From sequence record DRR723986_5705: a DNA stretch of 63,259 bases; one strand, 5' to 3'. Positions within the stretch are counted from its first letter, which is position 1, and each line of letters starts with the position of its first letter. The position numbers and the translations under genes were made by a program. Shown here piece after piece: positions 1-63,259 of this stretch. The notes beneath the pieces are model-generated. The model did not search any database and was not told where the DNA came from. It was given only the letters and a program-made list of their open reading frames with translations.

Positions 1-1
1 A

Positions 2-79
2 AGGGATCAACAGGTTTTCTGGCGAGAGATTGAAATTCGCGCCGGGTGGGCCAAGCACACCTGCAATCAATACGGTTAA
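2..79 (+). CDS. Probable 3' end of a CDS entering from the left edge; product unknown
   Basis: Frame from position 2 is open (RDQQVFWREIEIRAGWAKHTCNQYG) and stops at TAA 77-79, shortly before the RBS of the next gene. Too short to identify. Confidence 0.35.
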   Translation, partial: RDQQVFWREIEIRAGWAKHTCNQYG

Positions 80-111
80 ACTATCGCAACAGTTTTCAGG
101 AGAGCTTCGTT

Positions 112-1059
112 TTGGGAATTCGCGTACTCGTGCTTGGCGCACAAGGCCAACTGGGCCACACCATTGGTCAACATGCCAAGCCCGCCTTGATGGAAACCAT
201 GGACGCCTGCATCAGCTATGGTCGTGACAAAGCAGACCTGGCCAAGCCCGACACTCTCATCAATGCACTGAAAGATGTACGCCCCGACGTAGTCATCAAC
301 GCTGCTGCCTACACCAACGTAGAAAAAGCAGAAACCGAAACTGAACTTGCACACGCCATCAATGCAAAAGCGGTGGGCATTTTGGCCGAGCAATGCAAAA
401 AGCAGGGTGTGGCACTGGTGCACTACAGCACCGACTATGTGTTCGACGGAAAAGCCAGCCAACCCTATACAGAAACCGATGCCACCAACCCGCTAAACGC
501 TTACGGAAAATCGAAACTGGAAGGTGAAAAATACCTGAAGGAAGTGGGCGGGAATTGGGTGGTGTTTCGCACCAGTTGGGTGTACGGCCAGCGCGGCAAC
601 AACTTCTGCCGAACCATGATCAAGCTGGCCCAGGAGCGCGACAAATTGCAGGTGGTTGATGATCAAGCCGGCGCGCCTACCCCGGCCAACTGGTTGGCTG
701 AATTGGGACTGACGGTGGCTGGTGTTGTGGCCATGCACCGTTACAAAACCATGGGCAAACTGGCCCCCACTTTTCTGCCCGACTTTCCGTCCGAGATTCC
801 CAGCGGTGAATTTTTCCATGCCAGTGCTGCGGGCGTGACTACCTGGTTCGATTACGCCTGCCTGGCCATCGAACACGCCCACAAACAAGGCATTGTTCAG
901 CGCATGCCCAACATTGAACGCGTCAAAACCGCCAGCATGAATTTCGCAGCGCAGCGCCCGGCGTATTCAGTGTTGAATAACAGGAAATTGATGGACACCT
1001 TCCGCGTAAATCCACCGGAGTGGACGAAAGGTGTTCGAAATTTTGTGCTCAATTACTGA
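112..1059 (+). CDS. rfbD: dTDP-4-dehydrorhamnose reductase (RmlD/RfbD family SDR)
   Basis: GAQGQLG nucleotide-binding motif, INAAAYT, STDYVFDG, catalytic YGKSK, RTSWVY, VVDDQ.G.PT. Start set at TTG 112 behind CAGGAG (ORF track starts at 46). Confidence 0.9.
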   Translation: MGIRVLVLGAQGQLGHTIGQHAKPALMETMDACISYGRDKADLAKPDTLINALKDVRPDVVINAAAYTNVEKAETETELAHAINAKAVGILAEQCKKQGVALVHYSTDYVFDGKASQPYTETDATNPLNAYGKSKLEGEKYLKEVGGNWVVFRTSWVYGQRGNNFCRTMIKLAQERDKLQVVDDQAGAPTPANWLAELGLTVAGVVAMHRYKTMGKLAPTFLPDFPSEIPSGEFFHASAAGVTTWFDYACLAIEHAHKQGIVQRMPNIERVKTASMNFAAQRPAYSVLNNRKLMDTFRVNPPEWTKGVRNFVLNY

Positions 1060-1074
1060 GCGAAGATTGTTGGG

Positions 1075-1983
1075 TCAATGAATCCGCAGCACTGTGCTTT
1101 TCACGGAGGCCCAGGCGCCCACCATCACCAGCACCACCCACACCAGAATCAGCCCCAGCGCGGTAATACCGCTGGGTTGTTCGAATCGGAAATCGCGGTC
1201 AAATTCACGAATGAATGTACCGGCGGCATCGTCGGCCAGGCCCATGGCACCGCTTACCACGGCATAAGCCAAACCAAAGGCGACCAGCGCCAGGCTGACT
1301 GACCACCACAGGGTGGGGCGGCCAACTTCGGTGTCGGTGGCACCCAGCGATTTCAACACATGCACTTCAGCCTGGTTGCGAATCAGCTGCAAACGCACTG
1401 TATTGAAGGTAACCACCAACACCATGCCTGCAATGAGCACGGCCAAAGCCATGGCAATAATTTGCGTGCCGTTCAATACCGATTGAAGGCGACGCACCCA
1501 CTGTGCATCATATTGAACATGCTCAACACCAGTGAAGTTTTGCCATTCTGCGATTTTGCTTTCGATGGCCTGGGTGTCGGTGGTGGCATCCACTTCAAGC
1601 ACCACCACCACGGTGTAGGGCAGGGGGTTTTCAGGTAGGGCTTGGGCCAAATCGGGTGTTTGGCTTTGCGTGCGCAAACGCTCCATGGCCTGCTCGGGTG
1701 TGACGATATTCACGCTGTCCAAATCGAAATCGCGCTTCAATTGTGCGGCTGCACTTTTTACGGAATCCAGTGTGGCATCGGGTTTGAAGTACAGGCTGAT
1801 TTCAGGGTCGCCCACCCAACGGTCCATGCTGGGCACAATCGCGCTCAGCCCCTGTGCAATCGTCCATGGCATGGCCAGTGCGATCGCCAGTACCAGGGCG
1901 TTGAACAGGTGGCCCAGAGGTTCATCAAGCCACAGCTTTAAACCGGCAGAAATTGAAAACCACTGCAAACGTAACCAACGCAT
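1075..1983 (-). CDS. ftsX: Cell division ABC permease FtsX
   Basis: ENPLP motif, WVRRL, NTVRL..., LGAT pattern and TM layout; directly downstream of ftsE and ftsY. Confidence 0.88.
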   Translation of the reverse strand: MRWLRLQWFSISAGLKLWLDEPLGHLFNALVLAIALAMPWTIAQGLSAIVPSMDRWVGDPEISLYFKPDATLDSVKSAAAQLKRDFDLDSVNIVTPEQAMERLRTQSQTPDLAQALPENPLPYTVVVVLEVDATTDTQAIESKIAEWQNFTGVEHVQYDAQWVRRLQSVLNGTQIIAMALAVLIAGMVLVVTFNTVRLQLIRNQAEVHVLKSLGATDTEVGRPTLWWSVSLALVAFGLAYAVVSGAMGLADDAAGTFIREFDRDFRFEQPSGITALGLILVWVVLVMVGAWASVKSTVLRIH

Positions 1984-2004
1984 CTGTTGTCTCTTAAAAG
2001 TGGA

Positions 2005-2739
2005 TCAAGCCCCGTAGGCCTTGTTCAGAAAGTCTTTGGAAAAAGTCTGCACGCCTGCCTCGCGACCACCGTTGTGCGACAAATCGGCGGGTGCCGGCAG
2101 CACTGCGCCTTCACCCAGTTTCAGGCGATGGGTAACACGGTTGAAGCGGTGTGCCTCGTGAGTGGCCACAATAATCGTGACCCCCGCGCGGTTGAACTCC
2201 TCCAGCAAACCCACCACGCGCGCGGCCGATTCATCGTCCAGTTGGGCGGTGGGCTCATCGGCCAATACAAGCGCTGGTCGATTAACCACAGCGCGTGCAA
2301 TTTGCAAGCGCAACTGTTGTCCGCCCGACAATTCACTGGGCAGCATGCGGTCGGTGTGGCTTAAGCCTACGCGCGCCAATGCAGCCTTGACGCGGCTTTG
2401 AATATCGCTCTCGGAAAGCCCAACCACGCGCAGGGGCAGGGCCACGTTGTCAAAGCAATTGCGATTGTGCAGCAACTCCACGTCCATTCCCGTGTAGCCC
2501 ACATTGCGCCGGTAGTGCGCACGTTCTCGCCGGTTCAGGCGTGCTATGGAGCTTTTGCCCACCAAAATGTCGCCACTGCTGGGTTGTTCAAACGTGGCCA
2601 GCAGGCGAAGTATCGAACTTTTTCCCGCGCCGGAATGACCTTCCAGAAGTGTGAATGAACCTTTGGGTAGCTGAAAATTCACGCCCTTCAAGGCGGCGTG
2701 GGTGCCGTACTTCAAAGTGACGTTTTTGAATTGAATCAT
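2005..2739 (-). CDS. ftsE: Cell division ABC ATPase FtsE (divergent motifs)
   Basis: MIQF start, Walker A GHSGAGKS, LSGGQ signature, LADEPT Walker B, ATH; 4-bp overlap with ftsY. Confidence 0.85.
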   Translation of the reverse strand: MIQFKNVTLKYGTHAALKGVNFQLPKGSFTLLEGHSGAGKSSILRLLATFEQPSSGDILVGKSSIARLNRRERAHYRRNVGYTGMDVELLHNRNCFDNVALPLRVVGLSESDIQSRVKAALARVGLSHTDRMLPSELSGGQQLRLQIARAVVNRPALVLADEPTAQLDDESAARVVGLLEEFNRAGVTIIVATHEAHRFNRVTHRLKLGEGAVLPAPADLSHNGGREAGVQTFSKDFLNKAYGA

Positions 2740-3677
2740 GCGGTTTGGTTTCCGTCAGTGTCGATGCCAACCAAGGCGTTGGCGAATTCCCGGGGGCTGA
2801 AAGGGCGCAAATCGCCCAGCTTCTCGCCCACGCCAATAAAGGCAACTGGCACGCGGGTGCTCATGCTCATGGCTGCCAGGATTCCGCCTTTGGCCGTGCC
2901 GTCCAGTTTGGTGACCACCAGCGCGGTCAGTGTAAGTGCATCGTTGAATGCCTTGATTTGTTGCAAGGCGTTTTGACCATTGGTGGCATCCACCACCAGC
3001 ACAATTTCATGTGGCGCATCCATCTTGGCTTTGCCCAGCACTTTCTTGATTTTCTTCAACTCTTCCATCAGATGAAGCTGCGTGGGCAGGCGGCCAGCGG
3101 TGTCCACAATCACGATGTGGCTGTTGCGAGAAATTCCGGACTGCACCGAATCAAATGCCACTGCTGCGGGGTCTCCACCTTGCGCTGAAATGACGTCTAC
3201 GCTGCTGCGATTGGCCCACACATCCAGTTGCTCGCGGGCTGCAGCGCGAAAGGTGTCGCCAGCGGCCAGCAGAACGGAGTAACCAATTTCCGCGTAATGA
3301 TTAGCCAATTTGCCAATGCTGGTAGTTTTGCCTGCACCGTTCACACCCACCACCATCATGACCAAGGGGCGAGCGCGGTCTACACCCATGCTGGTTTCCA
3401 GGGGGCGGAGCAGGTCAAATACAGCGTCGCGCAGCACCAAGCGAACATCCTCAGGCCGGGTCAGGCCTTTCTGGTACACCGTGTCGCGTACTTTCTGCAT
3501 CAGCAGTTCGGTGGCGGGCAAACCGCAATCGGCCAACAGAAGGCGCTCTTCCATTTCTTCGAAAAAGGCTTCATCGACTTTTTCGCCGGTGAACATGGAG
3601 GTGAGGCCGGAACGGGTTTTGGTCAAGCCCGATTTCAAACGACCAAGCCAGTCCTGTCTCTGCCCAGGAATCTGCAT
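2736..3677 (-). CDS. ftsY: Signal recognition particle receptor FtsY (NG domain only)
   Basis: GVNGAGKTT, DTFRAAA, DTAGR, TKLDGTAKGG, GVGE. ATG 3677 follows GGAG (ORF track TTG 3689). Confidence 0.96.
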   Translation of the reverse strand: MQIPGQRQDWLGRLKSGLTKTRSGLTSMFTGEKVDEAFFEEMEERLLLADCGLPATELLMQKVRDTVYQKGLTRPEDVRLVLRDAVFDLLRPLETSMGVDRARPLVMMVVGVNGAGKTTSIGKLANHYAEIGYSVLLAAGDTFRAAAREQLDVWANRSSVDVISAQGGDPAAVAFDSVQSGISRNSHIVIVDTAGRLPTQLHLMEELKKIKKVLGKAKMDAPHEIVLVVDATNGQNALQQIKAFNDALTLTALVVTKLDGTAKGGILAAMSMSTRVPVAFIGVGEKLGDLRPFSPREFANALVGIDTDGNQTA

Positions 3678-3793
3678 GTAAAACTCCAATTGAGGAAACT
3701 AAGCGGTGCGAACGACTGTCACACAGCGAGATGTTGAATGACTTATTCTACCATTGAGCTTAAAACGGACGTTTGCTGTAAAAGGTGTCTTGA

Positions 3794-5206
3794 ATGATAA
3801 AAACAGGTTTTCAACTGAATAGGCGTTGGGCAGCACTGGCCACCGGTGCTTTGCTGATTGCAGGTTCTCAATTGCTGATGGTTAACGCTGCCCGGGCGGC
3901 AGATGGCGATGTCACCGAATACACACTGAAAAATGGCCTGCGCGTGGTGGTGAAGGAAGACCACCGCTCGCCCACAGTGGCCCACATGGTGTGGTACAAG
4001 GCTGGCTCGATTGACGAGTACAACGGCACCACGGGCGTGGCCCATGTGCTTGAGCACATGATGTTCAAGGAGACGAAAAACCTCAAGGTCGGTGAGTTCT
4101 CTGAAACCGTGGCGGCCTTGGGCGGACGGGACAACGCCTTTACCAGCCGTGATTACACCGCTTACTTTCAGCAGCTGCAGGCCAAAGACTTGAGCAAGGT
4201 CATGGCGCTTGAGGCGGACCGCATGGCCAACCTGGTGTTGAGCGAAAGCGAGTTTGAAAAAGAAATCAAGGTGGTGATGGAAGAACGCCGTTACCGCACC
4301 GACGACCAGGCCACCGGCAAGCTTTACGAGGCTTTCATGGCCACTGCTTTTCAGGCCAACCCCACGCGTACACCGGTAATTGGCTGGATGAGCGACCTTG
4401 AAGCCATGACCTACAAGGATGCACGCAAATGGTATGACACCTGGTACACACCCCAGAATGCAGTACTGGTGGTGGTGGGCGATGTGCAACCCGCCGAGGT
4501 AAAAGCCATGGCTGAAAAAACCTATGGCAAGGTAAAACCCAAGAAGCTGGAGGAGCGCAAGCCTCAAGAGGAGCCCAGGCAAGAGGGCATACGCCGTGTG
4601 CAGGTAAAGGCACCTGCTGAAAACCCCTACCTGATCATGGGTTTCAAAGTGCCCAAGCTGGAGAATGTGTTGAAAGACCGTGATGCCTATTCGCTGGCAG
4701 TGCTAAGTGCAGTGCTGGATGGCTATTCTGGTGCGCGTTTGAATCGCGAGTTGGTGCAAAACCAGAAAGTGGCCTTGCAGGCCGGAGCCAGCTATGACAT
4801 GACAGGCCGTGGCCCGTCGCTGTTTTATCTTGATGGCGCACCTGCCCCAGGCCAGACCGTGGAGGCCTTGGAAAAAGCTTTGTTGGCCCAAGTGAAAAAG
4901 GTGGCTGATGAGGGCGTGAGTGAGGCTGAACTGGCCCGCGTGAAAGCGCAGCTGATTGCCAGCCAGGTGTACAAGCGGGATTCCGTGTATGGGCAGGCTG
5001 TTGAAATTGGCCAGAATGTGACCATCGGTTTTGAGGTGGGCGATATTGACCGGATGATTGAACAAATCAAAACCGTGACAGCTCAGGAAGTTCAGTATGC
5101 CGCGCAGAAATTCTTTGATCAGGACCAGTTGACAGTGGGCACCTTGTTCCCGCTGCCCATTGACCCCAACAAGAAAGATGCGCCACCCAAGGGTTTGACT
5201 CACTAA
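3794..5206 (+). CDS. M16 family zinc peptidase, catalytic subunit, with signal peptide
   Basis: Inverted zinc motif HVLEH (HxxEH), NAFT, EER; N-terminal signal peptide ending ARA. Confidence 0.92.
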   Translation: MIKTGFQLNRRWAALATGALLIAGSQLLMVNAARAADGDVTEYTLKNGLRVVVKEDHRSPTVAHMVWYKAGSIDEYNGTTGVAHVLEHMMFKETKNLKVGEFSETVAALGGRDNAFTSRDYTAYFQQLQAKDLSKVMALEADRMANLVLSESEFEKEIKVVMEERRYRTDDQATGKLYEAFMATAFQANPTRTPVIGWMSDLEAMTYKDARKWYDTWYTPQNAVLVVVGDVQPAEVKAMAEKTYGKVKPKKLEERKPQEEPRQEGIRRVQVKAPAENPYLIMGFKVPKLENVLKDRDAYSLAVLSAVLDGYSGARLNRELVQNQKVALQAGASYDMTGRGPSLFYLDGAPAPGQTVEALEKALLAQVKKVADEGVSEAELARVKAQLIASQVYKRDSVYGQAVEIGQNVTIGFEVGDIDRMIEQIKTVTAQEVQYAAQKFFDQDQLTVGTLFPLPIDPNKKDAPPKGLTH

Positions 5207-5271
5207 GTTTTTCTCAGTAAGCAACTGAGTAAGCAATTGAGCACCAACAAGTCATGCAGGGATTTACAACC

Positions 5272-6621
5272 ATGTTGAGTAGCAAGAACAAAGTATTCAT
5301 TCGCGGCTTGTTTGCCGCTGGGGCCACCGCAGCTGCCGTGTTTGCAGCGCCTGCCAATGCTGCACTGCCGATTGAAAGCTGGACGGCGGCCAGCGGTGCA
5401 AAAGTGATGTTTATGCGCGCGGAAGCGTTGCCCATGCTGGATGTACGTGTGGACTTCCCGGCAGGCAGCCGTGCTGACCCCAAGGGCAAAGAGGGCTTGG
5501 CGAGCGCCACCGGCGACATGATTGGTCGGGGTGCAGAAGGCCTTTCCGAGAATGACATTGCCGATGGTTTTGCCGACACGGGCGCGCAGTTCTCTGGTGG
5601 GGCCAGCAGCGATTCCGCCGGGGTGCAATTGCGTACATTGACTTCCGAGCCCGAGTTTTCAAAAGCAATTTCCCTGATGAAAACCGTGCTTCAAAAGCCG
5701 GTGTTCAACGCCGACATTCTGGCGCGTGAAACTGCACGCAGTGTGGCTGGCCTGAAAGAGGCATTGACCAAGCCCGACACCTTGGCCGACCGTGCGTTTG
5801 CCACGGCGCTTTACCCGAATCACCCATACGGCACGCACACCACCGAAGCAAGCTTGAATGCCATTGCCGTGGCTGATGTAGAGCAGTTTTACAAAACCCG
5901 CTACCTGGGTAACAAGGCGGTGGTCTCGCTCGTGGGCAACATTACCCGTGCACAGGCCGAGCAGCTGGCCAATGAACTCACCGCTGGTTTGCCAAAAGGT
6001 GAGCTACAAGGCAACCCCTTGGGAGGTGCCGACTATCAAGAATTGCAGGCGGCCATGAAAGGGCAAACCATTCAGATTGACCACCCTGCTGCGCAAAGCC
6101 ATATTTTGATGGGCCTGCCTGCCATGCGCCGTGGCGCGCCGGATTATTTTGATTTGCTGGTGGCCAATCACATTCTGGGGGGAGGTGGTTTTGTGTCGCG
6201 CCTCATGGACGAAATTCGCGAGAAACGCGGCTTGGCCTACAGCACCTATTCTTACTTCATGCCGGCAGGCGATGCTGGCCCATTCCAGGCCGGCGTGCAG
6301 ACCAAAAAAGAGTCGACTGCTGAGGCAGTACAAATCATGCGAAGAACCATTCTTGATTTTATCGAGAAGGGCCCCACACAGGCCGAACTGAACGCAGCCA
6401 AACAAAACCTGATTGGCGGCTTTCCCCTGCGGATCGACAGCAATGGCAAGTTGCTGGGCAATATCTCCATGATGGGCCTGCATGGCCTGCCACTGAACTA
6501 CCTTGACAACTGGACTGCCGAGATTGAAAAGGTGACCGTTCAAAGCGCGCGGGAGGCCTTTGCCCGGCATGTGAAAGCGGACAAGCTGGTGACTGTGGTG
6601 GTGGGTGGAAAGGTTGAGTGA
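5272..6621 (+). CDS. M16 family peptidase, non-catalytic partner subunit
   Basis: No HxxEH; LGGGGFVSRL..EIREKRGLAY motif of M16B partner subunits; signal peptide ending ANA. Alternative start 5254. Confidence 0.88.
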   Translation: MLSSKNKVFIRGLFAAGATAAAVFAAPANAALPIESWTAASGAKVMFMRAEALPMLDVRVDFPAGSRADPKGKEGLASATGDMIGRGAEGLSENDIADGFADTGAQFSGGASSDSAGVQLRTLTSEPEFSKAISLMKTVLQKPVFNADILARETARSVAGLKEALTKPDTLADRAFATALYPNHPYGTHTTEASLNAIAVADVEQFYKTRYLGNKAVVSLVGNITRAQAEQLANELTAGLPKGELQGNPLGGADYQELQAAMKGQTIQIDHPAAQSHILMGLPAMRRGAPDYFDLLVANHILGGGGFVSRLMDEIREKRGLAYSTYSYFMPAGDAGPFQAGVQTKKESTAEAVQIMRRTILDFIEKGPTQAELNAAKQNLIGGFPLRIDSNGKLLGNISMMGLHGLPLNYLDNWTAEIEKVTVQSAREAFARHVKADKLVTVVVGGKVE

Positions 6622-6651
6622 GAAGCTGAATGAGAAGGCTGGGCAAGCACG

Positions 6652-7257
6652 TTGAATAAGCTAAGAATAATCGGCGGGGTTTGGCGCCGACACATGCTGC
6701 CGATTGCGCCGGTCGAGGGTCTGAGGCCAACGCCGGACCGGGTGCGCGAGACTGTATTCAACTGGCTGGGACAAGACTGCACCGGCATGCAAGTGCTCGA
6801 TTTGTACGCAGGCACAGGTGCTTTGGGTTTTGAGGCGGCCTCGCGTGGGGCAAGCGAGGTGCTGCTGGTGGAGCAAAACCGCCAGGTGGTTGCCCAGTTG
6901 CAGCAGAACAAAGCTTACCTGTTGTCGAAATGGCCTGCCGCAGAGGGCAATGCCCCGTCCGTCCAGGTTGACGCCAATGATGCACTCGCATGCCTGAAAC
7001 GCTTGGCCGGTGGGGGTAAGCAATTCGACTTGGTGGCGCTTGACCCCCCCTTTCGAAGTGATTTGATGCAGTCCACCCTGCCGCTGATCAAAGCAGTGTT
7101 AAAGCCACAGGGCTTGGTGTACGCCGAATGGCATGAAAACCTGTTTGCCAATGAGGAAGCACTGTGCAAGGCGTTGAATGTTCAAGAAATTGATGCTTTG
7201 CGTCATTTAAAAGCAGGCCAAGTGCATGCGCATTTGTTCGCCCTGCCTGCTGTGTGA
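6652..7257 (+). CDS. rsmD: 16S rRNA m2G966 methyltransferase
   Basis: LRIIGG, LRPTPDRVRE..FNWL, DLYAGTGALG.EA.SRGA, DPPF. Confidence 0.95.
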   Translation: MNKLRIIGGVWRRHMLPIAPVEGLRPTPDRVRETVFNWLGQDCTGMQVLDLYAGTGALGFEAASRGASEVLLVEQNRQVVAQLQQNKAYLLSKWPAAEGNAPSVQVDANDALACLKRLAGGGKQFDLVALDPPFRSDLMQSTLPLIKAVLKPQGLVYAEWHENLFANEEALCKALNVQEIDALRHLKAGQVHAHLFALPAV

Positions 7258-7316
7258 TACAAAGCGGGGATAGAGCAGTATCACGCGAATAAAACCCTTT
7301 GATATGGAGATCAGCG

Positions 7317-7820
7317 ATGCGCATTGCTGTATATCCCGGAACATTTGATCCACTGACCCGCGGCCATGAAGATTTGGTGCGTCGCGGCGCGAAAATATTC
7401 GACAAACTGGTGGTTGGTGTGGCCGATAGCCCCAACAAAAAACCTTTCTTCACCATGGATGAGCGCGTTCAAATTGCGCGCGAAGTACTGAGCCATTACC
7501 CCAATGTAGAGGTGAAAGGTTTCAAGGGTTTGCTCAAGGACTTTGTTCGCTCCAACAATGCCAATGTGATTATTCGCGGCTTGCGTGCGGTGAGCGATTT
7601 TGAGTACGAGTTTCAAATGGCGGGTATGAACCGGTATTTGCTGCCCGATGTGGAAACCATGTTCCTGACCCCTTCAGACCAGTACCAGTTTATTTCCGGC
7701 ACCATTGTGCGTGAAATTGCCTCCCTGGGTGGCGATGTCAGCAAGTTTGTGTTTCCGTCGGTTGAACATTGGTTGAACCAGAAGCTGGGCCTGACCCCTC
7801 CGCAGGTGATCAACAAGTAA
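7317..7820 (+). CDS. coaD: Pantetheine-phosphate adenylyltransferase
   Basis: [28 protein letters not shown] 7317 follows GGAG. Confidence 0.97.
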
Positions 7821-8108
<288 letters not shown>

Positions 8109-8206
8109 TGGCTGTTGACAGAAGCAACCCTTCTTGTCTGATTAGAGAATCTTCCCCGGATTGTTGAAAAGCCGTTTCTATAATCATTCTTTGTAGAACT
8201 GGGCTT

Positions 8207-8226
8207 TGTACGAAATTTGTCGTACA
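8207..8226. promoter_or_regulatory. Palindromic operator-like site TGTACGA-N6-TCGTACA
   Basis: Perfect 7-bp inverted repeat, downstream of TATAAT (8179-8184) and upstream of the 8291 gene. Confidence 0.5.
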
Positions 8227-8231
8227 TTTTT

Positions 8232-8276
8232 TACTTTTTAGAGCCTGGCGCTTGGTTTATCAGTGTTCATACATAG
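8232..8276 (+). pseudogene. Possible C-terminal remnant of a toxin-like gene (YFLEPGAWFISVHT*)
   Basis: Short frame ending TAG 8274-8276, 14 nt before ATG 8291. Its WFISVH end resembles the IS(F/V)H C-termini of MqsR-like toxins. No ATG in frame and an in-frame TAA at 8181. Confidence 0.4.
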
Positions 8277-8290
8277 ATCTGGAAATTGTC

Positions 8291-8908
8291 ATGAAACTGT
8301 TCATTGATGGCGAAAAAAGCCGTGCGATTTGTAGTCATTGCAAGGACATGGTTCGAGTCACTTTTATGCGCCGAGATGTGCCATTTAGTGATGGGAAAGG
8401 TGCGGCACAAGATATTTTGGTAGGTGTGTGTGATGTGTGTGACCAAGTGGTGTCAATACCGGCACAGTCCACTCCGGCTATTTCTGAATCGCGGAAAAAG
8501 GCACTGAAATCGATTGAAGTCCGATTGCCCGCTATCTATTTGGACGTGCTTGACCTCGCGGCCTTCACGCTCGAGCCTGAGTCTTCTCCAGATTTTCGAA
8601 AAGATCTGATTTGTTATTACATTCATGATTTGGCCCAAGACCCAAATCGGATACAACGGCTGTTCAATGCGCACAAGCTTTCAGTTGTCAATTTTTCTTC
8701 CAAGAACATAAAAATTCCGAGCAAGCGATTGTCGATGAAAGTATCTGAAAAACTGAAGACGGAACTCCGAAGTCTGGAAGATGAGACCGAGCTCAGTACT
8801 ACTGAGCTCTTGAAGTCCGTGGTGTGCGACATTCAACGTGAAGTTTTGGAGAAGCCTAGATCAAGTAAAATCAAAACTTTGCAGTTTCTGGCATCCGTTG
8901 CTCTTTAG
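8291..8908 (+). CDS. Zn-ribbon protein (CxxC...CxxC) with putative RHH-like C-terminus; antitoxin/regulator-like
   Basis: CSHC and CDVC about 30 aa apart, as in MqsA/YgiT-type fingers; visibly AT-richer than its neighbours; ATG 8291. Confidence 0.6.
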   Translation: MKLFIDGEKSRAICSHCKDMVRVTFMRRDVPFSDGKGAAQDILVGVCDVCDQVVSIPAQSTPAISESRKKALKSIEVRLPAIYLDVLDLAAFTLEPESSPDFRKDLICYYIHDLAQDPNRIQRLFNAHKLSVVNFSSKNIKIPSKRLSMKVSEKLKTELRSLEDETELSTTELLKSVVCDIQREVLEKPRSSKIKTLQFLASVAL

Positions 8909-10134
8909 GGAGTTGCTGCGAGGATTGGACACAACACCAAACTCGAATTCTCCAACGGCTTTTCGTCAAGTACCCTAAACCAGCCTTCTTGCCAGGCCCA
9001 GTAAGGCTTGTCTTCCCGTATGGCAGCTTCATCCGCATTGCAGTTCAATTCACGAACTTGCGCTTCAGCAGGAATACCTTCGCTGCCCTTGATGGTTTCG
9101 GGTTGTAATTCAAGCAAACCTTCTGATGCCATGTAGTTCATGTTGAAGGTCCAGGCCTGGGCATCCTCGTGGGTGTAGGTCCATTCGGCTTTGTTCAGGG
9201 TCCAGTTTTGCGCGGGCAGGCCACCCTCAAATTGTTGGGCAGAAAATGCGGCCTGGTGTGTTTCAGGCAAATCGTCTCGACGCACATAGGTACGAAGGTT
9301 TTCACCATGCAATTTGATAAAAGGCGCACCTTCTCCGTTGTTGGCTTGCGCTAGCCGCAACACCAGCTGGTCTTGCTCGGCAGTGCCGGTCCACGGGAAA
9401 CCATTCCATTGGCCGTCAATATCGATTTTCAATTGTTTGAGTGAAACTTCGCGCATGGGGCCCGCTTCAGTTTGCGCATTCATGGCGATGTACAGCTGAT
9501 TGTTCTCTTGTGGGGTGTTGATACTCACGCGCCAACCCAGATTGAACTGATTGTCTGGAGTGCTGTTGCCCACTTTAAACTTGAACTGCTCCAGTTTGCC
9601 GCTCAGTTCTTGCTGGGCTTCGGGGTTATTCACCATGAACTGGGCCTGTTCAAGTTCCAGTGAATTCAAAGCAAGTTCGGGCGTAAAAAAACCGGGGTTG
9701 GCCACTTGCGTGCTTTGCCAGGTCCGAGCAGCCAGCGCCACTGGCAGCACAGGTGTACAACTCAAGCTGGGTTGGCTGCAGTCGGAATCTTTCTCGGCCC
9801 GAGCCGCCAGGCCTTTGATGGTCAGTGACTCCACTTGAATTCGGCCCAGCTTGATCGACTCCATGGCGTTCATGCCCAGTCGGATCAAACCCACTTGCAG
9901 GTTCTCCTTGCGGGTGGGGTCATCCACTTCTATTTCAGAAATGATCAATTGCGGTTTCAAGGAAAGCGCTAGCACCACGCGTTTTACATCAATACGCTGG
10001 TCAGGGTACTGATTGCGAACGCTGTTGAGTTTGGGCTCCCAGAGGAAGCGTGGAACAACCACACCGTGAGCCAGTACGGCTCCAACAAGCAGGATGACAA
10101 GCGCGAGAATGGACCACTTCAGGGCTTTGGACAT
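8905..10134 (-). CDS. Membrane-anchored hypothetical protein, AsmA-like N-terminus
   Basis: 409-aa ORF with a single N-terminal TM helix followed by amphipathic beta-strand patterns (LALSLKPQLIISEIEV, IQVESLTIKGL). Confidence 0.55.
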   Translation of the reverse strand: MSKALKWSILALVILLVGAVLAHGVVVPRFLWEPKLNSVRNQYPDQRIDVKRVVLALSLKPQLIISEIEVDDPTRKENLQVGLIRLGMNAMESIKLGRIQVESLTIKGLAARAEKDSDCSQPSLSCTPVLPVALAARTWQSTQVANPGFFTPELALNSLELEQAQFMVNNPEAQQELSGKLEQFKFKVGNSTPDNQFNLGWRVSINTPQENNQLYIAMNAQTEAGPMREVSLKQLKIDIDGQWNGFPWTGTAEQDQLVLRLAQANNGEGAPFIKLHGENLRTYVRRDDLPETHQAAFSAQQFEGGLPAQNWTLNKAEWTYTHEDAQAWTFNMNYMASEGLLELQPETIKGSEGIPAEAQVRELNCNADEAAIREDKPYWAWQEGWFRVLDEKPLENSSLVLCPILAATP

Positions 10135-10188
10135 GGTGGGGTACTGCGAGTGAATACTTGCATTACCGTAGCACAGAAATGTGCAGGT

Positions 10189-10216
10189 AAAAAAACAAGG
10201 CCCCGAAGGGCCTGGT
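10189..10216 (-). terminator. Rho-independent terminator after ychF
   Basis: AGGCCC-CGAA-GGGCCT stem; the A-run on the + strand gives a U-tract on the minus strand. Confidence 0.7.
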
Positions 10217-10229
10217 CTTGTTGGTTCAT

Positions 10230-11321
10230 TTACACATTGAACAGGAAGTTGAGTACGTCGCCGTCCTTCACCACATATTCTTTGCCTTCCGCTCGCATTT
10301 TGCCAGCTTCCTTGGCACCGTTTTCACCTTTGAACTGAATGTAGTCATCGAATGCAATGGTTTGGGCGCGAATAAAGCCACGTTCAAAATCGGTGTGAAT
10401 GACGCCGGCGGCTTTGGGGGCCGTGTCGCCAATTTTGATGGTCCAGGCGCGTACTTCCTTGACACCCGCTGTGAAGTACGTTTGCAGACCCAGCAGTTTG
10501 AAACCCGCGCGAATGACGCGGTTCAGGCCAGGTTCAGTCATGCCCATGTCAGATAGAAATTCCATTTTATCGGCGTCGTCCAGATCGGCAATTTCCGCTT
10601 CAATGGCGGCGCACACCGCAACCACGGGTGCATTCTGCTTGGCGGCATATTCCTGCAAGCGCTCAAGGTACGGGTTGTTCTCGAAGCCGTCTTCTGCAAC
10701 GTTGGCCACGTACATGGCGGGCTTGGCCGTGATCAAGCCGAAGCTTTTAATGGCGAACAGTTCCTCAGCGTCCAGGCCCAAGGCGCGCACAGGTTTGGCT
10801 TCGTTCAACTGGGCTTCACAGCGCTGCAGAATGGCCAGAATTTTTGCGGCGTCTTTGTCGTTTGCGCGAGCCTGTTTGGCATAACGGTGTACCGCTTTTT
10901 CCACCGTGCCCATGTCAGCCAAACACAATTCAGTTTCAATGGTTTCAATGTCGGAGAGCGGATCTACACGACCATTCACGTGAATCACATTGTCGTCTTC
11001 AAAACAACGCACCACGTTGACGATTGCGTCGGTTTCTCGAATGTGAGCCAAAAACTGATTGCCCAAGCCTTCGCCCTTTGATGCGCCCGCCACCAGGCCA
11101 GCGATGTCTACAAATTCAACAGTGGCTGGCACAATGCGCTCGGGTTTCACAATGTCGGCAAGCTGTTGCAAGCGTGCGTCGGGCACTTCAACCATGCCCA
11201 CGTTCGGTTCGATTGTGCAGAAGGGATAGTTTTCTGCCGCAATGCCCGCTTTGGTCAGCGCGTTGAACAGGGTAGATTTACCGACGTTGGGAAGGCCAAC
11301 GATGCCGCATTTGAGAGTCAT
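10230..11321 (-). CDS. ychF: Ribosome-binding ATPase YchF
   Basis: [38 protein letters not shown]-terminal TGS domain. Confidence 0.98.
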
Positions 11322-11367
11322 GAGAATTCGCTAAGTGCTTAATTGAATGGGGTGAATTGTACCGCGC

Positions 11368-12480
11368 CTAGCGATTCACGTTGGCAAGCCAGGTTGAAAA
11401 GTCTTCTGCCATGCGTTCGCTTTCGCGAATTGCCGCCTGCCACAGTGGTATACGAATGCGGTGGTCAAATTTGTAGCGCTTGAAGTCACTTCGATCCGGA
11501 ATTTTCTTGGCGGGCAGGCGCTTCACGAATTCAGGTGAGGGACACACCAGAATGACATTGCTCATCCACTCGGGTTTGGCTTTGCGTACTTTTAAAAACT
11601 TGTCCAGCCAACCCGGTGTAACTGTGGGCGCAAAGTGCGGGTATAGCACCAGACCGTCGAGTCGATGATAGGGTAGGGCCAGGTGATAATCGGTCAAGCC
11701 ACCGTCCCAGAACGGGCCCTCGTGGTATTTCACTTCCGGGTGGTTTTCACGGAGGGCCAGTGCAATTTTATGAACCGGGTTCAGCACAAACGGAATACTG
11801 CCGCTGGCCAACAAGGCGTCGTGAATGTTCAATGCATCCAGATCTTCGATTCTGGTGGGAATGCGATCAAAGGGCTGCTTGAGCCAATCGGTGTGGGCTC
11901 CCGGGCTTTGAAACACCCATCGCTCGAAATAGCTGGAAAGGCGATTGCGGTTAACGCTGTTGGCCAATACTGCGCTGGCAAAGCCTCGCTTGCGGGCGCG
12001 CTGCTGCTGCGCGTGGTGCAGCGGTGTGAGCCCTTTGTTGACCCACACCAGCAATTCTTTGCCAGTCGGCTTTACCATGTGCTGAGCTTCCTCGGCCACC
12101 ACGGCCTGCACCATGGCCTGGCACACTCGACTGATCTCGAATCGGTCCACCCCCTTGGTGTAATTTTGTGCCTCGACATACTGCTGCGCCAACCGTTTGA
12201 GTGTGGCTGCCGGGTTGCTGCTGGCGGCGGCTGCCATGCGCCATGCACCGATGGAGGCACCAATCAATTGCAAGGGTTTTACACCATTGGCGGCACGGGT
12301 TTTGAGGTGGGACGCGCTCAACCACTCGTTGAACAAATACTGATCCAGCCCTTGCAAAATCAAACCTTTCGGACCCCCAGCAGCAGCGGGGATGGCGCAA
12401 ATGTCTTCCGGCTTTAGGCCCTTGTTGGCAATGTGCGCTTTGGCGCGATCGCCCAAAATAATCTGTATGCTGCTTCTCAT
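11368..12480 (-). CDS. Patatin-like phospholipase family protein
   Basis: Gly-rich AAGGPKG, nucleophile elbow GASIG, DGG motif; ATGA overlap with the pth stop. Confidence 0.8.
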   Translation of the reverse strand: MRSSIQIILGDRAKAHIANKGLKPEDICAIPAAAGGPKGLILQGLDQYLFNEWLSASHLKTRAANGVKPLQLIGASIGAWRMAAAASSNPAATLKRLAQQYVEAQNYTKGVDRFEISRVCQAMVQAVVAEEAQHMVKPTGKELLVWVNKGLTPLHHAQQQRARKRGFASAVLANSVNRNRLSSYFERWVFQSPGAHTDWLKQPFDRIPTRIEDLDALNIHDALLASGSIPFVLNPVHKIALALRENHPEVKYHEGPFWDGGLTDYHLALPYHRLDGLVLYPHFAPTVTPGWLDKFLKVRKAKPEWMSNVILVCPSPEFVKRLPAKKIPDRSDFKRYKFDHRIRIPLWQAAIRESERMAEDFSTWLANVNR

Positions 12481-13076
12481 GCGCACTCCGTGTGAATGTG
12501 CGTGGTGGCCTGGCCAATTTGTCCCTTCAATATTAACTCGGTGTGTTTCAGCAGCACATCAATTGATTTGTCGATCACCTGCTGTTGATCGTTGCTGGGG
12601 CGATGCAATACAAAGTCGGCTACGCCTTGTTGAAGGTTGAGGCTACGTGGGTGGCCAATGCCAATGCGTGCGCGCCAGAATTCGTTGCTGCCCATGTGGG
12701 CATGAATGTCTTTCAAACCATTGTGACCTGCGTGGCCGCCGCCTTTTTTCATTTTGATTTGACCCGGCAGCAGGTCCAGCTCATCGTGTGCGACCAGAAT
12801 TTCCTCAGGCTTGATTTTGAAGAACTTGGCCAGAGCACCAACGGCTTGCCCGGAGCGGTTCATGAACGTGGTGGGAAACAGCAACCACACGTCTTCACCT
12901 GCAAATTTAATGCGCGCCATGTCGCCGAAAAACCGCTTGTCGCTTTGTAAAAATACATTGTGCTTGCGCGCAAGCGCCTCCAGATACCACACGCCTGCGT
13001 TGTGGCGAGTGTCGGCATACTGTGGGCCGGGGTTACCCAAGCCGACAATCAATTTGATGGGGGTGTTGCTGGACAT
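12477..13076 (-). CDS. pth: Peptidyl-tRNA hydrolase
   Basis: LIVGLGNPG..Y..TRHNAG, TFMNRSG, HDELD, GHNGLK. Confidence 0.97.
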   Translation of the reverse strand: MSSNTPIKLIVGLGNPGPQYADTRHNAGVWYLEALARKHNVFLQSDKRFFGDMARIKFAGEDVWLLFPTTFMNRSGQAVGALAKFFKIKPEEILVAHDELDLLPGQIKMKKGGGHAGHNGLKDIHAHMGSNEFWRARIGIGHPRSLNLQQGVADFVLHRPSNDQQQVIDKSIDVLLKHTELILKGQIGQATTHIHTECA

Positions 13077-13080
13077 GAAG

Positions 13081-13113
13081 AAATACAGCCCTGTGAATCA
13101 CAAGGCTGTATTT
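13081..13113 (-). terminator. Stem-loop / terminator between leuA and pth
   Basis: AAATACAGCC...GGCTGTATTT inverted repeat with inner TGTGA/TCACA arms. Confidence 0.6.
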
Positions 13114-13151
13114 TCGCTGATAGTTCGGCTGATTCCAAACAATCGCCGTGA

Positions 13152-14822
13152 TTATTTCAATTCGACGGGCATGGGCGCTTCAACCCTGCGCCATGCACTG
13201 ACCAGCGCCATCAGGCTGGCCGTGGTGATGTTGTCGTGAAACCCCACACCGAACTTGCTGCCGGGCATGTTGGGTACGCTTACCTCAATAATGGCCATGG
13301 CTTTTGATTTGGCACCCTGGCCGACGCTGCGTTCCTCAAACCCCACAATGTCCATGGGCACACCAAGGGCTTGCACAGCGGCATCCAGGGGGCCGTTGCC
13401 CACACCTTCAAGGCGAATGGTTTCACCTCGCTGTTGTACGGTAATCTCAATGCCTTGGCCACCTTCGGCATCAAACACTTTGTGGCTGATGTAGCGCGGC
13501 TGGCTGTCGTTGTTTTGCAAGTAGGTTTGCTCGAACAGTGCCCACAGGGCAGGCGACGTCATTTCCGCAGCTGTGCTGTCGCTGACCTTTTGTACCACGC
13601 CTGAAAATTCCACCTGCATGCGGCGTGGCATGACCACACCATGTTCACGTTCCAGAATGTAGGCAATGCCGCCTTTGCCAGACTGACTGTTGACACGAAT
13701 CACGCTGTCGTAGGTGCGGCCCACATCCACCGGGTCGATGGGCAGGTAGGGTACCTCCCAAATGGCATCGGGCTTTTGAATATCGAACCCCTTTTTGATG
13801 GCATCCTGGTGCGAACCGGAAAAAGCGGTGTACACCAAATCGCCCACATAAGGGTGGCGTGGATGAATCGGCAACTGCGTGCAACTTTCCACCACTCGGG
13901 CCACTGCGTTGATGTCGGAGAAATCAAGGTTCGGGTGCACACCTTGGGTGTACATGTTCAAGGCCAAAGTCACGATATCGACATTGCCGCATCGTTCGCC
14001 ATTGCCGAACAGGCAACCTTCAACACGTTGTGCGCCAGCCATCATGGCCAGTTCGGCGGTGGCCACACCCGTGCCGCGGTCATTGTGTGGGTGCACGGAA
14101 AGCACCACATGCTCACGACGGGCAAGGTGTCGGTTCATCCACTCAATTTGATCGGCGAACACATTGGGTGTGCTCCATTCCACGGTGGTGGGCAGGTTGA
14201 TGATGATCTTGCGATTCGGCCCTGCATTCCACGCTTCAATGGCGGTGTTGCATGCCTGCAAGGCCACATCCAGTTCCGTCATGTTGAAACACTCGGGCGA
14301 GTACTGCAAAACCCACTGTGTTTCCGGGTGAGCATCGGTGAGTTCTTTCACTTTTTGCACGCGCTTGTTCACCATGTCGATCACTTCGGGCACAGTCATG
14401 CGGAACACCGTATTTCTCCACACGGGTGCGGTGGAGTTGTAGATGTGGACGATGGCGCTTTTGGCACCAATCACCGATTCCACTGTTCGCTCAATGAGGT
14501 CATCACGAGCCTGGGTCATGACCATGGGGGTGACATCGTTCGGAATTAAATCGTTGTCGATCAAATGCCGTACCACGTCGAAGTCGATTTGAGAGGCGGC
14601 CGGAAAACCCACCTCAATTTCCTTGAAGCCAATGCGCACCAATTCCTTGAAGAAGTCCAGTTTGGTTGCCACGCTCATGGGCTCAAAAATCGCCTGGTTG
14701 CCGTCGCGCAAATCAGTGCTTAACCAGATTGGCGCTTGTTCAATGGCCTTGTTGGGCCAGGTTCTGTCGGGCAGGTCCACTTTGTAAGCGGGGCGATATT
14801 TGGTGGCGGGGTTCTTCAACAT
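13152..14822 (-). CDS. leuA: 2-isopropylmalate synthase (yeast/actinobacterial-like LeuA type)
   Basis: DRTWP, STDLRDGNQA, HPHNDRGTG, GCLFGNGER.GNVD, AFSGSHQDAIKKG, IRVNSQSGKGG, regulatory GNGP. Confidence 0.96.
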   Translation of the reverse strand: MLKNPATKYRPAYKVDLPDRTWPNKAIEQAPIWLSTDLRDGNQAIFEPMSVATKLDFFKELVRIGFKEIEVGFPAASQIDFDVVRHLIDNDLIPNDVTPMVMTQARDDLIERTVESVIGAKSAIVHIYNSTAPVWRNTVFRMTVPEVIDMVNKRVQKVKELTDAHPETQWVLQYSPECFNMTELDVALQACNTAIEAWNAGPNRKIIINLPTTVEWSTPNVFADQIEWMNRHLARREHVVLSVHPHNDRGTGVATAELAMMAGAQRVEGCLFGNGERCGNVDIVTLALNMYTQGVHPNLDFSDINAVARVVESCTQLPIHPRHPYVGDLVYTAFSGSHQDAIKKGFDIQKPDAIWEVPYLPIDPVDVGRTYDSVIRVNSQSGKGGIAYILEREHGVVMPRRMQVEFSGVVQKVSDSTAAEMTSPALWALFEQTYLQNNDSQPRYISHKVFDAEGGQGIEITVQQRGETIRLEGVGNGPLDAAVQALGVPMDIVGFEERSVGQGAKSKAMAIIEVSVPNMPGSKFGVGFHDNITTASLMALVSAWRRVEAPMPVELK

Positions 14823-14963
14823 GCTTCGTTGGCCTGAAAGGTGAATCGATTAAACACAGTGTAGGTGTTTTGAGATGAAAGATGATTGCGTTTGTTGCTT
14901 GGATATTTATATAAATTGGCAGATAATTGCGTTGTTGGATTATTTGAAGACATTTATAGCCAA

Positions 14964-15431
14964 ATGCAAGAGCTGGACCGCTATGACAAACGTATTTTGA
15001 CCCTGCTACAGGCCGATGGGCGAATGAGCAATCAAGACCTCGCTGACGCGATTGGTTTGTCGCCATCGCCGTGTTTGCGCCGTGTCAAGGCGCTTGAAGA
15101 CGCTGGCTTGATTACCGGTTACCGTGCCTTGGTGGATGCGAAAAAGCTGGGCTACAGTTTGATGGCCCTGATCTATATTTCAATGGATCAACACACGCCA
15201 GAACGCTTTGCCAGTTTTGAGGAGGCCATTGCCGCCATTCCCGAGGTGCTGGAATGTTTGCTGATTACTGGTCAGCAGGCCGATTACCAGTTGAAAGTGA
15301 TTGTGGCCGACATGGATGGCTACCAGAATTTGCTGTTGAATAAAATTACCCGTATCAAAGGTGTGACGGGCGTACACACCAGTTTCGTGTTGCGCCGGGT
15401 GGTTGATAAAACCGAGGTGCCGATAGGCTGA
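14964..15431 (+). CDS. Lrp/AsnC family transcriptional regulator
   Basis: LDRYDKRIL..LQ.DGR.SN..LA..IGLSPSPCLRRVK.LE HTH plus RAM domain; divergent from leuA; ATG 14964. Confidence 0.93.
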   Translation: MQELDRYDKRILTLLQADGRMSNQDLADAIGLSPSPCLRRVKALEDAGLITGYRALVDAKKLGYSLMALIYISMDQHTPERFASFEEAIAAIPEVLECLLITGQQADYQLKVIVADMDGYQNLLLNKITRIKGVTGVHTSFVLRRVVDKTEVPIG

Positions 15432-15440
15432 TTTGAACAA

Positions 15441-16073
15441 TCAGTTTTGCAGCATGTTTTGAATCATCATGCCGCCGCCGCCAATGAGTACACCGAAGTA
15501 CACGATTGAGGCCACATTGGCCAGATGCCCCAAGAGCACCGCAGCACCGTCGCGTTGAATCAGGCCCACTGCCAGAAAAAGCAAGGCAATGCCGGGCACT
15601 GTATTGGAAAACGGAATGAAGCCAAACGGGGCCATCAGCAACACGGCGCCCAGAATAAGACCCCCATCATTGATGAGGTTCATGCCTCGACCTGTGGTTA
15701 GCCAGGCCATGCGGTGCGGTTTGCTGATCTTTTCAAGGCGCGGAATCCACACCAAACCTTTTTCAAGTGCATTGCGTAATTTGTCTGAAGGCAGGGCGCG
15801 TTCTTTGAAGCGCTTGGGCAGCCACAATGTGCGCCCAAATACACGGCTGATGCCAATCAGCAAAATGGCTGCGCCAAAAATGGTGCTGACACCCGGAATG
15901 GAAACCGGCACCATGAAGACCAGCGTCAGGAATGCAACCAGCAGCAGCATGCCGTCCCGCCCTACCAGATTCAGAATTTCACCAAGGCTGACCGTGTTTG
16001 CGGGCAGTTGTGCGATCACTTGTTTGATCTGATCGCCCAGAGGCAATTCATCGAAATTGGGTGTGTTGTTCAC
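15441..16073 (-). CDS. ExoD-family exopolysaccharide synthesis membrane protein
   Basis: PVSIPG.STIFG, LWLP, PFSNT.P...RDG motifs of the ExoD family. Confidence 0.85.
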   Translation of the reverse strand: MNNTPNFDELPLGDQIKQVIAQLPANTVSLGEILNLVGRDGMLLLVAFLTLVFMVPVSIPGVSTIFGAAILLIGISRVFGRTLWLPKRFKERALPSDKLRNALEKGLVWIPRLEKISKPHRMAWLTTGRGMNLINDGGLILGAVLLMAPFGFIPFSNTVPGIALLFLAVGLIQRDGAAVLLGHLANVASIVYFGVLIGGGGMMIQNMLQN

Positions 16074-16118
16074 TTCGGGTTTGGTGCTTGATTGATGAAT
16101 GAGCCCACATTGTGCCCA

Positions 16119-16155
16119 TAAAAAAAGCCGCTGAACTTCAGTGCAGCGGCTTTTT
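16119..16155 (-). terminator. Rho-independent terminator after rplY (possibly bidirectional)
   Basis: AAAAAGCCGCTG...CAGCGGCTTTTT. Confidence 0.8.
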
Positions 16156-16179
16156 CGGTACTAATTGGACTTCGAGAGT

Positions 16180-16767
16180 TTACTCGTCGCCGCCTTTTGC
16201 AGCACCGGCCTTGATCTTCACTGTAACCAGTGACAGATCTTGCTGACCGTGGTTGGGAATACCAACGCCAGCAGGCAGTTGCAAGTCAGTCACGTGGATT
16301 GAACGCTTGGTCACGTCCAGCACGCTGCAATCTACGGCGATGAATTCAGGCAGGTCTTTGGGCAAGCATTCGATTTCGATCTGATTGGCCACAAATGTAA
16401 CCTGACCGGAGTACAGCTTGACCGCTGGGCTTTCCAGGTGACCTGAGTAGTGCAAAGGCACGTTCATGTGGATCTTCTGGTTACCGTCGATGCGCTGGAA
16501 GTCGATGTGCAGCAATTGTGGCTTGTAGGGGTGTGACTGGTAGTCACGCAACAATACCTGCTGTGACTTGCCGTCAATTTCCAGATCCAGAATGCTGGAG
16601 TGGAATTTTTCCTTTTGAATTGCGTGCCACAGGGGGTTGTGTTCAATTGACACAGCCTGAGCTTCCTGATTGGCGCCATAAACAATGCCAGGTACCTGGC
16701 CAGCACGACGCAGGCGGCGGCTCGCTCCGGAACCCTGCTCTGTGCGGGATGTTGCAACTACTTTCAT
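16180..16767 (-). CDS. rplY: 50S ribosomal protein L25 / Ctc
   Basis: R...G.GASRRLRRAG.VPGIVYG, Q.HPYK..LLHIDFQR, LPEFI.VD. Confidence 0.96.
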   Translation of the reverse strand: MKVVATSRTEQGSGASRRLRRAGQVPGIVYGANQEAQAVSIEHNPLWHAIQKEKFHSSILDLEIDGKSQQVLLRDYQSHPYKPQLLHIDFQRIDGNQKIHMNVPLHYSGHLESPAVKLYSGQVTFVANQIEIECLPKDLPEFIAVDCSVLDVTKRSIHVTDLQLPAGVGIPNHGQQDLSLVTVKIKAGAAKGGDE

Positions 16768-16787
16768 GTTGATTCTCCAAATTTGAC

Positions 16788-16805
16788 TTCACCGCGACCA
16801 GTGAA
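16788..16805 (-). promoter_or_regulatory. Candidate L25 leader hairpin in the rplY 5' UTR
   Basis: Minus strand TTCAC-TGGTCGCG-GTGAA hairpin just upstream of the GGAG RBS. Confidence 0.5.
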
Positions 16806-16886
16806 ACCAAGTTATGCGGCACTTAAGGGCGTCCGCAAAAAAGCCCGTAAAACTTTGTGTTCAGTCGACGAAATTAGCCGACGAAA

Positions 16887-17840
16887 TTAATCGATAAACA
16901 GCGAACTGACAGAATCAGAGCGAACAATGCGGCGAATGGTTTCGGCCAGCAGTTCATCAACACTGAGAACTCGAATGGTTTTGCTGTTGTTGGCTTCCTC
17001 GGACAAAGGAATGGTATCGGTCACCACCAGTTCGTCCAGGTCTGATTCTTCAACACGTTGAATGGCGCCACCTGACAACACAGGATGGGTACAGTAGGCC
17101 ACTACCTTTTTGGCGCCGTTGGCTTTCAGTGCCGCAGCAGCTTTGCACAAGGTGTTGGCGGTGTCGACCATGTCGTCCATGATCACGCAGGTGCGGTCTT
17201 TCACGTCGCCAATAATGTTCATGACCTCTGCCACGTTGGCACGGGGGCGACGCTTGTCGATGATTGCCAAATCACAATTCAGTCGCTTGGCCAGGGCACG
17301 GGCGCGGACCACGCCACCTACGTCAGGTGACACAACCATCAGGTTGTCGAGGTTTTGTTTCCACACATCGCCCAGCAAAACAGGCGATGCATAAATGTTG
17401 TCTACGGGGATGTCAAAGAAGCCCTGAATTTGGTCAGCGTGCAGGTCCATGGTCAGCACACGGTCGACACCCACCACCTGCAGCATGTTGGCCACCACTT
17501 TGGCTGTAATCGCCACACGCGAAGAACGCACACGGCGGTCTTGGCGGGCATAGCCGAAGTAGGGAATTGCAGCGGTAATGCGGCCTGCCGATGCGCGCTT
17601 GAGCGCGTCGATCATGACCATCATTTCCATGAGGTTGTCGTTGGTGGGTGCGCAAGTGGATTGCAGCACAAACACGTCTTTGCCGCGCACGTTTTCGTTG
17701 ATCTCGACCATGACTTCACCGTCTGAGAAACGACCCACGGTGGCTTTGCCCAGCGGAATGTTCAGCTGTTTGGCCACTGATTCGGCCAATGCTGGGTTTG
17801 CATTGCCGGTGAAGATCATTAGACTGCTGTCGGTTGCCAT
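16887..17840 (-). CDS. prs: Ribose-phosphate pyrophosphokinase
   Basis: [40 protein letters not shown]. Confidence 0.98.
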
Positions 17841-17877
17841 TGTTTACCCCAGGGCTTGACGTGTGCGTTGGCGAAAT

Positions 17878-17908
17878 AAAAAAAGGGCCAACCTGTGGCT
17901 GGCCCTTT
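17878..17908 (-). terminator. Terminator-like hairpin after tRNA-Gln
   Basis: AAAGGGCCA...TGGCCCTTT with a U-tract on the minus strand. Confidence 0.65.
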
Positions 17909-17913
17909 GGTTT

Positions 17914-17990
17914 TGGCAGGGGAGGAAGGACTCGAACCCTCGCATGCCGGAATCAAAATCCGGTGCCTTAACCAACTTGGCGACTCCCCT
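17914..17990 (-). tRNA. tRNA-Gln(TTG)
   Basis: Acceptor AGGGGAG/CTCCCCT, anticodon arm CCGGA-TT-TTG-AT-TCCGG, GTTCGAG T-loop, encoded CCA; usual position between ispE and prs. Confidence 0.97.
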
Positions 17991-18005
17991 AAAACTTTTA
18001 TCGAT

Positions 18006-18923
18006 TCAGCTTGATTTGACTTTGCATTCAAACCACTGCCCACGCTGTAATTCAGGCGCATCGGCGACTGCTGCCATTGCATTGCTAAGCTGGCTTGGGC
18101 TGGCAAACAAAGCAAACATGGCGGAGCCGGAACCTGACATTCGAATCAATTGCGGGTTGAACCTTGCAACACAATTTGAAAAAACACCAAATTGCTGTTC
18201 CCATTCAGGGTAGTTGCGTGCCACAACAGCTTGTAAAACATTCTGTGTGTTGGCTTGCAGGCAAGCCATCAACTCACTATTCATTCGGCGGGCCGAATCG
18301 AAGACCGCTATTTTGACGTCACTTGAGTTGCGTGTCAATTGCGGATCGCTAAATATTTTGGGCGTGGGGCAAGAAAGTGGCGGTTTGTAGACAATTAAAT
18401 GCCCTGAAACGCTTTGAATCGGGGTGATGACTTCACCGATGCCCTCAACAAAAGCACTGCTGTCCTGAAGAAAGAAGGGAACATCCGCCCCAAGCGCTTG
18501 GCCGATTGCAATCAGTTGTTCAGGTGTGACGGCTTGTTCGTGATGCTGTTGCAGCAGACGGAGCACGGTGGCTGCATTGCTGCTGCCCCCTCCCAAACCC
18601 GCCTGTTCGGGGACCTGCTTGCGGACATGAATGGTCACTGAGTAACCCATGCCAATGTTGGCGTTTGCATAATAGGCCTTGCAGGCGCGAACGGTGAGGT
18701 CGATTTCTTCAGGAATATGAACGAGATCACCACTTCGTTGAACCACCAATTCACCACTTGAATTGGTTTGCACCGACATTGAAACCTGGTCCCCAAGCGT
18801 AATTGGGCAGAAAATACTTTGAAGCAGGTGATAACCGTCAGCCCTGCGGCCTGTGATGTGCAAAAACAGATTGATTTTCGCGGGCGAAAAGGCCGATAGT
18901 TCGGCCGGGCTGTTGAGGTTCAC
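18006..18923 (-). CDS. ispE: 4-diphosphocytidyl-2-C-methyl-D-erythritol kinase
   Basis: PAKINLFLHITGRR.DGYH.LQS, AGLGGGSSNAA, LGADVPFF, MSGSGS. Confidence 0.96.
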   Translation of the reverse strand: MNLNSPAELSAFSPAKINLFLHITGRRADGYHLLQSIFCPITLGDQVSMSVQTNSSGELVVQRSGDLVHIPEEIDLTVRACKAYYANANIGMGYSVTIHVRKQVPEQAGLGGGSSNAATVLRLLQQHHEQAVTPEQLIAIGQALGADVPFFLQDSSAFVEGIGEVITPIQSVSGHLIVYKPPLSCPTPKIFSDPQLTRNSSDVKIAVFDSARRMNSELMACLQANTQNVLQAVVARNYPEWEQQFGVFSNCVARFNPQLIRMSGSGSAMFALFASPSQLSNAMAAVADAPELQRGQWFECKVKSS

Positions 18924-18926
18924 GCT

Positions 18927-19496
18927 TTATTTGCCCAAGGTGCCTTGCGGAATCAGGTCAATGCGACCGGAGGTCTTGTTTTCGATAAACACCACGCGGT
19001 AGCGGCCATTCTGGTTTTCCCACGACCAATTCGTGGGCAGGGTGGGCAATTCATCGGGATTGGGGTTTTCCATCCATTGCACCAAGGCTTCGGCAGGCAG
19101 TTCAACAGGGAACATGAGATCGAACAGGCTTTGCCAGTCTTTGGCCAGATACACTCGACCGTCCGCAGCCCGGACTTCATAAAAATTACCCAGGCGCTTG
19201 GCGCTACCCAGCGAAGGCCCCAGTGTGGAATTGACTTCAAGATAGGCAATTTCAGGAGCCTGGCTCGGCCCGGACCGACCCGAGCGCCATTCATAGGTGC
19301 CAGAAATGGAATCGGCCTCCATTTTTCCGTCGGCTTGCTCCACTTTCCAGATCAGCCCAAAGCGCCCGTAATGGCAGCTCGACTGAATCGACTTGCAATC
19401 GACTTCAGTGCTTGGATTTTGGCCCACGGTGCTGCAGGCGGCCAAGCTTGCGCTGATCAAGCCGATACAGGCCAGGCGCAATGATGATAAAGACAT
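18927..19496 (-). CDS. lolB: Outer-membrane lipoprotein LolB (divergent)
   Basis: Lipobox LAAC, GRF, S.LG, LP..AL..W; syntenic between the TPR protein and ispE. Alternative start 19514. Confidence 0.65.
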   Translation of the reverse strand: MSLSSLRLACIGLISASLAACSTVGQNPSTEVDCKSIQSSCHYGRFGLIWKVEQADGKMEADSISGTYEWRSGRSGPSQAPEIAYLEVNSTLGPSLGSAKRLGNFYEVRAADGRVYLAKDWQSLFDLMFPVELPAEALVQWMENPNPDELPTLPTNWSWENQNGRYRVVFIENKTSGRIDLIPQGTLGK

Positions 19497-19500
19497 GAAC

Positions 19501-21279
19501 TTAAATTTCCTCAACCTGTTGAACCAGTTTCTTCAATGCTTTGCTGTCGGGGTATCGAACGGTCAAGCGGTTTCCAAGTTGACGCGCTTCCTCTTTCTTG
19601 CCCGCTTTTAGCAAGACCTCGAGCAAATGCAGGCCAATTTCCTCATCCTGGCGCAGATCGAATGCTTTTTTCAAGGTTGCTTCGGCGCTGTCCAGCTTGC
19701 CCAATCGGTAATGCACCCAGCCCAGAGAATCAAGAATGAAGGGATCGTTGGGCGCAAGTTCAACTGCCTTTTTAATCAACTCATAAGCTTCGTCAAGCCG
19801 AACGTTGTTCTCGGCCCAGGTGTAGCCCAGCGCATTGTATCCGTGTGGGTTTTCCGGGCGAACCGCGATGAGGCGCTTGAGGAATTGTTCAACACGTGGC
19901 AGGTCGTCTTGCCGCTCGGCAACCATGGCACGCTCATACAGCAGGTCTGGCTGATCCGGAAATTTGAGCAAGGCCAGTTCTAGCTCGGTGGCAGCCTCGG
20001 CAGGGGCTTTTTGCGACTCAGCCAGTTGCGATTTCGCAAGAGCGAGCCGCACGGACTCATCTTCGTTTTTGGGTTTGAACTGGTTCAGAACCCGCTTGGC
20101 TGACAGGGCATTGCCCTGTTTTTCGAACAAGGCCGACTTTTTCAGCTGGACATCCAGGTTGTCGGCGGCGTTCGGTGTGGTGTCGAGCCATTTCAGGGCC
20201 GCTACGTAATCTTTACGCTCAAGCGCCATGTCGGACAGGGTGGCATGAATCAGCGATTCATTCTGGCGCTCGGCGGGTGTAGTTTTGTCCAGATAAATCT
20301 TGAAATGCTGTTCGGCGGCTTTGTAGTCCTTGAGCTGAGTGAGCACAAAACCCTGACTGGAGTACAGGGGAATGTTGTCCGGTTGTAGTTCAATCATTTC
20401 CGCAAAACGTTGACGTGCCTGTGCCCACTGCCCGAGTTGGGTGTGATTGCGGGCCAGGTACAGGCGAGCACCAAACCAGTTGGGGTGTTGTTGCACCTGC
20501 TCATTCACCATTTGCATGGCGGCATCCAGGTTGCCGTCACGTTTTTCCATGAACTGGGCCATCAGCACATAAAAACGTTCCTGTGGCGATTTGCGCAATA
20601 CGTTTTCCATGTGGCCCACAGCCTGTGGGTACAACTCGGAGTTGTTGGCAAGTTGGGCCAACAGGGTTTGCGCCTCAAGATCATCTGGATTGTTGCCAAA
20701 CAGCTCAATACCGGTTTGATAGGCCTTGTTTTTGTCGGGGATGCGTTGGAGCATGTCCAGCGCAACCTTTTCGCTGCTGGAGCCGCCGAGCCCCGGGTTG
20801 GCAGTCTCAGCAGCTTTCACATCGGCCAAAAAAGCCCGGAGTGCGGGCATGGCTTGATCAACGCGGTTGGTGCCTAGTTGCAGCAGCATGATGGAGCGGC
20901 TGGCCTGCTTGTCGCCGGGCGACAATTCAGACCACACCTGCGCGGCATTCAGGGCCAGGTCCAACTGGCCTTCGGCAAGGCTGATCTCGACAGCCCGTTT
21001 CGCCAGCTCGGGATTGCGTTGCTGTTTGGCTGCTTCGGTGTAGGCCAGCGTGGCAGAATACGTGTCGCCTCGCTGACTGGCAATTTCAGCAGTGAGCAGG
21101 GCAAACAGCGGGTCTTGTTTCACCATGTCGGCCACGCGGGCTTCGTAGGCTTTTTGCTCGGCAGACATCGGCGGCACTGCCGGCTCGCCTTGATCCGCGG
21201 GCACGGTGGCGCAGCCTGTGGTCAGGCTGGCTGCCAGAAAAAATACCGGGCCTGCGATGGTCCATTTAAAACAAGTCAT
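19501..21279 (-). CDS. Tetratricopeptide-repeat lipoprotein
   Basis: Lipobox-like TTGC; multiple TPRs (YNALGYT.A, ILDSLGWVHYRLG); conserved position next to mutM and lolB. Confidence 0.88.
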   Translation of the reverse strand: MTCFKWTIAGPVFFLAASLTTGCATVPADQGEPAVPPMSAEQKAYEARVADMVKQDPLFALLTAEIASQRGDTYSATLAYTEAAKQQRNPELAKRAVEISLAEGQLDLALNAAQVWSELSPGDKQASRSIMLLQLGTNRVDQAMPALRAFLADVKAAETANPGLGGSSSEKVALDMLQRIPDKNKAYQTGIELFGNNPDDLEAQTLLAQLANNSELYPQAVGHMENVLRKSPQERFYVLMAQFMEKRDGNLDAAMQMVNEQVQQHPNWFGARLYLARNHTQLGQWAQARQRFAEMIELQPDNIPLYSSQGFVLTQLKDYKAAEQHFKIYLDKTTPAERQNESLIHATLSDMALERKDYVAALKWLDTTPNAADNLDVQLKKSALFEKQGNALSAKRVLNQFKPKNEDESVRLALAKSQLAESQKAPAEAATELELALLKFPDQPDLLYERAMVAERQDDLPRVEQFLKRLIAVRPENPHGYNALGYTWAENNVRLDEAYELIKKAVELAPNDPFILDSLGWVHYRLGKLDSAEATLKKAFDLRQDEEIGLHLLEVLLKAGKKEEARQLGNRLTVRYPDSKALKKLVQQVEEI

Positions 21280-21356
21280 ACTGTTGAACCCAAAGAAAAC
21301 TGGTGAATCCACTTTATTTTTATCACATTAACAGATGCGCGTGCGCGCTTTAGCTT

Positions 21357-22175
21357 ATGCCTGAATTACCCGAGGTAGAAATCACCAAAAGAGGCGTAGA
21401 CCTTCACTTTACAGGGCAGCGCCTGCTGGCTTGCACTGTGAGGCAACCCCGTTTGCGTTGGCCTGTGCCCGTGGAAGTGCAAAGTTGTGTAAAGCATATA
21501 TTGCAAGGTGTGGAGCGTCGGTCGAAATACATGCTCATGGACTTTGGGGCGCAGGTGTTGGTGGTGCATTTGGGCATGTCGGGTTCACTGAAAATCGTAA
21601 ACGCCAGCACCCCTTGGGACAAACACGATCACATTGAATGGAACTTCGGGGACAAGGTGTTGCGCTACAACGATCCGCGTCGCTTTGGGAGCGTGGAGTA
21701 CGTCGAAAAAGTGCCTGGTTGGGAACACAGTTTTATACGGTTTGCAAAACTGGGGCCCGAGCCTTTCAGTGAGGCATTCACGCCCGACTCGTTTTTCAAG
21801 GCCACGCGAGGCAAAAAGGTGTCGATCAAGGCCTTGCTGTTAAGTGGGTTTGCTGTAGTTGGCGTAGGCAATATTTACGCATGCGAGGCCTTGTTTCGAA
21901 GTGCGATTCGCCCGGGTAAAGCAGCAGGGCGCTTAAGCAAGGCGAATGTACAGGCCTTGCATGCAGCGGTTGTGGCCGTGTTGACAGAGGCGATTGAGCG
22001 GGGTGGTTCAACTTTGCGTAATTTTCAGGCCATTGATGGCGAGCTGGGTCATTTTCAATTGCATTGTGATGTTTACGGCCGCGAGGGGCAGCCCTGCAAG
22101 CGCTGTGGCGCAACGGTAAAGAGGCGTGTGATGAATCAGCGAAGCACGTTTTATTGCGCGCAATGTCAGGAATGA
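21357..22175 (+). CDS. mutM: Formamidopyrimidine-DNA glycosylase
   Basis: MPELPEVE, HLGMSG, DPRRFG, GVGNIYA.E, C-terminal CxxC...CxxC finger. Confidence 0.97.
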   Translation: MPELPEVEITKRGVDLHFTGQRLLACTVRQPRLRWPVPVEVQSCVKHILQGVERRSKYMLMDFGAQVLVVHLGMSGSLKIVNASTPWDKHDHIEWNFGDKVLRYNDPRRFGSVEYVEKVPGWEHSFIRFAKLGPEPFSEAFTPDSFFKATRGKKVSIKALLLSGFAVVGVGNIYACEALFRSAIRPGKAAGRLSKANVQALHAAVVAVLTEAIERGGSTLRNFQAIDGELGHFQLHCDVYGREGQPCKRCGATVKRRVMNQRSTFYCAQCQE

Positions 22176-22182
22176 GCGAGCC

Positions 22183-23304
22183 ATGAACCCAATGAAAGGA
22201 AAGCCGTTTGGCGAGGTGTTGGTGCGTTGGCAAAAACAGCACGGCCGTCAAACCCTGCCATGGCAGCACACGGGAGATGCTTACAAGGTGTGGCTCAGTG
22301 AGGTGATGTTACAGCAAACCCAGGTGACCACCGTGCTGGGCTATTACAGCCGTTTTTTGCAGGCCTATCCAACCGTTTCAGATTTGGCCGCCGCACCGGA
22401 GCAGGATGTCATGCAGTTGTGGGCAGGTTTGGGTTACTACACCCGCGCACGCAATTTGCATGCTTGTGCCAAGCAAGTCGTGACTCGTTTCGGGGGGCAG
22501 TTTCCGCGCACGGTAAGCGAACTTGAAAGTTTGCCCGGCATAGGCCAGTCCACCGCGGGTGCAATCGCATCACTGGCCTATGGTGTGCAGGCGCCCATTC
22601 TGGATGGGAACGTAAAACGGGTGTTTTGCAGGTACTACGGCATCGAAGGTTACCCGGAGCAAACCACGATCAAGAAAACTTTGTGGGGAATTGCCGATGC
22701 CAACGTGCCAGCCCAACAACCGGGAGTTTACAACCAGGCTTTGATGGATCTTGGGGCCACCTGTTGTGTACCACGCAACCCGGCGTGTTCAGCTTGCCCC
22801 TTGATGGAAAGCTGTGTGGCCTTGCGAAAGGGCATGGTGAATTTGTTGCCGACACCAAAGCCTAAAAAGGTCCGACCTGAATTGTATTTCCTCAGCTTGG
22901 TTGTGGATGATGAGGAAGGTGGAGTGCTGCTGGAACTACAAACTGACAAAGGTGTTTGGCAAGGTTTGTGGACCACACCTTTTGTAGCTTGCGACAGTCA
23001 ACTTGATTGTGAGGGCCTCACCGGAATTGCAACATCCTGGGTTGAACATTATGGCTTGCAGGCGCACCGTGCCGAAATTGAGCGACAGTTGACTGGTTTG
23101 CAGGGCCAACCTTGGCTGGTGCATGAATTAACTCACCGAAAAATGCATTTCAAGGTGTTGCGCCTGACGGTGCCTGGTTCCTGGGCAGCTTGCTACCCAA
23201 TCAGCGACAAGCCCGTGCCAAAAATAGTGCACAAATTGCTGGACCAGGCGCGGGTATTAACCCAGGCTGCGGTGCCGCAGCAAAACACTCTCGATCTCGG
23301 GTAG
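22183..23304 (+). CDS. mutY: A/G-specific adenine glycosylase
   Basis: WLSEVMLQQTQV, W.GLGYY.RARNLH, LPGIG.STA, DGNVKRV, Fe-S cysteine cluster. Confidence 0.95.
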   Translation: MNPMKGKPFGEVLVRWQKQHGRQTLPWQHTGDAYKVWLSEVMLQQTQVTTVLGYYSRFLQAYPTVSDLAAAPEQDVMQLWAGLGYYTRARNLHACAKQVVTRFGGQFPRTVSELESLPGIGQSTAGAIASLAYGVQAPILDGNVKRVFCRYYGIEGYPEQTTIKKTLWGIADANVPAQQPGVYNQALMDLGATCCVPRNPACSACPLMESCVALRKGMVNLLPTPKPKKVRPELYFLSLVVDDEEGGVLLELQTDKGVWQGLWTTPFVACDSQLDCEGLTGIATSWVEHYGLQAHRAEIERQLTGLQGQPWLVHELTHRKMHFKVLRLTVPGSWAACYPISDKPVPKIVHKLLDQARVLTQAAVPQQNTLDLG

Positions 23305-24117
23305 TGGATCGGCGGTAAAGCGTTTGGCCAGTGTCTCGGCCACATACACAGAGCGGTGTTGTCCGCCGGTGCAGCCAATGGCCACCGTCACGTAGCTGCG
23401 TTGTTCATTCAAGTAAGACGGCAACCATCTTCTCAAATAGGTTTCGATGTCGCTGATCATTGGATCGCTTCGATCATCAGCCTGGATGTAACGTTGAACT
23501 TCCACATCCTTACCTGTCAGGGGACGCAGGCTTTTGTCGTAATAAGGATTGCTCAGGCAGCGCACATCAAACACCAGGTCAGCATCCGAGGGCAAGCCTT
23601 TCTTGAAGCCGAAAGTTTCAAATACCAAGGTGAGTTTGGCCGATTCTTCTTCGACGGTTTCAAGCACCCAGCGCCTCAGCACATTGGGTTGCAGGGCTGA
23701 GGTGTCAATGCAGCTCGCAATGTTTCTGAGGGGCTCGAGCGCTTCGCGTTCCGCATCCACACATTCCTGCACGGTGGCCTGTTCGCCAAGGCGAGCGCTC
23801 ATGGGGTGGCGTCGGCGACTTTCCGAGTAGCGCGTGATCAGGGTTTCATCGTCTGCATCCAGAAACAGAATGCGGACATCGGTGCCTTCGGCTTTCAAAG
23901 CCTGAATGATTTGGGGTACATCGATGATGTCCCGCCCTGTGCGTGCGTCGGCCGCAATCGCAATTTGAGAAATTCCCTCGGCGGAGAGGCGTTCAATGAC
24001 TTGCGGAATAAAAGAAGGCGGCAGGTTGTCGACGCAGTAAAAATGGGCGTCTTCCAGCGCACGAATTGCGACTGATTTCCCGGAGCCCGAAAGGCCGGTG
24101 ACCAACACCACTTTCAT
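23257..24117 (-). CDS. rapZ: RNase adapter RapZ (YvcJ family)
   Basis: TGLSGSGKS, CVDNLP, RRRHP, FGFKKG, DVRCL.NP, IGCTGGQHRSV; real start MKVVLV at 24117. Confidence 0.95.
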   Translation of the reverse strand: MKVVLVTGLSGSGKSVAIRALEDAHFYCVDNLPPSFIPQVIERLSAEGISQIAIAADARTGRDIIDVPQIIQALKAEGTDVRILFLDADDETLITRYSESRRRHPMSARLGEQATVQECVDAEREALEPLRNIASCIDTSALQPNVLRRWVLETVEEESAKLTLVFETFGFKKGLPSDADLVFDVRCLSNPYYDKSLRPLTGKDVEVQRYIQADDRSDPMISDIETYLRRWLPSYLNEQRSYVTVAIGCTGGQHRSVYVAETLAKRFTADPLPEIESVLLRHRSLG

Positions 24118-24118
24118 G

Positions 24119-25102
24119 TTAATCATGTCCCATGTCCGCTTCTGTGTCAGGGTCCACCTGAAGATGATCGATGCCACCGAGTTCGGTGAGCATGGCTTTC
24201 TGTTGACGCACCATGAATTCGTCCAGCGTATTGATGCCCCGCATCTGCAAAATGGTGTTGCGCACCGCTGCTTCCAGAAGCACCGCGAGGTTGCGGCCGG
24301 CCGCCACTGGCAATATGGCTTTGCGAATGGGCAAACCCAGCACTTCCTGGAATTGCTGCTCGGTGACCAGGCGTTCCTGGTGTAATTCAAGCGAAGCTTT
24401 GCGTACAAGGTGGACGATCAGTTTTAACCGCATTTTCCGGCGTACGGCCGTTTCACCAAAAATGGCCTTGATGTCGAGCAAGCCTACGCCGCGTACTTCC
24501 ATCAGGTTACGAATCAGTTCCGGGCAGCGTCCCTCAATCAGATTGGGGGCCACGCGCGAGAATTCCACCACATCGTCGGCTACCAAACCGTGGCCACGCG
24601 AAATCAATTCCAGGCCCAGTTCGCTTTTGCCCAAGCCGGATTCGCCGCAAATGAGCACACCCATGCCAAGCACGTCCATGAACACACCATGCATCATGGT
24701 GGTGGGGGCGAGCCATTTGTTGATGTATACGCGCAGAAAGTCGATGATCTCGGCTGCCGACAACGGCGTGGCCAGCAGGGGAATGTTTGATTCGTCGCAG
24801 GCGGCTTTTAAAAGGGCGTGAGGCTGAAATGATTCAGCCACGATGATTGCAGGCGGATCGCCTTCGATAAGCTTGTCAATTTGGTGCTGTTTGCGCTCGT
24901 CGCTGATGCGAGCGAAGTATTCGATTTCCTGGCGACCAAACACCTGGATTCGACCGGGGTGAATGGTGTTGAGGTGGCCCACAAGATCAGAGGAAGCAAA
25001 ACACTGAAGATCCAGGTGGCGGTCACCACCATTTAAACCGGCCAGCCAGTCAAGCTTGAGTTTGTTGCGGTTGGCTTCGATCAGTTCTTTCAGTTGCTTC
25101 AC
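24119..25102 (-). CDS. hprK: HPr kinase/phosphorylase
   Basis: HGVFMDV.G.GVLI.GESGLGKSE, LVADD, EVRGVG, PVAAGRNLA. Confidence 0.96.
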   Translation of the reverse strand: MKQLKELIEANRNKLKLDWLAGLNGGDRHLDLQCFASSDLVGHLNTIHPGRIQVFGRQEIEYFARISDERKQHQIDKLIEGDPPAIIVAESFQPHALLKAACDESNIPLLATPLSAAEIIDFLRVYINKWLAPTTMMHGVFMDVLGMGVLICGESGLGKSELGLELISRGHGLVADDVVEFSRVAPNLIEGRCPELIRNLMEVRGVGLLDIKAIFGETAVRRKMRLKLIVHLVRKASLELHQERLVTEQQFQEVLGLPIRKAILPVAAGRNLAVLLEAAVRNTILQMRGINTLDEFMVRQQKAMLTELGGIDHLQVDPDTEADMGHD

Positions 25103-25106
25103 AGGC

Positions 25107-25577
25107 TTAACTCGCGGGTTGGTAGGGCTCCCAGTTGGCGATCAGTTGGTGAGTGGCGCCGGGGTCGGATTCTGTCATGAGTTTCTCACGGAAATCTTTG
25201 TCAGACAGCATTTGAGCCAGTTCTGACAGTATATCCAGATGATGCTGGTTTGCGCTTTCGGGCACCAGCAAAAACATGAGCAGCTTGACGGGTTGCCCAT
25301 CAGGGGCATCAAAAGGGATTGGGTCTTGTACCCGGACCAGTGAGGCAATCGGTTCGCGCAAGCCTTTGATGCGGCCGTGCGGGACAGCCACCTGCTGGCC
25401 AAGGCCAGTGGAGCCCAAACGTTCACGTGCAAACAGGCTGTCAAACACCTTGGACCTTGCGATGCCCTGGTTGTTCTCGAACACCAAACCGGCTTGCTCA
25501 AACACGCGCTTTTTGCTGGTGACCTGTGTGTCCAACAATATGTTGGATGGTGGAAGTAGATTTGCGATCAAGTTCAT
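25107..25577 (-). CDS. ptsN: PTS IIA-Ntr nitrogen regulatory protein
   Basis: SKKRVFE, RERLGSTGLG..VAVPHGR, FDAPD. Confidence 0.95.
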   Translation of the reverse strand: MNLIANLLPPSNILLDTQVTSKKRVFEQAGLVFENNQGIARSKVFDSLFARERLGSTGLGQQVAVPHGRIKGLREPIASLVRVQDPIPFDAPDGQPVKLLMFLLVPESANQHHLDILSELAQMLSDKDFREKLMTESDPGATHQLIANWEPYQPAS

Positions 25578-25637
25578 CGCTGTTGATTCCTGAGACCCGC
25601 TTCTTATCGTGGGGCCGATTATACGCCATAAAAACAG

Positions 25638-25663
25638 AAAAGGCGGATTGAAGTCCGCCTTTT
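25638..25663 (-). terminator. Terminator-like hairpin after hpf
   Basis: AAAAGGCGGA-TTGAAG-TCCGCCTTTT. Confidence 0.7.
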
Positions 25664-25687
25664 GATTTTCCCTGAAATTACAGTGGT

Positions 25688-26017
25688 TTATTCAGCTTCT
25701 TCGACCACCTGGTGTTTCATGGGGGTGTGGTTGTGGTTGGTCAGTTTGTCCTTGTGACGCAGTACCTGGCGATCCAGTTTGTCGGCTAGCGCGTCAATGG
25801 CGGCGTAGAGGTTTTCATGACTTGCTTCAGCGTGAATGTCTTTGCCGCGAACATGCAGTGTGACATCTGCCCTTTGAACCAGCTTGACCACCGAGATGGT
25901 CACCGATGCATCAATGACGTGATCAAAATGCCTTTTCACCCGATCCAGTTTTTCGATGACGTAGTTTCGAATCGCTGGGGTAACTTCCAGATGATGACCA
26001 TTGATGTTCAAGTTCAT
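25688..26017 (-). CDS. hpf: Ribosome hibernation promoting factor
   Basis: MNLNINGHHLEVTPAIR.Y...K, LYAAID...KLDRQ; downstream of rpoN. Confidence 0.93.
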   Translation of the reverse strand: MNLNINGHHLEVTPAIRNYVIEKLDRVKRHFDHVIDASVTISVVKLVQRADVTLHVRGKDIHAEASHENLYAAIDALADKLDRQVLRHKDKLTNHNHTPMKHQVVEEAE

Positions 26018-26058
26018 AAGGTATCTCCTTTCGTTGCTGCGGGGGGAAGCTTTAACAG

Positions 26059-27579
26059 TTAAAGCGACTTGCGCATGTTCACCGGGGGTATTTTCAGTGA
26101 TTCCCGGTATTTAGCGACCGTGCGTCTTGCGACCACGATGCCCTGTTGACCGAGTAGGTCGGCGATTTGGCTGTCAGATATCGGCTGCTTGGCGTCCTCC
26201 GCAGAAATCAGTTGCTTGATGAGTGCACGGATGGCCGTGCTGGAAGCCTGACCACCTGAGTCGGTAGAAACATGGCTTCCGAAGAAATACTTTAGCTCAA
26301 CCAACCCATAGGGCGTCAACATATATTTTTGCGTGGTAACCCTTGACACGGTCGATTCATGCAGGCCCAAAAGGTCAGCAATTTCCCGCAGAACCAAGGG
26401 CTGCATTGCGATTTCGCCGTGATTGAAGTAGCCGATTTGACGTTCTACGATGGCTTGGCTCACCCGTAAAATAGTGTCAAATCGCTGCTGAACGTTTTTT
26501 AACAACCAGCGGGCCTCTTGAAGGTGGGCACTCAATTGGGCACTTTGGCCCCGGTGAGACCGCAAAATCGAGGCGTACATCTCATTGATTCGAATTTTCG
26601 GCATCACGTCCGGGTTCAACTGCACGTGCCACTGGCCGTTGAGTTTTTTGACGATCACGTCGGGCACAACATGATCATCATCGATGCGACGAAAGCGTGC
26701 ACCAGGGAACGGCTCAAGTGAGCGGATGATCTGATGGCATGTTTTCAGCATGTCTTCATCCACGTTCAACGCTTTTTTCAGTTTGCTGAAGTCGCGTTGG
26801 GCAAGCAAACCCAGATGGTCGCTGATGATCAGTTGGCAGTTACTGTACAGGCTCGGCTGGCAGGTGATGTCTTGCCGCTGGGCCAGTTGCAGCAACAGGC
26901 ACTCCGCGGCGTTGCGCGCACCCACGCCAGGTGGGTCAAAGCTTTGCAGCAGGCGCAAGGCAGCGCTGAGTTCCTCGAATTCCAGGTCGGGCTCATCTTG
27001 AAGGGTTTCCCACAGGTCTTCAAGTTCAACGGTCAGGTAACCATCGTCGCTGAGGTAGTCAATCAGCCACAGCACCAGGTTTTTGTCTCGTTCGCTGGCC
27101 TGTGTCATTCGCAACTGGTCGATCAAGTGCTGGTGCAGGCTGCTGTCCGGCGCGGCCAGTTGTAAACCGGGTTTCTCTTCATCCCCATCGGCACTCGCGC
27201 CGCTGTTGTCGCGCCAATCGCCTTCCCAGTTGTCCTGGATGGAGTCGATGGTTTCGCGTTGAACAATTTCTTCGCTTTGATTGTCTTGCTCAGCCTGCTG
27301 GTCGCTGACTGGTTCACTGACTTTTCGGGGGTCGGGTTCGGCCTCAAAGCTGTCGCCCTGAGGCTCGTGCAGTTCACCATTGCTGCTGTCCAGGCTAAGC
27401 GTGCGTTCGCCCTCCACAGCTTCTTCGTCAGCCAGTTCCAGCAAAGGGTTCTCGGCCAGCGCCTGCTGGATTTCCTGTTGCAACTCAAGCGTAGACAACT
27501 GCAGCAAGCGGATGGACTGCTGCAGCTGCGGCGTGAGCGTGAGGTTTTGTGAAACTTTAAGCTGAAGGGATTGTTTCAT
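26059..27579 (-). CDS. rpoN: RNA polymerase sigma-54
   Basis: Gln-rich region I ([13 protein letters not shown]), [12 protein letters not shown], RpoN box [10 protein letters not shown]. Confidence 0.98.
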
Positions 27580-27591
27580 GGGGTTTCAGCT

Positions 27592-28347
27592 TTACATCCT
27601 GAAGTGTTCGCCAAGGTATACACGGCGGACATCGTCATTTTTTACAATTTGCTCTGGACTGCCCGAGGCCAGCACCCGGCCGGCACTGATGATGTAAGCG
27701 CGGTCACAGATACCCAAGGTTTCGCGCACATTGTGGTCGGTGATTAACACGCCGATGCCTTTGGATTTTAAAAAGGCCACAATGCGCTGAATTTCCAGCA
27801 CAGCAATTGGATCTACGCCAGCAAAGGGCTCATCCAGCAACACAAACCGAGGTTGGCTTCCCAAAGCGCGGGCAATTTCGAGGCGGCGGCGTTCGCCACC
27901 CGAGAGGGAGGCCGCCAGCGAGGTGCGAATGTGCCCGATTTGCAGATCATCCAGCAGGTCTTCTACTGCCTGATCCACTGTTTTGTCCTTGGGTGGATTG
28001 ATTTCCAGCACCGCACGAATGTTTTCTTCCACTGTCAGCTTGCGAAACACCGAGGCTTCTTGGGGAAGATAGGAAAGACCCGCCCGAGCGCGTTCGTGAA
28101 TGGGTTGCAAGGTGATATCCCGGCCTTCCAGGCAAATGTTGCCCTCGTCGGCGCTGACCAATCCCACGATCATGTAGAAGCACGTTGTTTTACCCGCGCC
28201 ATTGGGGCCCAGCAGGCCGACCACTTCACCAGTGTCCACATGCAGCGAAACATCTTCAATCACGCGTTTGCTTCGGTAGGCTTTGCGAAGGCTAAGCGCC
28301 TGAAGTCGACCCTGTCCTGTCAAGGTGTGTGCTGGGGTGTTGCTCAC
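27592..28347 (-). CDS. lptB: LPS export ABC ATPase
   Basis: [55 protein letters not shown]. Confidence 0.96.
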
Positions 28348-28925
28348 TTGCTGCTCCCTTTAGGAGTGGGCTCAGGCGTGGGTTCTGTCGCTTGGGTTTT
28401 TGGTTTGATCACTGCCTGCACGCGGGAAGAGCCACTGCTGTTGGGTGTGCCCACTACATTCAGGAATTCTGTGTTTTGCTCATAGGTAATTTTGGTACCC
28501 GAAATTGATTCGGTCAGCTGACCATTGGTGCTTTTTTGAATGCTGGCTGCGCCAGTCAAGGTCACTACCGATTTATTGCCGTCGAATTCAATGGTGTTGC
28601 CGGTGCCGTTGATCAACAACACCTCATTGGGCTTGTCCGAATCGCGCTGCTGCTTGAAGCGGGCGGGTTTTCCTTCCACTGTGGCAAACTGGGTTCCATC
28701 GCTGCGTTCTGTCAGAGTCAGTTTGTCGCCGCGAATCACCAGGCTTCCACGCGTTAGCAGTACGTTGCCAGTAAACACGTTCACATTTGACTTTTCGTTG
28801 TAAGTCATCTGGTTGGCATCGATGGTCGTGGGTTGTTGTTTGTCTGATTCCAATGCAAGCGCGCTCAGCCCGAGGGCCAGTGCGGGCGCAGCCAGTGCGA
28901 GGGAAATCCATGAAGAGCGTTTCAT
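28344..28925 (-). CDS. lptA: LPS transport periplasmic protein
   Basis: Signal peptide, AL.SD..QP..I.A, FTGNV, G.PA.F.Q; operon position. Confidence 0.9.
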
Positions 28926-29509
28926 CGTTTGGCCTCTATGCGAAACTTGACCGACCCTTGGGCCGTCAATTCTCCAGTGTCGTTGTTCAGCGTGGCACCT
29001 TGTGCTTCAAACCGTTGGCCCGGGCGGGTCACCAGCACATTCTTGTCGGTTGAAATTTCATTGGTGATGTTGTCGATTCGTATTTCTTCAGATTTCATGG
29101 TGGTCAGCAGCCCTTCGTTTTGACTGGTCACCACCACGTTGTCCCGCAAGAAAATTTCGTCAGTGTCAAGCAAGTACACACCTTTTTTGGCATTGCCTTT
29201 GATCATGCCATTGCCCGATTCAAACTGTTCCAGTTCGGGCTCGGTAATATTCCACACGTTGCCTTGCGGAATGTGCTCGGCTGCGCTGCTGCGGATGATT
29301 GAATATTTATTTTCAGCCAGGTCATGGCTTTGTACTGAAAAATTGCGCAGGTAGTAATCGCTGCTGGTCGGGTCGCTTTTGCCGCTGGCATTGAACAGGC
29401 TGAGTTCGGACTGAATCGCAAACCAGTATGAGGTGGCAGCGAGTGCGAACGTGAGCAGCAGCGGAATGAACTGCGATATCAGATTGAAAAAAGCCGCAAC
29501 GGGTTTCAC
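28922..29509 (-). CDS. lptC: LPS export protein LptC
   Basis: N-terminal TM plus beta-jellyroll pattern; between kdsC and lptA; GTG 29509 overlaps the kdsC stop. Confidence 0.82.
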   Translation of the reverse strand: MKPVAAFFNLISQFIPLLLTFALAATSYWFAIQSELSLFNASGKSDPTSSDYYLRNFSVQSHDLAENKYSIIRSSAAEHIPQGNVWNITEPELEQFESGNGMIKGNAKKGVYLLDTDEIFLRDNVVVTSQNEGLLTTMKSEEIRIDNITNEISTDKNVLVTRPGQRFEAQGATLNNDTGELTAQGSVKFRIEAKR

Positions 29510-30045
29510 GATGCTTCCCAGGGGTTTTGATAGCCGGCTTGGTGACTCAAAATGAAGTCGCACAATTCGCGGGCCGCACCATCGCCAGGTGGACGGGTGT
29601 TAATCCAGTTGGCGGCGTTTTTCATGGCCGCTGGTGAGTGCTGAGTGGTGGCGGCCAGGGCTACCTGCTTCAGCACCGGATAGTCGGGCCAATCGTCTCC
29701 GAAGAAACCGCATTCGCTCCACTCAAGCCCCAATAGTTGACGTATGTCGTCGTAGGCCTGCAGTTTGGTTTTGCAACCTTGAACCAGTTGGTAGATACCA
29801 AGGTCCTTGGCACGTCTTTCCACAATGACGCTTGAGCGGGCAGTGATCCAGATCACCTTGATGCCATGGTCCATCAGCAATCGAAGACCCTGACCATCAA
29901 ACACACTGAAGCGTTTCATGACCTCGCCTTCATTGCCGAAGTACAGGCCACCGTCAGTCAAAGTTCCATCTACATCAAAACCCATCAGTTTAATTTGCGC
30001 AGCTGCTTGGGCAGCCGTGGGTTGGCGGTCGGTCAAAGGATCCAT
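29506..30045 (-). CDS. kdsC: KDO-8-phosphate phosphatase
   Basis: HAD motif FDVDGTLTDG, GDDWPD, G.GAARE. Confidence 0.93.
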   Translation of the reverse strand: MDPLTDRQPTAAQAAAQIKLMGFDVDGTLTDGGLYFGNEGEVMKRFSVFDGQGLRLLMDHGIKVIWITARSSVIVERRAKDLGIYQLVQGCKTKLQAYDDIRQLLGLEWSECGFFGDDWPDYPVLKQVALAATTQHSPAAMKNAANWINTRPPGDGAARELCDFILSHQAGYQNPWEAS

Positions 30046-31037
30046 TACACCACCTTGGCTTCAAACAGGTCATGGAAATTCAGGGCACCGACAATATGCC
30101 CTTGCTCGTCCGTTACCACCACTTGGCTAATGTGGCTGACCTCCATCATGCGAACCGCCTCTACGGCCAATTTGTCGGGCGAAATGCATTTGGGCGCACT
30201 GTTCATGACTTCACTCACCAACAAACCTCGCAAATCCAGGCCCTGTTCGATCAGGCGACGCAGGTCCCCATCGGTGAAAACGCCCAATAGTTTGTTGTTG
30301 GCGCCGACCACGGCAGTCATCCCCAAGCCTTTTTTGGTAATTTCCAGAATGGCGCTGGATATGCTGGCCGATGGCGACACAGTGGGAATTCGATCGCCTT
30401 TGCGCATCACATCGCTGACATGAGTCAGCAGTTTGCGGCCCAGGCTGCCACCAGGATGCGAGAGTGCAAAGTCTTCTTCGCTGAAACCGCGCGCCTTGAG
30501 AACCACCACGGCGAGGGCGTCGCCCAAGGCCAGCGCCGCAGTTGTACTGGCTGTGGGCGCCAAATTCAGGGGGCAGGCTTCCTTTTCAACACCACAATCC
30601 AACACCAGGTCGGCCTGGCGAGCGAGTGCTGAATCGAGTTTTCCGGTCATCGCGACTATTTTGGCGCCCCGACGCGCAATGGCTGGTAGCACTGCCACCA
30701 ATTCTTCGGTGTTGCCGGAGTTGGACAGGGCAATCACCACGTCTTCCTGGGTGATCATCCCCAAATCGCCATGGGAGGCCTCAGTGGCATGCACGAAAAA
30801 TGAGGGAGTGCCGGTACTTGCAAAGGTGGCCGCAATTTTTTTGGCAATGAGGCCCGACTTGCCCACACCAATCAAGATAACCCGTCCCTTGCAGTTCAGT
30901 ATGGCGGTGGTGGCTTGGCTGAACTGCTGATTCAAGCGCTCGGCGAGCGCCGAGACAGCTTGTGCTTCAATGGCGAGCGCCTCCCTGGCCATGGCCAGAA
31001 AATCGTGCTTGTCATTATTCGACGGTGTTTTTGACAT
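30045..31037 (-). CDS. kdsD: Arabinose-5-phosphate isomerase (KpsF/GutQ)
   Basis: SIS domain (G.GKSG, EASHGDLG, EACPLNLAPTASTT, HPGGSLG) plus two CBS domains. Confidence 0.95.
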   Translation of the reverse strand: MSKTPSNNDKHDFLAMAREALAIEAQAVSALAERLNQQFSQATTAILNCKGRVILIGVGKSGLIAKKIAATFASTGTPSFFVHATEASHGDLGMITQEDVVIALSNSGNTEELVAVLPAIARRGAKIVAMTGKLDSALARQADLVLDCGVEKEACPLNLAPTASTTAALALGDALAVVVLKARGFSEEDFALSHPGGSLGRKLLTHVSDVMRKGDRIPTVSPSASISSAILEITKKGLGMTAVVGANNKLLGVFTDGDLRRLIEQGLDLRGLLVSEVMNSAPKCISPDKLAVEAVRMMEVSHISQVVVTDEQGHIVGALNFHDLFEAKVV

Positions 31038-31143
31038 GGTAGACCCTGATAGACTTAAGCAACTATAGTGCTTGAGGCTGTTTTCTTTTCAGGGCAGTAT
31101 AGCAAAGCGCGTGCCAATTCTCTTCACTTCCTAAGCATTAAAC

Positions 31144-33144
31144 GTGCCTAACGCTCTAGAGCTTTCTTTGATTTTGATGTTGGTCGCCGTGTTGGCGGTC
31201 TCGCTATTCCGTCACTGGAAGCTTCCAGCCATGCTGGGCTATCTGTTTGCAGGCACTCTGATCGGGCCATATTCGTTCGGCATCGTGCCCGATACACCCG
31301 AAACCCGGCACCTCGCGGAGTTTGGCGTTGTTTTCCTGATGTTTTCAATAGGGCTTGAGTTTAGCCTGCCCAAATTGCATGCCATGCGTCGCGTGGTGTT
31401 TGGCTTGGGTTTTGCTCAAGTTGGGTTGACCATGCTGGGCGTGATTGGCCTTGGCTTGTTGGCAGGCTATTTTCTGGAAGTGCCGCTGAGTACTGCATTT
31501 GTGCTGGCGGGGGCGGCTGCGATGTCTTCTACCGCTATTGTCAGCAAGTTGTTGTCAGAGCGACTTGAGCTGGATTCTCCGCACGGGCGTCAAATCATGG
31601 GCATTTTACTGTTTCAGGATTTGGCGGTAGTTCCGCTGCTCATCATCATTCCCGCGCTGGGACAGGGGGCCGAGAACCTGACCGTGACCTTGAGCCTGGC
31701 AGTGGTGAAGGCTGCCCTGGTGTTGGGGCTGATGTTGGTGTTTGGCCAGCGAATGATGAACTGGTGGATGACCTTCGTGGCCCGCAGCAAGTCGCAAGAA
31801 TTGTTTGTACTGAATGTGCTGTTGATCACCTTGGGGTTGGCTTGGCTGACAGAATTGGCCGAATTGTCGTTGGCCCTTGGCGCCTTTGTGGCGGGTATTC
31901 TGATTGCAGAGACCCAATACAAACATCAGGTGGAAGAAGACATCAAACCCTTCCGCGATGTGCTGTTGGGTTTGTTCTTCGTGACCACTGGCATGCTGCT
32001 GAATCCGCAGGTGGTCATGCAGAATTGGCACTGGGTAATTGTGCTGGCCGTATTGCCCGTGTTGGCCAAGCTGGTGTTGATCGCTGCACTGGCGCGAATA
32101 TTCGGTGCCAACATGGGCACCGCCATGAGAACCGGTATTTACCTGGCGCAGGCTGGTGAGTTTGGTTTTGTGTTGCTGGCCAACACAGGATCAGCTGGTT
32201 TCGGTTTGGTGCCCGACCCCTGGTTGCAAACCATCACGGCAAGCATGGTGCTTTCCATGTTGGCTGCGCCTTTCATGATTCAACATGCAGACCGGATCGT
32301 GCTGCGCTTTTCCAGTCAGGAGTGGTTGCAAAAGTCGCTTGAGTTGCACCAAATCGCCCAGAAAAGCCTTGCCACGACCAAGCATGTGCTGATTTGCGGT
32401 TTCGGCCGCAGTGGTCAGCACCTGGCCAGGTTGCTGGACCGCGAAGATCTGGATTATGTGGCTTTGGATTTGGATCCGGACCGTATTCGGGAGGCGACTG
32501 CTGCGGGTGACTCTGTGGTGTTTGGCGATGCCGCGAAGCGTGAAACACTGGTTGCCGCCGGTTTGCTGCGAGCATCGTGTGTGGTGGTTACCTTTGCGGA
32601 ATTCAAGTCCGCTGAAAAAGTGCTGACTGCAGTGCGTGCCCTGGCACCCAACGTACCGGTGGTGGTGCGCACGTATGATGAAAGTGATCTGGAAAAACTG
32701 ACAGCGGCCGGAGCCACCGAAGTGGTGCCCGAAATTCTTGAGGGCAGCTTGATGTTGGGTTCTCAGGCGTTGATGTTGCTGGGTGTGCCTGTCTCGCGGG
32801 TGGTCAAGCAGATTCGAGCCATTCGTGAATCACGTTACCAGATGTTTCGAGGGGTGTTTCGGGGTGTGGACGACGAGGCGGACAGGCCTGAAAATCAGTG
32901 GATTCGTTTGCACTCCGTGTTTGTGGAGCCGGGTGCCAGTGGCGTGGGCAAAAGTTTGGCCGAGTTAGGAATTCTCGATCTCGATATTGAAGTCAGCGCA
33001 ATTCGACGGCGCGGTATTCGGGGTGGAGATCCTTCCCCGGACACGCAACTGGAGTCGGGGGATATTCTTGTACTGAAAGGTCAGCCGGATGCCTTGAGCC
33101 TGGCGGAAGCCATCATTCTTGGCCGCAAGTCCATGGGGCGTTAA
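31144..33144 (+). CDS. CPA2 monovalent cation:proton antiporter (Kef-like) with TrkA-N and TrkA-C domains
   Basis: AEFGVVFLMF.IGLEF, LLFQD, PFRDVLLGLFF, GEFGFV, CGFGRSGQ Rossmann motif, C-terminal RCK-C. Confidence 0.93.
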   Translation: MPNALELSLILMLVAVLAVSLFRHWKLPAMLGYLFAGTLIGPYSFGIVPDTPETRHLAEFGVVFLMFSIGLEFSLPKLHAMRRVVFGLGFAQVGLTMLGVIGLGLLAGYFLEVPLSTAFVLAGAAAMSSTAIVSKLLSERLELDSPHGRQIMGILLFQDLAVVPLLIIIPALGQGAENLTVTLSLAVVKAALVLGLMLVFGQRMMNWWMTFVARSKSQELFVLNVLLITLGLAWLTELAELSLALGAFVAGILIAETQYKHQVEEDIKPFRDVLLGLFFVTTGMLLNPQVVMQNWHWVIVLAVLPVLAKLVLIAALARIFGANMGTAMRTGIYLAQAGEFGFVLLANTGSAGFGLVPDPWLQTITASMVLSMLAAPFMIQHADRIVLRFSSQEWLQKSLELHQIAQKSLATTKHVLICGFGRSGQHLARLLDREDLDYVALDLDPDRIREATAAGDSVVFGDAAKRETLVAAGLLRASCVVVTFAEFKSAEKVLTAVRALAPNVPVVVRTYDESDLEKLTAAGATEVVPEILEGSLMLGSQALMLLGVPVSRVVKQIRAIRESRYQMFRGVFRGVDDEADRPENQWIRLHSVFVEPGASGVGKSLAELGILDLDIEVSAIRRRGIRGGDPSPDTQLESGDILVLKGQPDALSLAEAIILGRKSMGR

Positions 33145-33153
33145 TCAGGCTTT

Positions 33154-33798
33154 TTAACGAATGATGTAGAGCGCCGCGCAGTCAGCGCCTTGTGCTTCGT
33201 CCCACTGGCCGGCTTCGGTGGTGCACAGGTCTTCTTCACCACTGAGCACTTGCACCGCACCGCGCAAGGGGTTGCCATCGTCGAGTTTTCGATCAATTTC
33301 TGCAAGCTGTGCGACAGGGATGGTTTCTCCGATGAGCAAGGCCATGGCATTTTCCCGAGAAGTAGGGCCTTGCATGGTGTGGTTCAGCTGATAGCGACCA
33401 CTGAACTGATTGCTCATGGTGCTGCTTGCCGTGCAGTTTCCAGAGGCATCAATGCCACCGGTGAAATCGCCCTGAATAAAGCCAGACAACTGAAGGTGGG
33501 TGAATACATCGCACGATTCATTACCCTCAATCAGGCCATTGCCGTTTCCGCCGTTGTTTGACAGGCCCGCTGCGCTAGCAGCAATGAAGTCGCCGGGCAA
33601 TGCTGAATAGCGAGCTTGAAATGCTGACAAGGCAGTTTCCAGGTTGGCGATGTCGGTGATGGTGGCTTGTACGCGGGCGCTGTTCAACAACTCACGTCCT
33701 TTCAGTACTCCGCCAGCGAGTATGGCCAGTACCGCCAAAGCGATGGCCAGTTCCAACAGTGAAAATCCGCGTTGAATGTGTTTGCGTGAATGTGTCAA
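33154..33798 (-). CDS. Type IV pilin-like protein (class III signal peptide)
   Basis: QRG|FSLLELAIAL with Glu5 and a hydrophobic helix; LPGD and IDRKLDDG motifs; four Cys. Confidence 0.88.
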   Translation of the reverse strand: MTHSRKHIQRGFSLLELAIALAVLAILAGGVLKGRELLNSARVQATITDIANLETALSAFQARYSALPGDFIAASAAGLSNNGGNGNGLIEGNESCDVFTHLQLSGFIQGDFTGGIDASGNCTASSTMSNQFSGRYQLNHTMQGPTSRENAMALLIGETIPVAQLAEIDRKLDDGNPLRGAVQVLSGEEDLCTTEAGQWDEAQGADCAALYIIR

Positions 33799-33799
33799 T

Positions 33800-34549
33800 T
33801 CAATTCTCCTGAATGTGTGGTGTGTCGAGTGCGCCGCGTTTCATCCAGAGCCAGTTCAGGCGCTCAAATGAGAGCCAGACCGGGTTGGCCGCGGGTTGAT
33901 CTGGATTGATGAAAAACTGTTGATACCGGTTTTGGTTTGCCTGGTCGGTCGTGGGGTATGCAAGCCAGACAGTGGTGGCATTGAGCAAGGTGTGGGCCCC
34001 ACAACCCGCATCCAGGTTGGAAGGCACGGCAAGTCCCCGCACAAGTTGACAAAGATGAATGGCCGGTAGTGGCCCTGAGCCCACTGGATGGTTCATTGTG
34101 TAGGGGGCCATGAGAATTTCGGTTAACTGTTGCGGGCTTAATTCTGCGAAAGGTTGTGTTGACACCAGTGCATTCTGGGCGGGCTCGCCGGCCTGTTCCA
34201 GCGTGGCCACTGCCATTTTCCACTGGCCACTGAGTCCCCAACTTGCCAGTGTGACAGTGGGAAGCCAGCCCTCCTTGTAGGTGCAGGCGTCGCCGCTGCG
34301 CAATTCAGCGCCGTTGGCGAGGCCTGCCGGGCAGGGCAGCCTGCCTGTCGCCAATACAAAGCCCTCCACGGCTTCAAGAATGCGTTGCCGGGATTCGAGG
34401 TGGATGAGTACTTTGTCTTTCTCGCGCTGACTGGTCAGGAGGTGAAGCACCGGCCCAAGAATGATGGCCATGAGTACAACAACCAGCGCGACTTCGATCA
34501 GCATGAACCCGTCCGAATTGAAGTTCGGGCTTGCTTGATGACGATTCAT
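33800..34549 (-). CDS. Type IV minor pilin-like protein
   Basis: DG|FMLIEVALVV with Glu5; GRLPCPA...C...G.LP motif. Confidence 0.82.
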   Translation of the reverse strand: MNRHQASPNFNSDGFMLIEVALVVVLMAIILGPVLHLLTSQREKDKVLIHLESRQRILEAVEGFVLATGRLPCPAGLANGAELRSGDACTYKEGWLPTVTLASWGLSGQWKMAVATLEQAGEPAQNALVSTQPFAELSPQQLTEILMAPYTMNHPVGSGPLPAIHLCQLVRGLAVPSNLDAGCGAHTLLNATTVWLAYPTTDQANQNRYQQFFINPDQPAANPVWLSFERLNWLWMKRGALDTPHIQEN

Positions 34550-35664
34550 GGTGCACCTGTCAGTTTGAAGGTGAATTGATCAAGGCTGGACAGGGTGTTG
34601 TCTGGCCATGAGAAGTGGCATAGGCAAGCCATGTTGTTTTGGCTCAGCGGGCACTGGTTGCTGTGGGTAGGGCGACATGATTTGTTGATGGCAGCGATGG
34701 GTTCGAAGTGGCTGACTGGCCACAGGTTTTTCATGCGGGCCGGCCCGTTGAATGTACAGGGTTGATTGCCCAGGCTGGTGCAATCCGTTTGCGCGTTGTC
34801 GCTGACGCAGTTTGGGTTGCTGTCCAGGCATGGCGCTGGCGATGTCCAGTTGCCTGTGTTTTGGCAATGGCAACTGCAGCGGGTTTTTGTGCAACGGCAT
34901 TGGCAACCCGAGTCAATCGGCTGAAACAGGTTAGAAAACGGGTCAACAAGCACCATGTTTTCATGGGTACTCGTGCTCGCGTTGAATTGCGGATTGAGTT
35001 GTTGCCAGGTGTTGAGTGTGCTTTTCAGCTGATGCTGTTGCACTCGTTTCATGTGGGTTTGTAATTCACTCAGGTGAACTAAAACATAGGGTGGTGAAAT
35101 GTCGTACTGATGTTCTGCAATGGGTGTAATTGATTTTGCGACCACCGCAACGATGTCTGTTTTGATGAGATTGTTCTCTGCGGGAATCCGAATCTGGATT
35201 GCCGGCCTGGCGTAGTTCACCCAACGACTCCAGCCCAAAGCGTTCGCTTGAATCAACTGGCTTGAAACTGCGTAATGCCATTGCATGTTGGTCGATGGTT
35301 CAAGTTCGTTGAAGCGCGCATCAACTCCTGCGTTCAGGTAGTTGATGGCAGTTTTGCTGCGTACGGGCAGGTAGCCCCAGGGTTTGTTCAAGCAAGTAGT
35401 TTGAGCAAAGTCGCCAGGTTGAATTGCGGGGCAAGGCAGGTGACCCAAATGACTTTGACTGTGCAAACCCTGGCTGGCAGCGAAGCCCAGGAGGCTGGCC
35501 CGAATTTGTTCAAGCACCTGGGTTTCACGGGCCTTTTGCTGAAGCTGCAGGCTTTGCCTGAACGCTTCATTGTTGTGAAATTCCAGGGTGGCAAACCCCA
35601 GCATCAGCATCAGAATTAAAAGTGCAAACAATGAATAGCCCTGTTGTTGAAACATGCTTTTCAT
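34546..35664 (-). CDS. Glu5-less (GspK/PilX-like) pilin-like protein with Cys-rich C-terminal domain
   Basis: QQG|YSLFALLIL, no Glu5; G.LPCPA...C...GYLP shared with the neighbouring gene; 14 Cys in the last ~120 aa; ATGA overlaps. Confidence 0.7.
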   Translation of the reverse strand: MKSMFQQQGYSLFALLILMLMLGFATLEFHNNEAFRQSLQLQQKARETQVLEQIRASLLGFAASQGLHSQSHLGHLPCPAIQPGDFAQTTCLNKPWGYLPVRSKTAINYLNAGVDARFNELEPSTNMQWHYAVSSQLIQANALGWSRWVNYARPAIQIRIPAENNLIKTDIVAVVAKSITPIAEHQYDISPPYVLVHLSELQTHMKRVQQHQLKSTLNTWQQLNPQFNASTSTHENMVLVDPFSNLFQPIDSGCQCRCTKTRCSCHCQNTGNWTSPAPCLDSNPNCVSDNAQTDCTSLGNQPCTFNGPARMKNLWPVSHFEPIAAINKSCRPTHSNQCPLSQNNMACLCHFSWPDNTLSSLDQFTFKLTGAP

Positions 35665-36206
35665 GGCAGCCACTTTTTTTGAACAGGATCAAAGGTGGTT
35701 TGACCTCGTTGGGTAATGATCCAACCTTGCACTTTGTAGGCGGGCGCTGAAATTTTCGCTGCGGGTTCTTCAGCCTTTGTTGCCGTTGGCATCGAGGTTG
35801 CTACAAAAAGGTTTTTGCCGGGCAGGGGGTTGTTGATCGCAACATTCGATCGAGTGCTGGAGGGCTCTTTGCCAAAGCACAACAGGTAAAACGGTGTGTC
35901 AACTGGGGCGGGTTTTGTTTCCACAAGGCATTGCCCTGAATCGGGTTGTTTGGTGTTTATCCAAGTGGTCCAGGTTTGCCACAAGTCGGCTTCAGTATTG
36001 AATTGTTGCTCCAGAAAAAGAGTTTTTCGCACTGGCACTGATTGCTGAATTTGCAGGTTTGGCTTTTGATTCAGTTGTTGTTCAATTTCCATGTTGCGCA
36101 GGGCGATGAGTGCAAAAAGGGCCACAAGCAACAACGCCAAATCGATTGCAGGGCGAACCCAGCGAAAGCCAACAATTCTCTGTGTTGTCGTTGTCAGTTT
36201 GCTCAT
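35661..36206 (-). CDS. Bitopic membrane hypothetical protein, candidate alignment-complex component
   Basis: One N-terminal TM (AIDLALLLVALFALIAL); ATGA overlaps with both neighbours in the filament operon. Confidence 0.55.
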   Translation of the reverse strand: MSKLTTTTQRIVGFRWVRPAIDLALLLVALFALIALRNMEIEQQLNQKPNLQIQQSVPVRKTLFLEQQFNTEADLWQTWTTWINTKQPDSGQCLVETKPAPVDTPFYLLCFGKEPSSTRSNVAINNPLPGKNLFVATSMPTATKAEEPAAKISAPAYKVQGWIITQRGQTTFDPVQKKWLP

Positions 36207-37063
36207 TGGTTTGTTGCCCCAACTGAGCATTGCGCTTGGGTGGAACTATTGAGCGAGCAGCCTTTGGGTACTCGTTTTCGCGCCCGGGACAAATCTGCAG
36301 TGGTCAGAATTTCTCCCTGTTCGTCCCACGATATTTTCAGTGAAAGCAGGTTGGCGCGTTCGTCTTGACCAAATTTTCGAATCTGTTCCAACCAACCCGC
36401 GAATGGCGCTTCTTTGGCGTTGCGAGGCGCAGCACCGAGCGAATTCTTGAGGTGCTGAAGATTCGCTTTCTCGAGTTTTGATTGTTGTTGATTTGTATGC
36501 CAACTCATCAAAAGAAAAGTACCCAGCACACAAGCAACTGCGGCACTGCGAACTGCCTGATAATGGCCAGAAGGTTTGACCCACAAGCCCAGATAAAGTT
36601 GAAGGCTGCTGCGGAATTGGCTGACACCTGATTTGTTTGAACTCAAGAAGTACTTCAGGTGTTTGAATTCGTGCGTATTCAGAAGTGCCATGTGAACAGC
36701 GCGATTGAATTGTGCAGATTTTTCCGACGAAATAATCCGAACGTTTTGTCCCATGCTGCGCAGTTCGGTCAACGCCTCTTGGTGAAAGGCTGTTGCCGGT
36801 GATTCAATAATTCTCGGCGGGTCTTCTGCAATTCCAGCCCAGCGGTGCTCTGCCCAGGGTGGGGTCGCGATCTTGTTCTGGAATACATTGAGGTACACAA
36901 GCGTGTCTGGCAGGCTGAAGCTGGAAAGTGCAATTGCACTGCCACTAAACTCACTGTAGGGAAGGCGCTGTTCTTCTGCCCATCGCTGGTCTTGTTGCCG
37001 AAACAGAATTGCGTGGCCCTGCTCAATCACCCACACATCAGCATGCATTGGTGTGGTTGTCAT
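36203..37063 (-). CDS. Hypothetical protein with GspL / PilM-PilN-like topology
   Basis: About 170-aa soluble N-terminus, one TM (SAAVACVLGTFLLMSW), short C-terminal domain; coupled to the GspF-like gene. Confidence 0.5.
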   Translation of the reverse strand: MTTTPMHADVWVIEQGHAILFRQQDQRWAEEQRLPYSEFSGSAIALSSFSLPDTLVYLNVFQNKIATPPWAEHRWAGIAEDPPRIIESPATAFHQEALTELRSMGQNVRIISSEKSAQFNRAVHMALLNTHEFKHLKYFLSSNKSGVSQFRSSLQLYLGLWVKPSGHYQAVRSAAVACVLGTFLLMSWHTNQQQSKLEKANLQHLKNSLGAAPRNAKEAPFAGWLEQIRKFGQDERANLLSLKISWDEQGEILTTADLSRARKRVPKGCSLNSSTQAQCSVGATNQ

Positions 37064-38097
37064 GACAGGCCAGTCAGGTTGTTGTAGAGCGGTGCCAATG
37101 TGAATTGATAGGCCAGCGCAAGGGTAAGTGCGGCAATGGCCAAGGCCATTGAAGGCAAGGTGTTTTGCAGGCGTTGTTGGTTTTCCCTTGCCCGCATTTC
37201 GTATACTTTTGAGGCCAGGAAAAAGCAGTAAGCAAGGTTGCCGGTTTGCTCGGCCAGTTGACTTTGACGCACCAGAAAACCAGGTGCGCCGGCTGCCTGC
37301 ATCGACTGGCTTAGTGACATGCCCAATTTTAACTGTTGTTGAATGCCCAGCATCAGCGTGTTAAGCCTGTGCAGGGTTTTCGTTGACAGGTTCGTACCAC
37401 CCCACCAGGTTGCTGTGGGCAGGGTGCGGTGGCGTAGGCAGTGCATCAAGTCCAGACCGGCATGGAGTTCGCATGCAATCACATGATAAAAATTCGATGT
37501 AAGCCAAAGATTGTTCGGCAGTAGCGTTTGTGATTCAGTTTGATTGTTGGTGGGTCTGAATTTGAAGAAAGCGGCAATAGTCAACACGACAATACCGATG
37601 AAAAGCAGGCCGTCTGACAATGTAAAGGTGGGTGTGGACGTGTTAGTTTCTTGTATTAAATGCGGTGCACTCACGTAATGTAGCAATACCCAGCACGCGC
37701 AGGCCAGCGTTAAAACCAGCATTGGATAAACAAGGCTTTTACCCAAGGTGTATTGTGCATCGCTGGTGGTCTTCCAGCGATCCAGTTGGGTTTGTAAGGC
37801 CAAGCCAAGATCACCACTGGCTTGTGCACACACCAGTGCAATTTCCAGGTGCATGGGCACTTTGCCGAATGCGGCACGAAAGGCGGTTTGAATGTTCTGC
37901 CCTTCTTGAAGAAAGTGTGATGTCCGGGATAAGCCCAGGTTTAAAAGATTCCCTCGTGAATGACCATTTTGCAGTTCACTGCTCAGTGAAAGCGCATCAA
38001 GCGCGGGCATGCCAGACTCCAACAATTCAGCCCATTGGCCTAACCAGGTACGCCAGGTGGCTGGCTTTATTCTGTCGCCCAGTGGCTTAGTTTTCAT
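37060..38097 (-). CDS. GspF/PilC-family inner-membrane platform protein (divergent)
   Basis: QWAELLESGMPALDAL, ASGDL, LVYP followed by a TM, second repeat with EQTGNL, three TMs. Confidence 0.8.
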   Translation of the reverse strand: MKTKPLGDRIKPATWRTWLGQWAELLESGMPALDALSLSSELQNGHSRGNLLNLGLSRTSHFLQEGQNIQTAFRAAFGKVPMHLEIALVCAQASGDLGLALQTQLDRWKTTSDAQYTLGKSLVYPMLVLTLACACWVLLHYVSAPHLIQETNTSTPTFTLSDGLLFIGIVVLTIAAFFKFRPTNNQTESQTLLPNNLWLTSNFYHVIACELHAGLDLMHCLRHRTLPTATWWGGTNLSTKTLHRLNTLMLGIQQQLKLGMSLSQSMQAAGAPGFLVRQSQLAEQTGNLAYCFFLASKVYEMRARENQQRLQNTLPSMALAIAALTLALAYQFTLAPLYNNLTGLS

Positions 38098-39082
38098 GGC
38101 TTGATTTCAGGGTTGATGATGGAAATGGAAGGTGATTTGCCGATGAGAAAAGTTGCATCAGTCCATCAATGCTTTTGCAACTGAGTACCTCCTTGCGGGG
38201 CATATTTTTCAGGTTGACGATTTCGGCCCACAATTGGCGTTGTTCGTTTTGCTCTGCGGGTTTCAAGCGCAAGGTGACAATGCCGTTCAAGCAGTTCATC
38301 AGGCTGCCCAGGCGCACATCCAGTTCGGTGAGCCGGCTGATAGCCCCAAGGCAATCCGGTGCGTGTACAGACGCAAAAACCCGATGTCCGGTGAGTGCAG
38401 CATTCAGGGTGAGTTCTGCGGTCTCTTCATCCCTGACTTCGCCAACCAGAATGGTGTCCGGGTCCTGGCGCATCAATGAACGCAAGCCCGAGGCAAAGTT
38501 CAGGTGAGGTAGCCGCGACAAGTCGGTTTGAACTGCCTCGGGATTGATGATTTCTACTGGGTCTTCAAGTGTAGCGATCCGACCTGCACATGCACCCAGG
38601 TTATTGAGCATCGCATGCAGCGTGGTTGTTTTCCCGCTGCCAGTGGCGCCGGCTACCAGTGTGAGTCCGTGCTCGTGGGCAAGCAGTTGCTGAATATGCG
38701 TCAAGGCGGCCTGACTCAAGCCAAGCCGATTCAAATGCATGCGGCTGTGCGTATTCAACAGCCGGATCACCAGGTTTTCTCCGTGCAAGCTAGGGTGGGT
38801 CGCCAGTCGAAGATCAAGGTTGTTGCGAGTTAGCCGTGCGTCCTGTGGGCGGCGCGTTTCAGCAATATTCATTTTGCTTTCGGCCTTGAATGCTTGAACA
38901 AGGGATCTGCCAGTGTCGTTGGGAATATCTTGTGCATGGCTGAGTTTCCCGTTGATGCGCAGTCGCACGCGGAAGTTCATCTGGGCAGGCGTGATATGTA
39001 TGTCCGATGCATGCAGGGCGCTGGCATAGGCAATCGTGTTGTCAATATTCTTGAAGGCTGCGTCCAGCAGGATGTGTGTCAT
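38087..39082 (-). CDS. GspE/PilB-family secretion ATPase (minimal)
   Basis: ASDIHI, R.RING, E.RRPQD.R, Walker A GATGSGKTTT, TLEDPVE, RQDPDTILVGEVRD, TGH...SVH; ATG 39082 overlaps the secretin stop. Confidence 0.9.
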   Translation of the reverse strand: MTHILLDAAFKNIDNTIAYASALHASDIHITPAQMNFRVRLRINGKLSHAQDIPNDTGRSLVQAFKAESKMNIAETRRPQDARLTRNNLDLRLATHPSLHGENLVIRLLNTHSRMHLNRLGLSQAALTHIQQLLAHEHGLTLVAGATGSGKTTTLHAMLNNLGACAGRIATLEDPVEIINPEAVQTDLSRLPHLNFASGLRSLMRQDPDTILVGEVRDEETAELTLNAALTGHRVFASVHAPDCLGAISRLTELDVRLGSLMNCLNGIVTLRLKPAEQNEQRQLWAEIVNLKNMPRKEVLSCKSIDGLMQLFSSANHLPFPSSTLKSSHEN

Positions 39083-41055
39083 TGGATTTTTGCCTGAATC
39101 AATGAACGGACGGTGAGCAGGGGTAGCGAACATTCCTGATGCACGCATCGCGCCTCGGCCAGTGACAGTTGAGCGAGAGCATTATCGAAATGCCCGAGGC
39201 TGCTTTGATGAAGTGCCATGTTGTAGTAGGGCTCTGGCGTGTGCGGAAAGCGTTCAATCAAAAGCTCAAGAAGTGCGCTCAAGGCTTTGGTTTGCCCAGC
39301 CTGGTACATGATCAAGCCAGCGGCCAATGCCTTGTTGAGCTCGGCAAGTTCTTTTTGTATCTGGGGTTGATCTGCAGTTGAACTGTCGAGCACGGTCGCT
39401 TTGAGCAGCACCACCAGTTCAATGTGGTTATCTTCTCGGTTTTCGCTCTGTGTAATGAGGTCAACGGATTCTGGTGTACCCGGAATACCCCGGCTCAGGC
39501 GGCTGTTTTCTTTTTGCCGAAGTCCGCCCAGCAAGGCCATTTCGCCGCTTTTAAGTCGCAAGATTGATTCCAGTTCGCGGGTTTGTACCTCAGGTACCTT
39601 GCTAACAATGTTGAGTTGTTGCAGGGCAGGATTGGGATCTTGCACAAAACCTACGATACGGCTCAGTGTCGGGCGAACCCGCAACTGAATTGCATGGTTG
39701 TCTGCAATGTGTGGTGTCACCGTCATCAGAAAACCCACCGGAACTGTTTGAACCTGAGTGGTGAAAGTTGAAAAGGCAGGGCTGTTTTGTGTGGGTGCGC
39801 TGGTTTGGACATCGGTTGTGAAATACACCCGGTTGTCGATTACTTTCAGCACAGCGGCCTGTTGGTTCATGGTCACAACTCGCGGCGACGAAAGCACTTC
39901 GGTTTTTCCGAACTCCTCCAGCAGACGCAAGGCCAGACTGGTGTCCGTGTTGTTGCCTGTTTGCAAGGCGCTGAAGGTCAGTGCAGGGGAGCCCAGATTC
40001 AGCCCTTGAACAGCCAGGCCAGCCGTGATTCCGTTTTGGCGAAGCACATTCCAGTCAATTCCTCGCTCATAGCGATCGTTTAATGAGATCTCAGTGATCA
40101 CCGCTTCAATCACGATTTGTCGATCAACCCGACGTTGTATTTGCGCAAGCCACTGGCCTACCCGACGGTGCTGGCTGGGTTTTGCAATCACGGACACGGT
40201 TCCGGATTCAGGGTGGGCAATCACTCGCCCGGAACGGATTTCCTTGCGCGTGGTCGTGATGTCCCGTTTCTCGGTAGATACCGCCGTTGTGCTTCTCAAG
40301 TTGGGTTGCGCGCGGCGAGGTGAAGTATTGCGCGTACTTGCATAGGCCCGGTCTTCGTCCTCATCAATGATGCGCTCCCGGGTTGAGAGCTCGACCGGTT
40401 TTATCTGTGCCTGGATGATCTGTTCAATTTGAGTGGAAATGTCTTGCCACAAATCGTGTTGTTGTGAGTTGTTAAGAATCAGTTCTGACCGATTGCCTGT
40501 CTCCCGGCGATCAGTCAACTCACGATGGGCACCAGCAATGGCCGAACTCAAGCTGGATGAGTCATTCATTTGCCGTGCGATTGACAGGTAATCGACGGTG
40601 TAGACCCGCAACTCATCGACCTCGCATCGCATGGACAGTTGTTTGCCCTCAAACTGAACGCTGGCACCGGCCTGCAGTTCAAGGCTCTCGATCACTTGTT
40701 GAAGTGGCATTTCTCTTCCCACCATGCTGATCGGGTATTCGCCACAGCCATCCATTTCATAGCCAAGCTGCAGTTCGCGCGAAATCAGTTCGAGCACCTG
40801 GCTGGCGGGTATGTTTTCAAGCCGAAAAGTGAATGTTTGTTGATGTCTTTGCCACGCGTTGTTGCTGTGTTGAACTTTGTCTGCCCAAAAAACTGCATTC
40901 AATTCGAGCGTGTGTTGTGCCTCAGGTAGGGCAATTGCAAGGCTTGGTGACGGTGGAGTGGCCACGCAAGCGGTCAAGGCGGTGCAAAGACCGATTAAAA
41001 ACACACGCAGTGATGGCACGAGCAGGCTTTTCAGGGTTGAAGTGCTGCGGATCAT
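39079..41055 (-). CDS. Lipoprotein secretin (MshL-like) with C-terminal TPR-like extension
   Basis: Lipobox LTAC; RQIVIEAVITEI.L....GIDW, VLSSPRV...NQQ.A, G..MTVTP.I, SGE...LGGL, ELVVLLK. Start set at ATG 41055. Confidence 0.88.
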   Translation of the reverse strand: MIRSTSTLKSLLVPSLRVFLIGLCTALTACVATPPSPSLAIALPEAQHTLELNAVFWADKVQHSNNAWQRHQQTFTFRLENIPASQVLELISRELQLGYEMDGCGEYPISMVGREMPLQQVIESLELQAGASVQFEGKQLSMRCEVDELRVYTVDYLSIARQMNDSSSLSSAIAGAHRELTDRRETGNRSELILNNSQQHDLWQDISTQIEQIIQAQIKPVELSTRERIIDEDEDRAYASTRNTSPRRAQPNLRSTTAVSTEKRDITTTRKEIRSGRVIAHPESGTVSVIAKPSQHRRVGQWLAQIQRRVDRQIVIEAVITEISLNDRYERGIDWNVLRQNGITAGLAVQGLNLGSPALTFSALQTGNNTDTSLALRLLEEFGKTEVLSSPRVVTMNQQAAVLKVIDNRVYFTTDVQTSAPTQNSPAFSTFTTQVQTVPVGFLMTVTPHIADNHAIQLRVRPTLSRIVGFVQDPNPALQQLNIVSKVPEVQTRELESILRLKSGEMALLGGLRQKENSRLSRGIPGTPESVDLITQSENREDNHIELVVLLKATVLDSSTADQPQIQKELAELNKALAAGLIMYQAGQTKALSALLELLIERFPHTPEPYYNMALHQSSLGHFDNALAQLSLAEARCVHQECSLPLLTVRSLIQAKIQ

Positions 41056-41186
41056 ACTTTGATGAAACCATTTCCACGCTTCGTGGTCATGCCTTGTGAG
41101 TGAGCCCATCACCATTTGGATGGTGGGCGCATGTCCTTCGGGGTACAATAGCTCCCAAATTCGTATTCGCCTACTAAGGAGCCCCC

Positions 41187-41975
41187 ATGGGCTTTGTTGC
41201 TCAATTAAAAAACGTGGATTTCGGTTATGCCGATCGCCTCATCCTGGAAAACATTTCGCTGGACATTCCCAAGGGCAAAGTGGTTTCTGTCATGGGTGGC
41301 TCCGGTTCAGGCAAAACTACTTTGCTGCGCCTGATGTGCGGTCAGTACCCGGTGAATCGGGGTGAAGTGCAAGTTCTTGGCCAAAATGTGGTGACTGCAA
41401 GTACTCAGCAGCTTTATGCATTTCGAAAAAAAATCGGCGTGCTTTTTCAGTTTGGTGCCTTGTTTACTGACCTGAACGTGTTTGAGAATGTGGCGTTTCC
41501 GCTGCGCGAGCATACCAATCTGCCCGAGGCGGCCATTCGCGACCTGGTGTTGTTGAAGTTGCAAGCTGTGGGTCTTCGCGGCGCCAGCAAGCTTTTTCCT
41601 TCCGAAATTTCTGGCGGCATGAGCAGGCGCGTGGCCTTGGCCCGCGCCATCGCGCTGGATCCCGAACTGATTTTCTATGATGAACCATTTGCCGGGCTTG
41701 ACCCGATTTCATTGGGTATTACGGCGAATCTCATTCGCACGCTGAATGATGCATTGGGTGCCACCTCGGTGGTGGTCACACACGATATTCACGAGTCATT
41801 TGCAATCAGCGACCATGTCATCGTGATTGCAAACGGCAAGGTGCTGGCACAGGGTACACCTGCTGAAGTGGAGGCCAATCAGGATCCGTATGTTCAACAG
41901 TTCATCAAAGGCTTGCCTGAGGGGCCAGTGAAGTTTCATTACCCCGCGCGCAACTTGCAGGAGGACTTCGCATGA
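41187..41975 (+). CDS. mlaF: Phospholipid ABC transporter ATPase
   Basis: [58 protein letters not shown]. Confidence 0.95.
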
Positions 41976-42757
41976 ATCCGGTCCTCTTGGTTTCCCGTCT
42001 GGGCGCCGGCGTCATTGCCACAATCGCTGGCTTGGGGATTTTTGCGCGTTTCGTGGGCACCTTGTTCATGTTGCTTCCCAAAGCCCTGTTGCGCCCCCGC
42101 CTCATCATTGATCAGGTTCATTTCATCGGCAATTACTCACTGGTCATTATTGTTGTTTCAGGGCTGTTTGTGGGTTTTGTGTTGGGCTTGCAGGGCTATT
42201 ACACCTTGAACAGGTACGGTGCCGAGCAGGCCTTAGGCCTCTTGGTGGCCCTGTCACTGGTTCGTGAATTGGGTCCCGTGGTGTCTGCCTTGTTGTTTGC
42301 AGGCCGGGCTGGCACGTCGCTAACTGCCGAAATCGGTTTGATGAAAGCTGGCGAGCAGCTGACTGCCATGGAAATGATGGCGGTCGACCCCAAGGCCCGC
42401 ATTGTCTCTCCACGATGGATCGCAGGTTTGATTTCCTTGCCTTTGTTGGCGGGGTTGTTCAGCGCCGTGGGCATTTTTGGCGGTTATGTGGTGGGTGTGT
42501 TGTTGATTGGTGTGGACGCGGGTGCATTTTGGTCCCAAATGCAGGCGGGCGTCGATGTGCGCGATGACATTCTCAACGGCGTAATCAAAAGCGTGGTGTT
42601 TGGTGTGGCTGTCAGTTCAATTGCCCTGTTTCAGGGCTATGCCTGTCAGCCGACACCTGAGGGCGTTTCCAGGGCGACTACCCGAACAGTGGTGATTTCT
42701 TCCCTGACCATTTTGGGTCTCGATTTCGTGCTTACAGCACTCATGTTCAGTATTTAA
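41972..42757 (+). CDS. mlaE: Phospholipid ABC transporter permease
   Basis: [35 protein letters not shown]. Confidence 0.95.
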
Positions 42758-42769
42758 CGGATTGAAGGT

Positions 42770-43243
42770 ATGAAAAAGAACACGGTGGTGGATTTTTGGG
42801 TGGGCCTCTTTGTACTGATTGGTGCACTAGCCCTGGTATTTCTCGCCTTGAAGGCAGGCAATTTGAGTTCTTTCACTACAGGTGATCAATACCGGGTGAC
42901 GGCTGAATTTGACAACATTGGTGGATTAAAGCCCCGTGCGCCAGTCAAAAGTGCGGGCGTCACCGTGGGTCGTGTGGCCAACATCAACCTTGATCCTGTC
43001 ACTTTCCGTGCCGTAGTGGCTCTGGATTTGGAGGAGGGCTTCGAGTTTCCCAAGGACTCTTCAGCTAGAATTCTCACTTCGGGCTTGCTGGGCGAGCAAT
43101 ATGTCGGTATCGAGGCCGGTGGTGATCTCGAGAATTTGGCCGGTGGTGAAAAGTTTGCACGCACTCAATCCGCTGTGGTGCTTGAAAACCTGATCAGCCA
43201 GTTTTTGTTTAGCAAAGCCTCGGAAGGCGACTCCGAAAAGTGA
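42770..43243 (+). CDS. mlaD: MCE-domain protein
   Basis: FWVGLF, FDNIGGLK.RAPVK.AGV.VGRV, LTSGLLGEQY, TQSA.VLE.LI. Confidence 0.95.
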   Translation: MKKNTVVDFWVGLFVLIGALALVFLALKAGNLSSFTTGDQYRVTAEFDNIGGLKPRAPVKSAGVTVGRVANINLDPVTFRAVVALDLEEGFEFPKDSSARILTSGLLGEQYVGIEAGGDLENLAGGEKFARTQSAVVLENLISQFLFSKASEGDSEK

Positions 43244-43264
43244 TGAAGGGGATTTGAAGTGTTA

Positions 43265-44155
43265 ATGTCCATTCGTAAAGTGATTGTATTGCTTGGCGTG
43301 CTCGGCCTGTCCACCGCATGCACGAGCATGCGCGCCCCTTCCGAGTCAGACCCGCTGGAAGGATTCAACCGTTCCGTTGACGGATTTAACCAGGTAGTTG
43401 ACAAGGCGGTGGTGAAGCCACTGGCGCAGGGTTACGACAAGGTAACGCCGCCAGAAATCAAAACCGTGATCGGAAATTTCTTTTCCAACCTTGATGACAT
43501 CAGCGTTGCGGTCAACAACTTGCTGCAAGGCAAGCCCAGGGCTGCTGGAAGCGACATCACGCGTTTTGCCTTGAATACGACCATTGGTATTGTGGGCTTG
43601 GCCGATGTGGCCACCGAACTGGGGTTCCAGAAGAACGACGAGGATTTTGGCCAGACACTAGGGGTGTGGGGTGTGGGTTCAGGCCCTTACCTGGTGTTGC
43701 CCCTGCTTGGGCCCAGCACCCTGCGTGACGCACCTGCCCGGCTGGTTGATGCTCCGCTCGATCCCCTGTACCACTATGATGACGTGAGGGTTCGCAACAG
43801 TTTGCTGGTTGTGAATGTGGTGAATACGCGGGCCCGTCTGTTGCCAGCCACTGATCTGGTTGAACGTGTTGCGCTGGATCAATATGCCTTCGTGCGCGAC
43901 GCCTACCTGAAACGCCGTGCCAGTTTGGTCCGAGATGGCGCCCCTGATCCCGATGAACAAGGCTATGACGATTTTGAAGAAGAGTCGCGTAGCGAGGTTC
44001 CTCAACATTTCCCACCCTTCAAGGCCGCGTTGCTACAACTTGAATCAAACAGCGCAACTTCAGGTGTGCAGGCTGGCGCGAATTCGCCAATCGGTTTGCC
44101 TGCCGACCTTCAGCAAAGCGAACGGGCCAAGACTGGCCTGGGCCTGTTGAACTGA
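43265..44155 (+). CDS. mlaA: VacJ/MlaA outer-membrane lipoprotein
   Basis: Lipobox STAC, DPLEGFNR, EDFGQTLG.WGV..GPYLVLP.LGPST.RD. Confidence 0.93.
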   Translation: MSIRKVIVLLGVLGLSTACTSMRAPSESDPLEGFNRSVDGFNQVVDKAVVKPLAQGYDKVTPPEIKTVIGNFFSNLDDISVAVNNLLQGKPRAAGSDITRFALNTTIGIVGLADVATELGFQKNDEDFGQTLGVWGVGSGPYLVLPLLGPSTLRDAPARLVDAPLDPLYHYDDVRVRNSLLVVNVVNTRARLLPATDLVERVALDQYAFVRDAYLKRRASLVRDGAPDPDEQGYDDFEEESRSEVPQHFPPFKAALLQLESNSATSGVQAGANSPIGLPADLQQSERAKTGLGLLN

Positions 44156-44227
44156 TTGGCCTTGCGCGGGTCAACCCTTGGGTAGGTGTTGCGTTTTTAG
44201 ACTAATGACAAATGTTTTGGAAGAATC

Positions 44228-44851
44228 ATGACTACAGCAGTGAATAAGTTGTTTAAATGGGTTTCGGCTGCGGCTTTGGGTTTTGGCTTGATTTCCCAGC
44301 CAGCCTTGGCGCAGGATGTGCCTGCCAACGAGTTTGTTGAAAAGTTCAGCAATGAAGTGTTGACAGAGATCAAGGCACGCAAACAAGAATTGCTGGCTGA
44401 CCCCAAGAAGCTGGACGCATTGATTGACCAGAAAGTCATGCCCAATGTGAACTTTCGGAAAATGACCCAGTTGGTCGTCGGTCGTCCATGGCGAGAAGCC
44501 ACGCCCGAGCAGCGTGAGCAAATTACCAAGGAGTTTCGTACCCTGTTGGTGAAAACCTATTCTGGCGCCTTGGCCCAGGTGGGTGATCAAACCCTGCAGG
44601 TAGACCGTTTGCGTGCCCGTCCCGAGGACACCGATGTGATCGTCAACAGCCGTGTTATTCAGAAAGGCGCGCCACCCGTGGATCTGGCTTACCGTGTGGA
44701 AAAGAAAGACGGCAAATGGCTGATTTATGACCTGAGTGTATTGGGTCTGTGGCTTGTTGATTCTTACAAGGCCCAATTCGGTACCGTGCTCTCCAATTCT
44801 GGCGTGGATGGTTTGATTCAGACCCTGAAAACCCTGAACGCAAAGGGTTGA
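44228..44851 (+). CDS. mlaC: Periplasmic phospholipid-binding protein
   Basis: Signal peptide; G..WR.ATPEQ, F..LL..TYS, W..YD....G.WL...Y..QF. Confidence 0.9.
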   Translation: MTTAVNKLFKWVSAAALGFGLISQPALAQDVPANEFVEKFSNEVLTEIKARKQELLADPKKLDALIDQKVMPNVNFRKMTQLVVGRPWREATPEQREQITKEFRTLLVKTYSGALAQVGDQTLQVDRLRARPEDTDVIVNSRVIQKGAPPVDLAYRVEKKDGKWLIYDLSVLGLWLVDSYKAQFGTVLSNSGVDGLIQTLKTLNAKG

Positions 44852-44852
44852 T

Positions 44853-45104
44853 ATGAAAATATCGGCCGATCAGATTACCGTTCGAAACGGAGACCAGGTG
44901 ATCGCCGAGGTAGCCAAGGCATTCGCCTTGGGCGACCATGTCATTGATTTTTCCGAAGTCAAGCATGTGGACTCCACTGCATTGGCCGTCCTGCTGGCGG
45001 CCAAGCGAGTGCTTAAATCAGACAAAACCCTTGAACTCCAACATCCTCCCGCGCAGCTGGACAGTTTGATCGCTGCCTACGGAGTACAATCTCTCTTCTC
45101 CTAA
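44853..45104 (+). CDS. mlaB: STAS-domain protein
   Basis: VDSTALAVLL STAS motif; operon position. Confidence 0.85.
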   Translation: MKISADQITVRNGDQVIAEVAKAFALGDHVIDFSEVKHVDSTALAVLLAAKRVLKSDKTLELQHPPAQLDSLIAAYGVQSLFS

Positions 45105-45137
45105 AACCTGTAGCACCTTTCTTGGGTGCGAGAAGTC

Positions 45138-46046
45138 ATGTCGTTTGCGCTAGAGCTGAGCTCTGTATCCAAATATTTTGGTGAATTCCGTTCCTTGAAC
45201 AATGTGTCACTCACAGTTCAGGAAGGGGAGTTTTTCGCCTTGCTCGGGCCAAACGGTGCCGGCAAAACAACGTTGATCAATATCATTGCCGGCCTAAGCC
45301 GTGCCAGTACAGGTATCGCCAAAGTCATGGGTTTTGATGTGGTGGATCAGTTTCGCGATGCGCGTCGCAGTATTGGTATCGTGCCCCAGGAATTGGTGTT
45401 TGATCCGTTTTTTTCGGTACGTGAAACCCTGCGTTTTCAGTCGGGTTACTTCGGCCTGAAGAAAAATGATGACTGGATCGACGAACTTCTGGATTCACTG
45501 AGCCTCGCAGACAAAGCCGACAACAACATGCGTACTTTGTCAGGAGGCATGAAGCGAAGGGTGATGGTTGCCCAGGCGCTTGTTCACAAACCTCCGGTGA
45601 TTGTGCTGGATGAGCCTACTGCGGGTGTCGACGTGGAATTGCGTCAAACACTCTGGAAATTCATTGCAGGCTTGAACCAGAAAGGGCACACCATTCTATT
45701 GACCACCCATTACCTCGAAGAGGCGGAAACCCTGTGTAACCGCATCGCCATGTTGAAAAAGGGTGAGGTACTCACCGTGGACACCACGCCAAACCTGCTG
45801 AAGAAGCACGCCAATCAGACGCTGAACCTTCAGTTAAACGGTGTATTGCCCTCTGGTCTGCAAGCCAAGGTGTTGAAGGCCCAGGTCAGCGAAGGGCGCT
45901 ACACTTTGGCATTGAATGGACCTGCAGAAATCGAGCAAATACTGGCGCAATGTCGCAAAGACCACCTGGACGTCTTGGAGTGCAGTATCGAAAAACCAGA
46001 CCTCGAGGAAGTATTTGTGCAGCTGATGAGTGGGGGTTCCAAATGA
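45138..46046 (+). CDS. ABC-2 transporter ATP-binding protein (YadG-like)
   Basis: [44 protein letters not shown]. Confidence 0.9.
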   Translation: MSFALELSSVSKYFGEFRSLNNVSLTVQEGEFFALLGPNGAGKTTLINIIAGLSRASTGIAKVMGFDVVDQFRDARRSIGIVPQELVFDPFFSVRETLRFQSGYFGLKKNDDWIDELLDSLSLADKADNNMRTLSGGMKRRVMVAQALVHKPPVIVLDEPTAGVDVELRQTLWKFIAGLNQKGHTILLTTHYLEEAETLCNRIAMLKKGEVLTVDTTPNLLKKHANQTLNLQLNGVLPSGLQAKVLKAQVSEGRYTLALNGPAEIEQILAQCRKDHLDVLECSIEKPDLEEVFVQLMSGGSK

Positions 46047-46798
46047 CTGGTTGGCAAACCCTGTTCAAAAAGGAAATTCTGCGCTTCTGGAAGGTCAGTT
46101 TTCAAACCGTGCTGGCCCCGGTGGTCACAGCTCTACTGTACCTCATGATTTTCTCGCATGTACTGGATGGCAAAGTCGAGCCTTACCCGGGCGTCAGCTA
46201 TGCGGCCTTCTTGGTCCCTGGCCTGGTCATGATGTCAGTGCTTCAGAACGCATTTGCGAACTCATCCTCCAGCCTCATTCAATCAAAAATTACTGGCAAC
46301 CTGGTGTTTGTGTTGTTGCCACCTTTGTCCCATCTCGAGTTTTTCTCGGCGTATGTTCTGGCCTCCATGGCCCGTGGCATTGCTGTTGGTTTGGGGGTGT
46401 TGTTGGTCACGGTCGCGTTCGTCGGTCTGCATGTGTACAACCCGGTGTGGATTCTCGTGCATGCATTGGTAGGTTCAGCCCTGCTGGGTACCATGGGCGT
46501 AATTGCAGGCATTTGGGCTGAAAAATTTGATCAGTTGGCCGCCTTCCAGAACTTCATCATTATGCCGGCTACTTTTTTGTCGGGTGTGTTCTATTCCATC
46601 CACTCCTTGCCAGCGGTGTGGCAAACCGTATCGCACTTCAATCCGTTTTTCTACCTCATAGATGGTTTTCGCTACGGCTTTTTCGGTGTAAGCGATGTCA
46701 GCCCCTGGTTTAGTCTGGCCATCGGCCTGTCCGCCTGGGCGGTTTTGACCGTAATTGCGATGCGCATGGTGACCTCTGGTTACAAATTGAGGGGATAA
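46043..46798 (+). CDS. ABC-2 transporter permease (YadH-like)
   Basis: KEILRFW, PGLVMM, NSSSS, LSGVFYS, NPFFY.IDGFRYGF; ATG 46043 overlaps the previous stop. Confidence 0.9.
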   Translation: MTGWQTLFKKEILRFWKVSFQTVLAPVVTALLYLMIFSHVLDGKVEPYPGVSYAAFLVPGLVMMSVLQNAFANSSSSLIQSKITGNLVFVLLPPLSHLEFFSAYVLASMARGIAVGLGVLLVTVAFVGLHVYNPVWILVHALVGSALLGTMGVIAGIWAEKFDQLAAFQNFIIMPATFLSGVFYSIHSLPAVWQTVSHFNPFFYLIDGFRYGFFGVSDVSPWFSLAIGLSAWAVLTVIAMRMVTSGYKLRG

Positions 46799-46831
46799 TA
46801 GTGCTGTTGAATCAAAAGGATAGGAAAAATC

Positions 46832-47074
46832 ATGTTGTTGCCTGAAACCGTTCGCGGCTATATTGCGCAGGGCTTGGAATGTGAGCACCTCACTGTGTCT
46901 GGTGACGGTCAGCATTTTGAGGCGGTCATCGTGGCCAGCGCATTTGAGGGACTGCGCGCCATTCAGCGCCATCAAAAAGTGTATGCAGTACTGGGTGACA
47001 GGATGCGTGCCGAAATTCACGCCCTGTCGATGAAAACATTGACGCCCGCGGAATGGGCTCAACAACAAGCGTAA
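46832..47074 (+). CDS. ibaG: BolA/IbaG family protein
   Basis: GDGQHF, F.G...IQRHQ.VY, IHALSM; immediately upstream of murA. Confidence 0.88.
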
Positions 47075-47090
47075 AAAGGACTGCCCTTCA

Positions 47091-48347
47091 ATGGACTCAT
47101 TTTTGGTTCGTGGCGGAAAGCCGCTTCACGGAGAAGTGTCGATTTCTGGTGCGAAGAATGCGGCCTTGCCCATTTTGTGTGCGAGTTTGCTGACTGCCGA
47201 GCCGGTCACCATTACCAACGTGCCGCGTCTTCGGGACATCAACACTTGCTTGCGTTTGCTGGGCTCTATGGGTGTTCAGTGTTTTTGGCACGGTGAGAAT
47301 CAGCTGGCCTTGCGAGCAGAAGAGATTTCTGAGCCCATCGCCAGCTACGATCTGGTGAAAACCATGCGCGCCAGTATTCTGGTGCTAGGTCCCTTGGTGG
47401 CCCGCTTTGGTGAGGCCAGTGTGAGTTTGCCTGGTGGCTGTGCCATCGGGCAGCGCCCTGTTGATCAGCACATCAAAGGCCTGCAGGCAATGGGTGCCGA
47501 AATTACCATTGAAAAAGGCTACATTCATGCCAAGGCGAAGCGCCTGAAGGGCGCTCGGATTGTGACCGACATGGTGACTGTGACCGGTACCGAGAACCTG
47601 ATGATGGCAGCCGCTTTGGCTGAGGGTACTACCATTATCGAAAATGCCGCCCGTGAGCCTGAAGTGGTGGACCTGGCGAAAATGCTCGTGAAGATGGGCG
47701 CAAAAATTGAAGGTATTGGCACCGACACCATCACCGTTCACGGCGTTGAAAAGCTGCATGGTTGTGAATACAAGGTGATGCCCGACCGAATCGAAGCAGG
47801 TACGTTTTTGTGTGCTGTAGCGGCTTGCGGCGGCAACATTACCTTGAATAACACCGATGCCGACAGCATGGACGCCACCATCGAAAAGCTTCGCGCCGCG
47901 GGCGTAAGCATTGAAGTGGAGGGGACAAAGATTCATGCCAGCATGAACACACGTCCCAAGGCTGTGGGCGCGCGCACAGCGCCATTTCCCGGCTTTGCAA
48001 CCGACATGCAGGCCCAGTTAATGGCGGTGAACTGTGTGGCTGATGGCACAGCAGTGGTCAATGAAACCATTTTTGAGAACCGCTTCATGCACGTTCAGGA
48101 AATGGTGCGATTGGGTGCCAATATTGAAATTGAAGGCCACACGGCGATTATCAAAGGCGTTGAACGTCTCGATGGCGCCACTGTGATGGCCACCGACCTG
48201 CGCGCCTCTGCGGGCCTGGTGATTGCCGGCCTGGCGGCCAGCGATGAAACGCGAATCGACCGCATTTATCACCTGGATCGCGGGTATGACAGAATGGAAG
48301 AGAAATTGCGCAAACTGGGCGCAGATGTGACGAGAGTAGCCCAATGA
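47091..48347 (+). CDS. murA: UDP-N-acetylglucosamine 1-carboxyvinyltransferase
   Basis: [48 protein letters not shown]. Confidence 0.98.
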
Positions 48348-48979
48348 TTACACTGGCCCTGTCCAAGGGACGCATTTTTGAGGAAACGCTGCCCCTGCTG
48401 GAGAAAGCGGGCATTGTGCCGTCCGAAGACCCCGAAAAATCGCGCAAGCTGATTATTGGTACCAACCGTGCAGACGTACAAATCATCATCGTGCGTGCTA
48501 CCGATGTGCCCACCTACGTGCAGCATGGGGCCGCCGATTTGGGTGTCGCGGGTAAAGACGTGCTGATTGAACATTCCGGTGCGGGCTTGTATCAACCACT
48601 CGATTTGAACATTGCCAAATGCCGCTTGTGTGTAGCGGCGCCTGAAGGCTTTGACTATGCCAGCGCAGTCAAGCAGGGTGCGCGTTTGCGCATCGCCACC
48701 AAGTATGTCAACAGTGCCCGCGAGCACTTCGCCAATCGCGGTGTGCATGTGGACTTGATCAAGTTGTATGGCTCTATGGAACTGGCACCATTGGTGGGCC
48801 TGGCCGATGCCATCGTGGATTTGGTCAGCACCGGCTCAACCTTGCGTGCCAACAAGCTGGTCGAGGTTGAGGAAATTTGTGAAATATCCTCCCGTTTGGT
48901 GGTCAACCAGGCGGCGTTGAAAATGAAGTACGAGGCTTTGCAACCAATTCTGGATGTGTTTACTCAAGCAGTAGCGTGA
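48344..48979 (+). CDS. hisG: ATP phosphoribosyltransferase, short form
   Basis: [34 protein letters not shown]; 211 aa, no C-terminal regulatory domain. Confidence 0.96.
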
Positions 48980-48999
48980 AATTTTAAAGGTAGTAGAAA

Positions 49000-50322
49000 A
49001 TGTCTTCCCAAATTCGTCGATTGTCTACAGAAGATGCCAACTTTGCCGAGCAGTTTCGTGCATTGCTCGCTTATGAAGAACAACGCGATCCGCATGTAGA
49101 AGGTGCGGTGGCAGACATTATTCATGCGGTGCGCAAGCGCGGCGATGAGGCCTTGCTGGAGTTCACAGAAAAGTTCGATCGAGTGAAGGCCGATAGCGCA
49201 GCTGAGCTTGAAATTGGACAGGCCGAACTAAAGCAGGCTTTTGATACGCTTGACCCCGCGCAGCGCGAGGCTTTGAAAGTGGCTGCTCAGCGTGTGCGTG
49301 CTTTTCACGAGCGTCAGGTGGCAGAAAGCTGGGAATTCACTGAAGCGGACGGCACCCGCCTGGGGCAACGTATCACGCCACTTGATCGTGCCGGTTTGTA
49401 TGTGCCGGGTGGCAAAGCAGCCTATCCCTCTTCGGTGTTGATGAATGCCGTACCCGCGAAAGTAGCGGGTGTGAAAGAGGTGGTCATGGTGGTGCCCACC
49501 CCCAGTGGTGTGAAAAACCAGATGGTGTTGGCCGCCGCACACCTGGCGGGTGTGGACCGCGTGTTCACCATCGGTGGAGCGCAGGCGGTGGCTGCCTTGG
49601 CCTATGGCACGCAAACCGTGCCGCGTGTAGACAAAATTGTGGGCCCGGGCAATGCCTATGTGGCTGAAGCCAAGCGTCGTGTGTTTGGTGCAGTGGGCAT
49701 CGATATGATTGCAGGTCCTTCTGAAATTCTCGTGATTTGTGACGGTAGCACCAATGCCGACTGGATCGCCATGGATCTGTTCAGCCAGGCTGAACACGAT
49801 GAAATGGCCCAGTCTATTTTGTTGAGCCCCAGCAAGGAATTTCTCGACAATGTGCAGGCCAGCATCAAGCGCCTCATGGACACCATGCCGCGTGCCACCG
49901 TGATTGCCACATCGCTCAAAAATCGCGGTGCCTTGATACAGGTGCGAGACATGGACGAAGCCTGCGAGCTTAGCAACCAGATTGCACCCGAACATCTGGA
50001 GTTGAGTGTGCAGGACCCGGACGCCTGGGTTGGGAAATTACGCCACGCCGGTGCCATTTTCATGGGCCCCTACAGCAGCGAATCGCTGGGCGATTATTGC
50101 GCAGGCCCCAACCACGTGTTGCCTACTGCGGGCACCGCGCGGTTTAGCTCGCCCTTGGGTGTGTACGATTTCCAAAAAAGAAGCAGCATTATTTTTGCCA
50201 GCCGTGAAGGCGCCAGCACGTTGGGTGAAGTGGCTGCCGAGTTGGCCTATGGTGAAGGCTTGCCAGCCCACGCGCGCTCTGCAGAGTATCGCGTAGGCCC
50301 GAAATTCAGAAAGGCAGACTAA
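49000..50322 (+). CDS. hisD: Histidinol dehydrogenase
   Basis: [42 protein letters not shown]. Confidence 0.97.
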
Positions 50323-50329
50323 GCGCACC

Positions 50330-51430
50330 ATGAGCCTACTTCAAAAAACAATTCGTGCTGATGTGCAGGCCACCAATGCTTACGTGGTGGCTCCTTCGGC
50401 CGGCATGTTGAAGCTGGACGCCATGGAGAATCCCCAGGGCATGCCTGCAGCTTTGCTGGATGAGCTTGCGCAGCAGTTAAAAAATGCGGAGCTGAACCGA
50501 TACCCCGCACCCAAGGCACTTGAGCTCGAAGCCGCCTTGCGCGCCTGCACGGCAATACCCAAAGCGGCCCATGTGCTGTTTGGCAATGGCTCCGACGAAT
50601 TGATTGATCTGATCATTCGTGCCTGCTGCATGCCCGGCGATGCGGTGTTGTCGCCCGTGCCCACTTTTGTGATGTATGCGGTGTACAGCCAGTGGAGCCA
50701 TGCCCGTTTTGTGGGTGTCGACCTCAATGCGGATTTCAGCCTGAATATGCCGGCCATGTTGAAGGCCATCGCAACCAACAAACCCAAGGTGGTGTTTTTG
50801 GCCTACCCCAACAACCCCACCGGTGTGGCCTTGCGCGAGGCAGAAATTGTTCAAATCATCGAAGCCACGCCGGGTTTGGTGGTTGTCGATGAGGCCTACG
50901 AGGCTTTTGCCGATGCATCCTTCATGGCCCGTGTGCTTGAATTTCCCAATGTGTTGGTCTTGCGAACCTTTTCCAAACTTGGCTTGGCCGGAGCGCGGTT
51001 GGGTTATGCCGTGGCCAGCCCTGCCTGGGTGGAGCAAATCGACAAAGTACGCCCACCGTACAACGTCAACGTACTGACGCGAATTGCGGTTCAATTTGCC
51101 CTCGAACATTTTGAAGCTTTTGAGGCCCAGGCCCGGTTGCTTCGGGATCAACGCGATGTGCTGACTGAATCCCTGAAAAACCTCAAAATACCCAACGGTG
51201 ACGTTGAAGTGTTTGATTCTTACGCCAATTTTGTGCTTTTCCGCATCCCGAATGCGCTTGAAGTCTTTGAAGCCCTGAAAAACAAGGGTATCTTGGTGAA
51301 GTACGTGGGCAAGGCCCACCCTTTGTTGCAAAATTGCTTGCGCGTGACCGTGAGTACCCCGCAAGAGAATCAGCAGTTTTTGGTGGCTGTTCAACAATCC
51401 ATCGACGAAGTGGCCACGAAGGCCGCATAA
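50330..51430 (+). CDS. hisC: Histidinol-phosphate aminotransferase
   Basis: GNGSDELI, PNNPTG, DEAY, RTFSK, R.GY. Confidence 0.95.
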   Translation: MSLLQKTIRADVQATNAYVVAPSAGMLKLDAMENPQGMPAALLDELAQQLKNAELNRYPAPKALELEAALRACTAIPKAAHVLFGNGSDELIDLIIRACCMPGDAVLSPVPTFVMYAVYSQWSHARFVGVDLNADFSLNMPAMLKAIATNKPKVVFLAYPNNPTGVALREAEIVQIIEATPGLVVVDEAYEAFADASFMARVLEFPNVLVLRTFSKLGLAGARLGYAVASPAWVEQIDKVRPPYNVNVLTRIAVQFALEHFEAFEAQARLLRDQRDVLTESLKNLKIPNGDVEVFDSYANFVLFRIPNALEVFEALKNKGILVKYVGKAHPLLQNCLRVTVSTPQENQQFLVAVQQSIDEVATKAA

Positions 51431-51444
51431 CCTTTTAGACAATC

Positions 51445-52032
51445 ATGAGAACCGCAGAAGTTACCCGCAATACCCTGGAAACCCAGATCACCGTGAAAAT
51501 CAATCTGGACGGTACAGGCGAGCGCCACCTCGACACTGGCGTGCCATTTTTGGACCATATGCTGGAACAAATTTCGCGCCACGGCTTGTTCGATCTTCAT
51601 ATTGTGGCCAAGGGTGACCTGCACATTGATGCTCACCACACTGTGGAAGACACCGGAATTACGCTGGGCATGGCATTGACGAAAGCCTTGGGTGACAAGA
51701 AAGGAATTGTTCGCTACGGCCACAGCTATGTGCCGTTGGATGAGGCTTTGTCGCGCGTGGTGATCGATCTCTCCGGGCGTCCTGGTCTGCATCAGGATAT
51801 TCCCTTCACACGAGCCAGCATCGGCCAATTTGATGTTGACCTGGTGTTTGAATTTTTCCAAGGGTTTGTGAACCACGCCCTGTGCACCCTGCACATCGAC
51901 AACTTGAAGGGTGTGAACTCACACCATCAGTGTGAAACTGTATTCAAGGCTTTTGGTCGCGCCCTTCGCATGGCTGTGGCTATTGATGAACGTCAACAGG
52001 GAGCCATCCCCAGTACCAAGGGTGCTTTGTGA
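51445..52032 (+). CDS. hisB: Imidazoleglycerol-phosphate dehydratase
   Basis: FLDHML, ID.HHTVED, N.HHQ.E..FKA, PSTKG. Confidence 0.97.
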
Positions 52033-52661
52033 GTCTAGTTGCCGTTGTTGATTACGGCATGGGCAACCTGCGTTCGGTGGCCCAGGCCTTGCAGCACGTA
52101 AAGCTCGAAAACCAGGAAATCAGGATCACCGACGACCCCGCCTTGATTGATCAGGCCAGCAGGGTGGTATTGCCTGGTCAGGGCGCCATGCCGGATTGCA
52201 TGAAAGCCCTGCGCGAATCGGGCTTGATGGAGGCTGTGTATCGCGCTGCTGAATCGAAACCCTTGTTTGGTGTGTGCGTTGGTGAGCAAATGATGATGGA
52301 ACGCAGCGCTGAAGGTCCCGCCGAGTGTCTTGCCCTGTTTCCAGGCGATGTCGTGAGGTTCGACCCTCGTTTGACCGTGGAGTGCGGTCTGAAGGTGCCC
52401 CACATGGGCTGGAACCAGGTGAATCAGCGCATCAGGCACCCCATGTGGGACGGCATTGAAAACGGCGCGTGGTTTTATTTTGTGCACAGTTACCACGTCA
52501 ACCCGGTCAATCCGGAACACGTTGCAGGCGAAACGGACTATGGTGTTCGCTTTACCTGCGCCATTGCACGGGATAACATCTTTGCAACACAGTTTCATCC
52601 TGAAAAAAGCGCTGAAGACGGCTTAAAACTGTATTCAAACTTTTTAAGATGGAACCCCTGA
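52029..52661 (+). CDS. hisH: IGP synthase glutamine amidotransferase subunit
   Basis: DYGMGNL.SV, PGQG, GVCVG.Q, PHMGWN, YFVHSY, QFHPEKS. Confidence 0.96.
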
Positions 52662-52712
52662 GTTTTTACCGATCCTTTTTTCACTCACTTGAATAGTTAA
52701 CAACACAGTCTC

Positions 52713-53462
52713 ATGTTACTCATTCCAGCAATCGACCTGAAAGACGGTCAGTGTGTTCGCCTGAAGCAAGGCAATATGGACGATGCCACCATTTTCTCGG
52801 CAGACCCGGTCGAAATGGCCATGAAATGGGTTGAAAGTGGCGCGCGCCGCCTGCACCTGGTCGATTTGAACGGCGCCATAGCCGGCAAGCCTGTGAATGA
52901 GGGTGTCATTATTGACATTCTGGATGCTGTGGGTGGTGCCATTCCGGTGCAACTGGGTGGTGGTATTCGTGACCTCGACACGATTGAACGTTACCTGGAC
53001 GATGGCCTGAGCTATGTGATCATTGGTACGGCCGCCGTGAAGAATCCTGGTTTTTTGCACGACGCGTGCGGTGCGTTTCCCGGTCAAATTATAGTGGGCC
53101 TGGATGCCAAAGACGGCAAAGTGGCCACTGATGGCTGGAGCAAGATTTCCGGCCATGATGTGGTTGATCTGGCCAAGAAGTACGAAGGTTATGGCGTGGA
53201 AGCCATTATTTACACCGACATTGGTCGCGACGGCATGTTGGGCGGTGTGAACATTGAAGCCACCGTCCGTCTGGCCAACGCCTTGACCATTCCCGTGATT
53301 GCATCAGGGGGTATTACCAATCTGGATGATGTCAAACAGTTGTGCGAAGTTGAGCATGAAGGTGTGATGGGTGCTATTTGCGGTCGCTCTATTTATGAGG
53401 GCACTCTTGATTTTGCCAAGGGTCAGGCCCTAGCCGATGAATTGAACGGAAAGTCTTACTAA
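52713..53462 (+). CDS. hisA: ProFAR isomerase
   Basis: [38 protein letters not shown]. Confidence 0.97.
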
Positions 53463-54226
53463 TGCTTGCCAGCCGCATCATTCCCTGCCTCGACGTCACA
53501 GCAGGCAGGGTGGTCAAAGGCGTCAATTTTGTAGAACTGCGCGATGCGGGCGATCCCGTAGAAATTGCGCGTCGCTATGACGAGCAGGGCGCTGACGAAC
53601 TGACGTTTCTGGATATCACTGCCTCATCGGACGACCGGGACCTGATTTTGCATGTAATTGAAGCCGTGGCCAGTCAGGTGTTCATTCCATTGACCGTGGG
53701 CGGCGGAGTGCGAAAGGTGGAAGATGTGCGCAGGCTGCTGAATGCGGGCGCCGATAAAATCAGCATCAATACCTCTGCCGTTACCAATCCTGATCTGGTG
53801 GGCGAGGCGGCCACCAAGTACGGTTCCCAATGCATTGTCGTGGCGATTGATGCCAAGGCCAAAAGCAATGGAGAGCCGGGTTGGGAGGTTTACACCCATG
53901 GTGGACGAAAGCCCACTGGGCTTGATGCGGTTCAATGGGCCCGCAGAATGCAGGCCTTGGGCGCTGGGGAATTGTTATTGACCAGCATGGACCGCGATGG
54001 CACCAAAATCGGTTTCAATCTGGAATTGACCCGAGCAGTGTCCGATGCTGTGAGCATTCCTGTGATCGCCAGCGGTGGTGTGGGTAACCTGGACCATCTC
54101 GTGGATGGGGTGATCAAGGGCAAGGCCAGTGCAGTGTTGGCCGCCAGCATTTTCCACTACGGCGAGTACACGGTTCAGCAGGCCAAAGCCCACATGGCCA
54201 AGGCCGGCATTGCAGTTCGGCTGTAA
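53462..54226 (+). CDS. hisF: IGP synthase cyclase subunit
   Basis: [32 protein letters not shown]. Confidence 0.97.
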
Positions 54227-54240
54227 AAGGGGGTATCGCC

Positions 54241-54666
54241 ATGAGCAAGGACGTAGTCCTCACCGAGAACTGGCTGGACAGTGTCAGTTTCGACGAAAAG
54301 GGGTTGGTGAATGTGGTTGCTCAAGACCACCTCAGCAAACGGGTGTTGATGGTCGCGTGGATGAACCGTGAGGCCCTTGAAATTACTTCCAGCACTGGTT
54401 TTGCAACGTATTTTTCACGTTCGCGCGGTAAACTGTGGCACAAGGGTGAAGAATCGGGCAACCAGCAAAAGGTGAAGGAAATTCGCCTGGACTGTGATGG
54501 CGACGTGCTGGTGCTGATGGTGGAACAAGTGGGCGGTGTCGCTTGTCACACAGGCCGTGAAAGCTGCTTTTATTATGCGCTGGAAGTTGAGCAGGGTGGA
54601 AAGCCAAAGTGGGTTGCCAAAGACCCAGTGCTCAAGAATCCTTCCGACATGTACGGCAAAAAATAA
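54241..54666 (+). CDS. hisI: Phosphoribosyl-AMP cyclohydrolase
   Basis: SRSR..LW.KGEESG, DCDGD, ACHTGR.SCF. Confidence 0.96.
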
Positions 54667-54679
54667 GGAATGAACAAGC

Positions 54680-55018
54680 ATGACTGACCTTGAAAAAGCG
54701 TCTGGAGACTTGCTCGAGCGTCTGACGAGGGTATTGGAAGAACGCAAGCAGGCCAGTCCGGATAAGTCCTACGTGGCGAAGTTGCACCACAAGGGGCAGG
54801 ATGCGATTTTGAAGAAGATCGGTGAGGAGTCTTGTGAACTGGTGATGGCGTCCAAAGATCAAGACCCCGCGAAAGTGATCGCTGAAACAGCCGACTTGTG
54901 GTTTCACAGCCTCGTGTTATTGGGCTGGCACGGTTTGACCGCTGCCGATGTACTGACCGAACTGGATCGCCGTATGGGTTTGTCGGGTTTGGTTGAAAAG
55001 GCCAACCGGCCCCAATAA
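54680..55018 (+). CDS. hisE: Phosphoribosyl-ATP diphosphatase
   Basis: SYVAKL, KKIGEE, E.ADLWFH. Confidence 0.95.
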
Positions 55019-55040
55019 ATACTCGAATAAGGGATGAGAC

Positions 55041-55397
55041 ATGTCAGATTGCATTTTCTGCAAGATTGTCGCTGGGGAAATCCCTAGCAGAAAAGTATAT
55101 GAAGACGAGGATATCCTCGCGTTTCACGACATCAAGCCAGCTGCACCTGTGCACTTTCTGATTATTCCGAAAAAGCACATTCCCACGCTGGCCGATGCCA
55201 CTGAAGAAGACATTCCTGTGATGGGAAAAATAATGACCATCGCGGGTCAATTGGCCAAACAAGAAGGTTGTCATGATGGTTTCAGGACCATTGTGAACAC
55301 CGGGCGGGTAGGTTGCCAAGAGGTGTATCATGTTCATGTGCACATACTTGGCGGCAATAAACCATTGGGTGTGATGCTTGGCATGCCAGCCTTGTAA
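55041..55397 (+). CDS. hinT: Histidine-triad nucleotide-binding protein
   Basis: CIFCKI, FHDI.P.AP.H.L.IPK.H, HVHVH triad. Confidence 0.92.
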   Translation: MSDCIFCKIVAGEIPSRKVYEDEDILAFHDIKPAAPVHFLIIPKKHIPTLADATEEDIPVMGKIMTIAGQLAKQEGCHDGFRTIVNTGRVGCQEVYHVHVHILGGNKPLGVMLGMPAL

Positions 55398-55433
55398 CGC
55401 AACGAGACACGAAAAACATATCAGGAGTAAGTC

Positions 55434-55670
55434 ATGGGTTCATTTAGCATTTGGCACTGGGTGATTGTGCTGGTTATCGTGATGTTGGTGTTTGGCACCA
55501 AGAAGTTGCGCAACATCGGATCTGATCTGGGTGGTGCAGTGAAGGGTTTCAAAGACGGCATGAAGGAAGGCGGTTCTGAGGGCGAGCAAAATGCCGCCAA
55601 ACTCGCGGATGGCAATGCCAAGAAGTCCGACACGATTGATGTTGAAGCCAAAGAGAAATCCTCCAGCTAA
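55434..55670 (+). CDS. tatA: Tat translocase subunit TatA
   Basis: MGSFSIWHW...FGTKKL...G.DLG.AVKGFK. Confidence 0.96.
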
Positions 55671-55694
55671 TTTTCCCTATTTGCGGCGCGCAGC

Positions 55695-56120
55695 ATGTTC
55701 GACATTGCTTTCTCGGAAATGCTTATCATCGCAGTGATCGCGCTGCTGGTGATAGGCCCTGAAAAATTGCCCAAGGTGGCCAAAACGGTGGGCCACCTGT
55801 TGGGCAAGGCCCAGCGTTACGTGAGTGACGTGAAGTCTGAAATCAATCGGGAAATGGAAATCGACGAGTTGCGCAAGTTGCAGGCAGAAATGCAAACTGC
55901 AGCGCGTAAGGTTGAGGGCGATGTACAAACCACCTTGCGAGACACCGAGGCTGATTTGAACAAATCGGTAAAGTCGATCGAAGATGATATTGCGGAACTC
56001 GAGAACAGCAAGCCAGCCGCCTCGTCCGGGACCGCATCAACGACACAATCTCCGTCCAAGGCGGAAGAGCCAGCGCCAGCGCAATCCGTGGGGCCTGCCC
56101 CCAAGGTAGAGGCCAAATAA
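55695..56120 (+). CDS. tatB: Tat translocase subunit TatB
   Basis: MFDIAFSE...GPEKLP. Confidence 0.95.
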
Positions 56121-56135
56121 AAAGGTGCATGGGTA

Positions 56136-56873
56136 ATGAGTCAGCAAGAAAATTTTGTCAGCCACCTGGTCGAATTGCGCGATCGCCTGTTGCGTGCGGT
56201 GGTGGGTTTTTTGGTCGTTTTTATTGCCTTGATGGCTTACCCGGGTGCTGCCTATATCTTTGATTTGTTGGCCCTGCCCATTCAAAGCGCTCTGCCGGAA
56301 GGCACCAAGATGATTGCCACGGGTGTAATCACTCCCTTCATGGTGCCCGTAAAGCTCACTGCCATGGTGGCTTTTGTGATTTCTCTGCCCATCCTGCTGT
56401 ATCAGGCTTGGGCTTTTATTGCGCCCGGTCTGTATCAACACGAGAAAAAAATGGCTTTGCCCATTATTTTTTCGAGCACAGTGCTGTTTCTCGTGGGTAT
56501 CGCTTTCTGTCATTTCATTGTATTTGGCAAGGTGTTTGCCTTCATCAATGATTTTGCTCCGCAAAGTATTACGCCTGCACCGGACATCGAAGCCTACATG
56601 AGCTTCGTGTTGACCATGTTCATGGCCTTTGGCATGACTTTCGAGGTGCCCATTGTGGTGGTGGTGTTGGTCTACCTAGGCGTAGTGACCGTGGAAAAGC
56701 TGGTGGAAATTCGCGGGTATGTGATCGTGGGCGCATTTGTGATCGCTGCCATCGTCACGCCTCCCGATGTAATGTCTCAGTTATTTCTGGCCATTCCAAT
56801 TTGTATTTTGTATGAGGTGGGCATTCTGTTTGCCAAAATTATCGGCAAACAGCGTCAGCAAATTCTGGAATAA
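56136..56873 (+). CDS. tatC: Tat translocase subunit TatC
   Basis: HLVELR.RL, W.FIAPGLY..EK, FEVP, TPPD..SQ, LYE. Confidence 0.97.
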   Translation: MSQQENFVSHLVELRDRLLRAVVGFLVVFIALMAYPGAAYIFDLLALPIQSALPEGTKMIATGVITPFMVPVKLTAMVAFVISLPILLYQAWAFIAPGLYQHEKKMALPIIFSSTVLFLVGIAFCHFIVFGKVFAFINDFAPQSITPAPDIEAYMSFVLTMFMAFGMTFEVPIVVVVLVYLGVVTVEKLVEIRGYVIVGAFVIAAIVTPPDVMSQLFLAIPICILYEVGILFAKIIGKQRQQILE

Positions 56874-56913
56874 GTCAGAACATAAGTCAGGCAGTGGGGG
56901 CCTTGAGGATCTA

Positions 56914-58068
56914 TCAAGGCCGTTTCAAAAAGTCACCTGGCTTTGGACGCACGCCGATCTCAATCATGACTGTTTCGGGTTTGCCATCGCGCAACAACTC
57001 CACTGATTTTTTCTCGCCCGGTGCGTAGGCCGCGATTTGGTTCAGCATCTGTGTAGTGTCGGTGATTTTTTTGTCGTCCAGCTTCAGCAGAATATCGCCC
57101 ACTTTCAAGCCAGCCTTGTCGGCGGGCCCATCTTTCACGATACCCGCAATAATGACGCCGTCTTTTTGTGGCAAATCAAATGCCGAGGCCAGTTCTTCGG
57201 TGATGTTTTGTTGCTCCACACCGATGTAACCACGTGTCACCGTGCCGGTGCGCACAATCTGGTTCAACACGCCTTGAACAGTTTTGGCCGGGATGGCAAA
57301 GCCGATACCCAGTGAGCCCCCAGAACGGCTGTAGATGGCGGTGTTGATACCCAGCAGGTTACCTGCAGTGTCCACCAGCGCGCCACCCGAGTTGCCCGGG
57401 TTGATCGCCGCGTCGGTTTGAATGAAGTTTTCAAACGTATTAATGCCAACATGGTTTCGACCCAGTGCACTCACAATGCCCATAGTGACGGTTTGGCCCA
57501 CGCCGAAGGGATTGCCCATGGCTAGAACCACGTCGCCCACCCGGACCGATTCCTCGGCCGCAAACTTCAGGCTGGGCAAGTTTTCGAGTTTGATTCGAAG
57601 CACGGCAAGATCAGTTTCAGGGTCCGTGCCCACCAACTCTGCTTTGGTGGTTCTTCCGTCGTTCAGACTGACTTCAATTTCATCAGCTGCTTCAACCACG
57701 TGCTGGTTGGTCACAATCAAACCATCGCTGTTCACAATGACGCCCGAGCCCAGGCTTGAGGCCTGTTCCTCTTGCTCAAACTGTTCTTCAAGTTCGTCTC
57801 CGAAAAACTTCCGGATTTCGGGATCTTCAAAGAAGGGGTGTTTGGGGAGATTGCCTGCGCGCTTGCTGGTGAAAATATTTACCACCGCAGGCATGGCTGT
57901 GTCCACGGCATGACGGTAGCCAGCCACTCCTTCAGGTTGGGCTGTCTGGTAAGCGGGCTTTTGCAGCCAGTTGGGTACCCACTCTGGACGCAGTACTTCG
58001 GTGATGAAATACAATGCAAGAAGTACAGTTAAGGCCTGAGCAAAGGTCAGCCAGAGTTTTTTCAACAT
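56914..58068 (-). CDS. HtrA/Do-family serine protease with one PDZ domain (DegS/DegQ-like)
   Basis: LGSGV, TNQHVV, D..TDLAV, QTDAAINPGNSGG, one PDZ; N-terminal TM; ATG 58068. Confidence 0.93.
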   Translation of the reverse strand: MLKKLWLTFAQALTVLLALYFITEVLRPEWVPNWLQKPAYQTAQPEGVAGYRHAVDTAMPAVVNIFTSKRAGNLPKHPFFEDPEIRKFFGDELEEQFEQEEQASSLGSGVIVNSDGLIVTNQHVVEAADEIEVSLNDGRTTKAELVGTDPETDLAVLRIKLENLPSLKFAAEESVRVGDVVLAMGNPFGVGQTVTMGIVSALGRNHVGINTFENFIQTDAAINPGNSGGALVDTAGNLLGINTAIYSRSGGSLGIGFAIPAKTVQGVLNQIVRTGTVTRGYIGVEQQNITEELASAFDLPQKDGVIIAGIVKDGPADKAGLKVGDILLKLDDKKITDTTQMLNQIAAYAPGEKKSVELLRDGKPETVMIEIGVRPKPGDFLKRP

Positions 58069-58100
58069 ATCAAGAATGCAGGGGTGCGCCGTTGGCTTCA

Positions 58101-58853
58101 GTGGATCGGAATGTACTTGAACATGATTTGCGGGAATTGCTGGATCAGGCTCGCATGTCAGATTATTGCCCAAATGGGCTGCAGTTGGAAGGCAGGCCCC
58201 GCATTGAACGGTTGTTGACGGGAGTCACTGCGTCCAAGGCGCTGATTGAACTGGCGGTTGAATTGAATGCCGATGCAATTCTGGTGCACCATGGCCTGAT
58301 GTGGAAAGGTGACCCCCAGGTCGTGACCGGGTTTCGCAAAGAACGACTCCAACTGGCGCTGGCTCATGATTTGAATGTGTTTGCGTACCATTTGCCGCTG
58401 GACAAACACCCGGAGTTGGGCAATAACGCCCAGCTGGGAAAGATGCTGGGTTGGCCTAGTACCCGCGTTGTAGGCGACAAAGGCTTGATTCACATGGGTG
58501 AGTTACCCGCAGCAGTCCCATTGCAGCAATTGGTGGACAAGGTTGGTTCCGTGTTGGGGCACCGTGTCTGTGTGGAAGGGGCCGATGACCCACACCGTTT
58601 GATACGAACCGTGGCTTGGTGCACGGGTGGCGCACCAGGCTATGTCGAGGACTCTGCACTGCAAGGTGCTGATTTATACCTGACCGGTGAGTTGTCTGAG
58701 CCTGCCGTGCATGTGGCCCGTGAATGCAATGTCAGTTTGCTGGGCGCTGGTCACCATGCCACAGAACGTTGTGGCGTGAAGGCTTTGGGGGAATGGATTG
58801 CACAACGATATGGAATTGAAGTCACATTCCGGGATTTGTTCGTCGCGGTTTAG
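58101..58853 (+). CDS. Nif3/YbgI-like dinuclear metal-centre protein
   Basis: DYCPNGLQ.EG, VHHG, YHLPLD.HPE.GNN, GE, AGHHATE; GTG 58101. Confidence 0.92.
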   Translation: MDRNVLEHDLRELLDQARMSDYCPNGLQLEGRPRIERLLTGVTASKALIELAVELNADAILVHHGLMWKGDPQVVTGFRKERLQLALAHDLNVFAYHLPLDKHPELGNNAQLGKMLGWPSTRVVGDKGLIHMGELPAAVPLQQLVDKVGSVLGHRVCVEGADDPHRLIRTVAWCTGGAPGYVEDSALQGADLYLTGELSEPAVHVARECNVSLLGAGHHATERCGVKALGEWIAQRYGIEVTFRDLFVAV

Positions 58854-58998
58854 ATGTTTTCTAATGTATGGCTGTAAATGTTTCTGTCGATTCGGCATTT
58901 GATGGAATTTCTCCCCAAAACTGTTCCTTGTTTCAAGCTTGGTGGGGTACAATCTCCGGTTGCATGGATCACTGGATTTTACTTTCGGGGTTATTTTG

Positions 58999-59604
58999 AT
59001 GAGCAATAATCAACCTGTAGACAAAGAACGTCGCGTATGGATGATCGCTTGCGGCGCAGCGGGTGGTGTAGCGGCTGCAGCAACTGGTGGCGCGTTTCTG
59101 ACTTCAATGGCACCTTCCGAGCGTGCGAAAGCCGCTGGTGCGCCCGTTGAGCTTGATATCTCTGGCATGCAGCCAGGCGACATGAAAACTGTCGAATGGC
59201 GTGGAAAGCCAGTGTGGGTGGTGCGTCGTGACCCCTCCATGGTTGAAGCCTTGCCTCAGTTGAATGACCAGCTGGCCGATCCCAACTCAGAACGCAGCCC
59301 AGATCAGTTGACACCCGAGTACGCACGTAACGTTCATCGCTCAATCAAGCCCGAATACCTGGTAGCCGTTGGCATTTGCTCACACCTCGGTTGTTCGCCC
59401 TCTGCGCGTTTTGAACCTGGCCCCCAGCCAAGCCTGCCTGATGACTGGCAAGGCGGCTTTTTCTGTCCTTGTCACGGTTCAACGTTCGATCTGGCTGGTC
59501 GCGTTTATGCTGGTAAGCCCGCTCCGGACAACTTGGAAGTGCCACCCCACAAATATTTGTCAGACACCAAGTTGTTGATCGGTGTAGACGAGAACAACGC
59601 CTGA
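58999..59604 (+). CDS. petA: Cytochrome bc1 Rieske Fe-S subunit
   Basis: Twin-Arg N-terminus, WRGKPVW, CSHLGC and CPCHGS boxes. Confidence 0.96.
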   Translation: MSNNQPVDKERRVWMIACGAAGGVAAAATGGAFLTSMAPSERAKAAGAPVELDISGMQPGDMKTVEWRGKPVWVVRRDPSMVEALPQLNDQLADPNSERSPDQLTPEYARNVHRSIKPEYLVAVGICSHLGCSPSARFEPGPQPSLPDDWQGGFFCPCHGSTFDLAGRVYAGKPAPDNLEVPPHKYLSDTKLLIGVDENNA

Positions 59605-59629
59605 CATTTGAGAGCGAGGAGTAGTAATT

Positions 59630-60895
59630 ATGGCGGCAGACAAAAAAGTCGAAACAACAGGCGTGTTGGGCTGGATTGACCAGCGCTTTCCCCTGACCTC
59701 GACCTACAAAGCGCATTTGTCCGAGTACTATGCGCCTAAAAACTTCAACTTCTGGTACTTCTTTGGCTCACTGGCCTTGCTGGTGTTGGTCATCCAGATC
59801 GTTACCGGTATTTTCCTGGTCATGCATTACAAGCCCGATGCGGCCAAGGCATTCCAGTCCGTGGAGTACATCATGCGCGATGTGCCTTGGGGCTGGCTTG
59901 TTCGTTACATGCACTCCACAGGCGCATCCATGTTCTTCGTGGTGGTTTATCTGCACATGATGCGTGGCTTGTTGTACGGCTCTTATCGCAAACCACGTGA
60001 ACTGATCTGGATCTTCGGTGTTGCGATCTTCCTGTGTCTGATGGCCGAGGCGTTCTTTGGTTATCTGCTGCCTTGGGGTCAAATGAGCTACTGGGGTGCT
60101 CAGGTGATTGTGAACCTGTTCTCCGCCATTCCGGTGATTGGTCCTGATTTGGCCATCTGGATTCGTGGTGATTATGTGGTTTCCGATGCCACCTTGAACC
60201 GCTTCTTCTCCTTCCACGTCATCGCAATTCCACTGGTGTTGCTGGGCCTGGTTGCAGCTCACCTGGTTGCTTTGCACGAAGTGGGTTCGAACAACCCCGA
60301 TGGTGTTGAAATCAAGGAAAAGAAAGACGCGAATGGCAAGCCTTTGGATGGCATTCCGTTCCACCCTTACTACACGGTGCATGACATTTTGGGTGTAGGC
60401 GTGTTCTTGATGGTGTTCTCAGCGATTGTATTTTTTGCGCCTGAAATGGGTGGTTACTTCCTGGAATATAACAACTTCATTCCGGCTGACCCATTGAAGA
60501 CGCCTGCACACATTGCACCTGTCTGGTATTTCACACCGTTCTACTCCATTCTGCGTGCAATTACCTTCCCGTTCCTGGGTCTGGATGCGAAGTTTTGGGG
60601 TGTGGTGGCCATGGGTGGCGCAGTGGTGATCCTGTTCTTCCTGCCTTGGTTGGACAAGAGCCCCGTGAAGTCAATCCGTTATCGTCCAGCCATGCACAAG
60701 TGGATTTACGCAGTGTTCGTAATCAACTTCATCGTGTTGGGTTATCTGGGCGTGAAGCCACCATCAGATGTTGGTCAAATCGTTTCCCAGATTGGTACCC
60801 TGTACTATTTCCTGTTCTTCCTGGCCATGCCGTGGTGGTCAAAGCTGGGCACATTCAAGCCCGTGCCTGACCGTGTTGTGTTTCAACCGCACTGA
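59630..60895 (+). CDS. petB: Cytochrome b
   Basis: RYMHSTGAS, LPWGQMSYWGA, RFFSFH, PVWY Qo motif. Confidence 0.98.
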   Translation: MAADKKVETTGVLGWIDQRFPLTSTYKAHLSEYYAPKNFNFWYFFGSLALLVLVIQIVTGIFLVMHYKPDAAKAFQSVEYIMRDVPWGWLVRYMHSTGASMFFVVVYLHMMRGLLYGSYRKPRELIWIFGVAIFLCLMAEAFFGYLLPWGQMSYWGAQVIVNLFSAIPVIGPDLAIWIRGDYVVSDATLNRFFSFHVIAIPLVLLGLVAAHLVALHEVGSNNPDGVEIKEKKDANGKPLDGIPFHPYYTVHDILGVGVFLMVFSAIVFFAPEMGGYFLEYNNFIPADPLKTPAHIAPVWYFTPFYSILRAITFPFLGLDAKFWGVVAMGGAVVILFFLPWLDKSPVKSIRYRPAMHKWIYAVFVINFIVLGYLGVKPPSDVGQIVSQIGTLYYFLFFLAMPWWSKLGTFKPVPDRVVFQPH

Positions 60896-60945
60896 TGATT
60901 GCGCACCAAGCTGACTGGACGACGAACTGGAGAAGATAGGATTAA

Positions 60946-61704
60946 ATGATGAAAAAAATACTGGCTTTGTTGGCGCTTGTTCCCTCACTGGTTTTCAGTG
61001 CGGGCAGTAATTACCCATTGGACAAGGCGCCTGACTTGACAAACGACTTGGCTGCGCTCCAGCGCGGCGCCAAGTTGTTTTCCAACTACTGTTTGAATTG
61101 CCACTCTGCAGAGAGCATGCGCTACAACCGCTTGCGTGACATTGGTTTGACCGATGAGCAGATCAAGGAAAACCTGATGTTCGCCACGGACAATGTGGGC
61201 GATACCATGACCATTGCCATGGATCCAAAGGATGCCAAGAAGTGGTTCGGTGCAGCACCTCCCGATTTGTCCCTGATCGCACGTTCACGTGCCTCTGCAA
61301 ACGGCCCCGGCGCTGACTACATTTACACTTACCTGCGTACTTATTACCGTGATCCTTCCAAGCCCACTGGCTGGAACAACATGGCTTTCCCGAACGTCGG
61401 CATGCCGCATGTGTTGTGGGAACTGCAGGGTGAACAAGTGGCCAAGTATGAAGAGGTACCAGCCGGTTATGGCAAGGAAGGTACTGTTCAGAAGTTCGTT
61501 GGATTTGAGGTGACCAAGCCCGGCACCATGACTCAGGTGGAATACGACCAGGCCATGGCCGACCTCACCAGTTTCTTGGTGTATATGGCTGAACCTGTGC
61601 GCGAAGACCGCTTCAAGTTGGGCGTGATTGTGCTGTTGTTCTTCGGCGTGTTTACCATTTTTGCCTGGCGCTTGAACGCCGCTTACTGGAAAGACATCAA
61701 GTAA
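60946..61704 (+). CDS. petC: Cytochrome c1
   Basis: LQRGA, CLNCH haem motif, PPDLSL, MPHVL, C-terminal TM. Confidence 0.96.
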   Translation: MMKKILALLALVPSLVFSAGSNYPLDKAPDLTNDLAALQRGAKLFSNYCLNCHSAESMRYNRLRDIGLTDEQIKENLMFATDNVGDTMTIAMDPKDAKKWFGAAPPDLSLIARSRASANGPGADYIYTYLRTYYRDPSKPTGWNNMAFPNVGMPHVLWELQGEQVAKYEEVPAGYGKEGTVQKFVGFEVTKPGTMTQVEYDQAMADLTSFLVYMAEPVREDRFKLGVIVLLFFGVFTIFAWRLNAAYWKDIK

Positions 61705-61727
61705 GCTTTTTGGCTTAATCATGTACA

Positions 61728-61760
61728 GGCTGGGGTGTTTGCTCGCCCCGGCCATTTTTT
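61728..61760 (+). terminator. Terminator-like hairpin between petC and sspA
   Basis: GGCTGGGGTG-TTTGCT-CGCCCCGGCC followed by a T-run. Confidence 0.6.
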
Positions 61761-61779
61761 GTTTTGGGATGACAACATT

Positions 61780-62382
61780 ATGATGGTTCTTTACTCTGGA
61801 ACGACCTGCCCGTTTTCTCAGCGTTGCCGGTTCGTTTTGCATGAAAAAGGCATGGATTTCGAGATCAAGGACATTGATTTGTTCAACCGGCCTGATGACA
61901 TCAGTGTGATGAACCCTTACAGTCAGGTGCCAATTCTTGTTGAGCGTGATTTGATTCTGTACGAATCAAACATCATCAACGAGTATATCGACGAGCGTTT
62001 TCCCCATCCCCAACTGATGCCTGCGGACCCGGTGATGCGTGCGCGTACTCGCTTGTTCTTATTCAATTTCGAGCGAGAGTTGTTCCAACATGTGAGTGTG
62101 CTGGAGAAAGCCGGTAACCCCAAGGCCATGGACAAAGCCAAATCGGCCATTCGCGAGCAGCTGACCCAACTTGCGCCGGTATTTGTGAAAAGCAAATACA
62201 TGCTGGGCGAAGAGTTCTCGATGCTTGATGTTGCTTTGGCACCGTTGTTGTGGCGTTTGGAGCACTACGGCATTGAGTTGCCAAAGTCTGCTGCGCCATT
62301 GATGAAGTATGCCGAACGCATTTTCGCGAAACCTGCATTTATTGATGCATTGACACCCTCTGAAAAGGTAATGCGTCGTTAA
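61780..62382 (+). CDS. sspA: Stringent starvation protein A (GST fold)
   Basis: MMVLYSG, NPY.QVP.LVERDL.LYES.IINEY.DERFPHP.LMP; ATG 61780. Confidence 0.95.
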   Translation: MMVLYSGTTCPFSQRCRFVLHEKGMDFEIKDIDLFNRPDDISVMNPYSQVPILVERDLILYESNIINEYIDERFPHPQLMPADPVMRARTRLFLFNFERELFQHVSVLEKAGNPKAMDKAKSAIREQLTQLAPVFVKSKYMLGEEFSMLDVALAPLLWRLEHYGIELPKSAAPLMKYAERIFAKPAFIDALTPSEKVMRR

Positions 62383-62428
62383 TTGAAGTTTCATTGCGAA
62401 GCTGTCCGGAAACGTCGAGGAAAAAGTT

Positions 62429-62971
62429 GTGACTGAAGTATCTACAAAGCCTTATTTGATTCGAGCCATTCACGAATGGTGTGTCGACAATGGCTACACG
62501 CCTTACCTCGCCGTGGCTGTGAATGAAAAAACCCAGGTGCCAAAAGAGTTTGTCAAGGCGGGGGAGATTGTGCTGAATACGTCTCCTTTGGCCACCAACA
62601 AATTGAGTCTCGGCAACGCCGCGATTGAGTTTGAGGCCCGGTTCGGTGGCGTGGTTCGAGAAATCTTTGTGCCGATCGAGCAGATCAGTGCCATTTACGC
62701 GCGCGAGAATGGCCACGGAATGGCTTTTGAAGTGTTGAAGCCATTGGCCGAGATTGAGGGTGATGGAAACGAGGCTGTTCAATTCATTCTCGATGAAGAG
62801 GATGAGCCAGTTTCACAGGATTCGGAAGATAAACCGGCGGGTTTGCGTTCAGTTTCCGGTGCATCGGAAGATCCGCAGCCTTTGTCTGTGGCTAAAACGG
62901 ATAAATCTGATGAAAAAACACCAAAAAAACCCGGGCAGAAGAAAAAAAATCATCTGACTCGAGTAAAATAG
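62429..62971 (+). CDS. sspB: ClpXP adaptor SspB
   Basis: STKPYLIRAI.EW..DNG.TP, ARFGG, IYARENG.GM.F, acidic linker, C-terminal HLTRVK tail. Confidence 0.95.
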   Translation: MTEVSTKPYLIRAIHEWCVDNGYTPYLAVAVNEKTQVPKEFVKAGEIVLNTSPLATNKLSLGNAAIEFEARFGGVVREIFVPIEQISAIYARENGHGMAFEVLKPLAEIEGDGNEAVQFILDEEDEPVSQDSEDKPAGLRSVSGASEDPQPLSVAKTDKSDEKTPKKPGQKKKNHLTRVK

Positions 62972-62985
62972 CGCTTCTCTTAAGT

Positions 62986-63061
62986 GCCGCTTTAGCTCAG
63001 TTGGTAGAGCAACCGCCTTGTAAGCGGTAGGTCGTCAGTTCGAATCCGACAAGCGGCACCA
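62986..63061 (+). tRNA. tRNA-Thr(TGT)
   Basis: Acceptor GCCGCTT/AAGCGGC, D arm AGCTCAGTTGGTAGAGC, anticodon arm ACCGC-CT-TGT-AA-GCGGT, GTTCGAAT, CCA. Confidence 0.97.
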
Positions 63062-63137
63062 TTCTTCTCCCGGTTTCTTGGGAAATCATCCAAGCTTTTT
63101 TCTGTCGTACACGTGATGATGCGTCCTGCGTTGGCGT

Positions 63138-63259
63138 CTATTGCCAATTCGACGTGGTTTGCTTGTGCCCCTCTGGGTCGGTGACTTGGGAGCTAAACTT
63201 GAACGGTTGCTGCTGTTTGTTGCGCAACTCGGCATGGGTTACTTGTTCCGCACGGGACT
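63138..63259 (-). CDS. Probable 3' end of a CDS entering from the right edge; product unknown
   Basis: Open minus frame SRAEQVTHAELRNKQQQPFKFSSQVTDPEGHKQTTSNWQ* with stop at 63138-63140. Confidence 0.3.
   Translation of the reverse strand, partial: SRAEQVTHAELRNKQQQPFKFSSQVTDPEGHKQTTSNWQ

Follow-up and report, generated by a model that had tools for sequence, protein, structure and literature searches.

Does the compact minus-strand block of genes in the window (the 63,259-nucleotide stretch of DNA analysed here) encode one of the named machines of the superfamily of type IV filaments (TFF), or a variant of its own kind? The host is Limnobacter. The original prediction was an eight-gene operon that is not a standard T2SS, T4aP, Tad or MSHA system. 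All eight minus-strand ORFs were found at their predicted positions, and direct reading of the junctions confirmed the coupling of the genes by ATGA overlaps at 39079/39082, 37060/37063, 36203/36206, 35661/35664 and 34546/34549, with an 11-bp overlap at 38087/38097 and a 1-bp gap at 33798/33800. Gene 1 encodes a lipoprotein secretin, gene 2 a short ATPase and gene 3 a compact platform; two membrane proteins without known family (genes 4 and 5) and three prepilin-like proteins (genes 6 to 8) follow (Table 1). The operon unites the core parts of TFF systems: a secretin, an ATPase of the T2SSE family, a platform of the T2SSF family and a class III signal peptide. The profile matches of the first three genes and the identities of the two flanking genes agreed with those predicted.

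Table 1. Features of the operon (block 33154-41055) and its surroundings; slashes within motifs precede the first residue of the mature protein
Feature	Position	Strand	Evidence and characteristics
Gene 1, secretin, outer-membrane lipoprotein	39079..41055, probable start GTG 41019	-	Pfam Secretin, residues 379-556, E 5e-24
Gene 2, short extension-type ATPase, 331 aa	38087..39082	-	T2SSE E 2e-73, residues 11-281 = profile 10-287 of 370
Gene 3, compact inner-membrane platform, GspF/PilC family, 345 aa	37060..38097	-	T2SSF E 1e-18, two stretches
Gene 4, bitopic protein with GspL-like layout, 286 aa	36203..37063	-	AF2 model, Foldseek; no known family
Gene 5, 181 aa	35661..36206	-	N-terminal membrane anchor (residues 15-42) and periplasmic domain
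Gene 6, prepilin-like without Glu5, 372 aa	34546..35664	-	GHLPCPA after N-terminal helix; Cys-rich C-terminal domain
Gene 7, prepilin-like minor subunit, 249 aa	33800..34549	-	G/F..xE; GRLPCPA...C...GWLP module as in gene 6
Gene 8, class III signal-peptide pilin, 214 aa	33154..33798	-	TTG start; QRG/FSLLE; N_methyl 32 bits (cut-off 21.2)
CPA2/KefB-like antiporter	31144-33144	+	Flank of operon
mlaF	41187-41975	+	Flank of operon
Divergent intergenic region, mlaF/secretin gene	41056..41186		Conserved DNA blocks

We compared the synteny and dN/dS of the operon across related loci. In 16 of 16 full loci, all eight positions were filled in the same order, with intact frames and conserved lengths; mlaF adjoined the operon in every one of them and kefB in 15. 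The dN/dS values of the operon ranged from 0.04 to 0.28 over six pairwise comparisons, indicating purifying selection, against 0.006–0.025 for the flanking genes, and the operon evolved at 5–15 times the rate of its flanks. The conserved synteny and length, together with the dN/dS values, indicate real genes rather than chance ORFs, and the difference from the flanks indicates an operon that is functional but fast-evolving. In sequences down to 33–57% identity, the catalytic motifs, the sites of prepilin cleavage and 14 Cys residues all remained invariant. A decaying or silent relic without current function would agree with the strong divergence of the parts, which fall below every family cut-off, with their high rate of evolution, and with a scan that identified no promoter for the operon. 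However, the intact frames and purifying selection indicate that the operon is not a relic, and the conservation data bring that reading close to refutation, as the original argument against decay had it. We favour, with a probability of roughly 0.6 for the explanation as a whole, a functional, fast-evolving operon that is vertically inherited in the genus Limnobacter and in a small number of its close relatives and encodes a small pilus machine.

The intergenic region upstream of the secretin gene is presumed to be a shared promoter or leader region. It contains blocks invariant across nine aligned loci, the indels there are not multiples of three, and stop codons occur in it in two orthologues. 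Neither sigma-70-like nor sigma-54-like sites were found by scanning this region, no Rfam family matched it, and the RNAalifold consensus was weak (−8.16 kcal/mol, compensatory pairs 3/19).

None of the components reached the NCBIfam equivalog cut-offs for GspD/E/F/G, PilB, PilQ, MshL, the PilN-family T4b secretin, ComGA/GB or TadA, in line with the claim that no standard system is present. For the secretin gene, the predicted ORF was correct but its upstream end was not: since the longer frame carries TAA at codon 6 in two orthologues, and the shorter one gives a lipoprotein signal ending LTA/C, with the Cys conserved in 17/17 sequences, the true start is probably GTG 41019 rather than ATG 41055. 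The MshL model scored best (189 bits, cut-off 250.2), leading the next secretin model by 100 bits; PilN-T4b gave 89.9 (287.65) and GspD 81.8 (351). The closest solved secretin was BfpB, a lipoprotein (E 3e-19), followed by GspD (6e-10). These matches place the protein in the pilus class of secretins. Its core was 92–97% conserved, no model matched the N-terminal ~230 aa, and the C-terminal tail (about residues 570–658) is helical and TPR-like, with weak TPR matches (E 0.025 and 0.082).

The ATPase retains the N2 domain and catalytic core, without the N1/MshEN domain and without the tetracysteine zinc module. Walker A was present in all 17 ATPase sequences (GxxGSGKT in 15, GATGAGKS in two), as were Walker B and the His box, and CxxC in none of the 17. 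The NCBIfam scores were 239.9 for GspE (cut-off 630), 235.6 for ComGA (300) and 217.8 for PilB (676); the GspE model was matched solely at positions 113–378 of 486, and the ComGA model was covered at positions 3–265 of 267. Among solved structures, GspE and PilF/PilB matched equally (E about 1e-49) and PilT was distant (1e-25); the sequence points to an ATPase of the extension type. In the tree, 22 short ATPases formed one clade (SH-aLRT 96), outside which lay E. coli GspE; MshE grouped with GspE and an ATPase from Janthinobacterium (SH-aLRT 97) and not with the short forms. MshEN is present in the nearest full-length ATPases, and 14/14 of those tested stayed under the cut-off of PilB as well as that of GspE, as did Aeromonas MshE (526 and 524).

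The platform is very divergent in sequence. ComGB was its top model (45.5, cut-off 240), followed by GspF at 31.8 (424), a model on which Aeromonas MshG reaches 330. Hydrophobic segments lie at residues 120–145, 156–183 and 314–337. In a word-based search with the platform, 68 of 69 matches were at least 38% identical and the next was 24%; all seven matches that named an organism were Limnobacter.

The lead of the MshL model and the pattern shared by Aeromonas MshE and the nearest full-length ATPases, that is, MshEN with scores below the cut-offs, favour a reduced and divergent orthologue of MSHA (T4eP in the naming proposed by Pelicic) that has lost MshM, MshN, MshF and most accessory genes; the TPR-like tail of the secretin could, weakly, be a remnant of MshN. 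The MSHA cluster (mshHIJKLMNEGF-BACDOPQ; Vibrio, Aeromonas, Shewanella) shares with the operon a pilus-type secretin, an extension-type ATPase from the GspE/PilB/MshE group, a platform, several pilins and the lack of PilT. However, a real MshL, that of Aeromonas, gives 279 bits on the model whose cut-off the operon secretin missed, the operon ATPase has neither MshEN nor the zinc module, and MshE lies outside the short-ATPase clade. Compared with the Aeromonas MSHA locus, the secretin and ATPase alone were similar: the platform was barely alignable (345 against 406 aa, E 0.058), genes 4 and 5 had no match, and the pilins matched in the N-terminal helix only. By sequence, no Msh protein corresponds to genes 4, 5, 6 or 7, and the operon has eight genes against about 17, without MshM, MshN, MshF, MshH and the PilN-like MshJ. 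MshM, mandatory in the MSH model as presented by Denise et al. (PMC6668835), is absent from the scanned ORFs of the window. We consider this orthology improbable; the predicted relationship to MSHA holds for the secretin and fails for the other parts.

The size of the ATPase and platform, and the fact that ComGA and ComGB are the nearest curated models relative to cut-off, would fit a pseudopilus for DNA uptake, equivalent in a diderm to the Com pilus of monoderms (ComGA-GG) but with an additional secretin. Both machines have a minimal motor with parts of Com-like length. Both cut-offs were missed, however, and the short lengths may reflect mere domain loss. Furthermore, no comEA, comEC or dprA-like genes were found in the window, the pilins have no similarity to ComGC/D/E/F/G past the N-terminal signal motif, and, unlike the Com pilus, the operon belongs to a diderm and contains a secretin and an L-like/M-like pair. 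A role in competence seems even less probable than MSHA orthology.

Genes 4 and 5 had been described as two single-TM unknowns. Neither matched a Pfam or NCBIfam family or gave a PDB profile match, and gene 5 also gave no usable Atlas match, so the absence of a family stands; the membrane segment of gene 4 is just moderate (Kyte-Doolittle 1.59, residues 170–188), with a similar site in 15/17 orthologues. From the N terminus on, gene 4 consists of a cytoplasmic alpha/beta domain, a long helix that carries this segment and, in the periplasm, a small domain whose Cys pair is conserved (C269 and C279, invariant in 17 sequences). In a Foldseek search of the PDB with its AF2 model (mean pLDDT 81.2), the top match was cyto-GspL (4pht_Y, E 0.033, probability 0.96), accompanied by PulL (5tkw) and EpsL (1w97/1yf5), with PilM (5eox) ranked lower; no match had E <=0.001, and the TM-score to GspL was 0.25–0.30. 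The modelled fold is thus weakly GspL-like, and the earlier statement that no clear GspCLM is present was too strong. Of the eight genes, gene 5 evolves fastest (dN/dS 0.15–0.28), with an ORF at the same position in 16/16 full loci and W76, W82, G91, C93, C110, G161, W162 and W179 invariant in 15 sequences. From its position and topology, we propose that it may be the partner of gene 4, like GspM, PilO or TcpD. In the T2SS, the N1 domain of the ATPase binds GspL; the operon ATPase lacks N1, which speaks against a GspL-style hold on it by gene 4.

Three pilin-like proteins had been predicted, and this holds fully for gene 8 (TIGR02532 29.2, cut-off 16.3, in addition to N_methyl), while genes 6 and 7, weakly supported by NCBIfam models, are pilin-like through the N-terminal helix only. 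In gene 6, G9 is invariant, Glu at +5 occurs in 0/17 sequences and 14 Cys are invariant, the protein of the window having 16. Its C-terminal domain is beta-rich with the motif CxCxC-TKTR-CxCxC, and residues 150–330 of the AF2 model mostly had pLDDT >85. No solved structure matched it, solved GspK included (best probability 0.16). A search of 1.84 billion representatives with the gene 6 profile yielded 26 full-length clusters and three fragments; the remaining 105 matches covered the N-terminal part only, to about position 135. Gene 7, with G14 and E19 invariant in 17 sequences, gave weak N-terminal matches to NCBIfam GspG/GspH and PDB profile matches limited to the N-terminal helix. By hhalign, gene 7 shares an N-terminal module with gene 6 (probability 94.7%, 89 columns) and aligned with gene 8 at 91.9%. 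Glu5 is also missing from GspK and similar cap subunits, and we propose gene 6 as a tip or cap subunit.

Within the operon, gene 8 shows the highest conservation (mean column identity 76%; lowest dN/dS, 0.04–0.08), with G11 to E16, C122, C192 and C207 invariant and two paired C-terminal Cys spaced 14 residues apart. Its homologues at E <=0.001 numbered 273, two of them on contigs equal in size to the non-Limnobacter contigs with short ATPases. At 214 aa gene 8 bears out the claim that a short major pilin is absent, but it is still a plausible main fibre subunit, and we propose it as such. Its last position in the operon and its TTG start, found in the window and in 9/17 loci by our start assignments, are unusual for a bulk subunit; the main pilin may therefore lie elsewhere.

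The membrane pair and the pilins bear on a minimal T2SS-type device, in which the three prepilins would form a short periplasmic pseudopilus, driven by the ATPase, platform and GspL/GspM-like pair, that pushes a single folded substrate, or a small number of them, out by way of the secretin. Like the T2SS (GspC-O), the system is a single operon in which a weakly GspL-like bitopic protein and a small bitopic protein directly follow E and F and precede the pilin genes, recalling the gsp order. The large gene 6 without Glu5 recalls GspK, GspE narrowly tops the ATPase models, and a retraction ATPase is lacking among the scanned ORFs. However, the secretin prefers MshL and BfpB to GspD, the ATPase has neither N1 nor the zinc module, and E. 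coli GspE is outside the short-ATPase clade. Moreover, GspC was not found, GspG scored 19.6 against 88.85, no match reached the GspH, GspI or GspJ models, and gene 6 does not have the fold of solved GspK. The C-terminal Cys pair of gene 8 is of the pilin type, and no candidate substrate gene lies within or adjoining the operon. This device is unlikely as an explanation of the locus, though less so than MSHA orthology.

The operon also resembles type IVb pili (Bfp, Tcp, R64 thin pilus) in its compact single cluster and lipoprotein secretin nearest to BfpB, and in having a two-protein membrane sub-complex instead of PilMNOP, as described for TcpR/TcpD in PMC10191384. It differs from them in its leader peptides, which are short and type IVa-like (+1 is Phe in genes 7 and 8), in the lack of a dedicated prepilin peptidase, in its score on the PilN-family secretin model and in the absence of similarity in the other parts. 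Prepilin peptidase, PilT and an MshM-type AAA protein, predicted to be missing from the locus, were absent among 70 scanned ORFs of the window. The scan covered 70 of the 71 non-overlapping ORFs of at least 90 aa, leaving out 38169-38507 (+), which is antisense to the ATPase gene. The operon itself encodes neither a peptidase for prepilins nor a pilotin, and an ATPase for retraction is also lacking from it.

Returning to the small pilus machine, we infer the following order of assembly. A prepilin peptidase encoded elsewhere in the genome would cut the three prepilins after the conserved Gly. The short, hexameric ATPase and the compact platform would then drive the pilins from the inner membrane, held and oriented by genes 4 and 5 by analogy with the two-protein membrane sub-complexes PulL/PulM and TcpR/TcpD, as these are presented by Pelicic 2023 (PMC10191384). 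The Cys-rich gene 6 cap would be laid down first with gene 7, followed by gene 8 as the main subunit, and the filament would leave through the secretin, whose lipid anchor and C-terminal helical tail may substitute for a separate pilotin. The product would most likely be a thin adhesive pilus showing the disulfide-locked domain of gene 6 at its tip. The present data do not distinguish a pilus from a T2SS-like pseudopilus, and the choice of a pilus over secretion, like the adhesive role and the functions given to genes 4–8, is an inference.

The operon was originally put forward as an undescribed system, and no paper describing it was found in our literature search, the accessible text of PMC4557100 included. 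An unclassified TFF bin is already known, however, because Denise et al. 2019 report 884 'generic' systems that fit no named type, defined there by the presence of an ATPase, platform and pilin to which no specific model applies (PMC6668835). The Limnobacter operon, with these three parts plus a secretin and no specific model, is likened to this bin by definition and not member by member, the bin as set out there being a residue class rather than a family. Judged by its sequences, the operon appears to be a distinct variant of the TFF superfamily that fits no named type; that unclassified relatives are common in this superfamily of pilus and secretion machines was known before.

The original prediction of eight co-directional genes on the minus strand between 33154 and 41055 was borne out by the ORF listing and by direct reading of the junctions, at five of which the genes overlap by ATGA and at one by 11 bp, with a 1-bp gap at the remaining one. 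The flanking genes, a CPA2 antiporter and, at the opposite end, mlaFEDAC, were also as predicted, and the wider neighbourhood is a housekeeping stretch (rpoN-lptBAC-kdsCD, murA, hisGDCBHAFIE, tatBC, petABC and sspAB). The superfamily of type IV filaments (TFF) is defined by a GspE/PilB-family ATPase, a GspF/PilC-family platform, at least one pilin with a class III signal peptide and, in diderms, a secretin. All of these were detected by family matches (listed in the table for ATPase, platform and secretin), and gene 8, alone among the three prepilin-like genes, exceeded the N_methyl cut-off (32 bits versus 21.2). The operon is a genuine and, judged from its sequence, functional member of the TFF superfamily. 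No prepilin peptidase (which may be encoded elsewhere in the genome), PilT or MshM-like protein was found in the window, in agreement with their predicted absence from the locus, when 70 of its 71 non-overlapping ORFs of at least 90 aa were scanned; the one left out is antisense to the ATPase gene.

Genes of the operon and other features located in the window
Feature	Coordinates	Strand	Length (aa)	Family match or description
Gene 1, secretin	39079-41055	minus		Pfam Secretin, E 5e-24
Gene 2, ATPase	38087-39082	minus	331	T2SSE, E 2e-73
Gene 3, platform	37060-38097	minus	345	T2SSF, E 1e-18, two stretches
Gene 4	36203-37063	minus	286	no Pfam/NCBIfam family
Gene 5	35661-36206	minus	181	no Pfam/NCBIfam family
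Gene 6	34546-35664	minus	372	prepilin-like
Gene 7	33800-34549	minus	249	prepilin-like
Gene 8	33154-33798	minus	214	prepilin-like
mlaF-secretin intergenic region	41056-41186			non-coding
Sigma-54 consensus match	31101-31116	minus		64 bp upstream of kdsD
ORF left out of the scan	38169-38507	plus		antisense to the ATPase gene

Leaving aside GspL and GspM, the assembly proteins of T2SS, for which gene 4 gave weak fold matches, the operon fell outside T2SS, MSH, T4aP, T4bP, Com and Tad by every membership criterion tested. The product is most likely a small pilus, in which gene 8 would form the fibre and genes 6 and 7 the tip; these roles, like the assembly steps, partners and function of the proposed pilus, we infer. 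The main rival, a T2SS-like pseudopilus, is compatible with the same data. Against the T2SS models, the scores were 81.8 of the 351 bits of the cut-off for GspD, 239.9 of 630 for GspE, 31.8 of 424 for GspF (330 for Aeromonas MshG on the same model) and 19.6 of 88.85 for GspG, and none of the NCBIfam models for GspC or for the minor pseudopilins (GspH, GspI, GspJ and GspK) reached its cut-off. As for the types of pilus, the T4aP models gave 217.8 of 675.65 bits (PilB) and 58.6 of 284.35 bits (PilQ), and PilN, PilO, PilP and PilT are absent from the window. For T4bP, the PilN/BfpB-type secretin model (TIGR02520) gave 89.9 of 287.65 bits; the lipoprotein secretin BfpB is the nearest solved relative, but at E 3e-19 over 250 aa only. 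T4bP systems have long leaders and a dedicated peptidase, whereas the prepilin leaders here are of 9-14 residues, with Phe at +1, and the window encodes no peptidase. The Com pilus models reached 235.6 of 300 bits (ComGA) and 45.5 of 240 bits (ComGB); Com pili belong to monoderm hosts, unlike this system of a diderm betaproteobacterium, which includes a secretin. Finally, the TadA-family model gave 48 of 373 bits, with no Flp or TadB/C matches.

The MSH type was compared in more detail. The best NCBIfam model for the secretin was MshL (TIGR02519), which led the PilN-T4b and GspD models by 100 bits, but its score of 189 bits was below the cut-off of 250.2, in contrast to the 279.1 bits of the Aeromonas MshL used as a control. 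According to the available text of Denise et al. (PMC6668835), the published model of MSH lists MshM as mandatory; no MshM/AAA_22-like ORF is present in the operon or the window, whereas one is present in the Aeromonas locus. The c-di-GMP-binding MshEN domain (PF05157), located at residues 62-149 of Aeromonas MshE, is missing from the ATPase. Only two of the proteins were clearly similar to the Aeromonas MSHA locus: the secretin, at 26% over 353 aa with E 4e-21, and the ATPase, at 39% over 261 aa with E 8e-50. The platform was 18% identical to MshG at E 0.058, which does not indicate orthology, the pilins aligned to the Aeromonas pilins over 17-29 N-terminal residues only, which does not indicate orthology to MshA, and genes 4 and 5 had no match in that locus. 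The predicted relationship to MSHA stands for the secretin only, whose best model is MshL. The Aeromonas locus itself lies in a 4.9-Mb Aeromonas caviae record (NZ_AP026896.1) that is filed as a plasmid, although chromosome-sized, with 18 annotated features; the locus is unannotated, has the MSHA gene layout, and its MshL passes the curated cut-off (279 bits). Its gene names other than MshL are presumed from gene order.

The secretin gene predicted originally is real, but its start is probably GTG 41019 rather than ATG 41055, because the longer frame has TAA at codon 6 in two orthologues and because in the shorter frame there is a lipoprotein signal with a Cys that 17/17 sequences share. Coding from TTG 41148, in a still longer frame, was rejected since orthologues carried stops and indels that were not multiples of three. 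No Pfam or NCBIfam model matched the first ~230 residues, and the last ~90 residues were moderately conserved with weak Pfam TPR matches. By sequence, the protein is a lipoprotein secretin of the pilus class, like MshL and BfpB.

The ATPase aligned to positions 113-378 of 486 of GspE and to positions 10-287 of 370 of T2SSE, from which we conclude that it begins at the N2 domain, without the N1/MshEN region (no PF05157), and lacks the C-terminal zinc module. CxxC was found in none of the 17 orthologues, and Walker A, Walker B and the His box were kept in all 17. Among solved structures, GspE and PilF/PilB were equally close and PilT was far. In a rapidly built maximum-likelihood tree with 56 rows and no PilB reference among them, the 22 short forms made up one clade (SH-aLRT 96), and Aeromonas MshE, E. 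coli GspE and a Janthinobacterium ATPase grouped elsewhere (97), with no resolution of the backbone. The nearest full-length ATPases carry MshEN, and 14/14 of those tested scored below both the PilB and the GspE cut-offs, as did Aeromonas MshE.

For gene 4, the AlphaFold model (pLDDT 81.2, 17 sequences) has an alpha/beta domain at the N-terminus and a small beta domain at the C-terminus, along with a long helix. Its best solved matches were cyto-GspL 4pht (E 0.033, probability 0.96), PulL and EpsL, all weak and none at E <=0.001. The gene 5 protein combines a membrane anchor with a periplasmic domain that contains an invariant pair of Cys, and no relative was detectable by PDB profile search or, with any usable match, in the ESM Atlas; PDB profile searches likewise gave no meaningful match for genes 4 and 6. 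Complex prediction for gene 4 (residues 160-286) with gene 5 gave scores of 0.00 and 0.00 in runs without controls, and these speak neither for nor against binding. A putative two-protein membrane sub-complex of this kind recalls PulL/PulM or TcpR/TcpD, as described in the available text of Pelicic 2023 (PMC10191384).

In gene 8 the motif G|FSLLEL is invariant, the leader is short, and the C-terminal Cys pair has a spacing of 14 residues. In the ESM Atlas gene 8 matched prepilin clusters only (0.97-0.98), possibly its own, and for genes 7 and 8 the matches of PDB profile searches were limited to N-terminal pilin helices. The gene 6 protein has an invariant Gly ahead of the hydrophobic helix, a +5 residue that is never Glu, and 14 invariant Cys. 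Residues 254-267 form an invariant CxCxC-TKTR-CxCxC on two predicted adjacent strands, with the spacing (CxCxC, four residues, CxCxC) of a three-rung cystine-ladder hairpin. The hairpin may form such a ladder, perhaps comparable with that of theta-defensins; Foldseek searches with the model against the PDB found no solved-structure match, GspK included. The N-terminal modules of genes 6 and 7 match each other (hhalign probability 94.7%) and contain G(H/R)LPCPA; the module is also found in many unannotated proteins of 110-718 aa. This wide set (P0219-P0323; e.g. P0219, P0221, P0225 and P0231) has the N-terminal module in common with gene 6, consisting of a helix without Glu5 followed by G.LPCP(D/A)...C...G.LP...LWYAVS, and 13/14 of the members scanned had no Pfam family.

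Relatives of the operon were sought in several ways. A word-based search with the platform gave 69 proteins at E <=0.001, of which 68 were at least 38% identical and the 69th 24%; the seven matches that carried an organism name were all Limnobacter. A genome scan of one genome per species, based on two peptide patterns and thus liable to miss distant relatives, identified 17 loci, 13 titled Limnobacter and four in MAGs whose label goes no further than Burkholderiales or Gammaproteobacteria. The 16 full loci (the remaining one, L012, is a 4-kb fragment and was excluded) had all eight positions occupied in the same order with conserved lengths, and the operon adjoined mlaF in 16/16 and kefB in 15/16. 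In two of them gene 5 was missed by tblastn, but its place is taken by an ORF that shows the conserved pattern of Trp, Cys and Gly. In a divergent Limnobacter MAG (L015; 6299-6784 and 15305-20473), mlaF still flanks one end of the operon, across an extra Hsp20 gene, and at the other end a flagellin gene and a SpoIIE/response-regulator/STAS partner-switching set take the place of kefB. Beyond these loci, contigs of the same two lengths (47,326 and 128,751 bp) carry short ATPases and gene 8 homologues, and the longer is labelled Burkholderiaceae bacterium. For the gene 6 family, profile searching across 1.84 billion representatives turned up 26 full-length clusters, three equal to locus proteins and the others 26-74% identical to the nearest one. 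The separate clade of 22 short ATPases and these 26 clusters hint at a lineage that would be small but real among Limnobacter-like Burkholderiaceae.

A plasmid-borne location of the system was rejected, since in tblastn searches against plasmids no relative exceeded 28% identity for the secretin or 42% for the ATPase, and all were about equally distant. The best plasmid ATPase match, on a Janthinobacterium lividum plasmid (NZ_CP139977.1, 321065-339886), was also rejected as a relative; it belongs to a separate, unclassified TFF cluster of three small pilins, a platform, a 555-aa ATPase and two hypotheticals, with a cohesin-domain protein and a giant protein of FG-GAP repeats as neighbours. Recent acquisition as a horizontal island was likewise rejected because the GC content of the operon (0.50-0.555) was close to that of the window (~0.53), with no island signature, and because the chromosomal site was identical in 16/16 loci.

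The dN/dS values of the operon genes against six relatives (Nei-Gojobori) were 0.04-0.28, compared with 0.006-0.025 for the flanking kefB, mlaF, mlaE and kdsD; the secretin values leave out two loci, L001 and L005. Constraint was strongest on gene 8 (0.04-0.08), and gene 5 (0.15-0.28) was one of those under the weakest. These results indicate that the operon is under purifying selection and evolves 5-15 times faster than its neighbours. A decaying relic, with dN/dS near 1, was not seen, and lengths were conserved in the 16 full loci. Across the genus, protein identity to the window fell to 22-57% for the operon and stayed at 79-100% for the flanks. Against two close loci (L003 and L004), dS varied in a mosaic fashion, with genes 3-5 (35661-38097) at 0.15-0.27, gene 8 at 0.79-0.83 and the flanks at 0.33-0.63, suggesting recombination among close Limnobacter lineages inside the operon.

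The region between mlaF and the secretin gene, with its equivalents in L001-L011, contains DNA blocks invariant in nine aligned Limnobacter loci, and the coding sequence beside it diverges strongly. It is non-coding, since its indels are not multiples of three. Rfam gave no family, its lone match being a snoRNA model at E 3.4, by chance, and we make no claim for a riboswitch because the RNAalifold consensus fold was weak. One of the blocks, taken on the mlaF strand, has the sequence GTACAAT and could be a -10 box. Scanning for sigma-70 promoters and terminators yielded nothing above shuffled controls, and a scan of the window for the sigma-54 consensus yielded 63 matches versus 68.7 expected, none in the upstream region of the operon. 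One exact match to the -24/-12 consensus (TGGCACGCGCTTTGCT), among window-wide matches that are not above chance, lies upstream of kdsD, the first gene of the string kdsD-kdsC-lptC-lptA-lptB-rpoN.

Taken from sequence, the architecture is mixed, with a pilus-class lipoprotein secretin, a motor of Com-like size, a putative two-protein membrane sub-complex and leader peptides of the type IVa kind. We tentatively propose, at a probability of roughly 0.3, that the operon is the type specimen of a further bacterial TFF subtype, which in the scheme proposed by Pelicic would take the 'next letter' after T4eP. Such a subtype would amount to a minimal, self-sufficient pilus machine of a diderm, set apart by four features: a Com-like-sized motor (the ATPase without N1/MshEN and zinc module, and the platform of 345 aa); lineage-specific alignment proteins, namely, an L-like protein and an orphan partner; a self-piloting lipoprotein secretin with a fused helical tail; and, as modelled, a tip pilin fold absent from solved structures and built round the CxCxC-turn-CxCxC hairpin. 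The claim of an undescribed system stands in that no description was found in the literature searched, including the available text of the Limnobacter genome paper (PMC4557100). It is weakened by the 884 'generic' systems fitting no named type that are reported in the available text of Denise et al. (PMC6668835), the supplementary tables of which might list a relative; given that number, a cluster of this kind is expected and not astonishing.

Limnobacter is an environmental sulfur oxidiser, and the practical importance of the finding is modest, unclassified systems of the superfamily being already numerous. If the system works as proposed, it would show how far a diderm TFF machine can shrink, here to eight genes without a separate pilotin, without PilMNOP and with an ATPase devoid of the usual regulatory and anchoring domains. 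It would then be a natural test case for which parts assembly truly needs and for how the ATPase is held at the platform without the N1 domain, and the gene 6 protein may represent a new kind of disulfide-locked tip module.
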